Origin: an uncultured Nitrososphaerota archaeon
GTDB lineage: Archaea > Thermoproteota > Nitrososphaeria > Nitrososphaerales > CADDZS01
Length of the DNA stretch: 64,000 nucleotides
NCBI GenBank assembly: GCA_963799845.1
Contig: CAWCYI010000004.1
Span: forward strand, 1,632,001-1,696,000
Reading direction: 5' to 3'
Both the position numbers and the translations under genes were made by a program. A model generated the notes under the pieces. The model did no database searches, was not told the DNA's origin, and saw only the letters and a program-made list of their open reading frames with translations. Of this stretch, positions 1-64,000 are shown in pieces; position 1 is the first letter of the stretch, and the number at the start of each line of letters is the position of its first letter.

Positions 1-490
1 GTTTGAAGTGAAGCTTCACTTTCTCCAACGAATAGAATTCGCCATGAAAGGTGACTGTCTCACCGGATAACAGCAACCGGACGAGCTCAATCATTTCCTT
101 AATGTGTCCTAAAGGATGGCTGAACTCCTGCCCCGAGAATTCATTTGGAATACCGTGCTCGAGAGAACCGATAACGCCACCAGATCCAAGACCCATGACG
201 GCTCTTCCTCCAGAAAGCTCGTCAAGCGTCGCGATTGTCATCGCAACAAGACTCGGGTATCGAGTGTAAGGATTTACGACGCCCGTTCCAATTCTGATCT
301 TTCGTGTAGATTGTGCTATGGCACCCACGATCGAAGGCGCTTCCCGATCGTAATAATGTTCTGGGACAAATACGGAGTAAAATCCGCAATCTTCTGCAAG
401 TTTCGCGGCAGCTACCATTTCGCTAGCCGAATCAGGGCCTTGAGCAATCACGTAGCTGAGACCAAGAAGCTCCCGGGAAGATTCACTCAT
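1..490 (-). CDS. LLM-class (luciferase-like/Mer-like) flavin- or F420-dependent oxidoreductase, runs off the window edge
   Basis: Not on the ORF track. Manual translation from ATG at 490: MSESSRELLGLSYV...AEDCGFYSVFVPEHYYDRE...IRIGTGVVNPYTRYPSLVAMTIATLDELSGGRAVMGLGSG, typical LLM motifs. Confidence 0.9.
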   Translation of the reverse strand, partial: MSESSRELLGLSYVIAQGPDSASEMVAAAKLAEDCGFYSVFVPEHYYDREAPSIVGAIAQSTRKIRIGTGVVNPYTRYPSLVAMTIATLDELSGGRAVMGLGSGGVIGSLEHGIPNEFSGQEFSHPLGHIKEMIELVRLLLSGETVTFHGEFYSLEKVKLHFK

Positions 491-731
491 TTTCCGAAAC
501 TTTTCAAGAGTGCCATCAATAATAAATCCACCTACCGGAGCTTGAAAATTTACTGCCTCTGAAACAAGACTGTGGAGGATTGCTATTTGCTCATCTTGGC
601 CTTCGGGCTTCGTCTAGAACGGCTTTTTTATTCGTTCTGCCAACAATCACGCAAACCTGCCAAGATGCTCTAGAATGCGATTCTCTTTTGCGCTTAGTGC
701 AGGACGATAAGGTTTTGTAAGTGGGAACTGC

Positions 732-2099
732 CTAATCTTGCTTATTGCGTCTCTTCAAAGAAACATATTCATGAATTTGCTTTGCTGCTATCCGTGAATC
801 TCCTAGAGCTTTCACAACAGTGGCTCTTCCCCCAAAATTTGTAGCATCTCCGCCAGCAAAGACCCCGTCCTTCGAAGTTCGACAAAGCTGATCCACCGCA
901 ATAGAATTATTTGAATTCAACCTAAGACCCATTCTAGACAACAATCCCACATTAGGAACTTGTCCAACAGCGACGAGGACGATGTCCGCTTCAATGACAA
1001 ATTCTGTGCCCCCAAGGGTTTTCAGACCGGATGTCAATTTCACACATTCGACGCCAATTACACTTCGATCACCGATTATCCGGATTGGCATTGAACTATA
1101 GTAGAAATCTACATTTTCTTCTTCTGCAAATTTTGTTTCAACCGAGTACGCGGGCATTTCAGTCTTAGCTCGTCGGTAAATCAAAGATACTTTTTCGGCT
1201 TGCAGTCTTAGAGCGGTCGAGACGGCATCCATAGCCGTGTCTCCACCTCCAATGACCAGCACTTTCTTTCCTTTGTAGCTAGGAAGCGGCTTGTTTCTAG
1301 ATACTCTATCAATAACATCCTCCACCAATGGTAGTGCAGGGAATACTCCCTCCAGGCCTTCGCCCTCTATTTCCAACTTCTTAGGAATCCTCATTCCAGT
1401 TCCGAGGAAAATTGCATCAAATCCCGAGGAAAAAAGTCCATCGAGATTATCTATATTGTGCTCTGTTAAGAATTTGACTCCAAGTCTCTCAATGCACTGA
1501 ATATCGAATTCTGCAACAGCTGTCGGAAGTCTGGTCGTCATAATCCCAGTTCGAACCAGGCCACCTACTGTTTTCCTCGCTTCGAATACAGTGACTTCAT
1601 ACCCCATCTTCGCTAGATCAGCTGCAACTCCAAGCCCAGCAGGACCGCTTCCAATTATAGCGATTCTACAAGCAGCCTTTTGCATGTCCTGAAATTCTGG
1701 CAGCCCCATTTTTTCAATCTGATAATCAGCCACAAATCTTTGGAGCAATCCGATCGAAACTGGACCGGCTTTCTCGTGCCAGACGCAAGAACCTTCGCAC
1801 AGTATTTCAACTGGGCAAACTCTGGCACAAACATTCGGAAGATTATTTGTGAGACGGATGACCTTGATTGCTCCTTCAAAGTCACACGTTCGTATTCTGT
1901 CAATGAATCTAGGGATGTCTATCTCCGTCGGACAGGCCTTAACACAAGGAGCATCTTGACACAGTACGCATCTTGAAGCTTCTAACACAGCCTCTTGTTG
2001 AGTGTAGCTCTTTGTGATCTCGTCAAAGTTTTTCACTCGGTCTTCAGGAAGAAGAATTTTTTCTTGAGTTCTCCTAAGTTGGATGAGGGAGTCCATCAA
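732..2099 (-). CDS. GltD/SudA/PreT-like NAD(P)H-dependent Fe-S flavoprotein
   Basis: EASRCVLCQDAPCVKACP, CARVCPVEILCEGSC, IIGSGPAGL, VIGGGDTAMD, VFAGGDA. Confidence 0.9.
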   Translation of the reverse strand: MMDSLIQLRRTQEKILLPEDRVKNFDEITKSYTQQEAVLEASRCVLCQDAPCVKACPTEIDIPRFIDRIRTCDFEGAIKVIRLTNNLPNVCARVCPVEILCEGSCVWHEKAGPVSIGLLQRFVADYQIEKMGLPEFQDMQKAACRIAIIGSGPAGLGVAADLAKMGYEVTVFEARKTVGGLVRTGIMTTRLPTAVAEFDIQCIERLGVKFLTEHNIDNLDGLFSSGFDAIFLGTGMRIPKKLEIEGEGLEGVFPALPLVEDVIDRVSRNKPLPSYKGKKVLVIGGGDTAMDAVSTALRLQAEKVSLIYRRAKTEMPAYSVETKFAEEENVDFYYSSMPIRIIGDRSVIGVECVKLTSGLKTLGGTEFVIEADIVLVAVGQVPNVGLLSRMGLRLNSNNSIAVDQLCRTSKDGVFAGGDATNFGGRATVVKALGDSRIAAKQIHEYVSLKRRNKQD

Positions 2100-3842
2100 C
2101 GGTCTCTTCTTATCACTTCGAGTCCGAAATCATCCTCAATTGAATAATCAGGTTCCTCGTATGTGAGCTTGACAGGTCTGACGTCAGAATTCATTCGTTC
2201 ATCTTCCATCTTTTGTATGAAGATATTCTTTAGCCAATTCTTGTCGTCCCTATACCGGCTGTCCAGCCTGAAATGCGGTCCTCTACTTTCTTTTCGCATT
2301 TTAGCAGACTTGACTACCATATTACCCAAAGTCATCATGAATATGATCTCAAACGCATATCTCAAAGATCGCGAATCAATTGCCATTAAGTTTGGCAAAG
2401 TTTTTTCACTCATTAAATCTAATCCAGACTGGGCCCTTGCAAGTGATTCTTCGCTACGCAAGATTCCGGCATTTTCCCACATGATCTCTTTCAGCTTCAG
2501 CTTCGCGTCCTGCTGAGGAATTGGATTTGTTTTCTTTTTTAGCAAGCCATCTATTTGCTCTTGTTTTTCCTCGACGTCATCGAAGGTCAAGTTTGGCATT
2601 CCGATTTTTTTTGCCCTTTCCGCCGCGGCCTTGCCGGCTCTCGGACCGAAGACTATTCCATCGGCAAGACCATGTCCACCCAGACGGGAGGCTCCATGAA
2701 CACCTCCTGTGACCATCCCGCAAGCATATAATCCTGGAAGATCAGTTTCGCAGTTCGAGTTGATTTTAACCCCGCCCAAAAATGAGATGCATCCCGGAAA
2801 CACGTGAAGCATTTTCTTCTTAACATCAAACCCTCGCAACAATGCTCTTCTGGTGTAGACAGACGCGATGTCTGCCGACCACTTTTCGTCGGGAACCACA
2901 GTGAGATCAAAGAGGTACAGCGCCTTGGTCGCCCCGTCCTTCGTGCACTTCCATTGCCATCGCCCTGGATACTAGTTCCCGAGTATCGGTCAGATGTTTT
3001 CCATATCGTTTGTGAAATGGGTCGCTTTCTGCTCCAATTCGTCGGAGGTAGTTATCCAAGAAAGGTTCTCCTCGGCTGTTTCTCAGGATGCCATAAAATT
3101 CCGCCTCGCTTTCGTGTCTATCCATCATCGGCAGACCCCTCTCTGCCATTACAAATGGCTCGAACATTACGAACTCCATATCGAGCATCGAAGCTCCGGC
3201 TTCATAAGCTAGAACGTAACCGTCACCAGTAGTGTTAGCAGTAGTATCGTTTCTGAGATACAGCTCTCCGCCTTCGCCAGCAGCCAGTATCGTGGATTTT
3301 GCAGCGAATAAGATCAAATCATCCTCAAAAATATCAATCCCCAACGCTCCAACAACCGCATTTCCATGCTTGACAAGCTGTATTATCATAGTTCCCTCCT
3401 TAGTCATCACACCAGTTTTCTTGGCAGTATCAATTAGGGGCTTCATGAGCCCGTGTCCGTGCGGATAAGGTGTGTAGTGATAGATCTCTCCCACATGCTC
3501 TACTCCGAACTTTTCGAGCTCCATAATTCTCTCAGGAGCGTCAAAGCAAAGGACTTTGGCTAGCTCCTGATCATTCAAGTATTCACCATGAATCAAGGTT
3601 CGGTTGAACGCAACTTTGGGATCTGGAAACTGCCCGGTGTAATACGTCGTGAGTGCGGGAAGCGCTGCCTTAATTCCGCCTCCTGAGAATCTGGAAGCAT
3701 TGTTAAGACCGATTAGAGCCTTGTCTACAACAAGAACGGAGACACCTTCTGCCTGAGCCTCGATCGCGGCCCTCATTCCTCCCACACCGCTTCCGATAAC
3801 CAACACGTCTGTAGGTACTATCCGCAGATTCCTGAAAACCAT
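2096..3842 (-). CDS. SdhA/FrdA/NadB/AprA-family FAD-binding flavoprotein (frameshift near 2915)
   Basis: DVLVIGSGVGGMRAA, TTGDG, GLYACG...GGVHGASRLGG, RKESRGPHFR. Removing one C near 2915 gives GAVLFDLTVVPDEKW and joins the two ORFs. Confidence 0.85.
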
Positions 3843-3902
3843 GATCTGGAACTTGCGAATGTAAATTCCATATATATCCGTTCTAGGAAATAATTCGACA
3901 AA

Positions 3903-4172
3903 ATGGAAACATTGTCAAATCAACTCCGATTCAATCTAGAGATTCTAGAGTCAAAATGTGTCGGATGCGCTCAATGTGTTGAGGTCTGCCCCATTCCATG
4001 TTACGCAATGGATGAAAAGAGGAGTCGAGCCGTTGTGATCAATGTTGACGGATGTATTGTTTGTCGAAGTTGCGAAGACGTTTGTCCAACAGATGCCGTT
4101 TTTGTCGCGCTAGAGAACCGGGACTGGGCCCGGTTGGAAAAGACTAAACAAACTAGCGCAAAAAGAAATTGA
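3903..4172 (+). CDS. 2x[4Fe-4S] ferredoxin
   Basis: CVGCAQCVEVCP and CIVCRSCEDVCP. Confidence 0.92.
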   Translation: METLSNQLRFNLEILESKCVGCAQCVEVCPIPCYAMDEKRSRAVVINVDGCIVCRSCEDVCPTDAVFVALENRDWARLEKTKQTSAKRN

Positions 4173-4855
4173 TTGTGATTGTAGAAAAGAAGAAAGATGA
4201 ACGTGAAGCCAATGAGAAGCTTGGTGATAGGGTTTTTCGAAAATATGTAGAAGCTAACCAACTGTTCTATTTCTTCTATCCCTCTCTAAAGAGCATATTT
4301 GCTTCAATGGAGAAATCTCCAAAGCTTGAAGTGAATATATATAGTACAATCAATAACATAGCCGAAATACCAAACCCCCAACCACGAATTTCAGAGTTTT
4401 AGTCTTCAATAATTATTGGTGTTTTACTAAAAAAGATCAGAAACAACAACCAAGAAATAATCTATTAATCAGACAAACTAAATCCCAACCGCCATGAAAT
4501 ACCGTATCGACGCTAATCCAAAATATCAAAGGTTATGAGGCCATCATTTACAGAGACATTCCGGAATCAGAACAATCGAAAAGCACAACAATTGGAATGA
4601 GAAAATTATTTTCAATAGAGAACGCTTATCTCAAAATCAAAGAAGAAATAAAAGACCAAAGTGCCTTTCAGATTCATCGAATCGAAGAAGTACCAGCCCA
4701 AGAAGTGACCTGCGTCCAAATTAGGTTAACAGTCCCAAGCTCAGGTCGATAGCCTCTCGTGAATTCTTGATCGCTTCCAAGCCAGCTCCCCTTTTGCTGG
4801 AAATATGTGCTGTGCTTTCGAGCAGTCTTTCGACCGACGAACAGTTTTGATCTGC

Positions 4856-6028
4856 TCAGATTATCCCATGTCTGCGAAGCTCTTCAATTTGGTTGTCATT
4901 GTAACCGATCTTGTGAAGAACCTCTTCCGTGTGCTGGCCTAGGGTCGGAGGACCCTTGCTCTCTTTTCCAGAAAAGTTAAGTGATCTAAGAGGACTATTT
5001 ACGGCTAGAAATTTTCCAACGCCGGAATAGCTTGTCTCGGTGATCGTTTCTCTGAGAGTTAGGGAGGGATCATTCATTATCATATCGATGGTATTTACCG
5101 GCGCGCAGGGTATCCCCGCCAAAACCAATTTTTCCAAAAGCAACTCCCGTTCCCAGCTCTCTGTTACCTTTTCTATTATCGCAGCCAATTCTTTCATGTT
5201 GCGCACCCGAGCCGCATTTGTAGAATATCTATCCTCTCCAGCAAGCCCAGATAAGCCTAGAATCTGGCATAATTTCTTCCAGAATTCGTCATTTGATGCG
5301 CCTATGAAGACATAAGTTTCATTTCTAGTTTTGAACACCTGATAAGGCGCAAGAGCTGGCCATTCATTTCCCATCCTGATAGGAACTTTGCCTGTTATCG
5401 AACAGTAAGCGACCCAGTAATTCACAAGGCTCAGGGCAGAGTCAAATAGTGAGATGTCTATAAATCGCCCTTCTCCACTTTTCTCTCTTTCAAATAAAGC
5501 AAGTAATATCCCGCTGAGTGCATAAACACCTGCAGTCAGATCGACGATTGAAGTTCCCACCCGCATTGGTGGTCTATCCGGATCTCCCGTTATAGTCATC
5601 AAACCGGACATCGCCTGCAAAGCAGCATCCCAAGCTGGGCGATCTCTGTTTGAAGTGTCCTTTCCAAAACCGGAAATGGAGCAATAGATTATCCGGGGAT
5701 TTACTCTTCTAAGCTCGCTATAGCCGAGGCTGAGTTTTTCCATGAGGCCTGGGGCAAAGTTTTCTACGAAGATATCGCTTTCCCCTGCCAGTTTCAACAG
5801 AATTTCTTTGCCTCTCTCTGTTTTCAGGTTGAGTGTTACACTTTTCTTATTCCTGTTTTCAGTGACGAATACAGCACTCCCGAAGAATGGATACGTTCGT
5901 GAAGTGTCTCCGCCTTCAGGATTCTCTATTTTGATGACTTCAGCACCAAGACTAGCGAGAAGCTCGGTGGCCCAAGGCCCAGCAATCTGGTGAGTTACAT
6001 CGAGACACTTTATTCCATTGAGGCTCAT
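4856..6028 (-). CDS. CaiB/BaiF family (class III) CoA-transferase
   Basis: IAGPWAT...LGAEVIKIE, NRNKKSVTLNLK, DIFVENFAPG, PPTLGQHT. Confidence 0.95.
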   Translation of the reverse strand: MSLNGIKCLDVTHQIAGPWATELLASLGAEVIKIENPEGGDTSRTYPFFGSAVFVTENRNKKSVTLNLKTERGKEILLKLAGESDIFVENFAPGLMEKLSLGYSELRRVNPRIIYCSISGFGKDTSNRDRPAWDAALQAMSGLMTITGDPDRPPMRVGTSIVDLTAGVYALSGILLALFEREKSGEGRFIDISLFDSALSLVNYWVAYCSITGKVPIRMGNEWPALAPYQVFKTRNETYVFIGASNDEFWKKLCQILGLSGLAGEDRYSTNAARVRNMKELAAIIEKVTESWERELLLEKLVLAGIPCAPVNTIDMIMNDPSLTLRETITETSYSGVGKFLAVNSPLRSLNFSGKESKGPPTLGQHTEEVLHKIGYNDNQIEELRRHGII

Positions 6029-6181
6029 GTTTTCATGTCGGCAAGTTTCCTAGAATTATAGTTTGAGCATTTACCTGATCGTGGTTCCCATTAGAACGGG
6101 GATTTTGAACCGAGTTATCCCAATCTCGCCAGCAATTTTGGCAAGCAATGATCTCAGCCTTAAATAAGAAAACTCGAAAAA

Positions 6182-7240
6182 ATGCAAACTGTTGACTCGC
6201 TAGCTTTGAAGTTCGGAATCAGTCTCATGGGTGTTTACGACACTCCAAACTACCTTGATGATACGACCCGTTTTGTCAAATTCATCGAGCAGAAGGGGTT
6301 TGATCAGGTTTGGGTCGGAGATTCCCAGCTAATCCACAGAGACGCCTACACAGAACTCGCACGGTGGGCTATGAACACGAATCGAATCAAGATAGGCCCA
6401 CTTGTAACAAATCCTGCGACAAGGCATCCTTCGGTGACAGCTTCCGCGATCTGTTCCATCGACGAGATATCAAACGGAAGAGCTCTTCTGGCAATCGGGA
6501 CCGGCGAAACTGCAGTGAGGAGAGTAGGTATCAAGACGAGACCGGTCCACGAGCTTGAAAGCGCTATCAATACTATACGAACGCTTTGCTTAGGGCAGGA
6601 GGTGGATTTTGGAGGAACCTCGATGGGGATTCGATGGAATAAAGGAAGGAATATTCCGATCTACGTAACGGGAAGTGGTCCTAAGGTTCTGAAGCTTGCA
6701 GGAAGAGTTGGCGACGGTGCAATAATCAATACCGGCGCAACTGAAGAAACTGTGAAATTCAGCATTGAGAAAGTAAAACAAGGACTCAGCGAGGCAAATC
6801 GAAATCCAAAGGATGTCGAAATTGCCCTGTTCCTGTTCGCTTCGGTAGCAGACGACAGACGACTAGCAATCGAGGAAGCAAAGCCGTTCGCCACGTGGTT
6901 CTTTGTGAACTTACCCAATCACCCTTCAGTTGCAAGTGAGCGACTATCTCCCAACGCCAGGGAAGCTTTCGAAGAATACCGCAAGCACTACTACAAGTAC
7001 GACGAAGAAGTCAGTCATCACGCGCCACGCTGGGATAACGCTTCTTCAAATGCTTCTTTCTTGGACGATGAAATCGTGAGAAAGTTTACTCTTGCTGGAA
7101 ATCCGGAAGATGCCATTCATCAATTGAAAGAACTCGAGAGGCTGGGAATAGAATCTTACATTTTTCGAGTCGGCTATTCCGAAAATTTCGAGAGGCAATT
7201 GCAGCTAATTGCAGAACACATCATTCCGCAATTTCGATGA
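6182..7240 (+). CDS. LLM-class oxidoreductase (Mer-like)
   Basis: GFDQVWVGDSQ, VTNPATRHPSVTASAICSIDEISNGRALLAIGTG, GPKVLKLAGRVGDG. Confidence 0.92.
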   Translation: MQTVDSLALKFGISLMGVYDTPNYLDDTTRFVKFIEQKGFDQVWVGDSQLIHRDAYTELARWAMNTNRIKIGPLVTNPATRHPSVTASAICSIDEISNGRALLAIGTGETAVRRVGIKTRPVHELESAINTIRTLCLGQEVDFGGTSMGIRWNKGRNIPIYVTGSGPKVLKLAGRVGDGAIINTGATEETVKFSIEKVKQGLSEANRNPKDVEIALFLFASVADDRRLAIEEAKPFATWFFVNLPNHPSVASERLSPNAREAFEEYRKHYYKYDEEVSHHAPRWDNASSNASFLDDEIVRKFTLAGNPEDAIHQLKELERLGIESYIFRVGYSENFERQLQLIAEHIIPQFR

Positions 7241-7283
7241 TGGCCATAAATGCTGCGGCCTCAACGACTGTATTATCTCTTCC

Positions 7284-8061
7284 TCAATTGTGGTGTTGGC
7301 TTCCCTTGTCAGGTTTCAGGTCCATCTTGAGCGCATAAATCGAGTTCACTACAGCCTTTTCGAAAAATCTACGGGCATAGTCCTTAGTCGCCCCGTGAGG
7401 GTCACCACCTGCTCCGGTGTCTGTAAAGTCTTCCCAGTATCTTGCCCCCCACCAGCTTCTGGTGATCTTTAATGGCTTAAGGTGCGGCACTCTCAACCTT
7501 TCACGCCTCACCAAATCCGGTCTAACTTGAGAAAGCAGAGCTGTTTCTGAGTCGCCCGCATGATTCACTCGCATCGGCGCGAGTTTCTCTGCGATACCGG
7601 ATTTCTTCGGATAAGTCGCCATAAGATGACCAGTTTAGGAGGTGGGTTTGAAGCTCGACATCTCTCTCGATACGGTCAGCGGCCAACTGCAAGACCGGAT
7701 TGTTGCCACCGTGGGCGTTGATTATGAGAAATCTTCTCGCACCATGTCTCTTCAGTGACCGAGCTATGTCGAGAAGCACGCTCTCAAGCGTGTGAGGATG
7801 AAGCGTAATTGTCCCTGGGAAGTTTTGGTGCTCCTCGGAATATCCCAGCCACAGTGTGGGTAAAAGAATAATTTTGATACCTTTTGTTTCCGCTTCTTCG
7901 ACTAATCTCTTAGCAAAATATTCGCCGACTATGGAATCTGTGAGTAGCGGAAGGTGAGGCGCGTGTTGCTCGATGGATCCTGTGACAAGTGCTACGAAAT
8001 CGGATTTCTTGTACGTCCTATTCGCTTCCTCCCAAGTCATCTCCCCAGGTAAGTATTGCAA
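7284..8061 (-). CDS. Creatininase family amidohydrolase (frameshifted)
   Basis: GSIEQHAPHLPLLTD, SEEHQNFPGT, NAHGGN in ORF 7522-8061; HAGDSETA and GDPHGATKDY in ORF 7284-7622. Confidence 0.9.
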
Positions 8062-8138
8062 CGAATTTGGGCAACCGGACTCGAAACATGTATGCTATTC
8101 GGTTTAGAAATCAGAGTCTCAAGTTAAAGACTCTACGA

Positions 8139-8836
8139 TCAAGAAGAAAGTAACCTTCCGAACCCCTGCACCTTTGCAGTCGACTTCATCTTTTTGAGGC
8201 AAGCCCACATGGCCGCTTGGTTACTCGTGATCACAGTTACGCCGAGTTTCTTTTCAAGATCTGATATGATTTCAACGACCCTAATGCCGGCGCAACTTAT
8301 GAAGAGTCCATCCGAGTTTTCTGCAAAATTATCCAAAGAATAATCGTACCAGAATGATGGTTTTCTCAGGGCTTGTTCGAACGGATCGGTTATGTTCGCC
8401 CCTAAACTCTTGATCACTTCTATACCGTTGTCCCTAAGATACTTGACCTCCATTTCTGTAATCATCTTTGGATATGCCGTGACGAGAGAGATCTTTTCAC
8501 TCCAAGATGTTCGAGTGCCATCAGCACTCCCGTAGCAGTCGTCATTGAAGGGATGCCAGTTTTTGCTTCCATCTTGTCTATGAGCTTCTTGTCATATCCA
8601 TGGCCTCTGACGAGGCTCCCAGTCGTGCAGTTGAATAATATGAGGTCCACGCCGGCCTGTGATAGGAGATCTGCGGCATCTTCGAGATGGTTTTCCATCT
8701 CGAGAAGCTGGGATATCTCTTCACTTGTGAAACTTATCCGCGTGACGTGAACTTCGACACCTTCGGGGGCGAGCTTTTCAAATTCCTTCTCGCTTCGACC
8801 TGCCGCGGGATAAATCATTCCGATTCTTAGTGTCAT
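8139..8836 (-). CDS. Maleate isomerase/arylmalonate decarboxylase/EutA-like Asp-Glu racemase family protein (frameshifted)
   Basis: RIGMIYP, ILFNCTTGS, DGLFISCAG, VITSNQAAMW, spread across two adjacent ORFs. Confidence 0.88.
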
Positions 8837-8851
8837 CCTATGAGCCGACCG

Positions 8852-9259
8852 TTACTTCGATATTTGTTGGTTTTGCGCTTCTTTCTCTTCTTCTTTGGAA
8901 ATAGCGTACATGGAGTTAGGTCCGACCACCGCTAGGATAACCAGTGAAACGTTCAACAGATTTTGGACGAAATGTTTCTTGTTTGGCGGAACATATGCTA
9001 GAGAACCCTCACCAATTTCACGTACTTCCGAGCCAATGCCGATTCTTGCCTTGCCTTTTACAATAAAATAAGCGTGATCCCATGGATGGAAGTGTTCCTC
9101 GGCATATCCTCCCGGCTCAATCACGCTGTAAGTGATTTTGTAATTCGTTGACGGCGGAGTGTCGAGTAGAATTTTAGATTCCGAAAAGCCGACATGATCT
9201 GAATTGGGAACATAACTGGGTGCCGATTGCAATTCCCTGAATAGTTCCATTTTTCCCAA
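8852..9259 (-). CDS. Cupin domain protein
   Basis: PGGYAEEHFHPWDHAYFIVKGKA...YVPPNKKH. Confidence 0.9.
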   Translation of the reverse strand: MGKMELFRELQSAPSYVPNSDHVGFSESKILLDTPPSTNYKITYSVIEPGGYAEEHFHPWDHAYFIVKGKARIGIGSEVREIGEGSLAYVPPNKKHFVQNLLNVSLVILAVVGPNSMYAISKEEEKEAQNQQISK

Positions 9260-9329
9260 GTTCGCTTGATTTTTATTCCACTATGAATTTTTCGATGACC
9301 TTGTCTACCTCATTTTCAGTCAAGAGAAT

Positions 9330-10370
9330 TTACTTAATTCTTATTTCTCTCCCCGTTTCTAGAGATTTATATGCCGATTCTACAAGCTGATTCACGGCTT
9401 TCGCATCTTCACCGCAGGTCACTGGAGTACGGTCGTAATTGATGCTATTTACAAGGTCATCAATCATGTTCCAGACAGCTATACCTTCATATCTTCCCGA
9501 AAGTTCTGTTTCGACAAGATCTCTACCAACATTCGGTTCTTCTCCTGTGGTTATGGAAAGAGCTTTTTTCTGTATTAGGATCTTTATTTCTCCCCTTGAT
9601 CCCACGATTTTCAGGATGAGATCGTCAGTCCTTCCAGAACTCGGTCTGCAGTAGCTCCCATCTATCGTAGCGACAGCCCCATTTGGGTACGTCACTAGCA
9701 GATCAAAGTTGTCCTCGACCTCGAATGAATTAGATAGGTTCTTCGCCCTAATTGCATAGACTGAGGACGGTCGGTGTCCAACGTACCACTGTGAGAGATC
9801 AGCTATGTGAACCGAGTGCTCGAGGAGTGAACCTCTTCCGCCGGTTGCTTTGGAACTCGCAAGCCACGGAGACAAAATCTTGACAGATCCAATGTCCACA
9901 CGATTTTCTCCTTCTAGAAATTTTACATCTCCGATCCTATTGGCTCGCACGACCTTCATTGCCTCGAGCGCCTCTGGAGTGTATCTGGACAAATAACCAA
10001 CCTGCAGCTTGACACCGGAACTGTCGCAGGCTCTGATTATCTCTTCGGATTCTCGCGGGTTGATTCCCAGAGGCTTGTCGCAAAGTACATGTTTGTGGGA
10101 TTTCGCAAGTTCGATAGCTAGCCACTTTTTCGACGCATTTTCGCTTGTCACTACCCCAACATCCAAGCTTTGCTCATTCAGAAAATCTTCGAGATCGGAG
10201 TAGACAGGCAGATGAAAATTCTTCCCAAACTCAGTCGCAAGCTTCTCATCGGAATCATAGATCCCGATTAATCTGCCCAGCGGGTGGCGCTTTATTGCCG
10301 AGGCGAAGGAACGGGAGTGGTGATGGGCGACACCAAAAATGCCAAAATTCAGCTTTCTCGTTAGGATCAA
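9330..10370 (-). CDS. Gfo/Idh/MocA oxidoreductase
   Basis: KHVLCDKPLG, GSLLEHSVHIADL, VEDNF. Confidence 0.9.
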   Translation of the reverse strand: MILTRKLNFGIFGVAHHHSRSFASAIKRHPLGRLIGIYDSDEKLATEFGKNFHLPVYSDLEDFLNEQSLDVGVVTSENASKKWLAIELAKSHKHVLCDKPLGINPRESEEIIRACDSSGVKLQVGYLSRYTPEALEAMKVVRANRIGDVKFLEGENRVDIGSVKILSPWLASSKATGGRGSLLEHSVHIADLSQWYVGHRPSSVYAIRAKNLSNSFEVEDNFDLLVTYPNGAVATIDGSYCRPSSGRTDDLILKIVGSRGEIKILIQKKALSITTGEEPNVGRDLVETELSGRYEGIAVWNMIDDLVNSINYDRTPVTCGEDAKAVNQLVESAYKSLETGREIRIK

Positions 10371-10379
10371 CCCAATAGG

Positions 10380-11303
10380 TCAAATAGAAACTGGTTTTTC
10401 TTCCTTAGAAGAATCTTCAATCGCCTCGGCGAGCCTGTAGGTGGAAAGATCCACCGATCCAGCACTGTCTCCATTTAGAAAATCGGAAAACATCCGGGAT
10501 AGTACCTCCAGTGAAGAAGCCGAGATCATTGTATCGGAGTATTCAACATTCCTCGGCAATTCCAACGTTTTGCTTTCGTTGAACGAAATCATCCCATCCG
10601 TTCCATTAATCGAGAATTCGAGCTTACCTTCCTTTGCAGAATGTCCCGCGATCAGCTGACAACTGGAACCGTTCTCAAAGGTAAGGAGAGCCACGTAGAA
10701 ATTAGAATAATTAGTTTCTATCTTTTTAGCGAAGACCTTCTCTACTTTTGGGCGGCCGAGCAATATTTCGGCACAGCTAATTCCGTTCAGCAGACCCTGG
10801 AAAAGCGAAAAATCAGACAGGCCCACATTTTCATGGCCTAGGGTTTCAAGTCTTAGTATCCTCGGAGACCCAATTCTCCCATTGGAAATCAGATTTACTG
10901 CCTTGGAAATGAGTGGGTGATATTTCATTGGATCAAGTACGCTTAACCGCGCATTCCCAGTCTTCGCTGTCAATTCCTTCATAATTCGTTGTGCTGTTTC
11001 ATATTTGTTGGAAACTGCACCACTGACAATAGTCGTACTTCCCAACCGAAGGGATTGATCTATCAAATGCTCCCTTTCGGGAAAGCTTGTACTACAGATG
11101 TCAAGACAGACTCCATCATGCAAGCCTAGTGGTACTTTTTCTGGGGGAACACTCTTCGCGGCCGCCCCAACCAGCTTCCATGCTCTAACATGACGCCTGC
11201 TCTGGATCGGATTGCCTACGACGAGAACGCGGCTAAATTCTAATCCTTTCCGCTCTGAGACATCCTCCCTTATCATTGAAAGAGACCTGTGAATCGTCCA
11301 CAT
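10380..11303 (-). CDS. Divergent Gfo/Idh/MocA-like protein, possibly non-catalytic
   Basis: KYHPLISKAVNLISNGRIGSP, LLTFENGSSCQL and EFSINGTDGMI resemble the Gfo C-terminal domain; the EKP and GxGxxG motifs are absent. Confidence 0.6.
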   Translation of the reverse strand: MWTIHRSLSMIREDVSERKGLEFSRVLVVGNPIQSRRHVRAWKLVGAAAKSVPPEKVPLGLHDGVCLDICSTSFPEREHLIDQSLRLGSTTIVSGAVSNKYETAQRIMKELTAKTGNARLSVLDPMKYHPLISKAVNLISNGRIGSPRILRLETLGHENVGLSDFSLFQGLLNGISCAEILLGRPKVEKVFAKKIETNYSNFYVALLTFENGSSCQLIAGHSAKEGKLEFSINGTDGMISFNESKTLELPRNVEYSDTMISASSLEVLSRMFSDFLNGDSAGSVDLSTYRLAEAIEDSSKEEKPVSI

Positions 11304-11428
11304 TCACTGGCCGTTAGATAAACGATTTTACCCGGGTTACGTTTTCTTGAGGGAACCAATGACGATGTCCAATTCTTTAAGTAGGGAAACTTCGGCAGGC
11401 GATAGACTGTCGCCCGATCAAGGGATTT

Positions 11429-12503
11429 TTGGATCACAGTTCTATGCCAAAAGGGAGAAGACCTCATACAAATTTGCCACGAAAGAGGACTGGATTCGCA
11501 ATTGTAGGACTTGCATCTCACCACTCTGAATTTATCGCCCTCGCTCTTCAGAGTCTCCCGGAAACCTTCCTTGTTGGTGCCTATGATGAAGACACGAGAC
11601 GAGCTAGGAAGTTTTGTGGAAAATTTAACACGAAATATTTCAGTGACCTCGATGTCTTGCTACGCGATCCCGATGTTGAAATCGGCGTCGTGACAGGTGA
11701 GAATTCGCGCAAGGGGGATCTCTCAATCGCAATCGCTCGAGCTCAAAAGCATGTGTTGTGTGACAAGCCACTCGGAATCAGTGCGCGCGAATCTAGAGAT
11801 ATTATCAACAGCTGCAGAAAGGCCCGCGTGCGCCTTCAAGTAGGCTATGTATCTAGATATGTGGAAGAAGTTCAGCGAGCAAGGCGCTTTACAATGTCAC
11901 ACAAGTTAGGCAAAGTGAGATTCACTAATGTCGAAAATAGAGTCGACAGTGGCCTCGTGAAGCAACTGTCTCCTTGGCTAATGAAAAAGGGACTGGCGGG
12001 TGGAGGTGCACTCCTCGAGCACTCGGTTCACGCGATCGATTTAGCTTTATGGTTCAACGAAAGTCCACCTCGCTCGGTCTTTGCAGTTTCCGCCAAGAAC
12101 TTGGATAATGCTTACGACCTCGAGGACAACTTCGCGATCTTGATACAATTCCAGAATGAGTCGATAGCTCTTATTGACGGGAGCTGACAGCCGGCCGAGC
12201 TCTGGAAGACGTGGTGACTTGGTCTTCAAGATCCAGGGTAGTCTGGCTCAACTTGATTTTTCGGTGGCAAACCCTGAATTGAGGGAATATCGAGGCGAAG
12301 AACCACAGATAGAAACGAAGTATTATCAGAGCCGGGGCGCGTCAAGCGAAGAGGCGTCTGGCGTAAGAATGATAGAAGATCTGCTCCGATCGGTGAGAAC
12401 AGGTTCGGAACCCCTGACAAACGGAGGTGTTGGAGAAAGGGTGAATCTCATCGTTGACGCAAGCTACAGATCTCTCGCAACTGGCGCCGAAATTCAATTG
12501 TGA
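11429..12503 (+). CDS. Gfo/Idh/MocA oxidoreductase, paralog of 9330-10370 (frameshift near 12186)
   Basis: KHVLCDKPLG, ENRVD, LLEHSVH. Removing one G restores IDGSYSRPSSGR, matching IDGSYCRPSSGR in the paralog. Confidence 0.88.
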
Positions 12504-12526
12504 CCACTCGACTGTAAGTTGGATCT

Positions 12527-13381
12527 TTGATCGGGCTAGAGAAATCAATGCAAAACCAGAAAAAAACTCAAATCGCGACGACGGTTGACTGCCACGTTCA
12601 CGTTTGGCCAGATTCACTTGTCCAACGAAACTTGGAAACCATAAAAAACAAGTCCGGCATTTCTCCTGCTTTTGACGGAAGCATTTCGTCCCTTCACGAA
12701 TCAATGGGACGGTCTGGCATGACGATTTCAATCGTGAACAACTTGGTTTTGCGAGCTGATCTTGTGAAGAAAGCAAACGACTGGACTGCATTGACAGTTT
12801 CAAGAAGTCGTGACTTGGTTGGCATGGGGTGGGTAATTGCGGGCTTACCCGAATCTGTCGAGGAAGCGCGGAGATGTATTTCAGAGTTGAATTTCAAGGG
12901 AGTCAAAATGCATCATTCGCACTCGAAGATCTTTCCGGACGATTCCAAAAACTATCCGATTTACGAGAAGCTTTCGGAGCTTGGGGTGCCTGTGCTGTTC
13001 CACTGTGGAAAGAATCCATATACGAACAGTTCAGAAGTGCAATTCTCTGCTCCTTGGAGGTTTCGACAGGTCTTGTCATCGTTCAACAAGTTGAAGGTAG
13101 TCATGGGACATCTTGCAGGATTTGAAGACTATCCTGAAGAAGCTCTTGACTTGCTTACAAGTTTCAGTAATGCATCGACAGATACTGCGATTGAGTTTAC
13201 AACGAAAGTCGATGTTAAAGAAATAGTTAAGCTGGTAGGGGTCGACAAAATTCTTTTCGGCTCGGATTATCCCATACGTGATCCATCTACATTGCTTTCT
13301 TGGCTTAATTCGTCATTGCCGGAATCCGATGTCGGTTCTATATTGAGCGATAATCCTCGGAAACTGTTTGCAATAGCATAA
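12527..13381 (+). CDS. Amidohydrolase family (Amidohydro_2) metal-dependent hydrolase
   Basis: VDCHVHVW, FKGVKMHH, PVLFHCG, ILFGSDYP. Confidence 0.9.
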   Translation: MIGLEKSMQNQKKTQIATTVDCHVHVWPDSLVQRNLETIKNKSGISPAFDGSISSLHESMGRSGMTISIVNNLVLRADLVKKANDWTALTVSRSRDLVGMGWVIAGLPESVEEARRCISELNFKGVKMHHSHSKIFPDDSKNYPIYEKLSELGVPVLFHCGKNPYTNSSEVQFSAPWRFRQVLSSFNKLKVVMGHLAGFEDYPEEALDLLTSFSNASTDTAIEFTTKVDVKEIVKLVGVDKILFGSDYPIRDPSTLLSWLNSSLPESDVGSILSDNPRKLFAIA

Positions 13382-13402
13382 ATCTTTGGAACTGAGTTTT
13401 CT

Positions 13403-15473
13403 TTGAGTCAATTTAGGTTGGGATTTGACATCGGCGGAACTTTCACAGATCTTATAGCGATAAGGGAAGACACGGGAGAGATAACGGTAGTAAAATGCCC
13501 TACCACTCCCGACGACCCATCGCGTGGTGTAATAAGCGGATTGTCTTCTCTGTTTGAATCACTGAGTATCTCGGGAGGTGATTTGAGTATTGCAGTACAC
13601 TCTACAACGCTTGTTACGAACACAGTGATCGAACGAAAAGGGGCGAAGACAGCACTCCTGACCACTAAGGGATTCAAGGATGTTCTCGAGATCGGCAGGG
13701 AAAATAGGATCACGGTCTACGACATTTTCGAAGAAAAGCTCAAGCCGCTGATCCCGAGACGTATGCGAAAGGAAGTCAACGAGCGAGTTCTCTACGATGG
13801 AACTATTTCCAGAAAACTGGATCCGACTCAGATCGAAAATCTCAGCTAAGAATCTCAAAGCAAATTCTGTGGAATCTATCGCGATTTCTCTACTTCATTC
13901 TTACGCGAATCCGAAAAATGAGAAAGTCGTCAGGCAGATCGTTTCAAAAATCGTGCCGAATGTCAAGATCTCTATTTCTTCAGATATACTGCCCGAGTGG
14001 CGGGAGTACGAGCGAACTTCTACGACGGTGATAAATGCATACACTCAACCCCGAACTGCAAATTACATGCGAGTAATAGAATCTACCCTCAGGAGGCTTG
14101 GTTTCGCCGGGCGACTTTTCATAATGCAGTCTTCCGGCGGGCTTTCGACCGTCGATGCGGCATCAACTTTTCCAGTGAGGATAATCGAATCAGGCCCGGC
14201 TGCAGGGGCGCTAGCCGCGACTTACCTCGGGACGCTTGCAGAGACGCAAAACATGATTTCGTTTGACATGGGCGGAACTACCGCTAAATGTTGTCTGATA
14301 ATTCGCGGTGAGCCGAGAGTCACGAATGATTTCGAAGTTGCAGGCTACATGTACCTCAAGGGAAGTGGTTATCCGGTTCGGATCCCGACAATTGATCTTT
14401 TGGAAATCGGGGCAGGAGGAGGGAGCGTAGCACATTTTGAGCACGGCCTTCTAAAAGTTGGCCCCGAAAGCGCGGGTGCGGTTCCAGGGCCTGCATGCTA
14501 TCCCAATGGCGGATCAGAGCCGACAGTGACTGATGCCGATCTTGCCATGGGACTTCTAAATCCGGATTATTTCCTTGGCGGCGAAATAAGATTGGACAAA
14601 TCGAGATCTAAAGCGGTCATCGAAGAAAAAATTGCTTCAAAGCTGGGAGTGAGTGTAGAGGAGGCTGCGATGGGTATTCACGAGGTAGTCAACGCAAACA
14701 TGTCAAGAGCAATGAGAATTATCTCCGTTGAAAGAGGGCAAGATCCCGCGCTCCTTTCAATTGTGGCTTTTGGCGGGGCGGGTCCAGTTCACTCCACTAG
14801 ACTTGCACATCTTTTAAAGATCCGGAAGACGATAGTCCCACTCGCAGCTGGCGCAACCTCGGCTCTGGGACTTTTGGTTGCAGACATGAAATTTGATTTT
14901 GTTCGAACCCTGTTAGTCAGGTTGGACGAGGTTGAGGGGAAGAAAATTAGGGATCTCTATGATTCGATGAAAACAGAAGCTGACAAGATGCTTTCTGAAA
15001 CTCAGTACGGCCGTCGATACCTAAGAGCAGTGGATGTGAGATACGCGGGTCAGGCCTTCGAGCTTTCAGTACCTTTCGGAGAAGGATTCGATAACTACGA
15101 TTTGATCGAGTTGAAGAAAAAGTTCTCGGAACTATATCGCGCGAGATACGGATATACGAGTGACGATCCGATTGAGTGCGTAAACTGGAGACTGGTTGCC
15201 ATCGGAGAGGTGCCCAAAGTTTCGCTGGAGAAGAGGAACAACCGAGAAGCGGGCACTCACGATCCTCAACTCGCGATAAAGGGAAAAAGGGATGTGTGGT
15301 TCCCAGAATCGAATGGATCTGTGAAAGCAACGATCTACGACAGGTACAAATTGGTTGAAGGAAATTCCTTCGATGGACCCGCGATCATTGAAGAAAAAGA
15401 ATCCACATGTGTAATTTTGCCGGGTCAAAAGGTGATCGTAGATGCTTATTCGAACTTGGTAATCGAATCCTGA
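13403..15473 (+). CDS. Hydantoinase/oxoprolinase subunit A (frameshifted)
   Basis: [51 protein letters not shown]. Confidence 0.93.
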
Positions 15474-15481
15474 TCAGCCAT

Positions 15482-17242
15482 ATGCCGTCCAACAATTTTG
15501 ATCCAATTAGGCTAGAAATCTTGTGGAGCGGCTTAAGCTCCATCGCGGAAGAAATGGGAGTGACGTTAAAGAAAACAGCGTACTCGGAAATGGTCAGGGA
15601 AGCGAATGATTTCTCCTGTGCGCTGTTCGATTACGAGGGGAATATGATCGCCCAGACCGATTATATTGGAAGTCCAGGGCATCTGGGCTCAGTTCGCGAT
15701 GCCGTCAAGATAATGTTGCGTGAGTTTCCCACAGAGACATTGAAACCAGGGGACAGTCTGATTACAAACGATCCGTATCTCGTGGCGGGGCATCTCCCAG
15801 ACATCGCGATCGCAACGCCAATTTTCTTGGGTGGTGACTTGCTGGGTTTTGCTCTAAACATAACTCACCACACTGACATCGGGGGAAAGGTTGCAGGCGG
15901 CCATCTGGCCGATTCTAGGCAGATATTCGAAGAGGGGCTGAGGATACCAATTTCGAAGCTGCGTTCGGAAGGAAATCCGAATCGGGATCTAATCAGATTC
16001 ATCGAAAGTAATGTCAGAGTTCCTTACAAAGAGATCGGCGATTTTAACGCTCAGCTATCATCTAACTTTGTAGCAGCCAAGAGGCTCGAAGAGTTCACGA
16101 AGGACTTCCGACTTGGTCTGAAAGAATTTCACTCGCTCTCACAACAAGTTATTCAGACTGCGGAGGCTGCTATGAGATCGAGCATTTCAGAATTCAAAGA
16201 AGGAGAGTATCATTCGAGCGAATTGATGGAGTCCTTTGACGGCGATGGGAGTATCGAATTGAAGCTCAAGATTCGTGTCAAGGGATCCAGGCTTGAAGCA
16301 GACTACACCGGAACCGGTGCCCAAAGTCCCAACGGGATGAATTCTCCTCGTAACTACACCTTTGCCTACACTTCTCACGCCGTCAAGTGCATCACGAACC
16401 CAAGGATCCCGATGAACGAGGGCGTCATGAAAACGGTTGAAATGACAGTTCCCGAGGGCACAATACTCAACCCAAAGTTTCCCGCCGCAGTTGGCGGAAG
16501 GCACCTGGTAAACTGGAGAGTAAATTCATTGGTTTTCAGGGCTCTCTCAAGAGCAGCTCCAGGAAAAGTGATCGCTCCAAGCGGTGGAACAGGGAGCAAC
16601 ATGCCACAGTTTTCCGGAATAGATGCGCGCTCCGGAAAGCCATTTGTGCAGATAGTAAATCACTCGGGAGGACTCGGGGGCCGCCCTAACAAAGACGGCA
16701 TACACTGCTACCCTTTTCCAGCGAGAGCGGAGAACACTCCGATTGAGATTGTCGAGACTGTAGCTCCGATTATTATCGAAAAACTAGAGCTTGCAAGGGA
16801 TTCAGCTGGAGCCGGAAGGTTCAGGGGCGGTTGTGGCCTTGAAATGGATGTCCGGATATCAAATCCAGGCGGCGTGGTCCTTTTGAATATCTCAGGACGA
16901 GACATCTATCCTGCTCAGGGGTTATTTGGTGGAAAAGAGGGGAGCAAGTCCGAGATTCTCATACTGAGAAAATCGGGAGGGAGAAAGCGTCTCCATCCGA
17001 GAAAGATTGTCAATCTCGAGGACGGGACTGTAGTGCGATTCAAACTTCCGGGTGGAGGAGGTTATGGAAATCCAGCAGAACGAGAATTGAAGATGGTTCT
17101 GGAGGACGTAGAAGATGGGATTGTCTCCCAGGAGAGGGCGAGATCGATATACAAGATCGATGCAAGAAGAAAAGGAAGGCGATCATTACCCCTTGATTTC
17201 TCCCAGCACCGGGTTCGAAAAAAAACTAGCCAGCTTCCATGA
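15482..17242 (+). CDS. Hydantoinase/oxoprolinase subunit B
   Basis: EANDFSCAL, TNDPYLVAGHLPD, HHTDIGG, IFEEGLRIP, PGGGGYGNP. Confidence 0.93.
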   Translation: MPSNNFDPIRLEILWSGLSSIAEEMGVTLKKTAYSEMVREANDFSCALFDYEGNMIAQTDYIGSPGHLGSVRDAVKIMLREFPTETLKPGDSLITNDPYLVAGHLPDIAIATPIFLGGDLLGFALNITHHTDIGGKVAGGHLADSRQIFEEGLRIPISKLRSEGNPNRDLIRFIESNVRVPYKEIGDFNAQLSSNFVAAKRLEEFTKDFRLGLKEFHSLSQQVIQTAEAAMRSSISEFKEGEYHSSELMESFDGDGSIELKLKIRVKGSRLEADYTGTGAQSPNGMNSPRNYTFAYTSHAVKCITNPRIPMNEGVMKTVEMTVPEGTILNPKFPAAVGGRHLVNWRVNSLVFRALSRAAPGKVIAPSGGTGSNMPQFSGIDARSGKPFVQIVNHSGGLGGRPNKDGIHCYPFPARAENTPIEIVETVAPIIIEKLELARDSAGAGRFRGGCGLEMDVRISNPGGVVLLNISGRDIYPAQGLFGGKEGSKSEILILRKSGGRKRLHPRKIVNLEDGTVVRFKLPGGGGYGNPAERELKMVLEDVEDGIVSQERARSIYKIDARRKGRRSLPLDFSQHRVRKKTSQLP

Positions 17243-18363
17243 ATCCAATTCCGTGAAGCATTGGAAGATAATTTTTCAGAGAATCAGCATCTTTTCCGAT
17301 TGCTTGGAATGCCCTGAATAGCAGCTCACTATTCTCGATTACCATACTGCTGAACCGTCTTGCCTCTTTTTCATATTGCCCGAGAACTTGCTCACTGAAC
17401 GGATCACTCGAACCTCTCGATATCACTTTTCCGAATACTGAAATGTCGTTAAAGACCATCGACATTCCCTGTCCGAGCATCGGGTGGGTGGTGTGGGCAG
17501 CATCTCCGATCAGAATTACGCCTCTTCTCCAAAACTCATTCGCCTGACGCCGGATGACGCGGTAAAAGATACCAACATCCCGAACTCTCAAATCATTTAC
17601 ATATGGCACCCTCATTCGCAGTTTATCGTTGATTTGGTCCTTGTCCATTGGAATCCATTCTTTCAACTGTTCCGTGGACAGCTCGACCGCTGCTCGCATT
17701 CGATTATTCGGCATCGAAAATAGACCCACAAAACCTTCAGGACTCAGGCAGTGCTGCCCACCCTTGAAGCCAGATGACTTGTCAAGGATTACCATCTGAT
17801 AGCCGACATTGTAATCTACCATGTCAACAGCAATTCCCAGCTGACTCCGGAGAGAAGAGGAACCGCCATCCGCGACGACAATCAGATCACCCGTCAATTC
17901 GTATTCGCTCGAACCTTTATTGTATCTCACCAATTTTCTGTCATCCGCTGTGTCGACTATGCTCCGAGCTTCGGCACCATAAATTACCTCGAAATTCGTA
18001 TCTCTTAGGGCATCGTGGAGCGATCTAACAAATTGAGTGTGCGGCAAATACATCTGGGGAAAGTTTCTCGCCAGGATATCGTATTCTATCACTCCTATCA
18101 AACCCTTCTTTGAATGCCACACTTCCTCCAAAGGCTTGCGAACTACTACCGGTCCCTTTGCATTGACATTGTCAATTACCCCAATTTCATTGAGGATTTT
18201 AACAACCTCCGGACGTATCGCTTCACCACGCTTGACGTTTCCAAGGTTTTCTTCAGAGCTTTTCTCCAGGACGGTGACCGAGAGCCTCTTCTGAGATCCG
18301 TGCTAGGGAGCAAGCTAGACCCGCGCCCGCAACTCCACCACCACAGATAACCACCTTCTTCAT
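17226..18363 (-). CDS. FAD-dependent monooxygenase (UbiH/PHBH-like; frameshift near 18280)
   Basis: Manual start MKKVVICGGGVAGAGLA at 18363; VVADGGSS; LIGDAAHTTHPMLGQGM. Confidence 0.88.
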
Positions 18364-18416
18364 TTTCCTTCCTTGTCTTCGACAATATTAGTCTCGCGCA
18401 TGTTTATATTTGAAGC

Positions 18417-18797
18417 ATGGCAGTCTCAACCCTCAGCTTGACCCAAATTGTGCACGTGAAGCCTAAAGCATCTGACAGAAAAGGAAAGGAGATGGCCACT
18501 TATTTCGCCATAGACAAATCAGCTGGATCCAATAATATGGCAGTAAAATATGATGTGATTCCACCAAAAACAAAAACAGACACGCACGCCGAGGCTCATC
18601 CCACAGATGCGATCATATGCATGATTTCGGGCGAATTGACTTTCTACGTCACAGCTCCCGTGAAGAAAACTTTCAAAATTCGTGCTGGAGACTTTGTTTT
18701 CGTGCCGGCTGGTGAAACTCACTACGCGGAGAATTTCTCTAGAACGAAAGCCGCCGAAGCAATCGTATGCATTCCCAGTTCAGGCTTCGTAAACTAA
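18417..18797 (+). CDS. Cupin domain protein
   Basis: HAEAHPTDAIICMISGEL...AGDFVFVPAGETHYAEN. Confidence 0.85.
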   Translation: MAVSTLSLTQIVHVKPKASDRKGKEMATYFAIDKSAGSNNMAVKYDVIPPKTKTDTHAEAHPTDAIICMISGELTFYVTAPVKKTFKIRAGDFVFVPAGETHYAENFSRTKAAEAIVCIPSSGFVN

Positions 18798-19324
18798 ATC
18801 GCATTAGTGAAAAAGCAGCGTGAGATTTCACGCAAGTTCTCTGTCTCTTGTTTGTCTTCTGTACCTGCAGACCTACTTCACTTTCTAAAGCCATTGTTTT
18901 ACTCTATTGATTTATTATGCCATTTTCGTCCTTTTCTACACGGGGGCGCAATTGTGCGTACCGAAGAGCTCGTTTCAAGCTCTTCTGGCAATTTCTTTTG
19001 CTATTGTTTAGTTATGAAGACATTGCTGGCTTTTTACAGTAAAATTACGGTAATAATGACCGATGTCGGTCGCACTGGGGGTAGTCTTGTACCCGCGTAC
19101 CTCAACCCAGAATGATCGGACGCCCTGATATTTCTAAAATCAAGTAACAGCATGCCAAAGAGATGGCAGACTAATCTGTCTTTGGTGCTCATGAATAAAA
19201 AATTCGGTTTCCATTATTCTTCAAACGAATCGAGCTCGGACACAAATTCCAGCTTTCGTGCAAAAATGTTAAACTCTCGCCGCTTTTCTTGAAACACCCG
19301 AAACTTGTTTTCAAGTGAGAATCC

Positions 19325-20461
19325 ATGATCGCGGGCATCCCGAAAGAAACCGCGAGCGGGGAAAAGCGCGTCGCAATCACGCCGGACGCGATCTCCAAAC
19401 TCAAGGATTTTTCAATCCTCGTCGAGCACTCTGCCGGCGAAGCTGCAAACCTCCCCGACTCTGCCTACTCGGAAAAGGGCGCAGCGATAGCTCCCGATTC
19501 AGCATCGCTGTATTCCCAGGCAGACATCGTGTTCAAGGTGCAGCCCCCCAACCCTTCGGAGGCTGGCCAGATGAAAGAGGGCTCGACGCTCATCTCGTTT
19601 CTTTATCCGCTTGCAAACCTCGAATCAATCCGGAAGTTAGCCGCGCGCAAGGTCACAGCCTTTGCGATGGAACTTATTCCCAGAATCAGCAGGGCGCAGT
19701 CAATGGACGCGCTCTCCTCGCAGGCTAACGTCTCAGGCTACAAGGCCGTCCTGATCGCAGCCGATTCCCTGCCCAAGCTCTTCCCGATGATGATGACAGC
19801 CGCCGGCACCATCCCGCCCGCGAAGGTCTTCGTCATGGGAGCGGGTGTCGCGGGTCTGCAGGCGATAGCGACCGCGCGAAGGCTCGGCGCCCTCGTCGAG
19901 GCTTACGACGTCCGCCCCGTCGTGAAAGAACAGATAATGAGCCTCGGGGCAAAATTCGTCGAGGTCGCCGTCGAAGCAAAGGACGCGCAGACCCCCGGCG
20001 GGTATGCGAAAGCCCAGTCTGAAGATTTTTACAAAAAGCAGCAGGAGCTGCTCGCCGATCACGCCGGGATGTCGGACGTGATTATCACGACCGCGCTCGT
20101 GCCGGGACAGAAAGCTCCGATCCTTGTCTCGGAGGACGCGGTAAAGAGGATGCGCGCGGGCTCTGTGATCGTCGACCTCGCGGCGGAGCAGGGAGGCAAC
20201 TGTGCTCTAACTGATCCGGGAAAAACTGTCGTCAAGTACGGCGTGACGATCCACGGCCCCTTCAACTTACCGTCCTCCATGGCCCCACAGTCAAGCCAGC
20301 TCTACGCTCGCAACATAACTTCGTTTGTCTCCGCGATTTTCAAACAGGGCGCGATTGGAATCGACATGAAGGACGACCTGATCAAGGGACCGCTCGTGAT
20401 AAACGGCGGCGAGGTCGTGCACGAGCCGACGAAGAACGCGCTCGCGAAAGGAGGCCATTGA
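19325..20461 (+). CDS. pntA: NAD(P) transhydrogenase subunit alpha part 1 (domain I)
   Basis: GIPKETASGEKRVAITP, ISRAQSMDALSSQAN, GAGVAGLQAIATARRLGA, VDLAAEQGGNC. Confidence 0.97.
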   Translation: MIAGIPKETASGEKRVAITPDAISKLKDFSILVEHSAGEAANLPDSAYSEKGAAIAPDSASLYSQADIVFKVQPPNPSEAGQMKEGSTLISFLYPLANLESIRKLAARKVTAFAMELIPRISRAQSMDALSSQANVSGYKAVLIAADSLPKLFPMMMTAAGTIPPAKVFVMGAGVAGLQAIATARRLGALVEAYDVRPVVKEQIMSLGAKFVEVAVEAKDAQTPGGYAKAQSEDFYKKQQELLADHAGMSDVIITTALVPGQKAPILVSEDAVKRMRAGSVIVDLAAEQGGNCALTDPGKTVVKYGVTIHGPFNLPSSMAPQSSQLYARNITSFVSAIFKQGAIGIDMKDDLIKGPLVINGGEVVHEPTKNALAKGGH

Positions 20462-20464
20462 AAA

Positions 20465-20800
20465 TTGGCGACGGACGCGGCGCAGGCAGATCTGGCGGTC
20501 AACCTGCTCGTCTTCATCCTCGCGACCTTCCTCGGCGTCGAGCTCGTCCGGCACGTCTCGCGGTTGTTGCACACACCGCTCATGGCGCTCACAAACGCGA
20601 TTTCTTCGGTGTCGATAGTCGCAGGGCTCATCGTACTCTCCGAGCCGAAGGACGACTTTGTCCTGTTGCTCGTCAGCGTCGCGATCGCACTCGCCGCGAC
20701 TAACATCGTGAGCGGCTTTATGATCACCGGACGGATCCTCAGGATGTTCCGCCGCCGCGATCCCAGGGAAGCAAAGAAGGGAGAACCAGCGACCAAATGA
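20465..20800 (+). CDS. pntA: NAD(P) transhydrogenase subunit alpha part 2 (membrane)
   Basis: LHTPLMALTNAISS, NIVSGFMITGRILRMF. Confidence 0.95.
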   Translation: MATDAAQADLAVNLLVFILATFLGVELVRHVSRLLHTPLMALTNAISSVSIVAGLIVLSEPKDDFVLLLVSVAIALAATNIVSGFMITGRILRMFRRRDPREAKKGEPATK

Positions 20801-22182
20801 ACGACGTCCTCGTCTCGTACCTCTACATAATTTCCATCATTCTCTTCATCCTCTCTCTGCGGTGGATGAGCGAGGTCAAGACTTCGGAGAGAGGAAACTG
20901 GTCGGCTGTGTTCGGCCTCGCTATTGCGATCATCGGTACTCTACTCGCGTATTCAATCCAGCGAACCGACCTGCTCGCGGCAGGTTTTGCGATAGGAGCT
21001 ATCGTCGGATCGCCGATCGCTCTAAGACTTCCGATGACCGCGGTCCCGCAGAGGACTGCAATGTCCCACGCGTTTGGCTCGATGGCCGTCGCGCTGATCG
21101 GTGCATCCGAATATTACAACCGCGCGCCGAACATCGACGCGTTCACCCTTTCCGTCCTTTCTGCAGAAATGATTCTCGGATTTCTCACGTTTACAGGCAG
21201 CTGCGTTGCCTTCGCGAAACTCCAGGGACTTATCCCCGGCAATCCGCTGATCTATCCGGGCCGCGTCATCGTTAGTCTATCAACACTGGGGATCGCGATA
21301 GCCCTTGGTGTATTTTTCGTGATAAATCCAGGTGATTCTTTCATACTTCCGATCATGGCTGCGTTCGCGCTCGCGTTCGGCTTCCTACTGGTTATGGCGA
21401 TCGGCGGTGCCGACATGCCGACCGTGATCGCGATCTTGAACGCATACGCAGGGATGTCTGCGGCGGCTCTGGGTTTTGTCCTCGACAACAAGGTCCTCAT
21501 CGTCGCGGGCTCGCTCGACGGCTCCTCCGGTTTCATTCTCGCTGTCATCATGAGCCAGGCGATGAACCGCTCATTCCTCAACGTGCTTTTCGGCGGGGTC
21601 GGCGCGAAGATTGCAAAGGGCGAGGAACCCAAGACGGGGCAGAGCGCGCGCACGGTTCAGGGTTTTACGGCGGAAGACGTCGCGACGATCCTCGACAACG
21701 CGCGGACTGTAGTATTCGTCCCAGGTTATGGCATGGCGGTTTCACAGGGGCAGTACGTCGTGAAGGAGCTCGCGGATGTCCTACAATCGCGAGGTATTGA
21801 TGTCAAGTACGCAATTCATCCAGTCGCTGGAAGGATGCCGGGCCACATGAACGTCCTCCTCGCCGAGGCGCAGGTGCCGTATGAGCAGCTCTGGGAGATG
21901 GACAAGATCAACCCACTGTTTCCCGAGACCGATGTCGCGATCGTCGTGGGAGCAAACGACGTCACAAACCCAGCCGCGCGGACGAAGGCTGACTCGCCAC
22001 TCTTCGGCATGCCCATTCTCGATGTTGACAAGGCAAAGACCGTCGTGTTCATCAAGCGCTCGATGAACCCCGGCTTTTCCGGCATGGACAACGAACTCTT
22101 CTACCTCCCAAATACGATGATGGTGTTCGGCGACGCAAAGAAAGTACTCACCGACCTCCTTTCAGCTGTGAAAAAGAGTTAG
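20797..22182 (+). CDS. pntB: NAD(P) transhydrogenase subunit beta
   Basis: IGGADMPTVI, VPGYGMAV, IHPVAGRMPGHMNVLLAEA, GANDVTNPAA. Confidence 0.97.
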   Translation: MNDVLVSYLYIISIILFILSLRWMSEVKTSERGNWSAVFGLAIAIIGTLLAYSIQRTDLLAAGFAIGAIVGSPIALRLPMTAVPQRTAMSHAFGSMAVALIGASEYYNRAPNIDAFTLSVLSAEMILGFLTFTGSCVAFAKLQGLIPGNPLIYPGRVIVSLSTLGIAIALGVFFVINPGDSFILPIMAAFALAFGFLLVMAIGGADMPTVIAILNAYAGMSAAALGFVLDNKVLIVAGSLDGSSGFILAVIMSQAMNRSFLNVLFGGVGAKIAKGEEPKTGQSARTVQGFTAEDVATILDNARTVVFVPGYGMAVSQGQYVVKELADVLQSRGIDVKYAIHPVAGRMPGHMNVLLAEAQVPYEQLWEMDKINPLFPETDVAIVVGANDVTNPAARTKADSPLFGMPILDVDKAKTVVFIKRSMNPGFSGMDNELFYLPNTMMVFGDAKKVLTDLLSAVKKS

Positions 22183-22245
22183 GGTTCAGAAAAATCCATC
22201 CAAAAAACGGATGGAATGATGTTCGCGCTGCATTAGTCCAAAGTC

Positions 22246-22485
22246 TTAGTCGTTAATGTGTATACTGCCAATCCGAAAAAATAATCCGACTATTACTAGC
22301 ACGATCCCCGATATGCCTGTGTCACTTATTACTAACTGTCCTTCAGAGTTTGTAAACCCCGGAGAATAACCGTACAAAATAATCCCGGTGAATACCGAGA
22401 CCGCACTAATTACGAATACAATCATTATTTCGATTCCATTAGCCATACCCCCGGATTGAAAATGCTCGGCTATAAACCCGTACAA
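22246..22485 (-). CDS. Small two-TM membrane protein
   Basis: Two hydrophobic segments; no recognisable family. Confidence 0.45.
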   Translation of the reverse strand: MYGFIAEHFQSGGMANGIEIMIVFVISAVSVFTGIILYGYSPGFTNSEGQLVISDTGISGIVLVIVGLFFRIGSIHIND

Positions 22486-22550
22486 GTCGTATGAGAGCCC
22501 GATTCTCGCAATACTTTATACGGAAGAATTCGGCGGATAGATTTCGTCCG

Positions 22551-23129
22551 ATGCCTTATTGCCAGTACTGCGGTACCCAGATTGTTCAGCCGGATGCAAA
22601 GTTTTGCCCGAGCTGCGGGAAACCTATCGGGCTAGCGACTACACCTACGCCGAAACAGGAAACATTTTTTTCGCATCCGGGAGTTGCAGGGATGTCGAGC
22701 AATCCGGCGCCAAGCGTCCATCAAAACCTTGACTCTCGCGCAATTTTTTTCCCCGACGAGCGAATCGCATGGGAGAAAGATTTCAGGGAAGGATTGATCC
22801 ACAAGCACGTCGAGAGAGCTTACATCATCACGAACCGCCGCGTGATTGCGCTTGATATGGTTCAGGGCAGGGTCATGGTGTCGATCCCGATCAGGGACAC
22901 AGATCTGGTTGTGATGGACCGGCACAGTAGCGGAACATCGGTCGGCGGCGGAACGTACCACGAAGGGATGACAAGCTCATTCAGAACGAACACCTCGAAG
23001 AGTGTCGGCACGATTATTTTCATGACGAACGGCGTGGAGCGGATTAAGCTGGGAGGGATCGGCGATCCCGATGGAGTGAAGAACCTCTTCAATTCAATAA
23101 AGCGCGAAGTGCTCCAGAACGAAAGGTAA
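22551..23129 (+). CDS. Zinc-ribbon plus bacterial PH-like domain protein
   Basis: MPYCQYCG...FCPSCG; AYIITNRRVI and SVGTIIFMT are PH-like. Confidence 0.7.
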   Translation: MPYCQYCGTQIVQPDAKFCPSCGKPIGLATTPTPKQETFFSHPGVAGMSSNPAPSVHQNLDSRAIFFPDERIAWEKDFREGLIHKHVERAYIITNRRVIALDMVQGRVMVSIPIRDTDLVVMDRHSSGTSVGGGTYHEGMTSSFRTNTSKSVGTIIFMTNGVERIKLGGIGDPDGVKNLFNSIKREVLQNER

Positions 23130-23134
23130 CGACT

Positions 23135-24227
23135 TTAGCCCCGCATCCTCTTTCCATCGGGGTCGTAGTACCTGAGCGGTACTATCTTTGCCGTTCGATC
23201 GTCTATCGTGACCTCGCTTCCGTTTTTCGCGTACTCGCTCTTGAGCCATGCCCACGCGAGATTTTTTCCCACCGTCAAACCCCTGAACGCGTACACGGTC
23301 TCCCCTGCAATCTCGCCTCCTGCTCTAACTGGCCGTTTCTCGTGTAACAATGAATCTCCCTCCACTTCAAGCGCTACGAGCTTTTTCCGGCCCCTTTTCC
23401 TTGATTTCTAGGAGAGCTTCCCTTCCGATGAAATCTCGCTTGTCAAACGAAACCCATCGTTCCAGCCCGCACTCGAAGGGATTATTCTCGGAGGTCACTT
23501 CGTACCCGTAGAAGATGTAGCCCTTTTCGAACCGCAGCGAGTCCAGCGCGTCGAAGCCGTACGGGAGCGCTCCATACTTTTTTCCTGCCTCGAAGATAAC
23601 GTTCCAGGCATCGACGGTGTCTTCGGCACCGAAGTAGCACTCGTAACCCAGCTCGCCGGAAAATCCCACGCGCGCGATCAACGCGGAGACGCCGCCGAGC
23701 TTGCCGGTTGAAAAGTGGAAGAATTTTAGAGCGCTGACGTTTCCGTCGTACAGCTCCTGCAACAGCTCCCTCGATCTGGGGCCCTGCACGGAGATCATGC
23801 CGAGGCTTGGGCTGATGTCGGTCAGATAGATGTCCCGATCCTCGACGTGATCCTGGAGCCACTTCAGAGTCTTGTACCTCATGATAGAGGATGTAACGAT
23901 CCGAAAGTGATCTTCTGAAATCCTCCACACAGTCAGGTCGTCCATTATTCCGCCCCGCTCGTTGCACAGCGTCGTGTACATCAGCTGGCTGTCCGAGAGT
24001 TTGCTCGCGTCGTTTGCCGCGAGTCTCTGGAGGTATTCCAGCGCGTCCCTTCCATTGACGTCGATCCTTCCCATCAGCGAGGTGTCCATCATCCCCACTC
24101 TTTCCCTCACGGCCCGATGCTCTTCCTCGACGCTCCTGTAATGAGCCGGCATTCGATAACCTGCCGAAGTCGTCAACATCTCAGCGCCGAGAGTGACGTG
24201 GACGCCGTAGAGAGGAGTGAATTTCAT
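23135..24227 (-). CDS. GcvT-family aminomethyltransferase/folate-binding protein (frameshift near 23380)
   Basis: KFTPLY, EEHRAVRE, RVGFSGELGYE, DSLRFEKGY, YYDPDGKRMRG. Confidence 0.9.
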
Positions 24228-24229
24228 GC

Positions 24230-24496
24230 ATGGAGATTTTTGTCGGGAACTATGTAAGAGTTCATCCGGTACCAGAAGGAGTTGTGTTCCTAACTTTTGG
24301 TATTCCTTACATGCTGCTTTCGCCGCTCATGCAGGGAATAACCCCGGCCGCTTCGTTCGTTCTCGCGAGAGCAGAATTTCTTGACGGATTTCAGATCGCT
24401 CTAATCATACTTGCGATAATCAATTCGGCTGCTATTATTCCATCTTTGGTGAGAGGGAAGACGGCAAGTGTTGAGATGAAAGCTGAATCTGTATAA
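24230..24496 (+). pseudogene. Probable C-terminal fragment of an MFS-type transporter
   Basis: FLDGFQIALIILAIINSAAIIPSLVRG resembles the last TM helix of DHA2 MFS proteins; no N-terminal part is present. Confidence 0.4.
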
Positions 24497-24564
24497 TAAT
24501 TCGTTGGCCTCGTTTCAAAGCATATAAAACGGCTTCAGGGAAGCCCGTCCTGAGACCACCTGTA

Positions 24565-25842
24565 TTGGCGTCCGATTTTCTGGCAAACAACCTGTTCGTT
24601 CTGATAGCTGCACTCCTTGTCTTCACGATGACCGGATCAGTCGGTCTGCTAGAGGTCGGCGAGCTCGGCGAGGAGTTTTCTCACGTCAGCCTGCTGAAGG
24701 TCATGCTCATAACTGGAATCGGATTTTTCGTTATGGCAATCGTCGGATTCAACACGGCCTTTGCGCCGACGGTCGGCGGGATAATTGGGGCGCCGCTCTA
24801 CGGGCCGGGGTTTTTGCTCGGGGGCGCGTCGAATGCCACGGCCGTGTTTTGGTCGATGACATCGCAGTACTTTGGAACCGGACTTTCGCTCGGGACGTAC
24901 TTTTTCTTCGAGACGGCGTTCGCAACGGTGACGCTGGCCCTTGTTGGAGTGGTGGTGTTGAAGAAGGTGAAGCTTGAAGCGTTCGCGATATTTGCGGTTG
25001 TTTATTTTCTCATCATCTGGAACCTGCCGGCTGCGTGGATTTGGAACCCCACGGGATGGCTTTACCAGCTTGGGATGAGGGATTTCGCCGGAGGACTCGT
25101 CGTGCACGGAGCGGCGGGTGCGGCTGGGCTCGGGATACTCGTGCAGCTGTGGATGGAAGAAAAGAAGGCCGGGTTGAAGCAGAGCGCGGTCGTTCCGATC
25201 AATGTCAGTCCCAACTGGCTCACGCTGTCAATCGTTCTGCTCTGGATGGGGTGGTTCGGGTTCAATCCGGGAAGCGTACTCGCGTTCGACTCTTCGACGA
25301 TCACGGTTGTCCTCACTACTTTTCTCTGCGCGGCTTCGAGCTTCTTGTCGCTGATGCTCGTTACCTACTGGAAGACGCGCGAAAATCCGGGATTGATCAA
25401 TATGTCAAACGGCGTCTTGATGGGTTTGATCGTGATAACTCCGATTGCTGGGTTTGTCAGCCCGGCGAGCGCGATCCTGCTTGGAATTATTTCGGCGCCC
25501 ATCTATTACGGAGCGGAAGTGTGGTTTGCGAAGAGAAAGTGGTTTTCCGATCCGGTTGGGCTGATGCCTGGACATCTCACCGGTGGGCTGTTTGGAGTTT
25601 TGACGATTGGATTTTTCTCGCAGAACGTGTTTTCATCGGCTTCGGGAAACCCGACGATCCCGGACGGGATATTGTTTGGAGGCGGGACGGCAGCTCTTGA
25701 CCAGCTTGGGATCGAAGCTTTTGGCATTATAGTCGTGGTCGCATTTGTCTTCGTTGTGTCGCTGGTGACGATGAAGATCGTGAGCACAGCTCTCAGAGGA
25801 ATACTCGTCGCGCCGAAGGTCTCGAAGAAAGTTGAAGGATGA
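24565..25842 (+). CDS. amt: Ammonium transporter (Amt family)
   Basis: DFAGGLVVHGAAG, LWMGWFGFNPGS, VITPIAGFV, PGHLTGG. Confidence 0.95.
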   Translation: MASDFLANNLFVLIAALLVFTMTGSVGLLEVGELGEEFSHVSLLKVMLITGIGFFVMAIVGFNTAFAPTVGGIIGAPLYGPGFLLGGASNATAVFWSMTSQYFGTGLSLGTYFFFETAFATVTLALVGVVVLKKVKLEAFAIFAVVYFLIIWNLPAAWIWNPTGWLYQLGMRDFAGGLVVHGAAGAAGLGILVQLWMEEKKAGLKQSAVVPINVSPNWLTLSIVLLWMGWFGFNPGSVLAFDSSTITVVLTTFLCAASSFLSLMLVTYWKTRENPGLINMSNGVLMGLIVITPIAGFVSPASAILLGIISAPIYYGAEVWFAKRKWFSDPVGLMPGHLTGGLFGVLTIGFFSQNVFSSASGNPTIPDGILFGGGTAALDQLGIEAFGIIVVVAFVFVVSLVTMKIVSTALRGILVAPKVSKKVEG

Positions 25843-25876
25843 GCTAAAATATTGAACGTGTGCGAGATATCTGCAT

Positions 25877-26323
25877 ATGGAATTTTGTTCAAGCTGCGGG
25901 CGAGTGGTTCAGCCTGATCTCCCTTACTGCCCGTACTGCGGCGCGAGTTTGAGAAACTCGAGCTACTCCTCCCGCCAGCCGTACCAGACTGTGGGGACCT
26001 ATTACAAACGACAGGGGAAGAAGCCTTGGGTCGCGGCGGGGCTGGCCCTTGTACTGGGACTTTTTGGGCTGTGGGGAATAGGGCATCTCTACGCGGGAAA
26101 GTTTGCGCGGGGTATCGGGCTCCTTTTTACTGGACTCGTTATCGGGGGACTATTCTGGTTCAGCGTTATACTCACGGTCATCCTCGTCGGATACGTGGGG
26201 ATCGTGCTATTCGGGCTGTTCTTTGTGGGCGGATGGCTCTGGCAGGCGTTTGATGCGTACAATGCCGCGCACGAGTATAACGAACTACATGCGACGGTGT
26301 TCCAGAGAAATAATTTCTTTTGA
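25877..26323 (+). CDS. Zinc-ribbon plus TM2-like membrane protein
   Basis: FCSSCG..YCPYCG; KKPWVAAGLALVLGLFGLWGIGHLYAGK. Confidence 0.8.
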   Translation: MEFCSSCGRVVQPDLPYCPYCGASLRNSSYSSRQPYQTVGTYYKRQGKKPWVAAGLALVLGLFGLWGIGHLYAGKFARGIGLLFTGLVIGGLFWFSVILTVILVGYVGIVLFGLFFVGGWLWQAFDAYNAAHEYNELHATVFQRNNFF

Positions 26324-26362
26324 GTTACAAACTACAGCTTGTTTTGAGCTCTGATTGAGTGA

Positions 26363-26376
26363 CCGATAGCTGAAAC
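26363..26376 (+). repeat. Left target-site duplication CCGATAGCTGAAAC (14 bp)
   Basis: Identical direct copy at 35448-35461; each copy abuts a TIR. Confidence 0.95.
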
Positions 26377-26583
26377 AAAAAAGGTGCCCCCTCCACACCG
26401 ACGGCGACACACGCCGTCGAACGCACCCTAAATTGCTCCCTAACCTGACCTAATACGCCACTAAGGAGTTCAACCCTTACCTTTTTCCTTTTTGCACGCC
26501 AGTGCAAAGTGACGGCACCTACGGTGCCAAGTGACATTCATACGCCTAAAATACCGACACTACCGGCACTTTTTGTTGAAGTG
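26377..26583 (+). repeat. Left terminal inverted repeat (207 bp)
   Basis: AAAAAAGGTGCCCCCTCCACACCG...TTTTGTTGAAGTG is the exact reverse complement of 35241-35447, compared base by base. Confidence 0.97.
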
Positions 26584-26727
26584 CTTACGGCAATTGGCGA
26601 CACACGCCAACTGTTAGGGGTTGCCTTCGGCAATCTAGAGTTTGCGAGACGTGTGAGTGTCTTAGACCAGCAATATTGTTGCGCCACATGCTCGGTCATT
26701 GGATTCTCGTAACGCGCTCCAAGGACA

Positions 26728-26928
26728 TCACCTTTGCCCAGAAAGGCTCGCAGACTCTTCTACCTGTATCAAAATTATTTTCTTGATTCGTTCCTTTGCA
26801 AGCATGTCCTCAAATTGGGAAATTATCTTACGTCCATAACCGTGTCTCCTATAAGGCTCGAATACTTCCAATGAGCGCAATTGTATTATCTGCTCATTGA
26901 GTTTGCCAAAGACGCCATTGCCTTGCAC
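26728..26928 (-). pseudogene. Degraded GNAT acetyltransferase fragment
   Basis: LRSLEVFEPYRRHGYGRKII is GNAT motif A; the upstream frames contain several stops. Confidence 0.7.
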
Positions 26929-27298
26929 CAGCTTGGTTTAATTTTTAGCGACAAGTTCGAGCAGCATTATCTTACTTTCTGCCTTAATTCCATCCTTCTA
27001 TCGATCTCGCAAACCCTGTCATATTGGATAGGATATCTTTGATGGGAATAATTTGGCCTTTCATCGAAAACTATTTTCTTAGATTTTAGTCAAATCCAAC
27101 AAATGACCCTCTAGAACACCGATTTCGGAGTCTCAGAAATTAGATAGACTTGAAAAAATGACTAATCTGTCTTAAATGATCAAAAAATACATTAGGAACA
27201 TATAGGTGCTTTACTCCTGTTCTGAAAGTAGTGCTGCATGATGAGGTATCAGTTGGCAACAGACTCGAAATTAATCGTCCGTTGCCGTCAATGAACTA

Positions 27299-28423
27299 AC
27301 CTGGCCGACATAAATTATTAGACTGAAAGGGCCACAGACCTAGACATTCTCATTTTTGGCCAACTTCCCTTCCTATCTCAGGTTGTATGTCTCGATTACA
27401 GGCACCGAAGGAGATTGTTGAAGAGGCTTATAGAGAGGAGAGGGACGCAAACGTAAGCAAGAGGATATTCCTCGTTCTGAAGGTCAAGTACGAGGGTGTC
27501 CCGGCGTCGCACGTAGCAAGGGAAGTTCACCGGCACAAATCATGGACGACACCGTGGCTTAGACGTTTCGAGAAAGATGGGCTAGAAGGACTCAAGACGA
27601 TGGAAAGGAGCGGGAGACCTCCGAAGCTCGATCACAACAAGTTCATTGCGGTGAAGAGGAAGGTCGTGAAGAACGAATGCGGCTGGACCGTGAAGGAGGT
27701 CAGGGAGATGATCCGCAAGGAAGCAGACGTGGCATACACTGAGAGACACATCTACAGGTTGATGCAGAAGTGGGGAGTGAGAGCAATTGTCCCTGACAAG
27801 AGGTTACTTCACAAGGCTTCCCTCGAAGAGAGGCTCGAATTTAAAAAAGGACCGCAAGACTCCTCAGGAATATCCCGGAAGGCTTCACCGTAGCATCCGA
27901 AGACGAATCAATCTTCGTCCAGAACATAGAAACCAAAAGGGTGTGGGCGGTCAAAGGGATTCGACCGATTCGGATTGTGTCAGGCTCGCACGGCAACACC
28001 GTGGTGTTTGGAGCGATCAGCCTGGACGGGACACAAATCTTCAGGCAGTACGAGAAATTCAATGGCGAGACATTCCTCGACTACCTGAAGAAGGTGCACA
28101 GGAAGTTTGGATCACTCTATCTCTTCCTTGACAAAGCAAGGCAACACCACAAAACCAGGATCGTAACTGATTATTTGGGTAAGAACAGGAAGACTCTCAG
28201 AGTCAGATGGATCCCGACAGCTTCGCCAGAGTTCAACATGATGGAGGAGTGTTGGCGCGAGGGTGAGAAGGATTCTCTCAAGGCTTCCAACCTTTCCGAC
28301 GTCATTGAAAGAACTGAAATCAATCCTGGCAGAATACTATCGAACGCGAAGGTTTTGCTCGCATCTTGACATGAAGAAATTCCTTCTGACCAACAGGTGT
28401 CTATGAACTTATGTCGGCCAGGT
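27299..28423 (+). mobile_element. IS630-family insertion sequence
   Basis: 25-bp imperfect IRs ACCTGGCCGACATAAATTATTAGAC / GTCTATGAACTTATGTCGGCCAGGT; TA duplication at 27297-27298 and 28424-28425. Confidence 0.95.
27387..28406 (+). CDS. IS630 transposase (HTH orfA plus DDE orfB joined by a -1 frameshift)
   Basis: WLRRFEKDGLEGL...RSGRPPKL; slippery TTTAAAAAAG at about 27840; catalytic EDES, FLDKA, PEFNMMEECW; a further indel near 28270. Confidence 0.92.
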
Positions 28424-28654
28424 TAAACAGAAACCTTGTGCACCGCCAACCAATTAATGGCGGACATTGTAATTGAACCAAAACCTCTCGGACAGATTAT
28501 CGTGTCATAGGTCATCTTTCCTATCGGAAAGATTCCGGCGGTTTCTCTTTTTGAAGAAAAGTTGTGCGTGGTTTCTACCACTAGGTTTGTGTCTTGAACC
28601 TTGATGAATGCACTCTCGTCTAAAATTAGCGGATTCATTCTACGTTATGTAGGC

Positions 28655-28678
28655 GGGGAGAATATATCTCCTTTCGGC
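28655..28678 (-). promoter_or_regulatory. Putative archaeal BRE/TATA promoter of the cas1 remnant
   Basis: Minus strand GAAAGGAGATATATT lies about 25 nt upstream of the ATG at 28638. Confidence 0.4.
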
Positions 28679-28844
28679 CTCTCTTTTTCTGCCGTGTCCG
28701 AGGGGGGTGGGTGGTGCCTAGGTGAGTTAGTTAGTGCCTAACAGCAGCTATGGCAATAGCAGAACCTGCTAAACACTAAGACAACCGCCCTAAGTGTGAC
28801 GCGTCCTCGGTCGCCAAAGCGAACCTGAAGGCATGATGTTTTTG

Positions 28845-31800
28845 CTACTCTTGATTCCATGGCATTACCATCTTGAAGACTTCGACTTCGGTACTTACGT
28901 TCCTCAGTGACTTCAATCCCAAACTTTGAAGCGGCAAGTCGAACTTGTTTTGTAGATGATCGTAAACCTGACGAGTAAGGCAGACTCCACCATGTTCGGC
29001 AAGTGACTCGATCCTTGATGCCACGTTGACGGCATCTCCTGATATGTCTCCATCTTCAGATTCTACGACATCCCCAACGTGAACCCCTACTCTTAATTGG
29101 ATTCTTTGATCTTCAGACAATGAGATGTTGAATTCTCTCGTTGCTCTCTGAATGTCGTAAGCACATCTGGTTGCCTCTAGAGCGCTTGGAAACTCTACGA
29201 GGAAACCATCTCCAATTGTTTTGATTTCCCTGCCATTGTGTCTTTTGAAAATTGGTCTTAGTAATTTCCTTTGTTCACTCACCAGAGCGAGCGAGAGTGT
29301 TTCGTTTTGCTGCCCTAAGGCAGTGAAACCTACCATATCTGTGAACATAATCGCCGCCAATTTTCGTTCGATACTTTTCACTTCGACGTTTTGAGGTTCA
29401 AATTCGTAAGATCTGTACTTTCCTAGTTCGTCAACAAAGAGTATTCTAGGTTTGAGTTCAAAGTTCCCTTTGTTTTTTGCAACGAAGTTAAGAAAGATTT
29501 CGTGAGCCTTGAGGTAATCCAGTCTCTTCCCCTTGAGATCAACTGCGATAGAGTTTCCGCCTTCGAGAAAATAATGTTCATTATTTTCGCCTTCCGCCTC
29601 AAAAGCGTTAGAAGGAGCAATGTTATCTAGTTTCATAAGTAATGCAGGAGTCTTGCCAACATTTGCAATGTCAATGCCTAGTTTAATGGAAGAACCAACA
29701 TTGGTAGATTTTGTGGAAAGAGAAATGTTCCCCGTAAGATTCGCAACTTCGAACCTTTCGAGTCCAACTGCTTGGTCGCGAGTGAAATTGACGGGACTAG
29801 CAGAAACTGTTGGACTCTGAGAAAGTGCCTCCATTGGAGTGATTAAGAGTTCTCTGTTTTCTCTCGCAGTTTTGAGATGCTTCAAAACTTCTGTCCTCTT
29901 CTTCTCATAACCAATGTCTCCGTATCTTCTGGCTGACAACTCAAGGTGCTTTTCGGCTAGATGATACATCTGTGTTTTCTTCTGAGGATCAATTTCTCGC
30001 TCTGCTCCCGCAAGATATGCTAAAGCATCGAAGAGTGCCTCAGTTGCTCTTGTCCAATCCGACGCTATTTCAAAGCCTGCTTCTTCGTAGTATCTTGATG
30101 CTACACCTAGTTTGGTTTTGATCTCAGAATACAGACTAACATCGCTTGATTTCTTGAACCTTGTGCCTGCCTCAAAAGCTTCGCAGATAGAGGAATTAGC
30201 AAGGCACGACAGGACAAAACTTTGCTTCATGATATTCTCCTTCGCTTTCAGAAAAATCTCTGAGGCTTTATGATAGATTTCTGACGAAGACTTGACCTCC
30301 GCTTCCTTCATTGCTGCCCAAGCATCGCAAGAGAGTGCTAGAGCATCAAGTTCCATCCTGTCTTCTTCGCTTGCATCTTTTTCTAGTTGCCTCAGAGTTT
30401 CAGATGCTGAGCGATATCTCGTCATACTTTGTTTTACCTCGCCATTTTTGTCGAGAACTCTTGCTTCGTCAAGTTCTTTTCTTGCTAGGCAGTATTTGCC
30501 TCTAGATTCAGAGAGCTTCGCCCATTCCTTTAGTTCACTTTCTTGTGGAGGAGAGAGCTTTGCAAGACTCAATGCTTCTTGCTTGGCTTGCTCGAACAAC
30601 CCGTAAGCTTCTCCGAACGAAGATGATGCCTCAGTGTTGCTTTCCTTTCTGCTGAATCCTTCTGCTCCTTCCATCTTTGAAAATGCAAGGTAATGCTTGG
30701 TTAATTGTCTGAAGGTCTCAGTTTTATCTAAAATGCCCGCTGCTTCTATGAGTCTCTCGGAAGCAGATTCGTATTTTTCATCGCTATGAAGAATCCTTGC
30801 CTCTTCTATTTTTGACCACGCTTGCATGTACAGAGAAAGGTCAGCGAATGATTTCTTTAGGCTCTTTTGATTTGCCGACGCTTTCAGGTACTCCTCCGAT
30901 GCCTTGACGAATGCATTGGATGACTTGGAATACTCTTGGATAGAGTCGTAGAGCTTCGCGGTGTTCCAGGCGATTGGAGCTGAGGTACGCTAGTAGATTA
31001 GCCTGGGAGTAATAGTTTGACGCTTCATCATACGCCTTGATTGCCTCAATGCAGTCGTCCCTTCGCTGGGAGAGATTGTAGAGCTTTGTCAAAGTGTTGC
31101 CTAGAGATTCGCATGCTCTTCCTACATTCTGAAGATACACCGTTGATATTGGCAAACTGTTCAATGCTTTTGCCTTGATATCCTTGGATTTTTTCAAATC
31201 CGACACGCTCTGCTTCAGAAGAGTTTCTTTTTCCTGCTGGCTCGTCTTTTCCTCTGCAAGTTTAGCCTCGACAAGAGCATGCATTGAGTAGAGCACGCCC
31301 GTATTCCAAGAATCTGACCCAGCCAAGGTTTCAAATCTTTCCAGCTGTCTCGAAGTCAAGTCAGCCGCCTCCGAAAGCAGTCTTTCTCTCTCGCCTTTTG
31401 AGCTCATCAACTCTGCTTTCAGAAGCAGGGCTTGTCCAAGATACGGTCCCACGAAACCTAAGGAGTAAAGGGATTGGAATTCTAAGCCCGTTCTTCCGAA
31501 CTCTATCGCCTTGTCAAGATATTGCATTTTTTCAGAAATGGTGGTCGAATCTATCGACAACAAATTTAGTACCCGCGAGCAAAATGAGTAAGATTCTTCG
31601 AGGTCGCCTGTGCGCAGTACTTTGAGACGCTCTATCGCCCTCAAGAGAGCTTCAGTCGATTTTTCAAGCATCACTTTCCTTTCCTCGGCAACGTCCAAAG
31701 AATGAGAAGCCCAGTGGAGACTGTAGCCCAAGTAGTGGTACTGTTTGCCGAGGAGGTTGGTGTCCCTTATCTTCTCTGATTCTGCAAGAGCTTTTCCAAG

Positions 31801-32582
31801 AAAGCAGCTCCTCCAATCCAGTCGCCTCTGAAGTCGATAGCCATGCGTCCGGCTGTTTCATAACCGAGCGATTTGAGCAAAGATTCATTGGTCTTGTCTG
31901 CTAGCTCGCTTATGGCACCAGTCACGAAAGGAACGAGTTCTTCTTCGATTTGTTTTCGCTCGCTTGAATCAATGAAAATTTCCGGAGCCCATCCAAGGAA
32001 ATTAACATACGAATGTATGATCGGAATCACAGTATCTGGACTGTTTGAACCTTTGAAACAAAGGAACGCATTTTTCCCAACAGCCTTTGCTTCTTTCACG
32101 AGCTCCTCCAGCCGTTGTCTCTCCGAAGACAGATAACAACCTGCAAGCAGATACTCCATCAATTCGACGTATGCCTGTGATAGGATTCGTTCGTCTTTTT
32201 CGGAAGTTTGTACAGCTACGAGGTCTCTTGCGCTAGGTAGGCATTCGTTGATGATTATCCGGAGTCTTTCATCGCAAGCGTCTTCCGCGAAGTACTTGCT
32301 ATAAGACGCTCGTGCCTTGCATCTGTTATGTTCGGATACTCTCTCGTAAGCATCCTTTGCCCTGAGAATTACTCGCTTGAATTCGTCTCTTGTTTTCTGC
32401 TGGAATGCTAGCTTGTAGTAACTGTCACCAAGAAGTTCAAAGACTCTTTTTTCAGCATCTCCATTTGTCTTAAGGAAATTCTCTATAACTTGAGTAGCAG
32501 AGTTCCAGTCATAGATTTGAGCAAACTTGCTAACCTCTGCCTTCAGGTTATCAAATGATGAAGATAGCGAAGTGCTAGACAA
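28845..32582 (-). CDS. Large TPR-like helical-repeat protein with Ig-like domain and C-terminal class III adenylate cyclase (split into 3 ORFs)
   Basis: Contiguous ORFs 31767-32582, 30841-31731 and 28845-30827. Cyclase motifs ERKLAAIMFTDMVGFT, IKTIGDGFLVEF, LRVGVHVGDVV, DISGDAVNVASRIE; IDIANVGKTPA marks an Ig-like segment. Confidence 0.85.
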
Positions 32583-32886
32583 AAGAGCAGTTCGAAGATT
32601 TCGGGTAAGGGATATTTAAAAGAAAATAGCGATAGCATCTTCAGACAAGGAGCACATGCTCAATTACGCCCCTACGTACTTGGGTCTAAGAATGTGATTT
32701 TTGGAATGATAAGAACATCGACGAGTTTTCGGCTCAATAGATTGACAAACTTTAGAGCCATACCCAACCCGACAATCCTTAAGTCACAGTTTGATGAATC
32801 TCGTCCTAAACGGTTGATCTTCCGCCGAACTACAGACACGCAATAGATAGTCCATGGGCGGCAGTTTATTGTTTTTTGAAGTTCGT

Positions 32887-33330
32887 TTATTTCGATATCT
32901 TCAAAGCGAGGGGAAAGGAAATCTCTTCCTCTTCTTTGTGGTGTTTCTTCAATTCAATCGCAAAGTCCTCGATTTCCCGTTTTGCCGTATTTGGTGGCAG
33001 TTCTGAAAGATGAGGTAGTTTCTCATTCAAGAATTCCTCAATCCTTCTGTGGTGTCGCATCACTTCGGCATTTCTTTCTAGTTCTGGTTTAGCGTTGTCT
33101 GCAATTACTTGAATTATTCTCGCTTCTTCCTCGATTGCATGTCTGAGAATTTGTTGAGATAATGAATTTAGAATGCTCTCTGCCACTTTCAAATCTCCCG
33201 CTTCAGCAAGTTCCACTGCACGGTCTAGTTTCGGGGCTAACTCGCGATGTTCCCTTTCCAATCTTTCCACTAACTTTGGAATAGGTTCGCTATGGTCTAT
33301 TCTGTAACTCATGCATTCTAATCCCCGCAA
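32887..33330 (-). CDS. Hemerythrin (HHE) domain protein
   Basis: REHRELA, RHAIEEEARI, RHHRRIE, KHHKEEEEISFP. Confidence 0.88.
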   Translation of the reverse strand: MRGLECMSYRIDHSEPIPKLVERLEREHRELAPKLDRAVELAEAGDLKVAESILNSLSQQILRHAIEEEARIIQVIADNAKPELERNAEVMRHHRRIEEFLNEKLPHLSELPPNTAKREIEDFAIELKKHHKEEEEISFPLALKISK

Positions 33331-33490
33331 TGAGACTAAAACGCGTATCGCTTTTAGTTTTGGGCGAAGAATTTTTCTCCGTTTCTTTCGTGCCTGCGTT
33401 TACTTCCCTTGGCGAAGGTAACAAGGAATAATTATTTGATATTGCCAAACTGCTTTTGGAATACGTAGATTCGTAATCATAATTGGCATA

Positions 33491-33897
33491 GTGGTCTTAG
33501 CGCTTATTGTAATCACTGTCTTTGGGATTAATTCGAATATTGGGTTGCATCCTACCACTCAACCCGTAACTACGAATACTTCAACCACTTGCACAGAACA
33601 ATTTGAAAATGCTTGCAACGGAAACTGGACTGCCTACTTTTTGATATCAGTAAACTACGCTGGCGCATGGAGCGCTTCTTACAATGCTACTAAACTACAC
33701 GGGGATAGGTGACAATTCTACCCAAATAGTTGTGGATGCATACGGTGTTGTAGTGATTACGTTTTGCGCTACGGTGCAGAAAATGGATTCATCAAACTCT
33801 ACGCTTTCTCTTATCGTTAAATTTCGCTGGAACAGGAGACCCAAGCACTTCGCTTCCTTTTGGTTCAGTGCAACAGTGTGTTTCCGTAGGAATCTGA
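33491..33897 (+). CDS. Membrane-anchored/secreted Thr-Asn-rich protein (frameshifted)
   Basis: Hydrophobic N-terminus, several N-x-S/T sequons, SVNYAGAWSASY then CATVQKMDSSNSTLSL in the next frame. Confidence 0.55.
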
Positions 33898-42173: not shown

Positions 42174-42974
42174 TTAAGCTCGGGCCTTCACGTGTTGTAG
42201 ACTCTCTCTTTCCGCTCTGAATATTTCTTCTTGGGCATCTGAGAACGATAGCTTGCCGAGATTTGCGTTAATGATTTCTTCATAGTAGGGCGGTTTCGGC
42301 GGCCAGCCCTCTGTCATATATTTGAAAAATTCTTCTTTCGACTTTACCTGAAGTGCGGGATTTGTATCGCGCTCGATTCCTATCTGCGTTCTAACTTTTT
42401 CGGTTGCAAGAAAATGTTTTGCACCGATATGTGCCGGGTAAACTTCCGTGGAGGGATCGAGGGAAAGGAGTTTGTGAAATAGGCTGTCGTACATGAGGTC
42501 GTTATTGCCGCGTCCTAAATCAGTTCGACCGACGTCACCGATGAACAGGCAATCACCTGAAAGCAGTTTGCTTGATTCGGGAGATTCCAGAAGCAGGCAG
42601 ATGTGGTCGGTTGCATGCCCCGGCGTGTATATGACTTTGATTGAAGAAGACGAGCCGATCAAGTCATCTAGACGAGCACCGTCTTTGAGCTTCTCCAATG
42701 GGAAATTTGTCGGGGCGGTCTCATGCATAGCCAGAATAGCTCGGGGAAAAAGAGAGGAAAAATACCGAAGACCGGAGAGGTGGTCAGCGTGGATGTGAGT
42801 ATCGACAAGAGCCACGATCTCCAAATCACGTTCTTTGAGAAATGATTCGTAACGCTCCGTATCGATCAGGGGATCAACGAGGACGCACCTGCCAGTTTTT
42901 TCAGAACCTACCAGGTATGAAGCGCAGCCGGTGTACTCACGGATGAACTGGTGAAAGACAAGCTCTTCGTCCAA
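42174..42974 (-). CDS. MBL-fold hydrolase (glyoxalase II/persulfide dioxygenase-like)
   Basis: DTHIHADHLSG, TPGHATDH, SGDCLFIGDVGRTDL; likely TTG start at 42974. Confidence 0.9.
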   Translation of the reverse strand: MDEELVFHQFIREYTGCASYLVGSEKTGRCVLVDPLIDTERYESFLKERDLEIVALVDTHIHADHLSGLRYFSSLFPRAILAMHETAPTNFPLEKLKDGARLDDLIGSSSSIKVIYTPGHATDHICLLLESPESSKLLSGDCLFIGDVGRTDLGRGNNDLMYDSLFHKLLSLDPSTEVYPAHIGAKHFLATEKVRTQIGIERDTNPALQVKSKEEFFKYMTEGWPPKPPYYEEIINANLGKLSFSDAQEEIFRAERESLQHVKARA

Positions 42975-43046
42975 ATAGCTGAGTACTTCCCTAATTTCAC
43001 AGGATGAGTTTGGAAAGGCACTAATAGGTTCTCTCATTGAGCCGAT

Positions 43047-43454
43047 TTGATTTCCATGGAAATTCATTTTATGAATCCGAAAAGCGTCCACGAGACCATA
43101 GGATACTCTCACGCAGGCTACTTTGATGGACCGGGGCGGGTTGTGTACATATCTGGTCAGGTGGCGCGCAACGAAAAGGGCGAGACTGTCGGAAAGGAGA
43201 ACGTTGAAGAACAGACCAGACAGGCGTACCAAAACCTCTCTAGTATTCTGAGCTCGATGGGAGGGAATTTGGGGAATGTGATAAAGCTGAACATCTACAC
43301 GACGCGGCTCGATCAAGTTTCCGCCATCCGAAAAGTACGTGGAGAGTTTTTTGCTGGAAAAGAGATGCCGTGCGCTACCTTTGTGGGAGTCACCGGTTTA
43401 GTCTCTCCAGATTTCTTGATAGAGATAGAAGCCGTCGCAGTGCTGAATCCGTAG
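43047..43454 (+). CDS. RidA/YjgF family protein
   Basis: GYSHA, VYISGQVA, EEQTRQAYQNL, LIEIEAVA. Confidence 0.93.
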   Translation: MISMEIHFMNPKSVHETIGYSHAGYFDGPGRVVYISGQVARNEKGETVGKENVEEQTRQAYQNLSSILSSMGGNLGNVIKLNIYTTRLDQVSAIRKVRGEFFAGKEMPCATFVGVTGLVSPDFLIEIEAVAVLNP

Positions 43455-43465
43455 TATTCGTGAGC

Positions 43466-43789
43466 CTATGATGGTTTGTGTGCCGGAGCGAAGAATACCA
43501 GAACCTCGAGGTCCTCTTTGATGTCGTTAAACCTGTGCTCAATCCCAGCTCTAACGTAAATGATCGAACCTGGCCTGACGTCCTGTTTTTCGGTTCCGAC
43601 GCGCATTGTTGCACGACCGCGAAGTACGTAATAGACCTCATCTTCACCATGCGGTGTCTGCGGATCTAACTCTCCAGCTTTGAGCTCGTACAACCCAACG
43701 CTCAGATTTTTCTCAGAGATGAACTGGAGGTATAATTCTCCCTTGACCTTGCGTTCAACTTCAATGGCTGATAATTCGAAATACTCCAA
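43466..43789 (-). CDS. Cupin domain protein
   Basis: DPQTPHGEDEVYYVLRG...YVRAGIEHRF. Confidence 0.9.
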   Translation of the reverse strand: MEYFELSAIEVERKVKGELYLQFISEKNLSVGLYELKAGELDPQTPHGEDEVYYVLRGRATMRVGTEKQDVRPGSIIYVRAGIEHRFNDIKEDLEVLVFFAPAHKPS

Positions 43790-43801
43790 ACTCTTTCCTC
43801 C

Positions 43802-45370
43802 TCAAATTGCAAGATTGAGCAAATCTTGTTGCGACCCGACAGTCGGCTGGACAGAATCCGGTATTGAGCCGATGACAAACTTTCCGTTTTGAATATTACC
43901 AGAGACGTAGACGAGCTGAGAAACCGTCGGGATTCCCATGCGGAGCTTGTCCTGAAGCCGCTGCCTGACCCGCTCCAGATACATGTTCACCGCGCGCTCT
44001 GCCTCGAACTTTGTGCTGAGCGCTGGGACAACCGGTGCGCTGGGCGGTATACTCGAGTCCTTGATGTGCGAGTCCGATGCAAAGCCGATGTCCTGCGTAA
44101 GGGATTTTTCTTTTCCGCGGACTCTCTCCCAGTAAGAGGACGGAGCCTTGAGAGAAAAGACATCGGTCACCGTTTCCTCGGGCGACTGCATTAGTCGAGA
44201 AGGATTCAAAGAAAATAATGCGGGTAGGAGTACTCGGTCTTGCATCATCATCCCTTTCTTCATGAAAAGAGATCCTGTGGCAAAAGTATAGTTGAGATCT
44301 ACCACCCAGCAGGCAATCCAAATCGATCCGCCGGCGCTCAAAACTTTTGCCGGTTTTTGTCCCGACCTCGCCATATTGATTACAGCGAAATTGTTGCAGA
44401 GCTCGCGATAGGTTTCGGGCTCGATGTGATCGCCGCTGTGGAGGAGACCCCCAATTGATTTTCTTGAAGACTCGAAACTCTTGGAGTACCTCTCCAGCCG
44501 CTTCATTGCTTCCTGCGACGAAAGTCCGGCCGCGACCCCGGCCTGGGCTCCGTCAACCGAGGTCTTTAGAGACTCGACGATGCTAACCTCGGATTTTATC
44601 CCCGCAAACCACGAGATGATGGGAGTCTGAGTTATCACGCTCTTTTGGGCTTCCTGCAGTTGGGAACTCCCATCAATGAATTTTCTTTGTGCGTCAACGA
44701 GATTTCCCTGGATCAGTAAGGCGAGGCCCTCGTTTGCGGATGCAAGCCCGTCCATCCGCTTTGCCCCCGCGGATCTAGTCGGATCTTTTGCAAGACTTTC
44801 TGATGCGCCGTGAAAATTTCTCGCGACCGTGGCATAGCTGATCGGATCTGATCCGGAAAACATCTTCATGATGTTTGAAACGTAGCCGAGCGTCTCGGAA
44901 GAAATTATCGTGTTGTTGAGCAAGGCAGACTGGTCGTCTGACTGCGCGAACGGGACGAGACCCTGCAGTCGGGCCGACTCATTTAGCATGGACTTTGGAT
45001 CGATAGATGCAGCAAAATACGCAGGAGCAGAGAGAAACGGTGGGACTAGCAGGTAGTTAGAGCACGCGGTCAGGAGCAGCATGTTCATCGTATTTTGCTT
45101 CACCTCGACCCCCTGCCGGATCGAGTTCTCAAAAATCTGGGCTCTTGCCATAGAGTCGATCTGGCTTACGGTCTGCGCACCGGTCGGGACCATCGACTGG
45201 ACCCAGCGATACACGTCGGTTCTCACCTGCTCATAGTACTTTTCGGCATCAACCCTCTGCTGGGAGACACCGCAGTACTGGCAGGTAATTATCTGGGATG
45301 TGGAATCGGCGGGGAGGGGAGCGCCGCAGCCGGAACAGCGGAGCGTGTCCATCTTCTGCAAACGGATCAC
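43802..45370 (-). CDS. Zinc-ribbon-containing hypothetical protein
   Basis: CSGCGAPL...TCQYCG at the N-terminus, then a long helical region. Confidence 0.8.
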   Translation of the reverse strand: MIRLQKMDTLRCSGCGAPLPADSTSQIITCQYCGVSQQRVDAEKYYEQVRTDVYRWVQSMVPTGAQTVSQIDSMARAQIFENSIRQGVEVKQNTMNMLLLTACSNYLLVPPFLSAPAYFAASIDPKSMLNESARLQGLVPFAQSDDQSALLNNTIISSETLGYVSNIMKMFSGSDPISYATVARNFHGASESLAKDPTRSAGAKRMDGLASANEGLALLIQGNLVDAQRKFIDGSSQLQEAQKSVITQTPIISWFAGIKSEVSIVESLKTSVDGAQAGVAAGLSSQEAMKRLERYSKSFESSRKSIGGLLHSGDHIEPETYRELCNNFAVINMARSGQKPAKVLSAGGSIWIACWVVDLNYTFATGSLFMKKGMMMQDRVLLPALFSLNPSRLMQSPEETVTDVFSLKAPSSYWERVRGKEKSLTQDIGFASDSHIKDSSIPPSAPVVPALSTKFEAERAVNMYLERVRQRLQDKLRMGIPTVSQLVYVSGNIQNGKFVIGSIPDSVQPTVGSQQDLLNLAI

Positions 45371-46318
45371 CTGACGTGAGATTCTAGACGCGAAAGTCGC
45401 TTCTCGATATCGCTCACGCGCTGGGATAATGCTCTAACTTCCTGCATCGCCTTCTGGTAGTACATGGACGCGATCTGGTCGGAGACGTTTTTGACGGAGG
45501 AGTAGCATGCCATGCACGCGAGTACGCTATCACCCTGCATGCTCGCCGGAACCTCGGAGCCGTAGCGCGATCTTGTGTAGCCTGTAATATCGGCTCTCAG
45601 GGCCACGTAGTGGAAGGTTAGACCCTGAACCTCTCTGCCGCAAAACCAGCACTTGCCGATCTTTGTCGCGTTTTCCCTTTCCTGGAGGGCTCCGGGCCGG
45701 ACGTTGCGGTAGTCATCACCTGCGAGATCTCAGCTGGGCTACTGCGTCTGAGAGTAGCGACGCGCTCTTTTTTGGGTCGGCGTCGATGAACGAGTTTGCC
45801 TCCACAAGGCTCGCAAGCCCCAGGAGGTAGTAGGCCCGTCGTTGCGGGTCGATTGACTGGTTCATGAGCTTCCAGAGTACGAGGTCGCTGCCGACAAGCT
45901 CCAGGTATTTTTGTGCAAGGTCTCTAAGGTCTGTGACTTGGTTTTGACCCGCAGATTCGGGAGTAAACTGTGCCATGATCGCATAGTCCTTTGAGAGGAC
46001 CAGCGCCTCTTTTTCGAGGTCAGAGGAATTCGCGGGAAAGCCCACATTGAGCTGTACGTTTCCGCAGTCGGCCATCGCCTTGCTTACCTGCGCCCACAGA
46101 TCGGAGCTCTTGAAATTTAGAGCAGAGAACAAAAGCCCGAGAGCTTTTGCCTCGTTTGCCTTTTGCGCATTTCCGGCTTCTGTGTAGTGATTTGAAGCTT
46201 CCTGGAAATGCGTTACGGCGGTGGGCCAATACGCTTGCCCGAGGCTCACGCCTTTTTCATAAGCCTTCTGAAATTCGTCATCGGCTTTTTCCGCCGGCGA
46301 CTTGAAGAGCTGAACCAT
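45367..46318 (-). CDS. TPR-like plus zinc-finger plus coiled-coil hypothetical protein (frameshift near 45720)
   Basis: Helical N-terminal half; manual translation gives KIGKCWFCGREVQG...LACMACY and a C-terminal coiled coil; overlaps the start of the next gene. Confidence 0.7.
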
Positions 46319-46360
46319 GAATCAAACGCGGTTGCGGCGATGTAAATAAGCGTTGGATAA

Positions 46361-46455
46361 ATAGAAGAAGCGACTTTCGAGAACCTGTTAGAGGATTATC
46401 CAGGTATTAGAAGAAAAGATATCAAAGCTGCTTTACAATATGCTGAGCTGGCCAA
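46361..46455 (+). pseudogene. DUF433 antitoxin-like C-terminal remnant
   Basis: ATFENLLEDYPGIRRKDIKAALQYAELA matches the DUF433 pattern; no start codon or N-terminus. Confidence 0.6.
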
Positions 46456-46686
46456 ACATCGATACTCAGAGCCAATACGTCAAGAACGTTCCGTCAACAC
46501 GACGTGTCGTATCCACAATAAGCGAGGGCGTTCGGGGGCGTCACGAGACTATGGGGTATAGCGAGATCTGATATATACAATTTAGAAAATAGATCGAATT
46601 TTTCGGGAATTTTTTACATTCCGTCGATCAAATTCGCCCCAAAACTTAACACCCAGCCTAAAGTCTCGGAGCGACGCGATTTCTAA

Positions 46687-47226
46687 ATGAGATCTCAAAC
46701 AGCACTTCTAACTACGGCGCTTGCACTTTGTATTCTATCATCTGCATCATTCCTTCCAGCGGTCTTTGGATCTTCCAGCAACATGGGATTCAACATAAGG
46801 GCGTACCCAAATGCTCCAAATGTTCCCGTGGTCAAATACCCGACCTATGACGCAACACTTTCTTTCAAACCAAAGTCACTCACAATTACGCAGACCGCCG
46901 GTAGCGGTTGCGGCAGTTATCCTATTTGCGGCATGGGGACAACTAAGCTTACGATAGATAACAAGGGAACATCCATCTTCGCAACCACTGGGGCGTGTAG
47001 TATAACTGTCAAACCGGGTTTCAATGGCAAGAAATCGGAGTCATTACCCTGCTCCTTCCCGACCGGCACGCTTGGGCCTGGAATGAAGGCTACGTTCACA
47101 GACACTGTCACACTGGACAACGTGCCATACGGCAAATACACATTCACAACCATAATAGACATAGTAGTTGGGACCGCCTCTGAACAAACAAAAGCTGGAA
47201 CTTTTACCGTAACAGCAACAGGCTAA
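46687..47226 (+). CDS. Secreted beta-rich (Ig-like) protein
   Basis: Signal peptide, four Cys in the mature part, Thr-rich beta strands. Confidence 0.75.
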   Translation: MRSQTALLTTALALCILSSASFLPAVFGSSSNMGFNIRAYPNAPNVPVVKYPTYDATLSFKPKSLTITQTAGSGCGSYPICGMGTTKLTIDNKGTSIFATTGACSITVKPGFNGKKSESLPCSFPTGTLGPGMKATFTDTVTLDNVPYGKYTFTTIIDIVVGTASEQTKAGTFTVTATG

Positions 47227-47318
47227 TTGAAACAAACTCGAGTACGTGAGTTCTCAAGAATTCACGTGCTCTCTGATTTTTTTCCTTCGAGTTTTTCCGC
47301 TACTGATAATTGGGAGAA

Positions 47319-47537
47319 TTATCTGCGATGCTCTTTCATTCGAAGATTCATTTCTCTCAGCAGTCTTCTCTTTTGGTCTTTGCGCAGCTCAATTTTTCCC
47401 CTTAGGCTTTTCAGTATCTCTGACGGAGTATATCGATCCAGCAATCTTTCCAAAAGCCCGCTAAAGCTCTCGTCTTTTCCCTTGACAGAGACCAGCTTCT
47501 CGTAGACCTCATCTCTTATCGTCAATGTCTTGGTCAT
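47319..47537 (-). CDS. Archaeal VapB-like (DUF217) antitoxin, orphan
   Basis: MTKTLTIRDEVYEKLVSVKGKDESFSGLLERLL; no intact PIN toxin follows. Confidence 0.85.
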   Translation of the reverse strand: MTKTLTIRDEVYEKLVSVKGKDESFSGLLERLLDRYTPSEILKSLRGKIELRKDQKRRLLREMNLRMKEHRR

Positions 47538-47655
47538 ATGATCTCATTGGTGTACCTAATGCTATCTTTAAACATAAAGAGGATATTTTGTGTGCAAAGA
47601 AAATGAACGTTACCCGTTGTCCCGATGCAATGTAGTTTTGGCCGGGAAAACGAGT

Positions 47656-48999
47656 TCAGCCCGATCGCTGAAATAACGAAAATGATTCGTCTAATATTTC
47701 AACTGCGAGTTTTGCTTCATCCTGGCTGATTGCCAGCGATGGCATTACCCGGAATACGTTTCCCCTCAGGCCGTCGTAGGCGGTAAGCAAACCGTTCTCG
47801 TATGCGATGTGATTTACTTTAACAATTTCCTCGTTAGCAGGTTCCTTTCCAGACCGACTTTTAACCAGCTCAACCCCAATCAACAGACCCACGCCCCGTA
47901 CATCTCCTATGATGTCATACTTGTCCATCAAACGTTTCAAGCCTTCCAGAAAGGATTTGCCAACAGTTTCGGCATTCTTGCAAAGGTTGTTCTTTTCTAT
48001 GTAATCAATTGCTGATAACGCCGAAGCACATCCCAGAAGGTGACCTGCTCCCGTAATTGCAAGAGATCCTCTCGGTAGTTTCATGAGGTCTTCACGTCCC
48101 ACGACCGCGCTCATTGGAAGACCATTTCCTAGCGGCTTTCCGATCAGTACCAAGTCCCCCTCAATTCCATGGTGCTCCATCGCGAACATTTTTCCAGTCC
48201 TCCCAAGTCCGGTTTGGACCTCGTCTACCACCAAGACTATTGAATATCTGTCGCTAATTTCTCGCAATCTCTTGAAGAACTTCGTACTCGGTGTAACGAC
48301 TCCCCCATCGCCCTGAATCGGCTCGACGAACACTGCCGCGACATCTTCCGGCGGGACAGTCGTCTTGAAGACGTACTCTTCAAGATAGTCTAGCGCTTTC
48401 ATCTCGCAGTCTTCGCATTTTGGACCGAAGGCGCACCTGTACGAATACGGATATGGAACATGGGTGATTCCCGGAATCATAGGGCCGAAGCCCTTTACCA
48501 TCAAACTGCTCAGACCCTGAAGACCAGTTGCACCCATCGTCCCCAGCCCATGGTTTGAACCTATGAAGCTGATGAACCTGTGACGACCGGTTGCGAGTCG
48601 AGCCACTTTTATTGCAATGTCGGTTGCGTCTGCTCCCGACAGACCGAAGAAGCACTTCTTTTGGAATGAACCAGGCGTCAGACGAACCAGTTTTTCGGCC
48701 AAATTACTTACAAGTTCGTGATAGTAATATCCCGGTATTGCGGAGTAAACAAATTTGCTAGCCTGCTGGACTATTTCGTTGATAACTTCCTGATTTCCAA
48801 GACCGACATTCATCACAGCCGCGCCGGAAACGAGATCAAGGAACACGTTTCCATCGATATCCTCGATGTAACTTCCAATCCCTGATTTCGGAACAAACGG
48901 TAGGTACCGCCAGTTGGATTGCATCAGGTATTTTTCGTCTTTTTCAATCACTGCCCTAACTCTTGGCCCGGGTAGTTCGGTGATTATCTTTGGAACCAA
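47656..48999 (-). CDS. Class III PLP enzyme (GABA-aminotransferase-like; possible amino-acid racemase)
   Basis: DIDGNVFLD, SGADATDIAIK, EPIQGDGG, DEVQTGLGRTG, IGKPLGNG, DVRGVGL. Confidence 0.92.
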   Translation of the reverse strand: MVPKIITELPGPRVRAVIEKDEKYLMQSNWRYLPFVPKSGIGSYIEDIDGNVFLDLVSGAAVMNVGLGNQEVINEIVQQASKFVYSAIPGYYYHELVSNLAEKLVRLTPGSFQKKCFFGLSGADATDIAIKVARLATGRHRFISFIGSNHGLGTMGATGLQGLSSLMVKGFGPMIPGITHVPYPYSYRCAFGPKCEDCEMKALDYLEEYVFKTTVPPEDVAAVFVEPIQGDGGVVTPSTKFFKRLREISDRYSIVLVVDEVQTGLGRTGKMFAMEHHGIEGDLVLIGKPLGNGLPMSAVVGREDLMKLPRGSLAITGAGHLLGCASALSAIDYIEKNNLCKNAETVGKSFLEGLKRLMDKYDIIGDVRGVGLLIGVELVKSRSGKEPANEEIVKVNHIAYENGLLTAYDGLRGNVFRVMPSLAISQDEAKLAVEILDESFSLFQRSG

Positions 49000-49143
49000 A
49001 TTGTCAGACGTTCGCTCACTCTGAAGAATCCTATTAAGATTTTTTAAAGAATATTTCCCGGACTAACAGTTTTCGTTCAGAATCAGACAAATTTACATTA
49101 ATTTCGTAAACCACCTTCCTCGAACGACCCTTTGTTGTGATAA

Positions 49144-50242
49144 TTGGATACGATTAAAAGTATAACAGAAAAGGCAGCTCCCAACAAAATGTCTACCGAA
49201 CAAAATCAGAAATCTTCGGTAATTCGAGTTGGGAATGTGAGCTCCCGTCCAGGCACCAAGCAGTCCGGCCACCTAAAGGTCGGTGAGAAAGCCGCGTCCT
49301 CAATCGAACTCCCAGTTACAATAATTCAGGGAGAGTCTCCCGGGCCGACACTTGTGGTGCTGGCGGGTGAACACGGTTGCGAGTACTGCGGGATTTTTGC
49401 AGCGGTGCGCTTGATAAGGGACATCCAGCCCGGAAGTATCAAGGGGACGCTGATTGTTTTCCCTCTGGCGAATCCCCCGGCCTTCGAAGAGCGATCCCTT
49501 TTCGTGAACCCTATCGATGTCGTGAACTTGTATGCTTCCTATCCCGGATCTGCTGAAGGAACGATTTCGTACATAATGGCGTACAAGATATTTTCAGAGA
49601 TCACTTCGATCGCTGATTATTTGATCCACCTTCACGGCGCCGACTATAACGAATCTCTCGTTCCGTTCAACTATTACGCGCACACCGGAAACTCTGGCGT
49701 GGATTCAATGTCGCGGAAGATGGCGAGTCTGTTTTCCGGTGGACTATGTCCTCGAAGCTGAAAAGGCGACCGATGTCTCGACGGGATCACCAAAGGGTAC
49801 CTCGTACGCGGCGACCGCGGCCGGAACTCTCTACGGCGAGGCTTCCGCAAGGGGGATCCCATCTACGATGTGCGAAGCTGGGCGGGAAGGAAAAATTGAG
49901 GAGATCTTTGTGCAGATTCACTATTCTGGAATCATAAATACAATGAAACTATTGGGCATCTTGCCGGGCACACCAAGTCTGAGAGGAAAACAGACCAAAC
50001 TCACCTCGCCAGTTCTCGTGTCCAATCGAAGGGCTGGAATATTCAACGCCCTTGTGAACATCGGCGACAAAGTAACAAAGGGACAACCCATCGGCGAGAT
50101 TCTGAATTTCACGGGCGATATAGTTGAAACAATAACTACTCCGATCGACGGAATGATTGTTGATAGAATAAATTTCGCAGCCGCCGACGCATTCCCAACT
50201 CAAAAGCAGCCCTACCTATTTTACATAGCAAAGACGGACTAG
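49144..50242 (+). CDS. AstE/AspA (succinylglutamate desuccinylase/aspartoacylase, DoeB-like) deacylase (frameshifted)
   Basis: AGEHGCEYCG, ANPPAFEERS, IHLHG, CEAG and a C-terminal lipoyl-like IGDKVTKGQPIG. Confidence 0.9.
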
Positions 50243-50250
50243 TGGATTAG

Positions 50251-50727
50251 ATGTCCAACAATTCGGACAAAATCGACGGGATCGATCAAAAGATACTGTC
50301 CCTGATTCAAGATAACAGTAGAATGACAATGGTTCAGATTGCAAGAGCAGTTGGAAAAATTTCCAAAGTCGCAGTCTCCTACAGGTTAAAGAAATTGGAG
50401 GATCGGGGAATCATAGAGAAATATTATGCAAAGCTAAATCCAGAAAAACTGAACAGAGGATACCTCGTTATTTCAAGAGCCGTTTGCAGTGTAAAGGGCA
50501 AGAGAGAGATCGCGGTGTCGAAACGGATATCCAGCCTTCCTGGGGTTCAATCTGTATACGGAATTTTTGGCGACTATGATCTGCTCTTCATCGCAAGAAC
50601 GGTAAACAAAGAAGAAGCCAAGAAGCTTCTCGACAAAGTAAATAAGATTCCCGGAGTAACTTCATCGAATACGATAGTTGCACACACGGTTGTCAAGGAA
50701 AGTCTTTCAGTGGATCTTCTGGAATAA
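50251..50727 (+). CDS. Lrp/AsnC transcriptional regulator
   Basis: IDGIDQKILSLIQDNSR, RLKKLEDRGII, GDYDLL. Confidence 0.95.
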   Translation: MSNNSDKIDGIDQKILSLIQDNSRMTMVQIARAVGKISKVAVSYRLKKLEDRGIIEKYYAKLNPEKLNRGYLVISRAVCSVKGKREIAVSKRISSLPGVQSVYGIFGDYDLLFIARTVNKEEAKKLLDKVNKIPGVTSSNTIVAHTVVKESLSVDLLE

Positions 50728-50782
50728 TCAGACGACAATTTCTTGTTTCGGTAAAGTTTTGGGCCGAGCGAAAATTAACGAC

Positions 50783-51943
50783 TCAGACGATTATTTCTTT
50801 CTTAGCTTTTACTAGTTCCAAGCTCTTCTCCAAAGCAGTTGCTGTCCTTTCGATGCACGCATCAGTTGCTGTCAGACCCATGTGTCCCACTCGGATGATT
50901 TTCCCCTTCAACAACGACAAACCTCCAGAAATCATAATCCCAAAATCCTTCTCCATGATCGACCTCACAACGTCTTGTGCTGGATCTGAAAGTGAGATTG
51001 CAGTTACGGTGCTTGAAGCAAAGGCTTCATCCGGAAGTATTTCGAGTCCAATTGTTCTCACTAACTTTCGGAATTTGGCGCTGATCCGCCTGTGGCGTTC
51101 GGTTCGATTATCGAGCCCTTCTTCCAGAGCTATCTGCGCCGCCGCTGAAAGTGCCATAATAACGGAGGTCGGCATTGTCGCGGGGAAAGGATGCCCCCAA
51201 GAACCCCACTCCCGGATGTATCGATCCCAGACTCCAAAACTCAAAAACCTGCCCGCGGTCTCCGAATTGTTTCGAACTGCGTTATTCCATATCTCTCGGT
51301 TGACGGCGAGAGGTACGGCTCCTGCGATTCCAGACAACCCCTTGCTCGCATAGCCGACGCAAATGGCGCAGTTCCAATCCTGCATCGGAATGCGAACCGC
51401 ACCGAACGAAGATATCGTATCTACTATCAGAGGTACACCGAAATGTTTCGACAGATCTCCTATCCCTTGCACCGGATTCAGAACGCCACCAGAAGTCTCG
51501 TTGTGAACGACAACGATTGCTGACAAGTTTTTGCTTTCTTCCAAGAGCCGCCTAACTTCTGACGATGAGATCGGCTTCCCGTATGGAGTATTGGGCTCGA
51601 CAACTTTGATGCCGTGCCGCTCAGCGCACTCTTTCGTTATCTCACCAAAATATCCGTTTCTCAGATTCAGAATTCTGTCGCCCGGCTTTGCGAGATTCGC
51701 GATCGCCATCTCTAAACATGCAGAGCCTGGGGCAGGAACGAGGATTATCTGGTCGTCTGCACCAGCTCCAAATAATTCCCTCATGAGTTCGAGCGTTGAG
51801 GCGTAGAACGTCTTCCATTTCTCGCCGTAATGCAGCATTGGTCGTTTTGACAGGGCATCGAGTACTCGCTGTTCAACCTCCGTTGGCCCTGGAGTCATTA
51901 GAAGCGGAGTCCGTCCTGAGACATCCTCGATGCCAGATTGCAA
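50783..51943 (-). CDS. Class V aminotransferase (alanine-glyoxylate/serine-pyruvate family)
   Basis: LLMTPGPTEV, NGYFG, VHNETSGG, IVDTISS, ASKGL, IRVGHMG; start trimmed from the ORF track. Confidence 0.92.
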   Translation of the reverse strand: MQSGIEDVSGRTPLLMTPGPTEVEQRVLDALSKRPMLHYGEKWKTFYASTLELMRELFGAGADDQIILVPAPGSACLEMAIANLAKPGDRILNLRNGYFGEITKECAERHGIKVVEPNTPYGKPISSSEVRRLLEESKNLSAIVVVHNETSGGVLNPVQGIGDLSKHFGVPLIVDTISSFGAVRIPMQDWNCAICVGYASKGLSGIAGAVPLAVNREIWNNAVRNNSETAGRFLSFGVWDRYIREWGSWGHPFPATMPTSVIMALSAAAQIALEEGLDNRTERHRRISAKFRKLVRTIGLEILPDEAFASSTVTAISLSDPAQDVVRSIMEKDFGIMISGGLSLLKGKIIRVGHMGLTATDACIERTATALEKSLELVKAKKEIIV

Positions 51944-51960
51944 AATTACTCTCTCCTTAG

Positions 51961-53361
51961 TCACGTCCAACCGGCAGAAACCACGTACATCGGCGGAAAG
52001 TCTGTTTTGCTCGTACTTCCATGTTCGACGTCGGTTATCGCACTGTCCAAGATATCGATAGCTTCGTCGATTTGTTCTCTCGCAACGAAATAGTTGGGGT
52101 ACAGCTTGATGACGTTTCCCTTCAAACCGAACCACTCGAATATGAGTCCCTTCTGGACTGATCTCCAGGATATCTCCTTCACCTCTTTTCTCAATGGTTG
52201 CTTTGACTTGCTGTCCTTCACGAATTCTAGTCCAACCATGAGCCCTCTACCTCGTACATCACCTATCCACGGATGCTTATCCTTGAGCTCAAGGCATCTT
52301 CGCAGAAGGTACTCCCCGTTAACCTTGTTCTTCTCGCATAGACCCTGTTCTTCGATCACTTCTACTACTCTGAGAGCAACGGCAGCCCCGAGCGGATAGC
52401 CGTGAAGTGTGCTCGATGTCGCGCCGGGCTCAACGCTTTTCGCGATTTCTTCCTTCATGATCACAGCACTCATAGGAAGCATGCCACCTCCGAGCGTCTT
52501 TCCAAGGATAATCATGTCAGGGTCGATCCGCGGGTTGTGCTCGATCGCAAACATTTTTCCAGTTCTCCCCAGCCCGGTGAAAACCTCGTCATCGATGTAG
52601 AGAATGTCGTTATCCCTGCAAATCTCGTACACCCTCTGTATCCACTCCGGAGGAGGGATAATTATTCCAGCGGGCCCCTGGATTGGCTCCGCAATCAAAC
52701 CAGCGGTGTTCTCTGGCGGAGAGATTGTGCTGAGAATTGTATCCTGGATATAATTTGCACAAGAAGGTCCGCAAGAAGGTCCCTCATGTTTGAACGGACA
52801 CCTGTATGAATACCCGTACGGAACGTGAGTTATTCCCGGGACCAGGTGCGGGTGCTTTCTGAACATCGCCGCGTAGTGCCCTGACATAGCTAGGGCGCCC
52901 AGAGAAAAACCATGATGCCCTCCAATGAAACTGATAAACTGAGCCCTCTGCTTGAATCCTCTAGAAACTCTGAACGCGAAATCAGCGGCCTCGCTTCCGG
53001 TAGAGAGTATAGCCACCATCTTCTTTCCCGAACCGGGCGCGATCGATGTGAGTTTTTCTGCGAATTTTATTACAACCTCGTTCATGCTAGGATAGGATGC
53101 ATGGGCGAGATCTTCGACCCGTTCCTTGACGACCTTGACGAGCTCGGGATTAGCTCCTCCCAGCGACATGCTTCCCGAACCGATTGCAAAATCAAGATAC
53201 TTGTTGCCATCAACATCTTCAATTAGAGCACCGTGAACACTTTTCGTAAATATTGGATAAACCCTGTCGATCGAGGGCTGATGGAATTGCTCGATCTCGC
53301 GCTCAATGAGCTCTCTTGCACGCGGCCCGGGTGGTGAGATTATTATCTTTGACATCGTCAT
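51961..53361 (-). CDS. Class III aminotransferase
   Basis: DVDGNKYLDF, TGSEA, EPIQGPAG, DEVFTGLGRTG, LGKTLGGG. Confidence 0.92.
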   Translation of the reverse strand: MTMSKIIISPPGPRARELIEREIEQFHQPSIDRVYPIFTKSVHGALIEDVDGNKYLDFAIGSGSMSLGGANPELVKVVKERVEDLAHASYPSMNEVVIKFAEKLTSIAPGSGKKMVAILSTGSEAADFAFRVSRGFKQRAQFISFIGGHHGFSLGALAMSGHYAAMFRKHPHLVPGITHVPYGYSYRCPFKHEGPSCGPSCANYIQDTILSTISPPENTAGLIAEPIQGPAGIIIPPPEWIQRVYEICRDNDILYIDDEVFTGLGRTGKMFAIEHNPRIDPDMIILGKTLGGGMLPMSAVIMKEEIAKSVEPGATSSTLHGYPLGAAVALRVVEVIEEQGLCEKNKVNGEYLLRRCLELKDKHPWIGDVRGRGLMVGLEFVKDSKSKQPLRKEVKEISWRSVQKGLIFEWFGLKGNVIKLYPNYFVAREQIDEAIDILDSAITDVEHGSTSKTDFPPMYVVSAGWT

Positions 53362-53688
53362 GGATATTTCAGAATCATTCTGACATGATTTTCCCGATTT
53401 AAGAGTTCTGAATCGGGGCAGATGATTTCAGAATCCGAGAACTCTCAGATAAAGCAAATGGAAGTTTTCCTTAACAAAAACAAACAAAAAATAGTTTTTA
53501 CTTACCAATGCGCTGTTCGCGCAATTATCAGATCAGGACACCCGCTAAGAAGGTACTCGTTTTCTTTCATTGAATAATTCCCCGATCTAAACTTTATTAT
53601 TGAACTTCGTAGGCTTCCACAGCTAAGACATGAATCGGAACGGGAAAATTATTACTGAACTTGCAAGATAACTTCGGGAGAGGAATAC

Positions 53689-54699
53689 ATGAAAATACTT
53701 TCGCTTAGCAAGGAAGATATTGTTCCGCTCATCGAAATGAAAGAAGCTCTGGGATTTGCGGAAGAGGCTTACAGACTTCAGCGGTTGGCGAAGAAACGGA
53801 CGATAATATCAAATTTCTCCCCTCTGGTGGCGTACGAAGTAAGGACCCCTTCAGGCCCTTCTGGGTTCTTTGACTTTCGCTCTGGGTATGTTCAAGAAAT
53901 CCCGATTCTGATAAGCACACTTGGATTCGGGTATCCTGAAAATAAGGTAAGGCGCGGTCTCCCAAGTGTATTCGCTTACTCGCTGCTGTCTGACGTTGAA
54001 ACAGGAGCTCCTCTCGCCATCATGGAAGCGGATCATCTGGCAAGTATGAGAACCGGTGCTGCCGGCGCGATAGCCTCCAAATATCTCGCAAGAGAGGAGA
54101 CTCGATCAATCGCGTTCATCGGGGCCGGGCATTTGGCAAGCAACATGCTTGAGGCTCACATCAAGTTTGGATTCCCGATTGAGAGCGTAAGGGTTTGGAG
54201 TAGATCTGCCTCCAACCGAGAAGAGTTTGCAAAGAAAGCATCAGAAAACTATCGGATCCTCTCTGTCCCCTCGGAATCTCCTGCAGATGCTGTAAAAGGG
54301 GCGGACATAGTTTGTTGTTGTAGTCCCTCGCTGCAGCCGCGTGTGATGTTTGATGATCTAAAACCAGGTGCGCACATCAACGCGTTCGGCGCTGATTCGC
54401 CCGGGAAACAAGAGGTCGAAACCAAAGTACTAACGCGGAGCAAAATTGTCGTGGACAGTTTGGAGCAATGTTCAGTCGGGGGAGAAATACACAAGGCATT
54501 ACAATCAGGAGCCATAACCGCGAAAAACATCTACGCTGAAATCGGCGAAATAGTACTTGGAGAAAAACCTGGTAGAACCAGCGCAGAAGAAATGACTTTG
54601 ATGGATGCCACCGGACTCGCACTTCAGGATATCGTCATATTTTATCACGCTTACCGGACAGCCCTGGAGAAAGGAATCGGGAACTGGATTCAGCTTTGA
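53689..54699 (+). CDS. Ornithine cyclodeaminase/mu-crystallin family (archaeal AlaDH/EutC-like)
   Basis: RTGAAGAIA, FIGAGHLA, HINAFGADSPGKQE, DATGLALQD. Confidence 0.93.
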   Translation: MKILSLSKEDIVPLIEMKEALGFAEEAYRLQRLAKKRTIISNFSPLVAYEVRTPSGPSGFFDFRSGYVQEIPILISTLGFGYPENKVRRGLPSVFAYSLLSDVETGAPLAIMEADHLASMRTGAAGAIASKYLAREETRSIAFIGAGHLASNMLEAHIKFGFPIESVRVWSRSASNREEFAKKASENYRILSVPSESPADAVKGADIVCCCSPSLQPRVMFDDLKPGAHINAFGADSPGKQEVETKVLTRSKIVVDSLEQCSVGGEIHKALQSGAITAKNIYAEIGEIVLGEKPGRTSAEEMTLMDATGLALQDIVIFYHAYRTALEKGIGNWIQL

Positions 54700-54782
54700 G
54701 TCTATTGTTATAGAATCGGATTCTCAGGTCATTCATTGAGAATTTTATTAATCCTTATTGTGGAATTTGATAGATTCACGAT

Positions 54783-55964
54783 ATGGAAAAGGTAAGAGTA
54801 GGAATAGTGGGTGCGGGTTACGCTGCCAAGTTCCACCTCGAGTCTTACAAGAGAGTATTTGGGTACCCGTGGAAGTTGCCGGAATAACGTCTCCGACGAG
54901 AGCTAGGAGAGAAAAGCTGAGCTTCCGACTACGGACTGAAAGAGTTCGATTCGCTCCATGAGATGATTGACAAAGTCGACTTGGTCGACATTTGCGCACC
55001 CGGTTTCGCTCACGAGAAAGTCGCAGTCGAAGCGCTCGAAGCTGGTTGTCACGTAGTAATAGAAAAACCGTTCACAGGTTACTACGGAGATGGCTCCCTA
55101 AGCTTTCACGGGGATAAATCACCAAAGAAAATGATGCTGAAGGAAGCCATTGCCAGCGCAACAAGGATAGTGACTGCTGCCGAGATGGCAGACAGGAAGA
55201 TCATGTACGCGGAAAATTGGGTGTACTCTCCTTCGATACAGAAGGAAGCCGAGATACTGCGGGCTACTTCGGGCCAAATTCTATGGATGATTGGCGACGA
55301 GTCGCACAGCGGCTCTCATTCGGAGAGCTATGGACGGTGGTCAAAGTCCGGAGGAGGCTCACTCGTTGGAAAGGCATGCCACCCACTTAGCGCAATGCTC
55401 TACCTCAAGAGACAGGAGGGACTCTGGCGATATGGAACGCCCATCTTCGCGCAATCCGTAAGCGCGAACGTTCATGAGATCACAAGACTCCCGACATTTC
55501 GCGATGAAGGATACTTGCGAACAAATTACCAAGATGTGGAAGACTATGCGCAGCTCCACGTTACTTTTTCCGACGGGACGGTCGCGGATGTCTTCGCCTC
55601 AGAGCTGGTCCTAGGCGGAGTTAATTCCTGGATGGAGATATGCGCAAACAATCACAGAACCAGATGCGTGATTAATCCAGTTGAAGCATTGAAAACTTAC
55701 AATCCGAAAGAAGAGCTACTTCAGAACGTTTATGTTACAGAAAAAATTGGGACGAAGCAAGGCTGGAATAATCCAACGCTGGACGATAACTGGTTGAATG
55801 GATACTACCAAGAGATACAGGACTTTGTCGAGTGTGTATGTTACGATCGCGATCCCCTTTCTGATGGTGAGTTAGGAAGAGAATCTGTCAATATCATGTA
55901 CTCTGCTTACCTTTCGGCCGAATCTCAAGGTCTGAAAGTAGATCTCTCAAGATACTTTCCGTAA
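54783..55964 (+). CDS. Gfo/Idh/MocA oxidoreductase (frameshifted N-terminus)
   Basis: Manual start MEKVRVGIVGAGYAAKFH; HVVIEKP; GGGSL; VEDYA. Confidence 0.88.
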
Positions 55965-56061
55965 TCACACTACAAGACACAAAAATCTGATCATGTTAAG
56001 CTGATCACGCTATTTGCTTCATGAAAGAAGAAAAAAATACGACTCTACGTATTATTAAAAC

Positions 56062-57756
56062 ATGAATCCCGAAACTATGCTTAAATATTCCCGTATGGAA
56101 GCAGACGCGGAGTTCTACTTGAGCGCACCTCCTAAGGAAGGACAGACGACAACAAATCAACCTTCTCAGATCTTTATTCGAAACGCTACCGGATTGACTC
56201 GTCAACTTTCTGCTAAGGACGTGTTGATGTTCAATCTGCTCAACATGGGTCTAGCTTGGCCTTTACTCTACATTTTCTTCGCAGGAGCAGCCTATCAGGG
56301 TATCAACACTCCCATTACGGTCTTGATTGGACTCCCTGGCAATTTGATTATCGCTCTGCTATTCTATTATCTCACAACGGCTTTTCCTAGAACAGGTGGT
56401 GACTATGTTTGGGTCAGTAGACTTGTTCATCCCGCAATTGGTTTTATGGAAAGTTTCGCCGTGGTTGTTTTCTTCCTGGGCTTTATCGGCCCCGTATCGG
56501 GATGGTTTATGACCTATGGGCTTGCTGGGATTCTCAATAATTTAGGCGTAGCGACAAAAAATACCAGCTATCTTTCTCTCGCGACGTCTCTGGCGAGTTC
56601 AAATTCGATATTGATAGGGAGTCTAGCGGTCCTCGCTGCAATCGTATTGGCTGCGGTGTTTGGCACCAAAGCAAGTTTCAGATACCAGTGGGGCACGTTC
56701 ATCCTGATGTTTGTTGGCATTGTGACCTTCTTAGTGGTTGTTGGGACTACTTCACCAGCGACGTTTCAATCAAATCTCCAATCACTCTCTAGTACAAGTT
56801 ATGGTGCAATCATCCAGGCGGCGAGTAAGTCAAATTTCGTTACTGTTTTCACCTTCGGGGGGACAATCATAGGCTCATTCTACAGTTTTCTCAATTATCT
56901 CGGGTACTACCTTTCGGCTTACGTCGGGGGCGAAGTAAAACAGGCCAATAGGTCCCAGTTCATAGGTATAATTGGCTCGACACTTATTTTCGCTGTCATC
57001 GCGTTCTTCATGTTCTTCGTTCCGTTCCACACTATGGGCGGACAATTCATCAATTCAGCTTCACTGTTAGCGAGCAACACAAACTCAACGATATCTTCGC
57101 AATACACCCTTCCAATGGCCCCGGTAACTTCGTTTCTCGCAATCTTTGCTAGTCCCAATCCAGTAGTCGGGATTCTTATTCCACTCGCTATCATCGGATC
57201 AGTATTTGGCTCTCTAGAGACAATCGTGTTTTCGTGCGTCAGGATAATTTTTGCTTGGAGTTTCGATGGAGTCGTCCCGACAAAGTTCGCGGATGTGGAC
57301 ACCAGAAGGGGCTCACCCAATTATGCCCTCGGCCTAGTCGCCGTCGTCGGACTGGTGTATGTGTTACTTTCTGTCTACGCTGCGAATTCGCTGACCTTCC
57401 TCGCATACTCGACTTCCGGGTTGTTTCTCGCGATAGCCTTCGTCGGGGTGGCCGGTATCATGCTGCCGTGGAAGCACAAAGATTTGTTCAAACTCGCTCC
57501 GGCCAACGTCCAGCGAAGAATAGGAGGCGTTCCGGTTATCGCCCTGCTCGGACTCGGGACTATCATAGTGGGTGTTTTCGTCGCCTATACTGCGGTTAGT
57601 CCTGTCTTCACGGGCGCCGCTGTAAATCCCTACTATCTGCTGGGCTTGGCAATGGTCTTCATTGTTGGTTTGATCATATACGCGATCGCATACTACTACA
57701 ATAAGAGCAAGGGATTCAACCTAGCCCTGAGGTTCGCAGAAGTCCCGCCGGAGTAG
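56062..57756 (+). CDS. APC-family amino acid/polyamine permease
   Basis: FIRNATGLTRQLS, FPRTGGDYVWVSR, YVGGEVK, RIIFAWSFDG, ends FAEVPPE. Confidence 0.93.
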   Translation: MNPETMLKYSRMEADAEFYLSAPPKEGQTTTNQPSQIFIRNATGLTRQLSAKDVLMFNLLNMGLAWPLLYIFFAGAAYQGINTPITVLIGLPGNLIIALLFYYLTTAFPRTGGDYVWVSRLVHPAIGFMESFAVVVFFLGFIGPVSGWFMTYGLAGILNNLGVATKNTSYLSLATSLASSNSILIGSLAVLAAIVLAAVFGTKASFRYQWGTFILMFVGIVTFLVVVGTTSPATFQSNLQSLSSTSYGAIIQAASKSNFVTVFTFGGTIIGSFYSFLNYLGYYLSAYVGGEVKQANRSQFIGIIGSTLIFAVIAFFMFFVPFHTMGGQFINSASLLASNTNSTISSQYTLPMAPVTSFLAIFASPNPVVGILIPLAIIGSVFGSLETIVFSCVRIIFAWSFDGVVPTKFADVDTRRGSPNYALGLVAVVGLVYVLLSVYAANSLTFLAYSTSGLFLAIAFVGVAGIMLPWKHKDLFKLAPANVQRRIGGVPVIALLGLGTIIVGVFVAYTAVSPVFTGAAVNPYYLLGLAMVFIVGLIIYAIAYYYNKSKGFNLALRFAEVPPE

Positions 57757-57767
57757 CTTAATGTGAA

Positions 57768-59051
57768 CTATGATCCTTCCAGGATCATGCGCCGATCCCA
57801 CTCAGCCCTAACTGACTGGGGTCGATAGTTTTCCAGATTCGATGGAGGAAATTTTAGTTTCCTCCCGCTTTCTGCAGACATATAACATGCCATGATGAGC
57901 TCCAAGCAAGATATCCCATCCCTCCATGTCTCAGACGGCTGTTTTCCTTCAATGAACCTTTGCACCATATGTATATCTTCTGCCATGTACCCATAAGTAG
58001 ACGGTTCATCGGCGATTGTGGGCATCAATCCCTGTTCCGCTTCCTGTTTTTCTACTAGGAACTCGCCCGGTTGTTGTCTTGTATTTCTGCTAAAGAAAAT
58101 ATTGAGATCCGGCTGAAGAGTGTTTATGGACATGGAATTCTCAGGACCGATCAGCTCAAACAGAAGACGGAGTCCGGGCCCCGTGTAACAGTAAAGGGAA
58201 GTACTTTCAGCAATCGCGATGCTACCGTCAATAGCTTCGTAAGCGACAGTTGCCCGAGCATAATCTTCCGCGGGAGCCGTGGAATAATCGATTTCGCCAT
58301 GAGTCATTTCTTTCAGCTTCTGGATGTAACGCGGCCGTGTCCATTTCAGAGAGGCGATTTCAGCAGAGACGGAGCATAATTTCAAATCGGCTCTTTGCTC
58401 ATTTGGAGATGTCAGGAGAAACCTAGAAGATTCTAGGCAGTGGCACATCATCTCGATCAAGACGCCGCCACCTGCAAGGGACGGGTTCCAAAACCAGGGA
58501 GAATGTGGACCTCCATGCTCTTCGGATGCCCTGGCAAGATAGGGCCTGCCGGCATTTTTCGAGGCACTCCAGACAATTTCTTTACCTTTTGTGACTGACG
58601 GCGCGTACACTTGGTTTTCCAAATAGCCGTGCAAAAGCCCGGCCTTTTCTGCAAGGGATATCATTTCGTTTGCTTCGTTGATCGTGCGAGCAAGAGGTTT
58701 TTCACAAGTGATTGCCTTGAGATGAGTCCTTCCCTGAAGTTTTTCTTCGGAAATCATTTTCACAACTGGAAGCTTCGCGTAAGTCGGAACACCCACCCAT
58801 GCAACATCCACACCCGGATTCCTGACTGTCTCCTGAACATCAGTGTAAACCTTCGGAGTCCCTAGGCCCAGTGTTTGACAATATTCTGCCAGCACTCTTC
58901 CAGTTTCTTCCCTCGTACTACAGATGGCTACAATATCCGCATCCCGAACACCAGTCCATCCCCTCGCATGAAACTTGTTTGCCAGGCCCGCTCCAATCAA
59001 TGCCACGCCAAGTCTTGATTTTCCCTTGGTGCTCTCACGAGTTTTTAACAT
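57768..59051 (-). CDS. Gfo/Idh/MocA oxidoreductase
   Basis: LIGAGLANKFH, CEKPLAR, GYLENQ, EEHGGPH, GGGVL. Confidence 0.9.
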   Translation of the reverse strand: MLKTRESTKGKSRLGVALIGAGLANKFHARGWTGVRDADIVAICSTREETGRVLAEYCQTLGLGTPKVYTDVQETVRNPGVDVAWVGVPTYAKLPVVKMISEEKLQGRTHLKAITCEKPLARTINEANEMISLAEKAGLLHGYLENQVYAPSVTKGKEIVWSASKNAGRPYLARASEEHGGPHSPWFWNPSLAGGGVLIEMMCHCLESSRFLLTSPNEQRADLKLCSVSAEIASLKWTRPRYIQKLKEMTHGEIDYSTAPAEDYARATVAYEAIDGSIAIAESTSLYCYTGPGLRLLFELIGPENSMSINTLQPDLNIFFSRNTRQQPGEFLVEKQEAEQGLMPTIADEPSTYGYMAEDIHMVQRFIEGKQPSETWRDGISCLELIMACYMSAESGRKLKFPPSNLENYRPQSVRAEWDRRMILEGS

Positions 59052-59592
59052 ATTTTATTTGAAGCTCCTACTGGATTGGAATCTAAATCAATTCCTGCAC
59101 ATTCGGCGCTCAAATAGTCTACAGTGGTTCAAAGTTGAGAATTGGGCGCTCAAATCGCACTCCCTCCTTGATGAATTCCTGCGCGAGATCTTGCATCGGC
59201 TGAAAATGTTCCATTTGATTGGCTGCCCCCACTGAATCCCCAGTGACTTACGTTGACCATTGCGCAATTTTCCGCGTCAATACCAGCAAAGAAACCTCGA
59301 TGCCGGCCATCAACCTTATGCCCGGTGCCAGTTTTTCGTAAGTACCTTCCAGCGCTAATTTTACAGACACGGTTTTATTGGGATCAAATCTCCCGATTGA
59401 GATTCGAATGACATCGTCTTTCATGATCAATTTTGGTTTGTGATCCACGAAATTATTTAACACTATAATTAGCTGAGCTTAATCTCTTTCAAAAGAGATC
59501 GAAGATCAGTGCGGCTTACCGTCACAAAAGCAGAAGTACAGCTTCAAGTTCGAGCAAAATGAATTTTGATATCGATTCAGAAATTATTTCTT

Positions 59593-60132
59593 TCATCGGC
59601 TTCCCGTAGCCTTGAGCTTGAACTCGCAAAAAGGGTCGCCCTTGCACATGCACTTTTCCTCCACGCAGACAAACTCCTTGTTCAGCAAAACTTGGGATGC
59701 GCCAGCCACGATTCCTGCCATCAGATAGCATTCTGCCTTGCCGGTGTTGCCAACCGAAGAGGCGAAAAAACTATCTTCCAATCTGACGGCAGGTTCGCCC
59801 TGAAGCCCAGTCAATACCATCTTGAGAAATGGGGTGTTAAAAACTCCGTAACCATGAGTCTTTCCGAGCTCCATAAAGTTCTTGATAACTTCAAGCTTTG
59901 ACACGCCCATTTTTTTCATATTTTCTCCCATAAGCTCGCCGTAGCCCAGACCCATATCGTAGAGGATCACCGATGCCCCGCTCTGAAACGAAGAGTAGAG
60001 TTTTTTCCGGAGGCCCCTGTAGAATTCTTCGTCGATTATCATCACGCGGAGTTTCAGGAATTGATCTTCGATCCGCCCGGATTTTGAATTCTTACGAACG
60101 AAAGAAATTTTTTCATCATCCATGATTTCCAA
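59593..60132 (-). CDS. V4R domain protein
   Basis: ASVILYDMGLGYG, ECYLMAGIVAG, EEKCMCKGDPFCEF. Confidence 0.9.
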   Translation of the reverse strand: MEIMDDEKISFVRKNSKSGRIEDQFLKLRVMIIDEEFYRGLRKKLYSSFQSGASVILYDMGLGYGELMGENMKKMGVSKLEVIKNFMELGKTHGYGVFNTPFLKMVLTGLQGEPAVRLEDSFFASSVGNTGKAECYLMAGIVAGASQVLLNKEFVCVEEKCMCKGDPFCEFKLKATGSR

Positions 60133-60259
60133 ACGCGATACTACCTACCCTCCCAAAATTGATAACTCGAAACAGAAAAGTGAATATGCTGTACTGATTT
60201 TTAATAAAGTGCTTTCCGAGTCGGAATCAGTACCTGAAATCCTGAATTTTCTTTTTTCG

Positions 60260-60544
60260 CTACAAAGGGCCCGGGCGATAGGCTTGAGAGTGGGTTCCTA
60301 CAGAGAGAAAAGTTATCGACCTTTTTGACTCTCTGAATATCAGCAGAAGGTTCGTTCTGACCCTATGGCTCCAATTGCAAAAATAACTTACCCGCTCTAA
60401 ATGATGCGCGAAGGCAGATGGTTCATCCGCGACGCATATTTTCCTGATCGAATCCTCTACAAGACGTCTTTGTCCATAAGTTAGTTCTTTGTATTTTCTC
60501 ACAAATTCATCTGTGTATCTTATCAGCCTGATTCCGGCTGGCAA
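60260..60544 (-). CDS. RelE/YafQ-like type II toxin
   Basis: YTDEFVRKYKEL, HHL, WSHRV...LLIFR...ITFLSVGTHSQAY. Confidence 0.75.
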   Translation of the reverse strand: MPAGIRLIRYTDEFVRKYKELTYGQRRLVEDSIRKICVADEPSAFAHHLERVSYFCNWSHRVRTNLLLIFRESKRSITFLSVGTHSQAYRPGPL

Positions 60545-60555
60545 TCAGATCTATC

Positions 60556-60933
60556 TCATTTTGTTGTTTCGCTGGCCAACTTTCTCGGGAAATCGATCGG
60601 GTCGGTACGTTTGGGAACTGTCTTCGTCCTTCCCCTTTTCTTGGCATCTTCGAGGCCTCTGGTTATACTCTGTTCAAACTGTCTGTCGAGCATCAAGAAG
60701 ACGTTTGTTAGTATCTGGTCCTTTGGCTGACCTTCTTTCGAGGCCCTGGAAACGTAGTCGATAACCTCAAGCAACGTGGATGCAGATATCTCCTCTGGCG
60801 GCACAAGTGAACGTTTCAACGCATCCTCAACCACAATGCTGAGAGAACCTCTCCTGCTTCCGTACTTGTCTTTGACTATCTTTCTTATCTCCCTCACGAG
60901 CTCGTCGTCAAGGTGAACCAGGATCTGAGGCAT
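60556..60933 (-). CDS. RHH/CopG-type putative antitoxin
   Basis: MPQILVHLDDELVREIR...SLSIVVEDALK; lies directly upstream of the toxin. Confidence 0.7.
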   Translation of the reverse strand: MPQILVHLDDELVREIRKIVKDKYGSRRGSLSIVVEDALKRSLVPPEEISASTLLEVIDYVSRASKEGQPKDQILTNVFLMLDRQFEQSITRGLEDAKKRGRTKTVPKRTDPIDFPRKLASETTK

Positions 60934-61055
60934 ATCTTAGAATATCATTGAATATCGTGACTATTAGGTTTTCGGATTTCCGACCACGGAACATTGTTAC
61001 CTATTTTCGTACATTCTCACGAGCAATACCAATTCGAGGATGCGCGCGTATTCGC

Positions 61056-61635
61056 TCATGCGGGTCTAATTTCCATTTCGATGACGCCGCCTGAAGATGT
61101 TCTGGACTGCCTATTGGAAGTGTAGCAAGAAAATAGACCGTCAAAGTATTTGCCCATGCAGACGGTCATCTCAATTGATATTCCAGAAACGTATCTCATA
61201 ACATAACTCTTCCCCTGACTGATCTACTTTTAGATCCATTTCAAATAATCGAGCCGGGAGGGACGACCTGAATAAATTGATCAGGTTCCAGACTTGATCC
61301 AGGTCCTTGAATTTCATTTTTATGTAAGATCCAAAAAGTACTCCGCATTCAAAGAAAATCTGGAGAATAGTTTCGCTGTCCTTTGAGTAAAATGTCTTGA
61401 CCATTGAGTCTATGAGGCCCCTGTTCAAGAGAGGCATCCCATCCACCTCCTTTGACATCCTGGTTTGAAGCCAGAAAGGATAAATTTCGTCGACGCTTCC
61501 GCCATCGCGAAATATCTTCAAAACAGTATCAAGGCATTCGTTAGAGAAAGAGTACAATGTCTTATTTGCTCGCATTGCTACATCAGCGAGCTGTTCTGCG
61601 GTTCTATCGTCTACAGCAATGTTTGTCCTTGCCAA
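61056..61635 (-). CDS. RHH plus V4R/HNOB-like hypothetical protein, copy 1 (frameshift near 61200)
   Basis: MARTNIAVDD...ANKTLYSFSNECL; the C-terminus RYVSGISIEMTVCMGKY...EMEIRPA continues in another frame. Confidence 0.75.
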
Positions 61636-61803
61636 ACCAGAGGCGGTGACTCATGATCTGACTCATAAGCTTTGACCGGTGACTCAGACCTCGCCACCGC
61701 CGTGTAATTAATACAAAAATATTTTTCTTTCCAGATTACAAATTGCTTGGCCCATGCTGAGATTGAAAGAGCTCGACCTTTGTTATTGACAATAATCCCT
61801 GCT

Positions 61804-62382
61804 TTACACGGTTACAATTTCCATTTCGACAACGCCGGTCGATGACGTCCTGGATTGTATTTCAGGCGTATAACAGGAGAATACACCCTCGAGATATTTG
61901 CCCATACAAATTGTCATCTCGTTTGATATTCCTGAAACGTACCTGAAAATGTATTTCCTGCCGGATTCAACTTCAATTCGATCAATTTCAAAGACTCGAG
62001 CCGGAATGGATAACTTGAATAATTTTATCAAGTTCATGACTTCATCCAAATTCTTAGCGCGCAACTTCACGTAAGATCCCAAAAAGACTCCATACTCAAA
62101 GAATGTCTTTAGGAGAGTGTCACTATTCGATTGGTAGAATGTCTTAACGAACGAATCGAGCAACCCTCTGGGTACCCAAGGCATCCCATCCACTTCTTTC
62201 GACATCTTGGTCTGAAGCCAGAAGGGATAAATTTCATCCACACTTCCATGTTCTTGGGATATCTTCAAGGCAGCTTCGAGACACTCGTTAGAGAAAGAGT
62301 ACAGCGTCTTATTTGCTCGAGCAGCTTCATCTGACAGCATGGTTGCAATCTTATCATCCACAGCGATGTTCGTCCTTGCCAA
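61804..62382 (-). CDS. RHH plus V4R/HNOB-like hypothetical protein, copy 2
   Basis: Close tandem paralog of copy 1 (shared DEIYPFWLQT.MSKEVDGMP). Confidence 0.8.
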   Translation of the reverse strand: MARTNIAVDDKIATMLSDEAARANKTLYSFSNECLEAALKISQEHGSVDEIYPFWLQTKMSKEVDGMPWVPRGLLDSFVKTFYQSNSDTLLKTFFEYGVFLGSYVKLRAKNLDEVMNLIKLFKLSIPARVFEIDRIEVESGRKYIFRYVSGISNEMTICMGKYLEGVFSCYTPEIQSRTSSTGVVEMEIVTV

Positions 62383-62434
62383 TTCACAAGCTGTGGCACA
62401 TCGTCCAGCTCATAAGCTTTTGAGGGCGAACTAG

Positions 62435-63286
62435 CTAAATCTCGCCTTTGTGCCCGTGATTATCTTTCGTTCTCGTCCTAAGTTTAAGAAGAATGCTATT
62501 TTCCCGCGTATTGTATGTGGTCTCAAGAACAAAAAATTCTTCGCCACAAATTGATTGGAGAGAGCCCGCGAGCATCCCGTAAATGAAACGCGTGTCAACA
62601 AACGTATGCCCGTCCAGAAGGTGTGGTTGGGAGATCACGACGTCAAACCCGTTCCATATTTTTCTGATGTCGAATATTCCCCAGCCGGCAGCTTTTAGCG
62701 AATCCGCCAGATTCCTCAACTGTGACTCCTGATCCTGAGCAAAATTACTCGACTTCAGTATCTTGGAATTTTCAATGGAATAGTCTTTACCCATCTGGTA
62801 CAAGAACGCGTGACCTCCACTCCCAATTTTCTCAAACATTGTTTGTTCCAACTTGATTAGGGCGTTCAAACCCATTATCACGGCACGATCACCGTCAACG
62901 GTCACGATTGGATATAGGAAGTCGTCAAAGTGCCTCTTCTGGTCGATGTCAACTTCAACCATCTGAATGACTGGGAGATCTTTGAGCTCCTTGATAATTT
63001 GGTCAACCGAACATGAGGAATTTGAAAAATCTGCGTAAAGGATCAGGAGATACGCATTACCCTGCTTGTCCGCGTGGCCGTACGTTACCTCGATGTTAAG
63101 ATTCTGTTTTGCAAAGATACCGGAAATTGACGCAAGAGCTCCAATTTCATTCTTGCAGATAATCATAAACTCAATAACTTTGATGCCCGGAGGTCGGAGG
63201 AGGGCAATATTTCTGGGATAGTTTTTTCTTGTGGGATGTGTTGAATCATTCATTGGAGCTCGCAAGAAGACAATATGGCTATCCAC
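62435..63286 (-). CDS. ACT plus V4R-like domain protein
   Basis: NEIGALASISGIFAKQNLNI (ACT); FLYQMGKDY, AAGWG, FIYGMLAG (V4R-like). Confidence 0.82.
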   Translation of the reverse strand: MDSHIVFLRAPMNDSTHPTRKNYPRNIALLRPPGIKVIEFMIICKNEIGALASISGIFAKQNLNIEVTYGHADKQGNAYLLILYADFSNSSCSVDQIIKELKDLPVIQMVEVDIDQKRHFDDFLYPIVTVDGDRAVIMGLNALIKLEQTMFEKIGSGGHAFLYQMGKDYSIENSKILKSSNFAQDQESQLRNLADSLKAAGWGIFDIRKIWNGFDVVISQPHLLDGHTFVDTRFIYGMLAGSLQSICGEEFFVLETTYNTRENSILLKLRTRTKDNHGHKGEI

Positions 63287-63355
63287 AGTATTTCACCCCA
63301 TCTGTACAATTGTATACAGCATGCGACTTCGAATTTAGTGAATGAGCTGCGTCAG

Positions 63356-64000
63356 TCAGACTGGCGCCAGCGCTTTTCGAGCAGCAATGTAACCCAGGAC
63401 AGCCATGACGACGGCAAACACGATCAGGTACGCACCGTCTCCAGAAAAACTCGATAGCTGAGTCGATGATAGAGTGCCATTGATCATCAGGAGTCTCGCG
63501 GAATTGGTCGCCTTCGTGATCGGGTTGACGTTCGATATGGCTAGTAACCAGCTCGGAAAACCCGCCTGCGGAAATAGCGCAGTGCTCGTGAAGACAAGTG
63601 GAAATGTCGCAAAGTTCACGATTGCAACCAGGGAGTCGATGCTCTTCACTGAAAGCGCGAGAGCGGTGAACACACAGGATAGAGCGAATGCGAGGAGAGC
63701 GAACGAGCCGAATACTCCGATCAAATCGAGAACGCCAAATCCCTTTCCGAGCTCCAGTCCGTTTGGCAGGACAAGCGCGATGATAAATGAGAGAAATGCA
63801 AGTGACATTGCCTTTACCATGTTTTGCAGGACCCCGGAGAAGTAGATTGACGCCCTGGAAATTGGGGCGGTGAGCAGCGTGCTGAGAAAGCCGAGCTGCC
63901 TGTCGAGCACAAGGTCGATCCCACCGAACGCCATGTTGAATACGAGAATCAAACAGATGATCCCGGCGGTCAGGTACGAGATATACGTGGCCGCACCTCC
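63356..64000 (-). CDS. ABC-2 type transporter permease (5' end outside the window)
   Basis: DRQLGFLSTLLTAPISR, FPLVFTSTALFP, NPITKA. Confidence 0.9.
   Translation of the reverse strand, partial: GGAATYISYLTAGIICLILVFNMAFGGIDLVLDRQLGFLSTLLTAPISRASIYFSGVLQNMVKAMSLAFLSFIIALVLPNGLELGKGFGVLDLIGVFGSFALLAFALSCVFTALALSVKSIDSLVAIVNFATFPLVFTSTALFPQAGFPSWLLAISNVNPITKATNSARLLMINGTLSSTQLSSFSGDGAYLIVFAVVMAVLGYIAARKALAPV

Follow-up and report, generated by a model that had tools for sequence, protein, structure and literature searches.

The window analysed here is a 64,000-nucleotide stretch of a single archaeal contig (G000:C4:1632001-1696000); positions below refer to it unless a contig is named. Between 27140 and 28638, on the minus strand, lie the remains of a cas1 gene, split by an insertion sequence (IS) of the IS630 family. 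The features of this locus, read in the direction of the interrupted gene, are the following.

28660..28669, minus strand: candidate TATA-like box (AGATATATTC on the minus strand), found by eye; its centre lies about 27 nt upstream of the ATG.
28426..28638, minus strand: Cas1 remnant, casposase-type by affinity, codons 1-71 (MNPLILDES...HKVSV), most of the N-terminal domain; identified as an ORF and by paralog, relative and profile matches.
28423..28425, minus strand: TAA stop of the 71-aa ORF, made of the TA duplication and the terminal IS base; read directly.
27299..28423, plus strand: IS630-family insertion sequence, 1125 bp, one of 18 copies in the assembly; inverted ends, HTH_33/HTH_32 and DDE_3 domains, NF033545.
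27387..27893, plus strand: IS transposase ORF1, 168 aa, with the HTH domains.
27941..28369, plus strand: IS transposase ORF2, 142 aa, with DDE_3, in the -1 frame.
Left 27297..27298 and right 28424-28425, no strand: TA target-site duplication, from direct reading and inverted-end analysis.
27296..27298, minus strand: in-frame TAG at the reconstructed joint; the corresponding codon is Tyr (TAT) in the same-genus relative G004.
27143..27295, minus strand: continuation of the Cas1 remnant, 51 codons (FIDGNGRLISSLLP...FFKSI), comprising the end of the N-terminal domain, the linker and a degenerate first helix.

The 71-aa ORF, which spans 28423-28638 (minus strand) with its stop included, ends at the IS end. 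When the IS and one copy of TA (27299-28425) are excised by script, the frame reads ...HKVSV-TAG-FIDGNGRLISSLLP..., that is, 71 codons, a stop and 51 further codons, about 123 in total, with one in-frame TAG at the joint. The continuation piece (27143-27295) itself ends at a stop codon, 27140-27142. The original prediction had described a cas1 frame split by an IS630, with a 71-aa ORF stopping at the IS end and the frame continuing after excision, and each of these elements is present in the sequence. Upstream of the ATG, general archaeal promoter geometry makes 28660-28669 a possible TATA-like box. The sole contig from one RNA run (242 nt, 0.06 share) lies inside the IS and says nothing on expression of the stub.

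The IS at 27299-28423 has the features by which the IS630 family is recognised: a DDE_3 transposase with an N-terminal HTH, a TA duplication, and short terminal inverted repeats, here 27-nt inverted ends at 27297-27323 and 28399-28425 (flanking TA included) that are 89% complementary. The NCBIfam model for IS630-family transposases, NF033545, matches the two IS ORFs at E 4e-22 and 1.2e-17, both below the model's whole-protein cut-off because the transposase gene is split over two frames. Since the ORF2 frame starts open exactly at an A6G run (27843-27849), the transposase is probably made by a -1 frameshift, for which this run is the likely site.

Across the whole assembly, all 18 copies of the element are 99.9-100% identical to one another. 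This near-identity indicates that the expansion is a recent burst and that the insertion in the window is young. The other 17 copies are 99.9% identical to the window copy and each is one base shorter, without one T at 28274. The extra T shifts the frame of the last ~45 transposase codons relative to those copies, and could be a real defect or an assembly error; IS contigs from three sequencing runs have the shorter form, without the extra base at 28273/4, and these contigs collapse all copies. The right junction between IS and flank is seen in read contigs of X1 and X2, while the empty site (27298 joined to 28426) occurs in no read contig and 27108-27208 is without cover.

Target sites are uniform. 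TA is found on both sides of all 17 complete copies, and on the visible side of the 18th, which a contig end truncates. Immediately left of the left TA stands C or T in 18/18 flanks and A or G in 0/18; immediately right of the right TA stands A or G in 16/17. The element thus follows a preference YTA...TAR (YTAR, CTAG-like), obeyed at 34 of the 35 flank positions seen, and the plus-strand C at 27296 agrees with the YTA part of it.

What was interrupted is harder to recognise. Searches of Pfam (PF01867), NCBIfam and PDB sequences give no Cas1 match for either piece of the remnant, the one Pfam hit being End_beta_barrel at E 0.086. Longer relatives of the 71 aa were sought among 5.8 billion proteins by a word-indexed search, which produced 4 candidates, none of which scored, and a metagenome contig scan with a two-row alignment matched its pattern at 253 stretches, none confirmed. 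Recognition comes from closer comparisons. A six-frame search of the whole genome aligns the 71 aa to the N-terminus of a 328-aa Cas1 ORF at C4:236433 (37% identity, E 7.4e-5), which is itself a full match to PF01867 (E 1.7e-44). Residues 1-90 of this paralog align straight across the IS-excised joint at 34% identity (E 8e-11 in a 1.9-kb database), bearing out the claim that the joined frame encodes a Cas1 N-terminus. The 71-aa piece is also 55% identical to a fragment in the same-genus relative (G004:C49; E 5.9e-14). Finally, among 319 six-frame pieces from 24000-31000, it is matched at E 4e-11 (positions 1-67) by a profile built from 29 PolB-side Cas1 proteins (PolB, family B DNA polymerase); the second piece (27143-27295) alone reaches E 1.3 against this profile, at positions 71-89 of 395. 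Of the HMM check that had been proposed, the PF01867 part therefore fails on both pieces and the lineage-specific part succeeds; because the lineage-specific profile matches, there is in substance a Cas1 hit.

How much of the gene is left can also be read from these comparisons. In the six-frame profile scan of 24000-31000, only the two pieces matched and nothing matched past profile position 89 of 395, while MAFFT aligns the remnant tail to about residue 125 with weak, degenerate similarity. The N-terminal beta-rich domain of the Cas1 superfamily (PF01867) is thus recognisable, by way of the 29-protein profile and the paralog; the C-terminal alpha-helical catalytic domain, with its metal-binding Glu-His-Glu, is not there, the catalytic two thirds being absent from 24000-31000. 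Judged by its sequence, 27140-28638 is a remnant, not a functional Cas1 member; it has no plausible activity and can no longer integrate DNA.

The stub sits among ordinary chromosomal genes: an ammonium transporter, a zinc-ribbon membrane protein, a 66-aa GNAT fragment, a cyclase and metabolic genes. The GNAT acetyltransferase fragment (26731-26928, minus strand; PF00583 positions 54-102 of 116, E 2.7e-5) immediately follows the Cas1 stub on its downstream side, a second gene remnant within one 2.5-kb gap. The cyclase, a TPR-like plus adenylate/guanylate cyclase protein (28848-30827), adjoins the stub and has 21 matches in the host genome and many in relatives. A synteny or empty-site comparison through this gene was rejected: the cyclases form a large paralogous family, the relatives match only the catalytic domain, and orthology is not established. 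Two other genes in the window look irregular. Hydantoinase/oxoprolinase A (13403-15470, plus strand) is represented by two overlapping ORFs, an N-terminal region of 148 aa and the rest of 558 aa, a split that may be a frameshift. The catalytic region of alanyl-tRNA synthetase (40387-41721, minus strand) is a 445-aa ORF only (PF01411 positions 2-434 of 552), and the next ORF downstream is a GNAT acetyltransferase; either this gene is truncated or split, or its remainder lies in another frame.

Eight PolB queries find no PolB in the window at E <= 0.1 (in the genome, PF03175 matches only at C4:199565), and there is no match in the window to casposon accessory genes or polymerases. In 25800-29000 the only convincing inverted repeat is that of the IS, and no casposon TIRs are seen. 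Of the features that define casposases, the stub therefore shows neither an element with a family B DNA polymerase nor bounding by TIRs and a target-site duplication. Because the window has no PolB, casposon TIR or accessory gene, the word casposon is applied to its origin on sequence affinity alone.

That affinity was measured against Cas1 proteins of both kinds. A one-genome-per-species pattern scan gave 388 confirmed relatives, and the best 80 of the 388 Cas1 loci were kept. CRISPR-like arrays accompany 23 of these 80 (simple k-mer array scan) and a flanking PolB homolog 25 (Pfam and tblastn); the two never occur together (0/80). From 84 Cas1 ORFs, 19 were dropped (one identical duplicate and 18 outside 280-500 aa), and the window fragment (with X at the stop) and the G004 fragment were added. 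The casposase side then comprises 29 rows (22 PolB-linked and 7 unlabelled) and the CRISPR side 36; the latter set is no curated cross-section of Cas1 diversity but a by-product of a pattern search whose seeds were casposase-like. The window fragment scores 54.6 bits against the casposase-side profile (50.3 bits without same-family rows) and 18.0 bits against the CRISPR-side profile. With blastp it matches 23 of the 29 casposase-side rows, 22 at E <= 7.6e-7 and one at E 0.003, all ranked above every CRISPR-side match; on the CRISPR side the best E is 0.009, and 10 of 36 rows are matched at E <= 10. The MNPL start, which the original prediction had given for thaumarchaeal casposases, is borne out: it is found in 14/29 casposase-side rows and 0/36 CRISPR-side rows, with start codons chosen automatically.

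Phylogenetic trees place the stub on the same side. A quick mixture-model tree puts both fragments in a 31-row set (SH-aLRT 89) with all 22 PolB-linked and the 7 unlabelled rows and zero CRISPR-linked rows, and pairs the window and G004 fragments at 99. In a careful maximum-likelihood tree (LG+G4, alignment columns 139-490), the same 31 rows lie on one side of a 95/94 branch, with an archaeal subset of 30 rows at 86/85. Here the fragments fall outside a 25-row HTH-bearing clade (99/98), which includes the host genome's other Cas1 genes, and attach weakly (44/0) to three Nitrosarchaeum rows that lack the HTH. A tree that keeps the fragments out of the group of 29 casposase-side rows, on its CRISPR side, is not rejected by an AU test (p-AU 0.656); that alternative is 6.25 log-likelihood units better than the quick free tree. 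The stub thus groups with PolB-linked rather than CRISPR-linked Cas1s by profile scores, pairwise ranking and the 95/94 branch, the AU test allowing a place just outside, and the trees put it at or near the base of the PolB-linked group, without secure nesting.

The rest of the genome fits this affinity. No cas2 is found above the cut-off anywhere in the 4.6-Mb assembly (86.7% complete), and the k-mer scan that found arrays in 23/80 control loci finds no CRISPR array in it; two array-scan matches on C6 were rejected as plain tandem repeats. The sole Cas4-family match lies at C4:215597, about 1.44 Mb from the window. The statement that no cas2, cas4 or CRISPR array lies near the stub holds. The genome does contain one pPolB casposon and two further Cas1 relics. 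The casposon, at C4:195300-206200 (L007 5324-16148), outside the window, is apparently complete: unannotated small ORFs are followed by a 711-aa PolB of the protein-primed type (PF03175), three small ORFs and, 1.4 kb downstream of the PolB, a 388-aa Cas1 with a C-terminal HTH, with an IS630 copy at the right edge. This pPolB and Cas1 layout is that of thaumarchaeal casposons as PMC6563490 describes it. A search for its TIRs gave only 16-27-nt pairs of 73-89% complementarity, none convincing. In having both an HTH on its casposase and a polymerase of the pPolB type, the element mixes what the literature places in families 2 and 1. A C-terminal helix-turn-helix of 60-70 residues is given for family 2 in PMC6977970, and family 1 is described as being without it in PMC8464041.

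The first of the two relics is the 328-aa Cas1 (C4:236433-237546; L009 8433-9546), whose HTH-coding end lies just downstream in another frame. No PolB was found within 8-10 kb of it. On either side of the locus, at C4:234065 and C4:239858, lie two small ORFs in direct orientation that are 59% identical to each other. The second, C6:1748293-1748904 (L010), is a C-terminal casposase half that runs from residue ~171 to the end, HTH included, and shares 48% identity with the 328-aa copy; the frames upstream of it are full of stops, and 1.2 kb from it, at the contig end, there is an IS630 copy. A C-terminal HTH is present in the genome's Cas1 paralogs. The 388-aa and 328-aa proteins match structure 6OPM, the M. 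mazei family 2 casposase (PMC6977970, which gives its catalytic Glu-His-Glu as E162, H232 and E247), at E 6.8e-46 and 1.1e-37, with CRISPR Cas1 next best at ~1e-17 to 4e-20.

Taken together, the profile scores, the pairwise ranking, the side of the tree and a genome without CRISPR or cas2 support a casposase-type affinity for the stub. The original prediction had preferred a casposase over an adaptation Cas1, and this preference stands, with the AU result as its qualification.

The closest relative of the stub adds a view of its past. The G004 copy reads ...PLYFIDGNGRMYSSLLP..., with Tyr (TAT) at the codon where the window has TAG, and with one 1-base frame change it is readable as ~140 aa. 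Over 90 shared codons the two fragments differ with pN 0.33 and pS 0.72 (omega ~0.18), and their identity by codon position is 63%, 73% and 38%; they diverged as coding sequence under purifying selection. The flanks share no homology, and the G004 flanking genes have their best matches in the host genome elsewhere, at 41-46% identity. Because flank homology is lacking, the two fragments are not copies of a single ancient pseudogene common to both genomes. In each, the match to Cas1 ends at about profile position 124, and their tails after residue ~90 are poorly conserved, the canonical QYEAYLD motif being present only in G004. The G004 contig ends 185 bp further on, so the truncation there is not secure. 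The idea, formed by eye, that the G004 copy continues in another frame was dropped, as BLAST and a profile scan find nothing past position 124. In a family-level search, matches were found in 3/13 genomes and members of the fragment lineage in 2/13.

We consider it very probable that the locus is the stub of a decayed casposase gene, its opening ~123 codons, and that this gene lost its catalytic part, acquired a TAG and was then entered by an IS630. In this scheme, a casposase gene would have been cut back to about residue 125, with the catalytic E-H-E domain and any C-terminal HTH among the losses. Tyr codon 72 would then have become TAG, creating a CTAA site on the plus strand, and the currently active IS630 would have inserted at the TA of this site, duplicating it. 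We infer this order, including truncation before the IS, as well as the membership of the parent gene in a complete casposon. Two points of the order can be argued from the sequence. First, the TAG was probably already there when the IS arrived, because the pre-insertion CTAA fits YTAR, whereas a Tyr codon would require the TA to be preceded by A or G, as it is in none of the 18 left flanks. Second, gene sequence lies on both sides of the window IS, which therefore did not cause the truncation. The original prediction had inferred that the gene was dead before the IS landed; the loss of the catalytic domain, the near-identity of the IS copies and the fit of the TAG site, where a Tyr codon would not fit, all agree with it.

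Other explanations have to be weighed. The stub and the G004 fragment could be all that has so far been sampled of an archaeal casposase lineage of its own, one outside the HTH-bearing clade and insecurely attached to the HTH-less, pPolB-linked Nitrosarchaeum clade, or else of a formerly selected, stand-alone Cas1 N-terminal protein of ~125-140 aa. We regard this two-sided proposal as unlikely, if somewhat less so than the alternatives that follow.

The second half of that proposal can be put more definitely: the frame of ~125-140 aa would be a stand-alone Cas1 N-terminal-domain protein under selection, a domesticated stub, truncated in the ancestor of the host and G004 and recently inactivated in both. 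The shared end of the Cas1 match near profile position 124, the low omega over 90 codons and the single 1-base frame change that separates the G004 copy from ~140 aa are what such a history would leave. However, the selection signal is equally expected if both genes were full-length casposases until recently, and the poorly conserved tails past residue ~90, with QYEAYLD in G004 only, are not what a selected protein of this length would suggest. Furthermore, both copies are broken, members occur in just 2 of the 13 family genomes and in none of the stretches of the metagenome scan, the flanks share no homology, and the truncation in G004 is insecure, its contig ending 185 bp on. We judge this history improbable.

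It is about equally improbable that the remnant derives from the adaptation Cas1 of a CRISPR-Cas locus since lost by the lineage, with no casposon origin. The weak CRISPR-side match of 18.0 bits, an AU test that does not force the fragment inside the PolB-linked clade, and the lack of PolB or TIR remains beside the stub all leave some room for such a source. Yet the casposase-side profile scores 36 bits higher, the 23 top pairwise matches are all casposase-side, and the fragment lies on the PolB-linked side of the 95/94 branch; moreover, the assembly (86.7% complete) contains no array or cas2, and the genome's other Cas1 genes are all casposase-like.

Less probable still is that the window stub and the fragment at C6:1748293-1748904 are halves of one gene, parted by an IS-mediated rearrangement. 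The two are roughly complementary (residues 1-~125 and 171-end), and there is the IS630 copy 1.2 kb from the C6 fragment, at the contig end. But residues ~125-170 are missing from both pieces, and the window IS has gene sequence on both its sides. The pieces also have different affinities: that on C6 has 48% identity with the 328-aa paralog, whose HTH it also has, whereas that in the window is 34% identical to it and falls outside the HTH-bearing clade (99/98) that holds this paralog. Chance resemblance to Cas1, to which one might turn since no curated library (Pfam, NCBIfam, PDB) recognises the ORF, can be dismissed almost entirely in view of the profile match (E 4e-11), the match to the relative (E 5.9e-14) and an alignment that stays in frame across the excised IS.

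Read as a decayed casposase, the stub is a data point on casposon turnover in soil archaea that resemble ammonia oxidisers. A single assembly, which has no CRISPR system, contains a casposase linked to a pPolB, a solo copy with a frameshift and two stubs, one C-terminal and this N-terminal one. Short and divergent remnants of the Cas1 N-terminus escape curated profiles such as those of Pfam and NCBIfam; therefore, censuses of 'solo Cas1' genes and of casposon decay undercount them.

Finally, the locus can be set against the known systems that it resembles. With the IS630 / Tc1-mariner family, the IS shares the TA duplication, the short inverted ends and an HTH and DDE_3 transposase matching NF033545; it differs in having the transposase in two frames that meet at the A6G run, where frameshifting is probable, and the window copy differs further by the single base added towards the 3′ end of its transposase gene. 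CRISPR-associated Cas1 belongs to the same superfamily as the stub and gives a weak profile match, but that score is far under the casposase side, no CRISPR-linked row lies on the stub's side of the 95/94 branch, and the genome has neither cas2 nor an array. Compared with casposases (6OPM, and the thaumarchaeal casposons as described in PMC6563490), the stub keeps only ~123 of ~390 codons, its catalytic Glu-His-Glu domain and HTH are gone, and no PolB, TIR or casposon target duplication lies beside it. What it shares with them is an N-terminal domain like that of the PolB-linked proteins and an MNPL-type start, in a host genome that carries a pPolB and Cas1 element, has no CRISPR, and encodes Cas1 paralogs that match 6OPM far better than any CRISPR Cas1.
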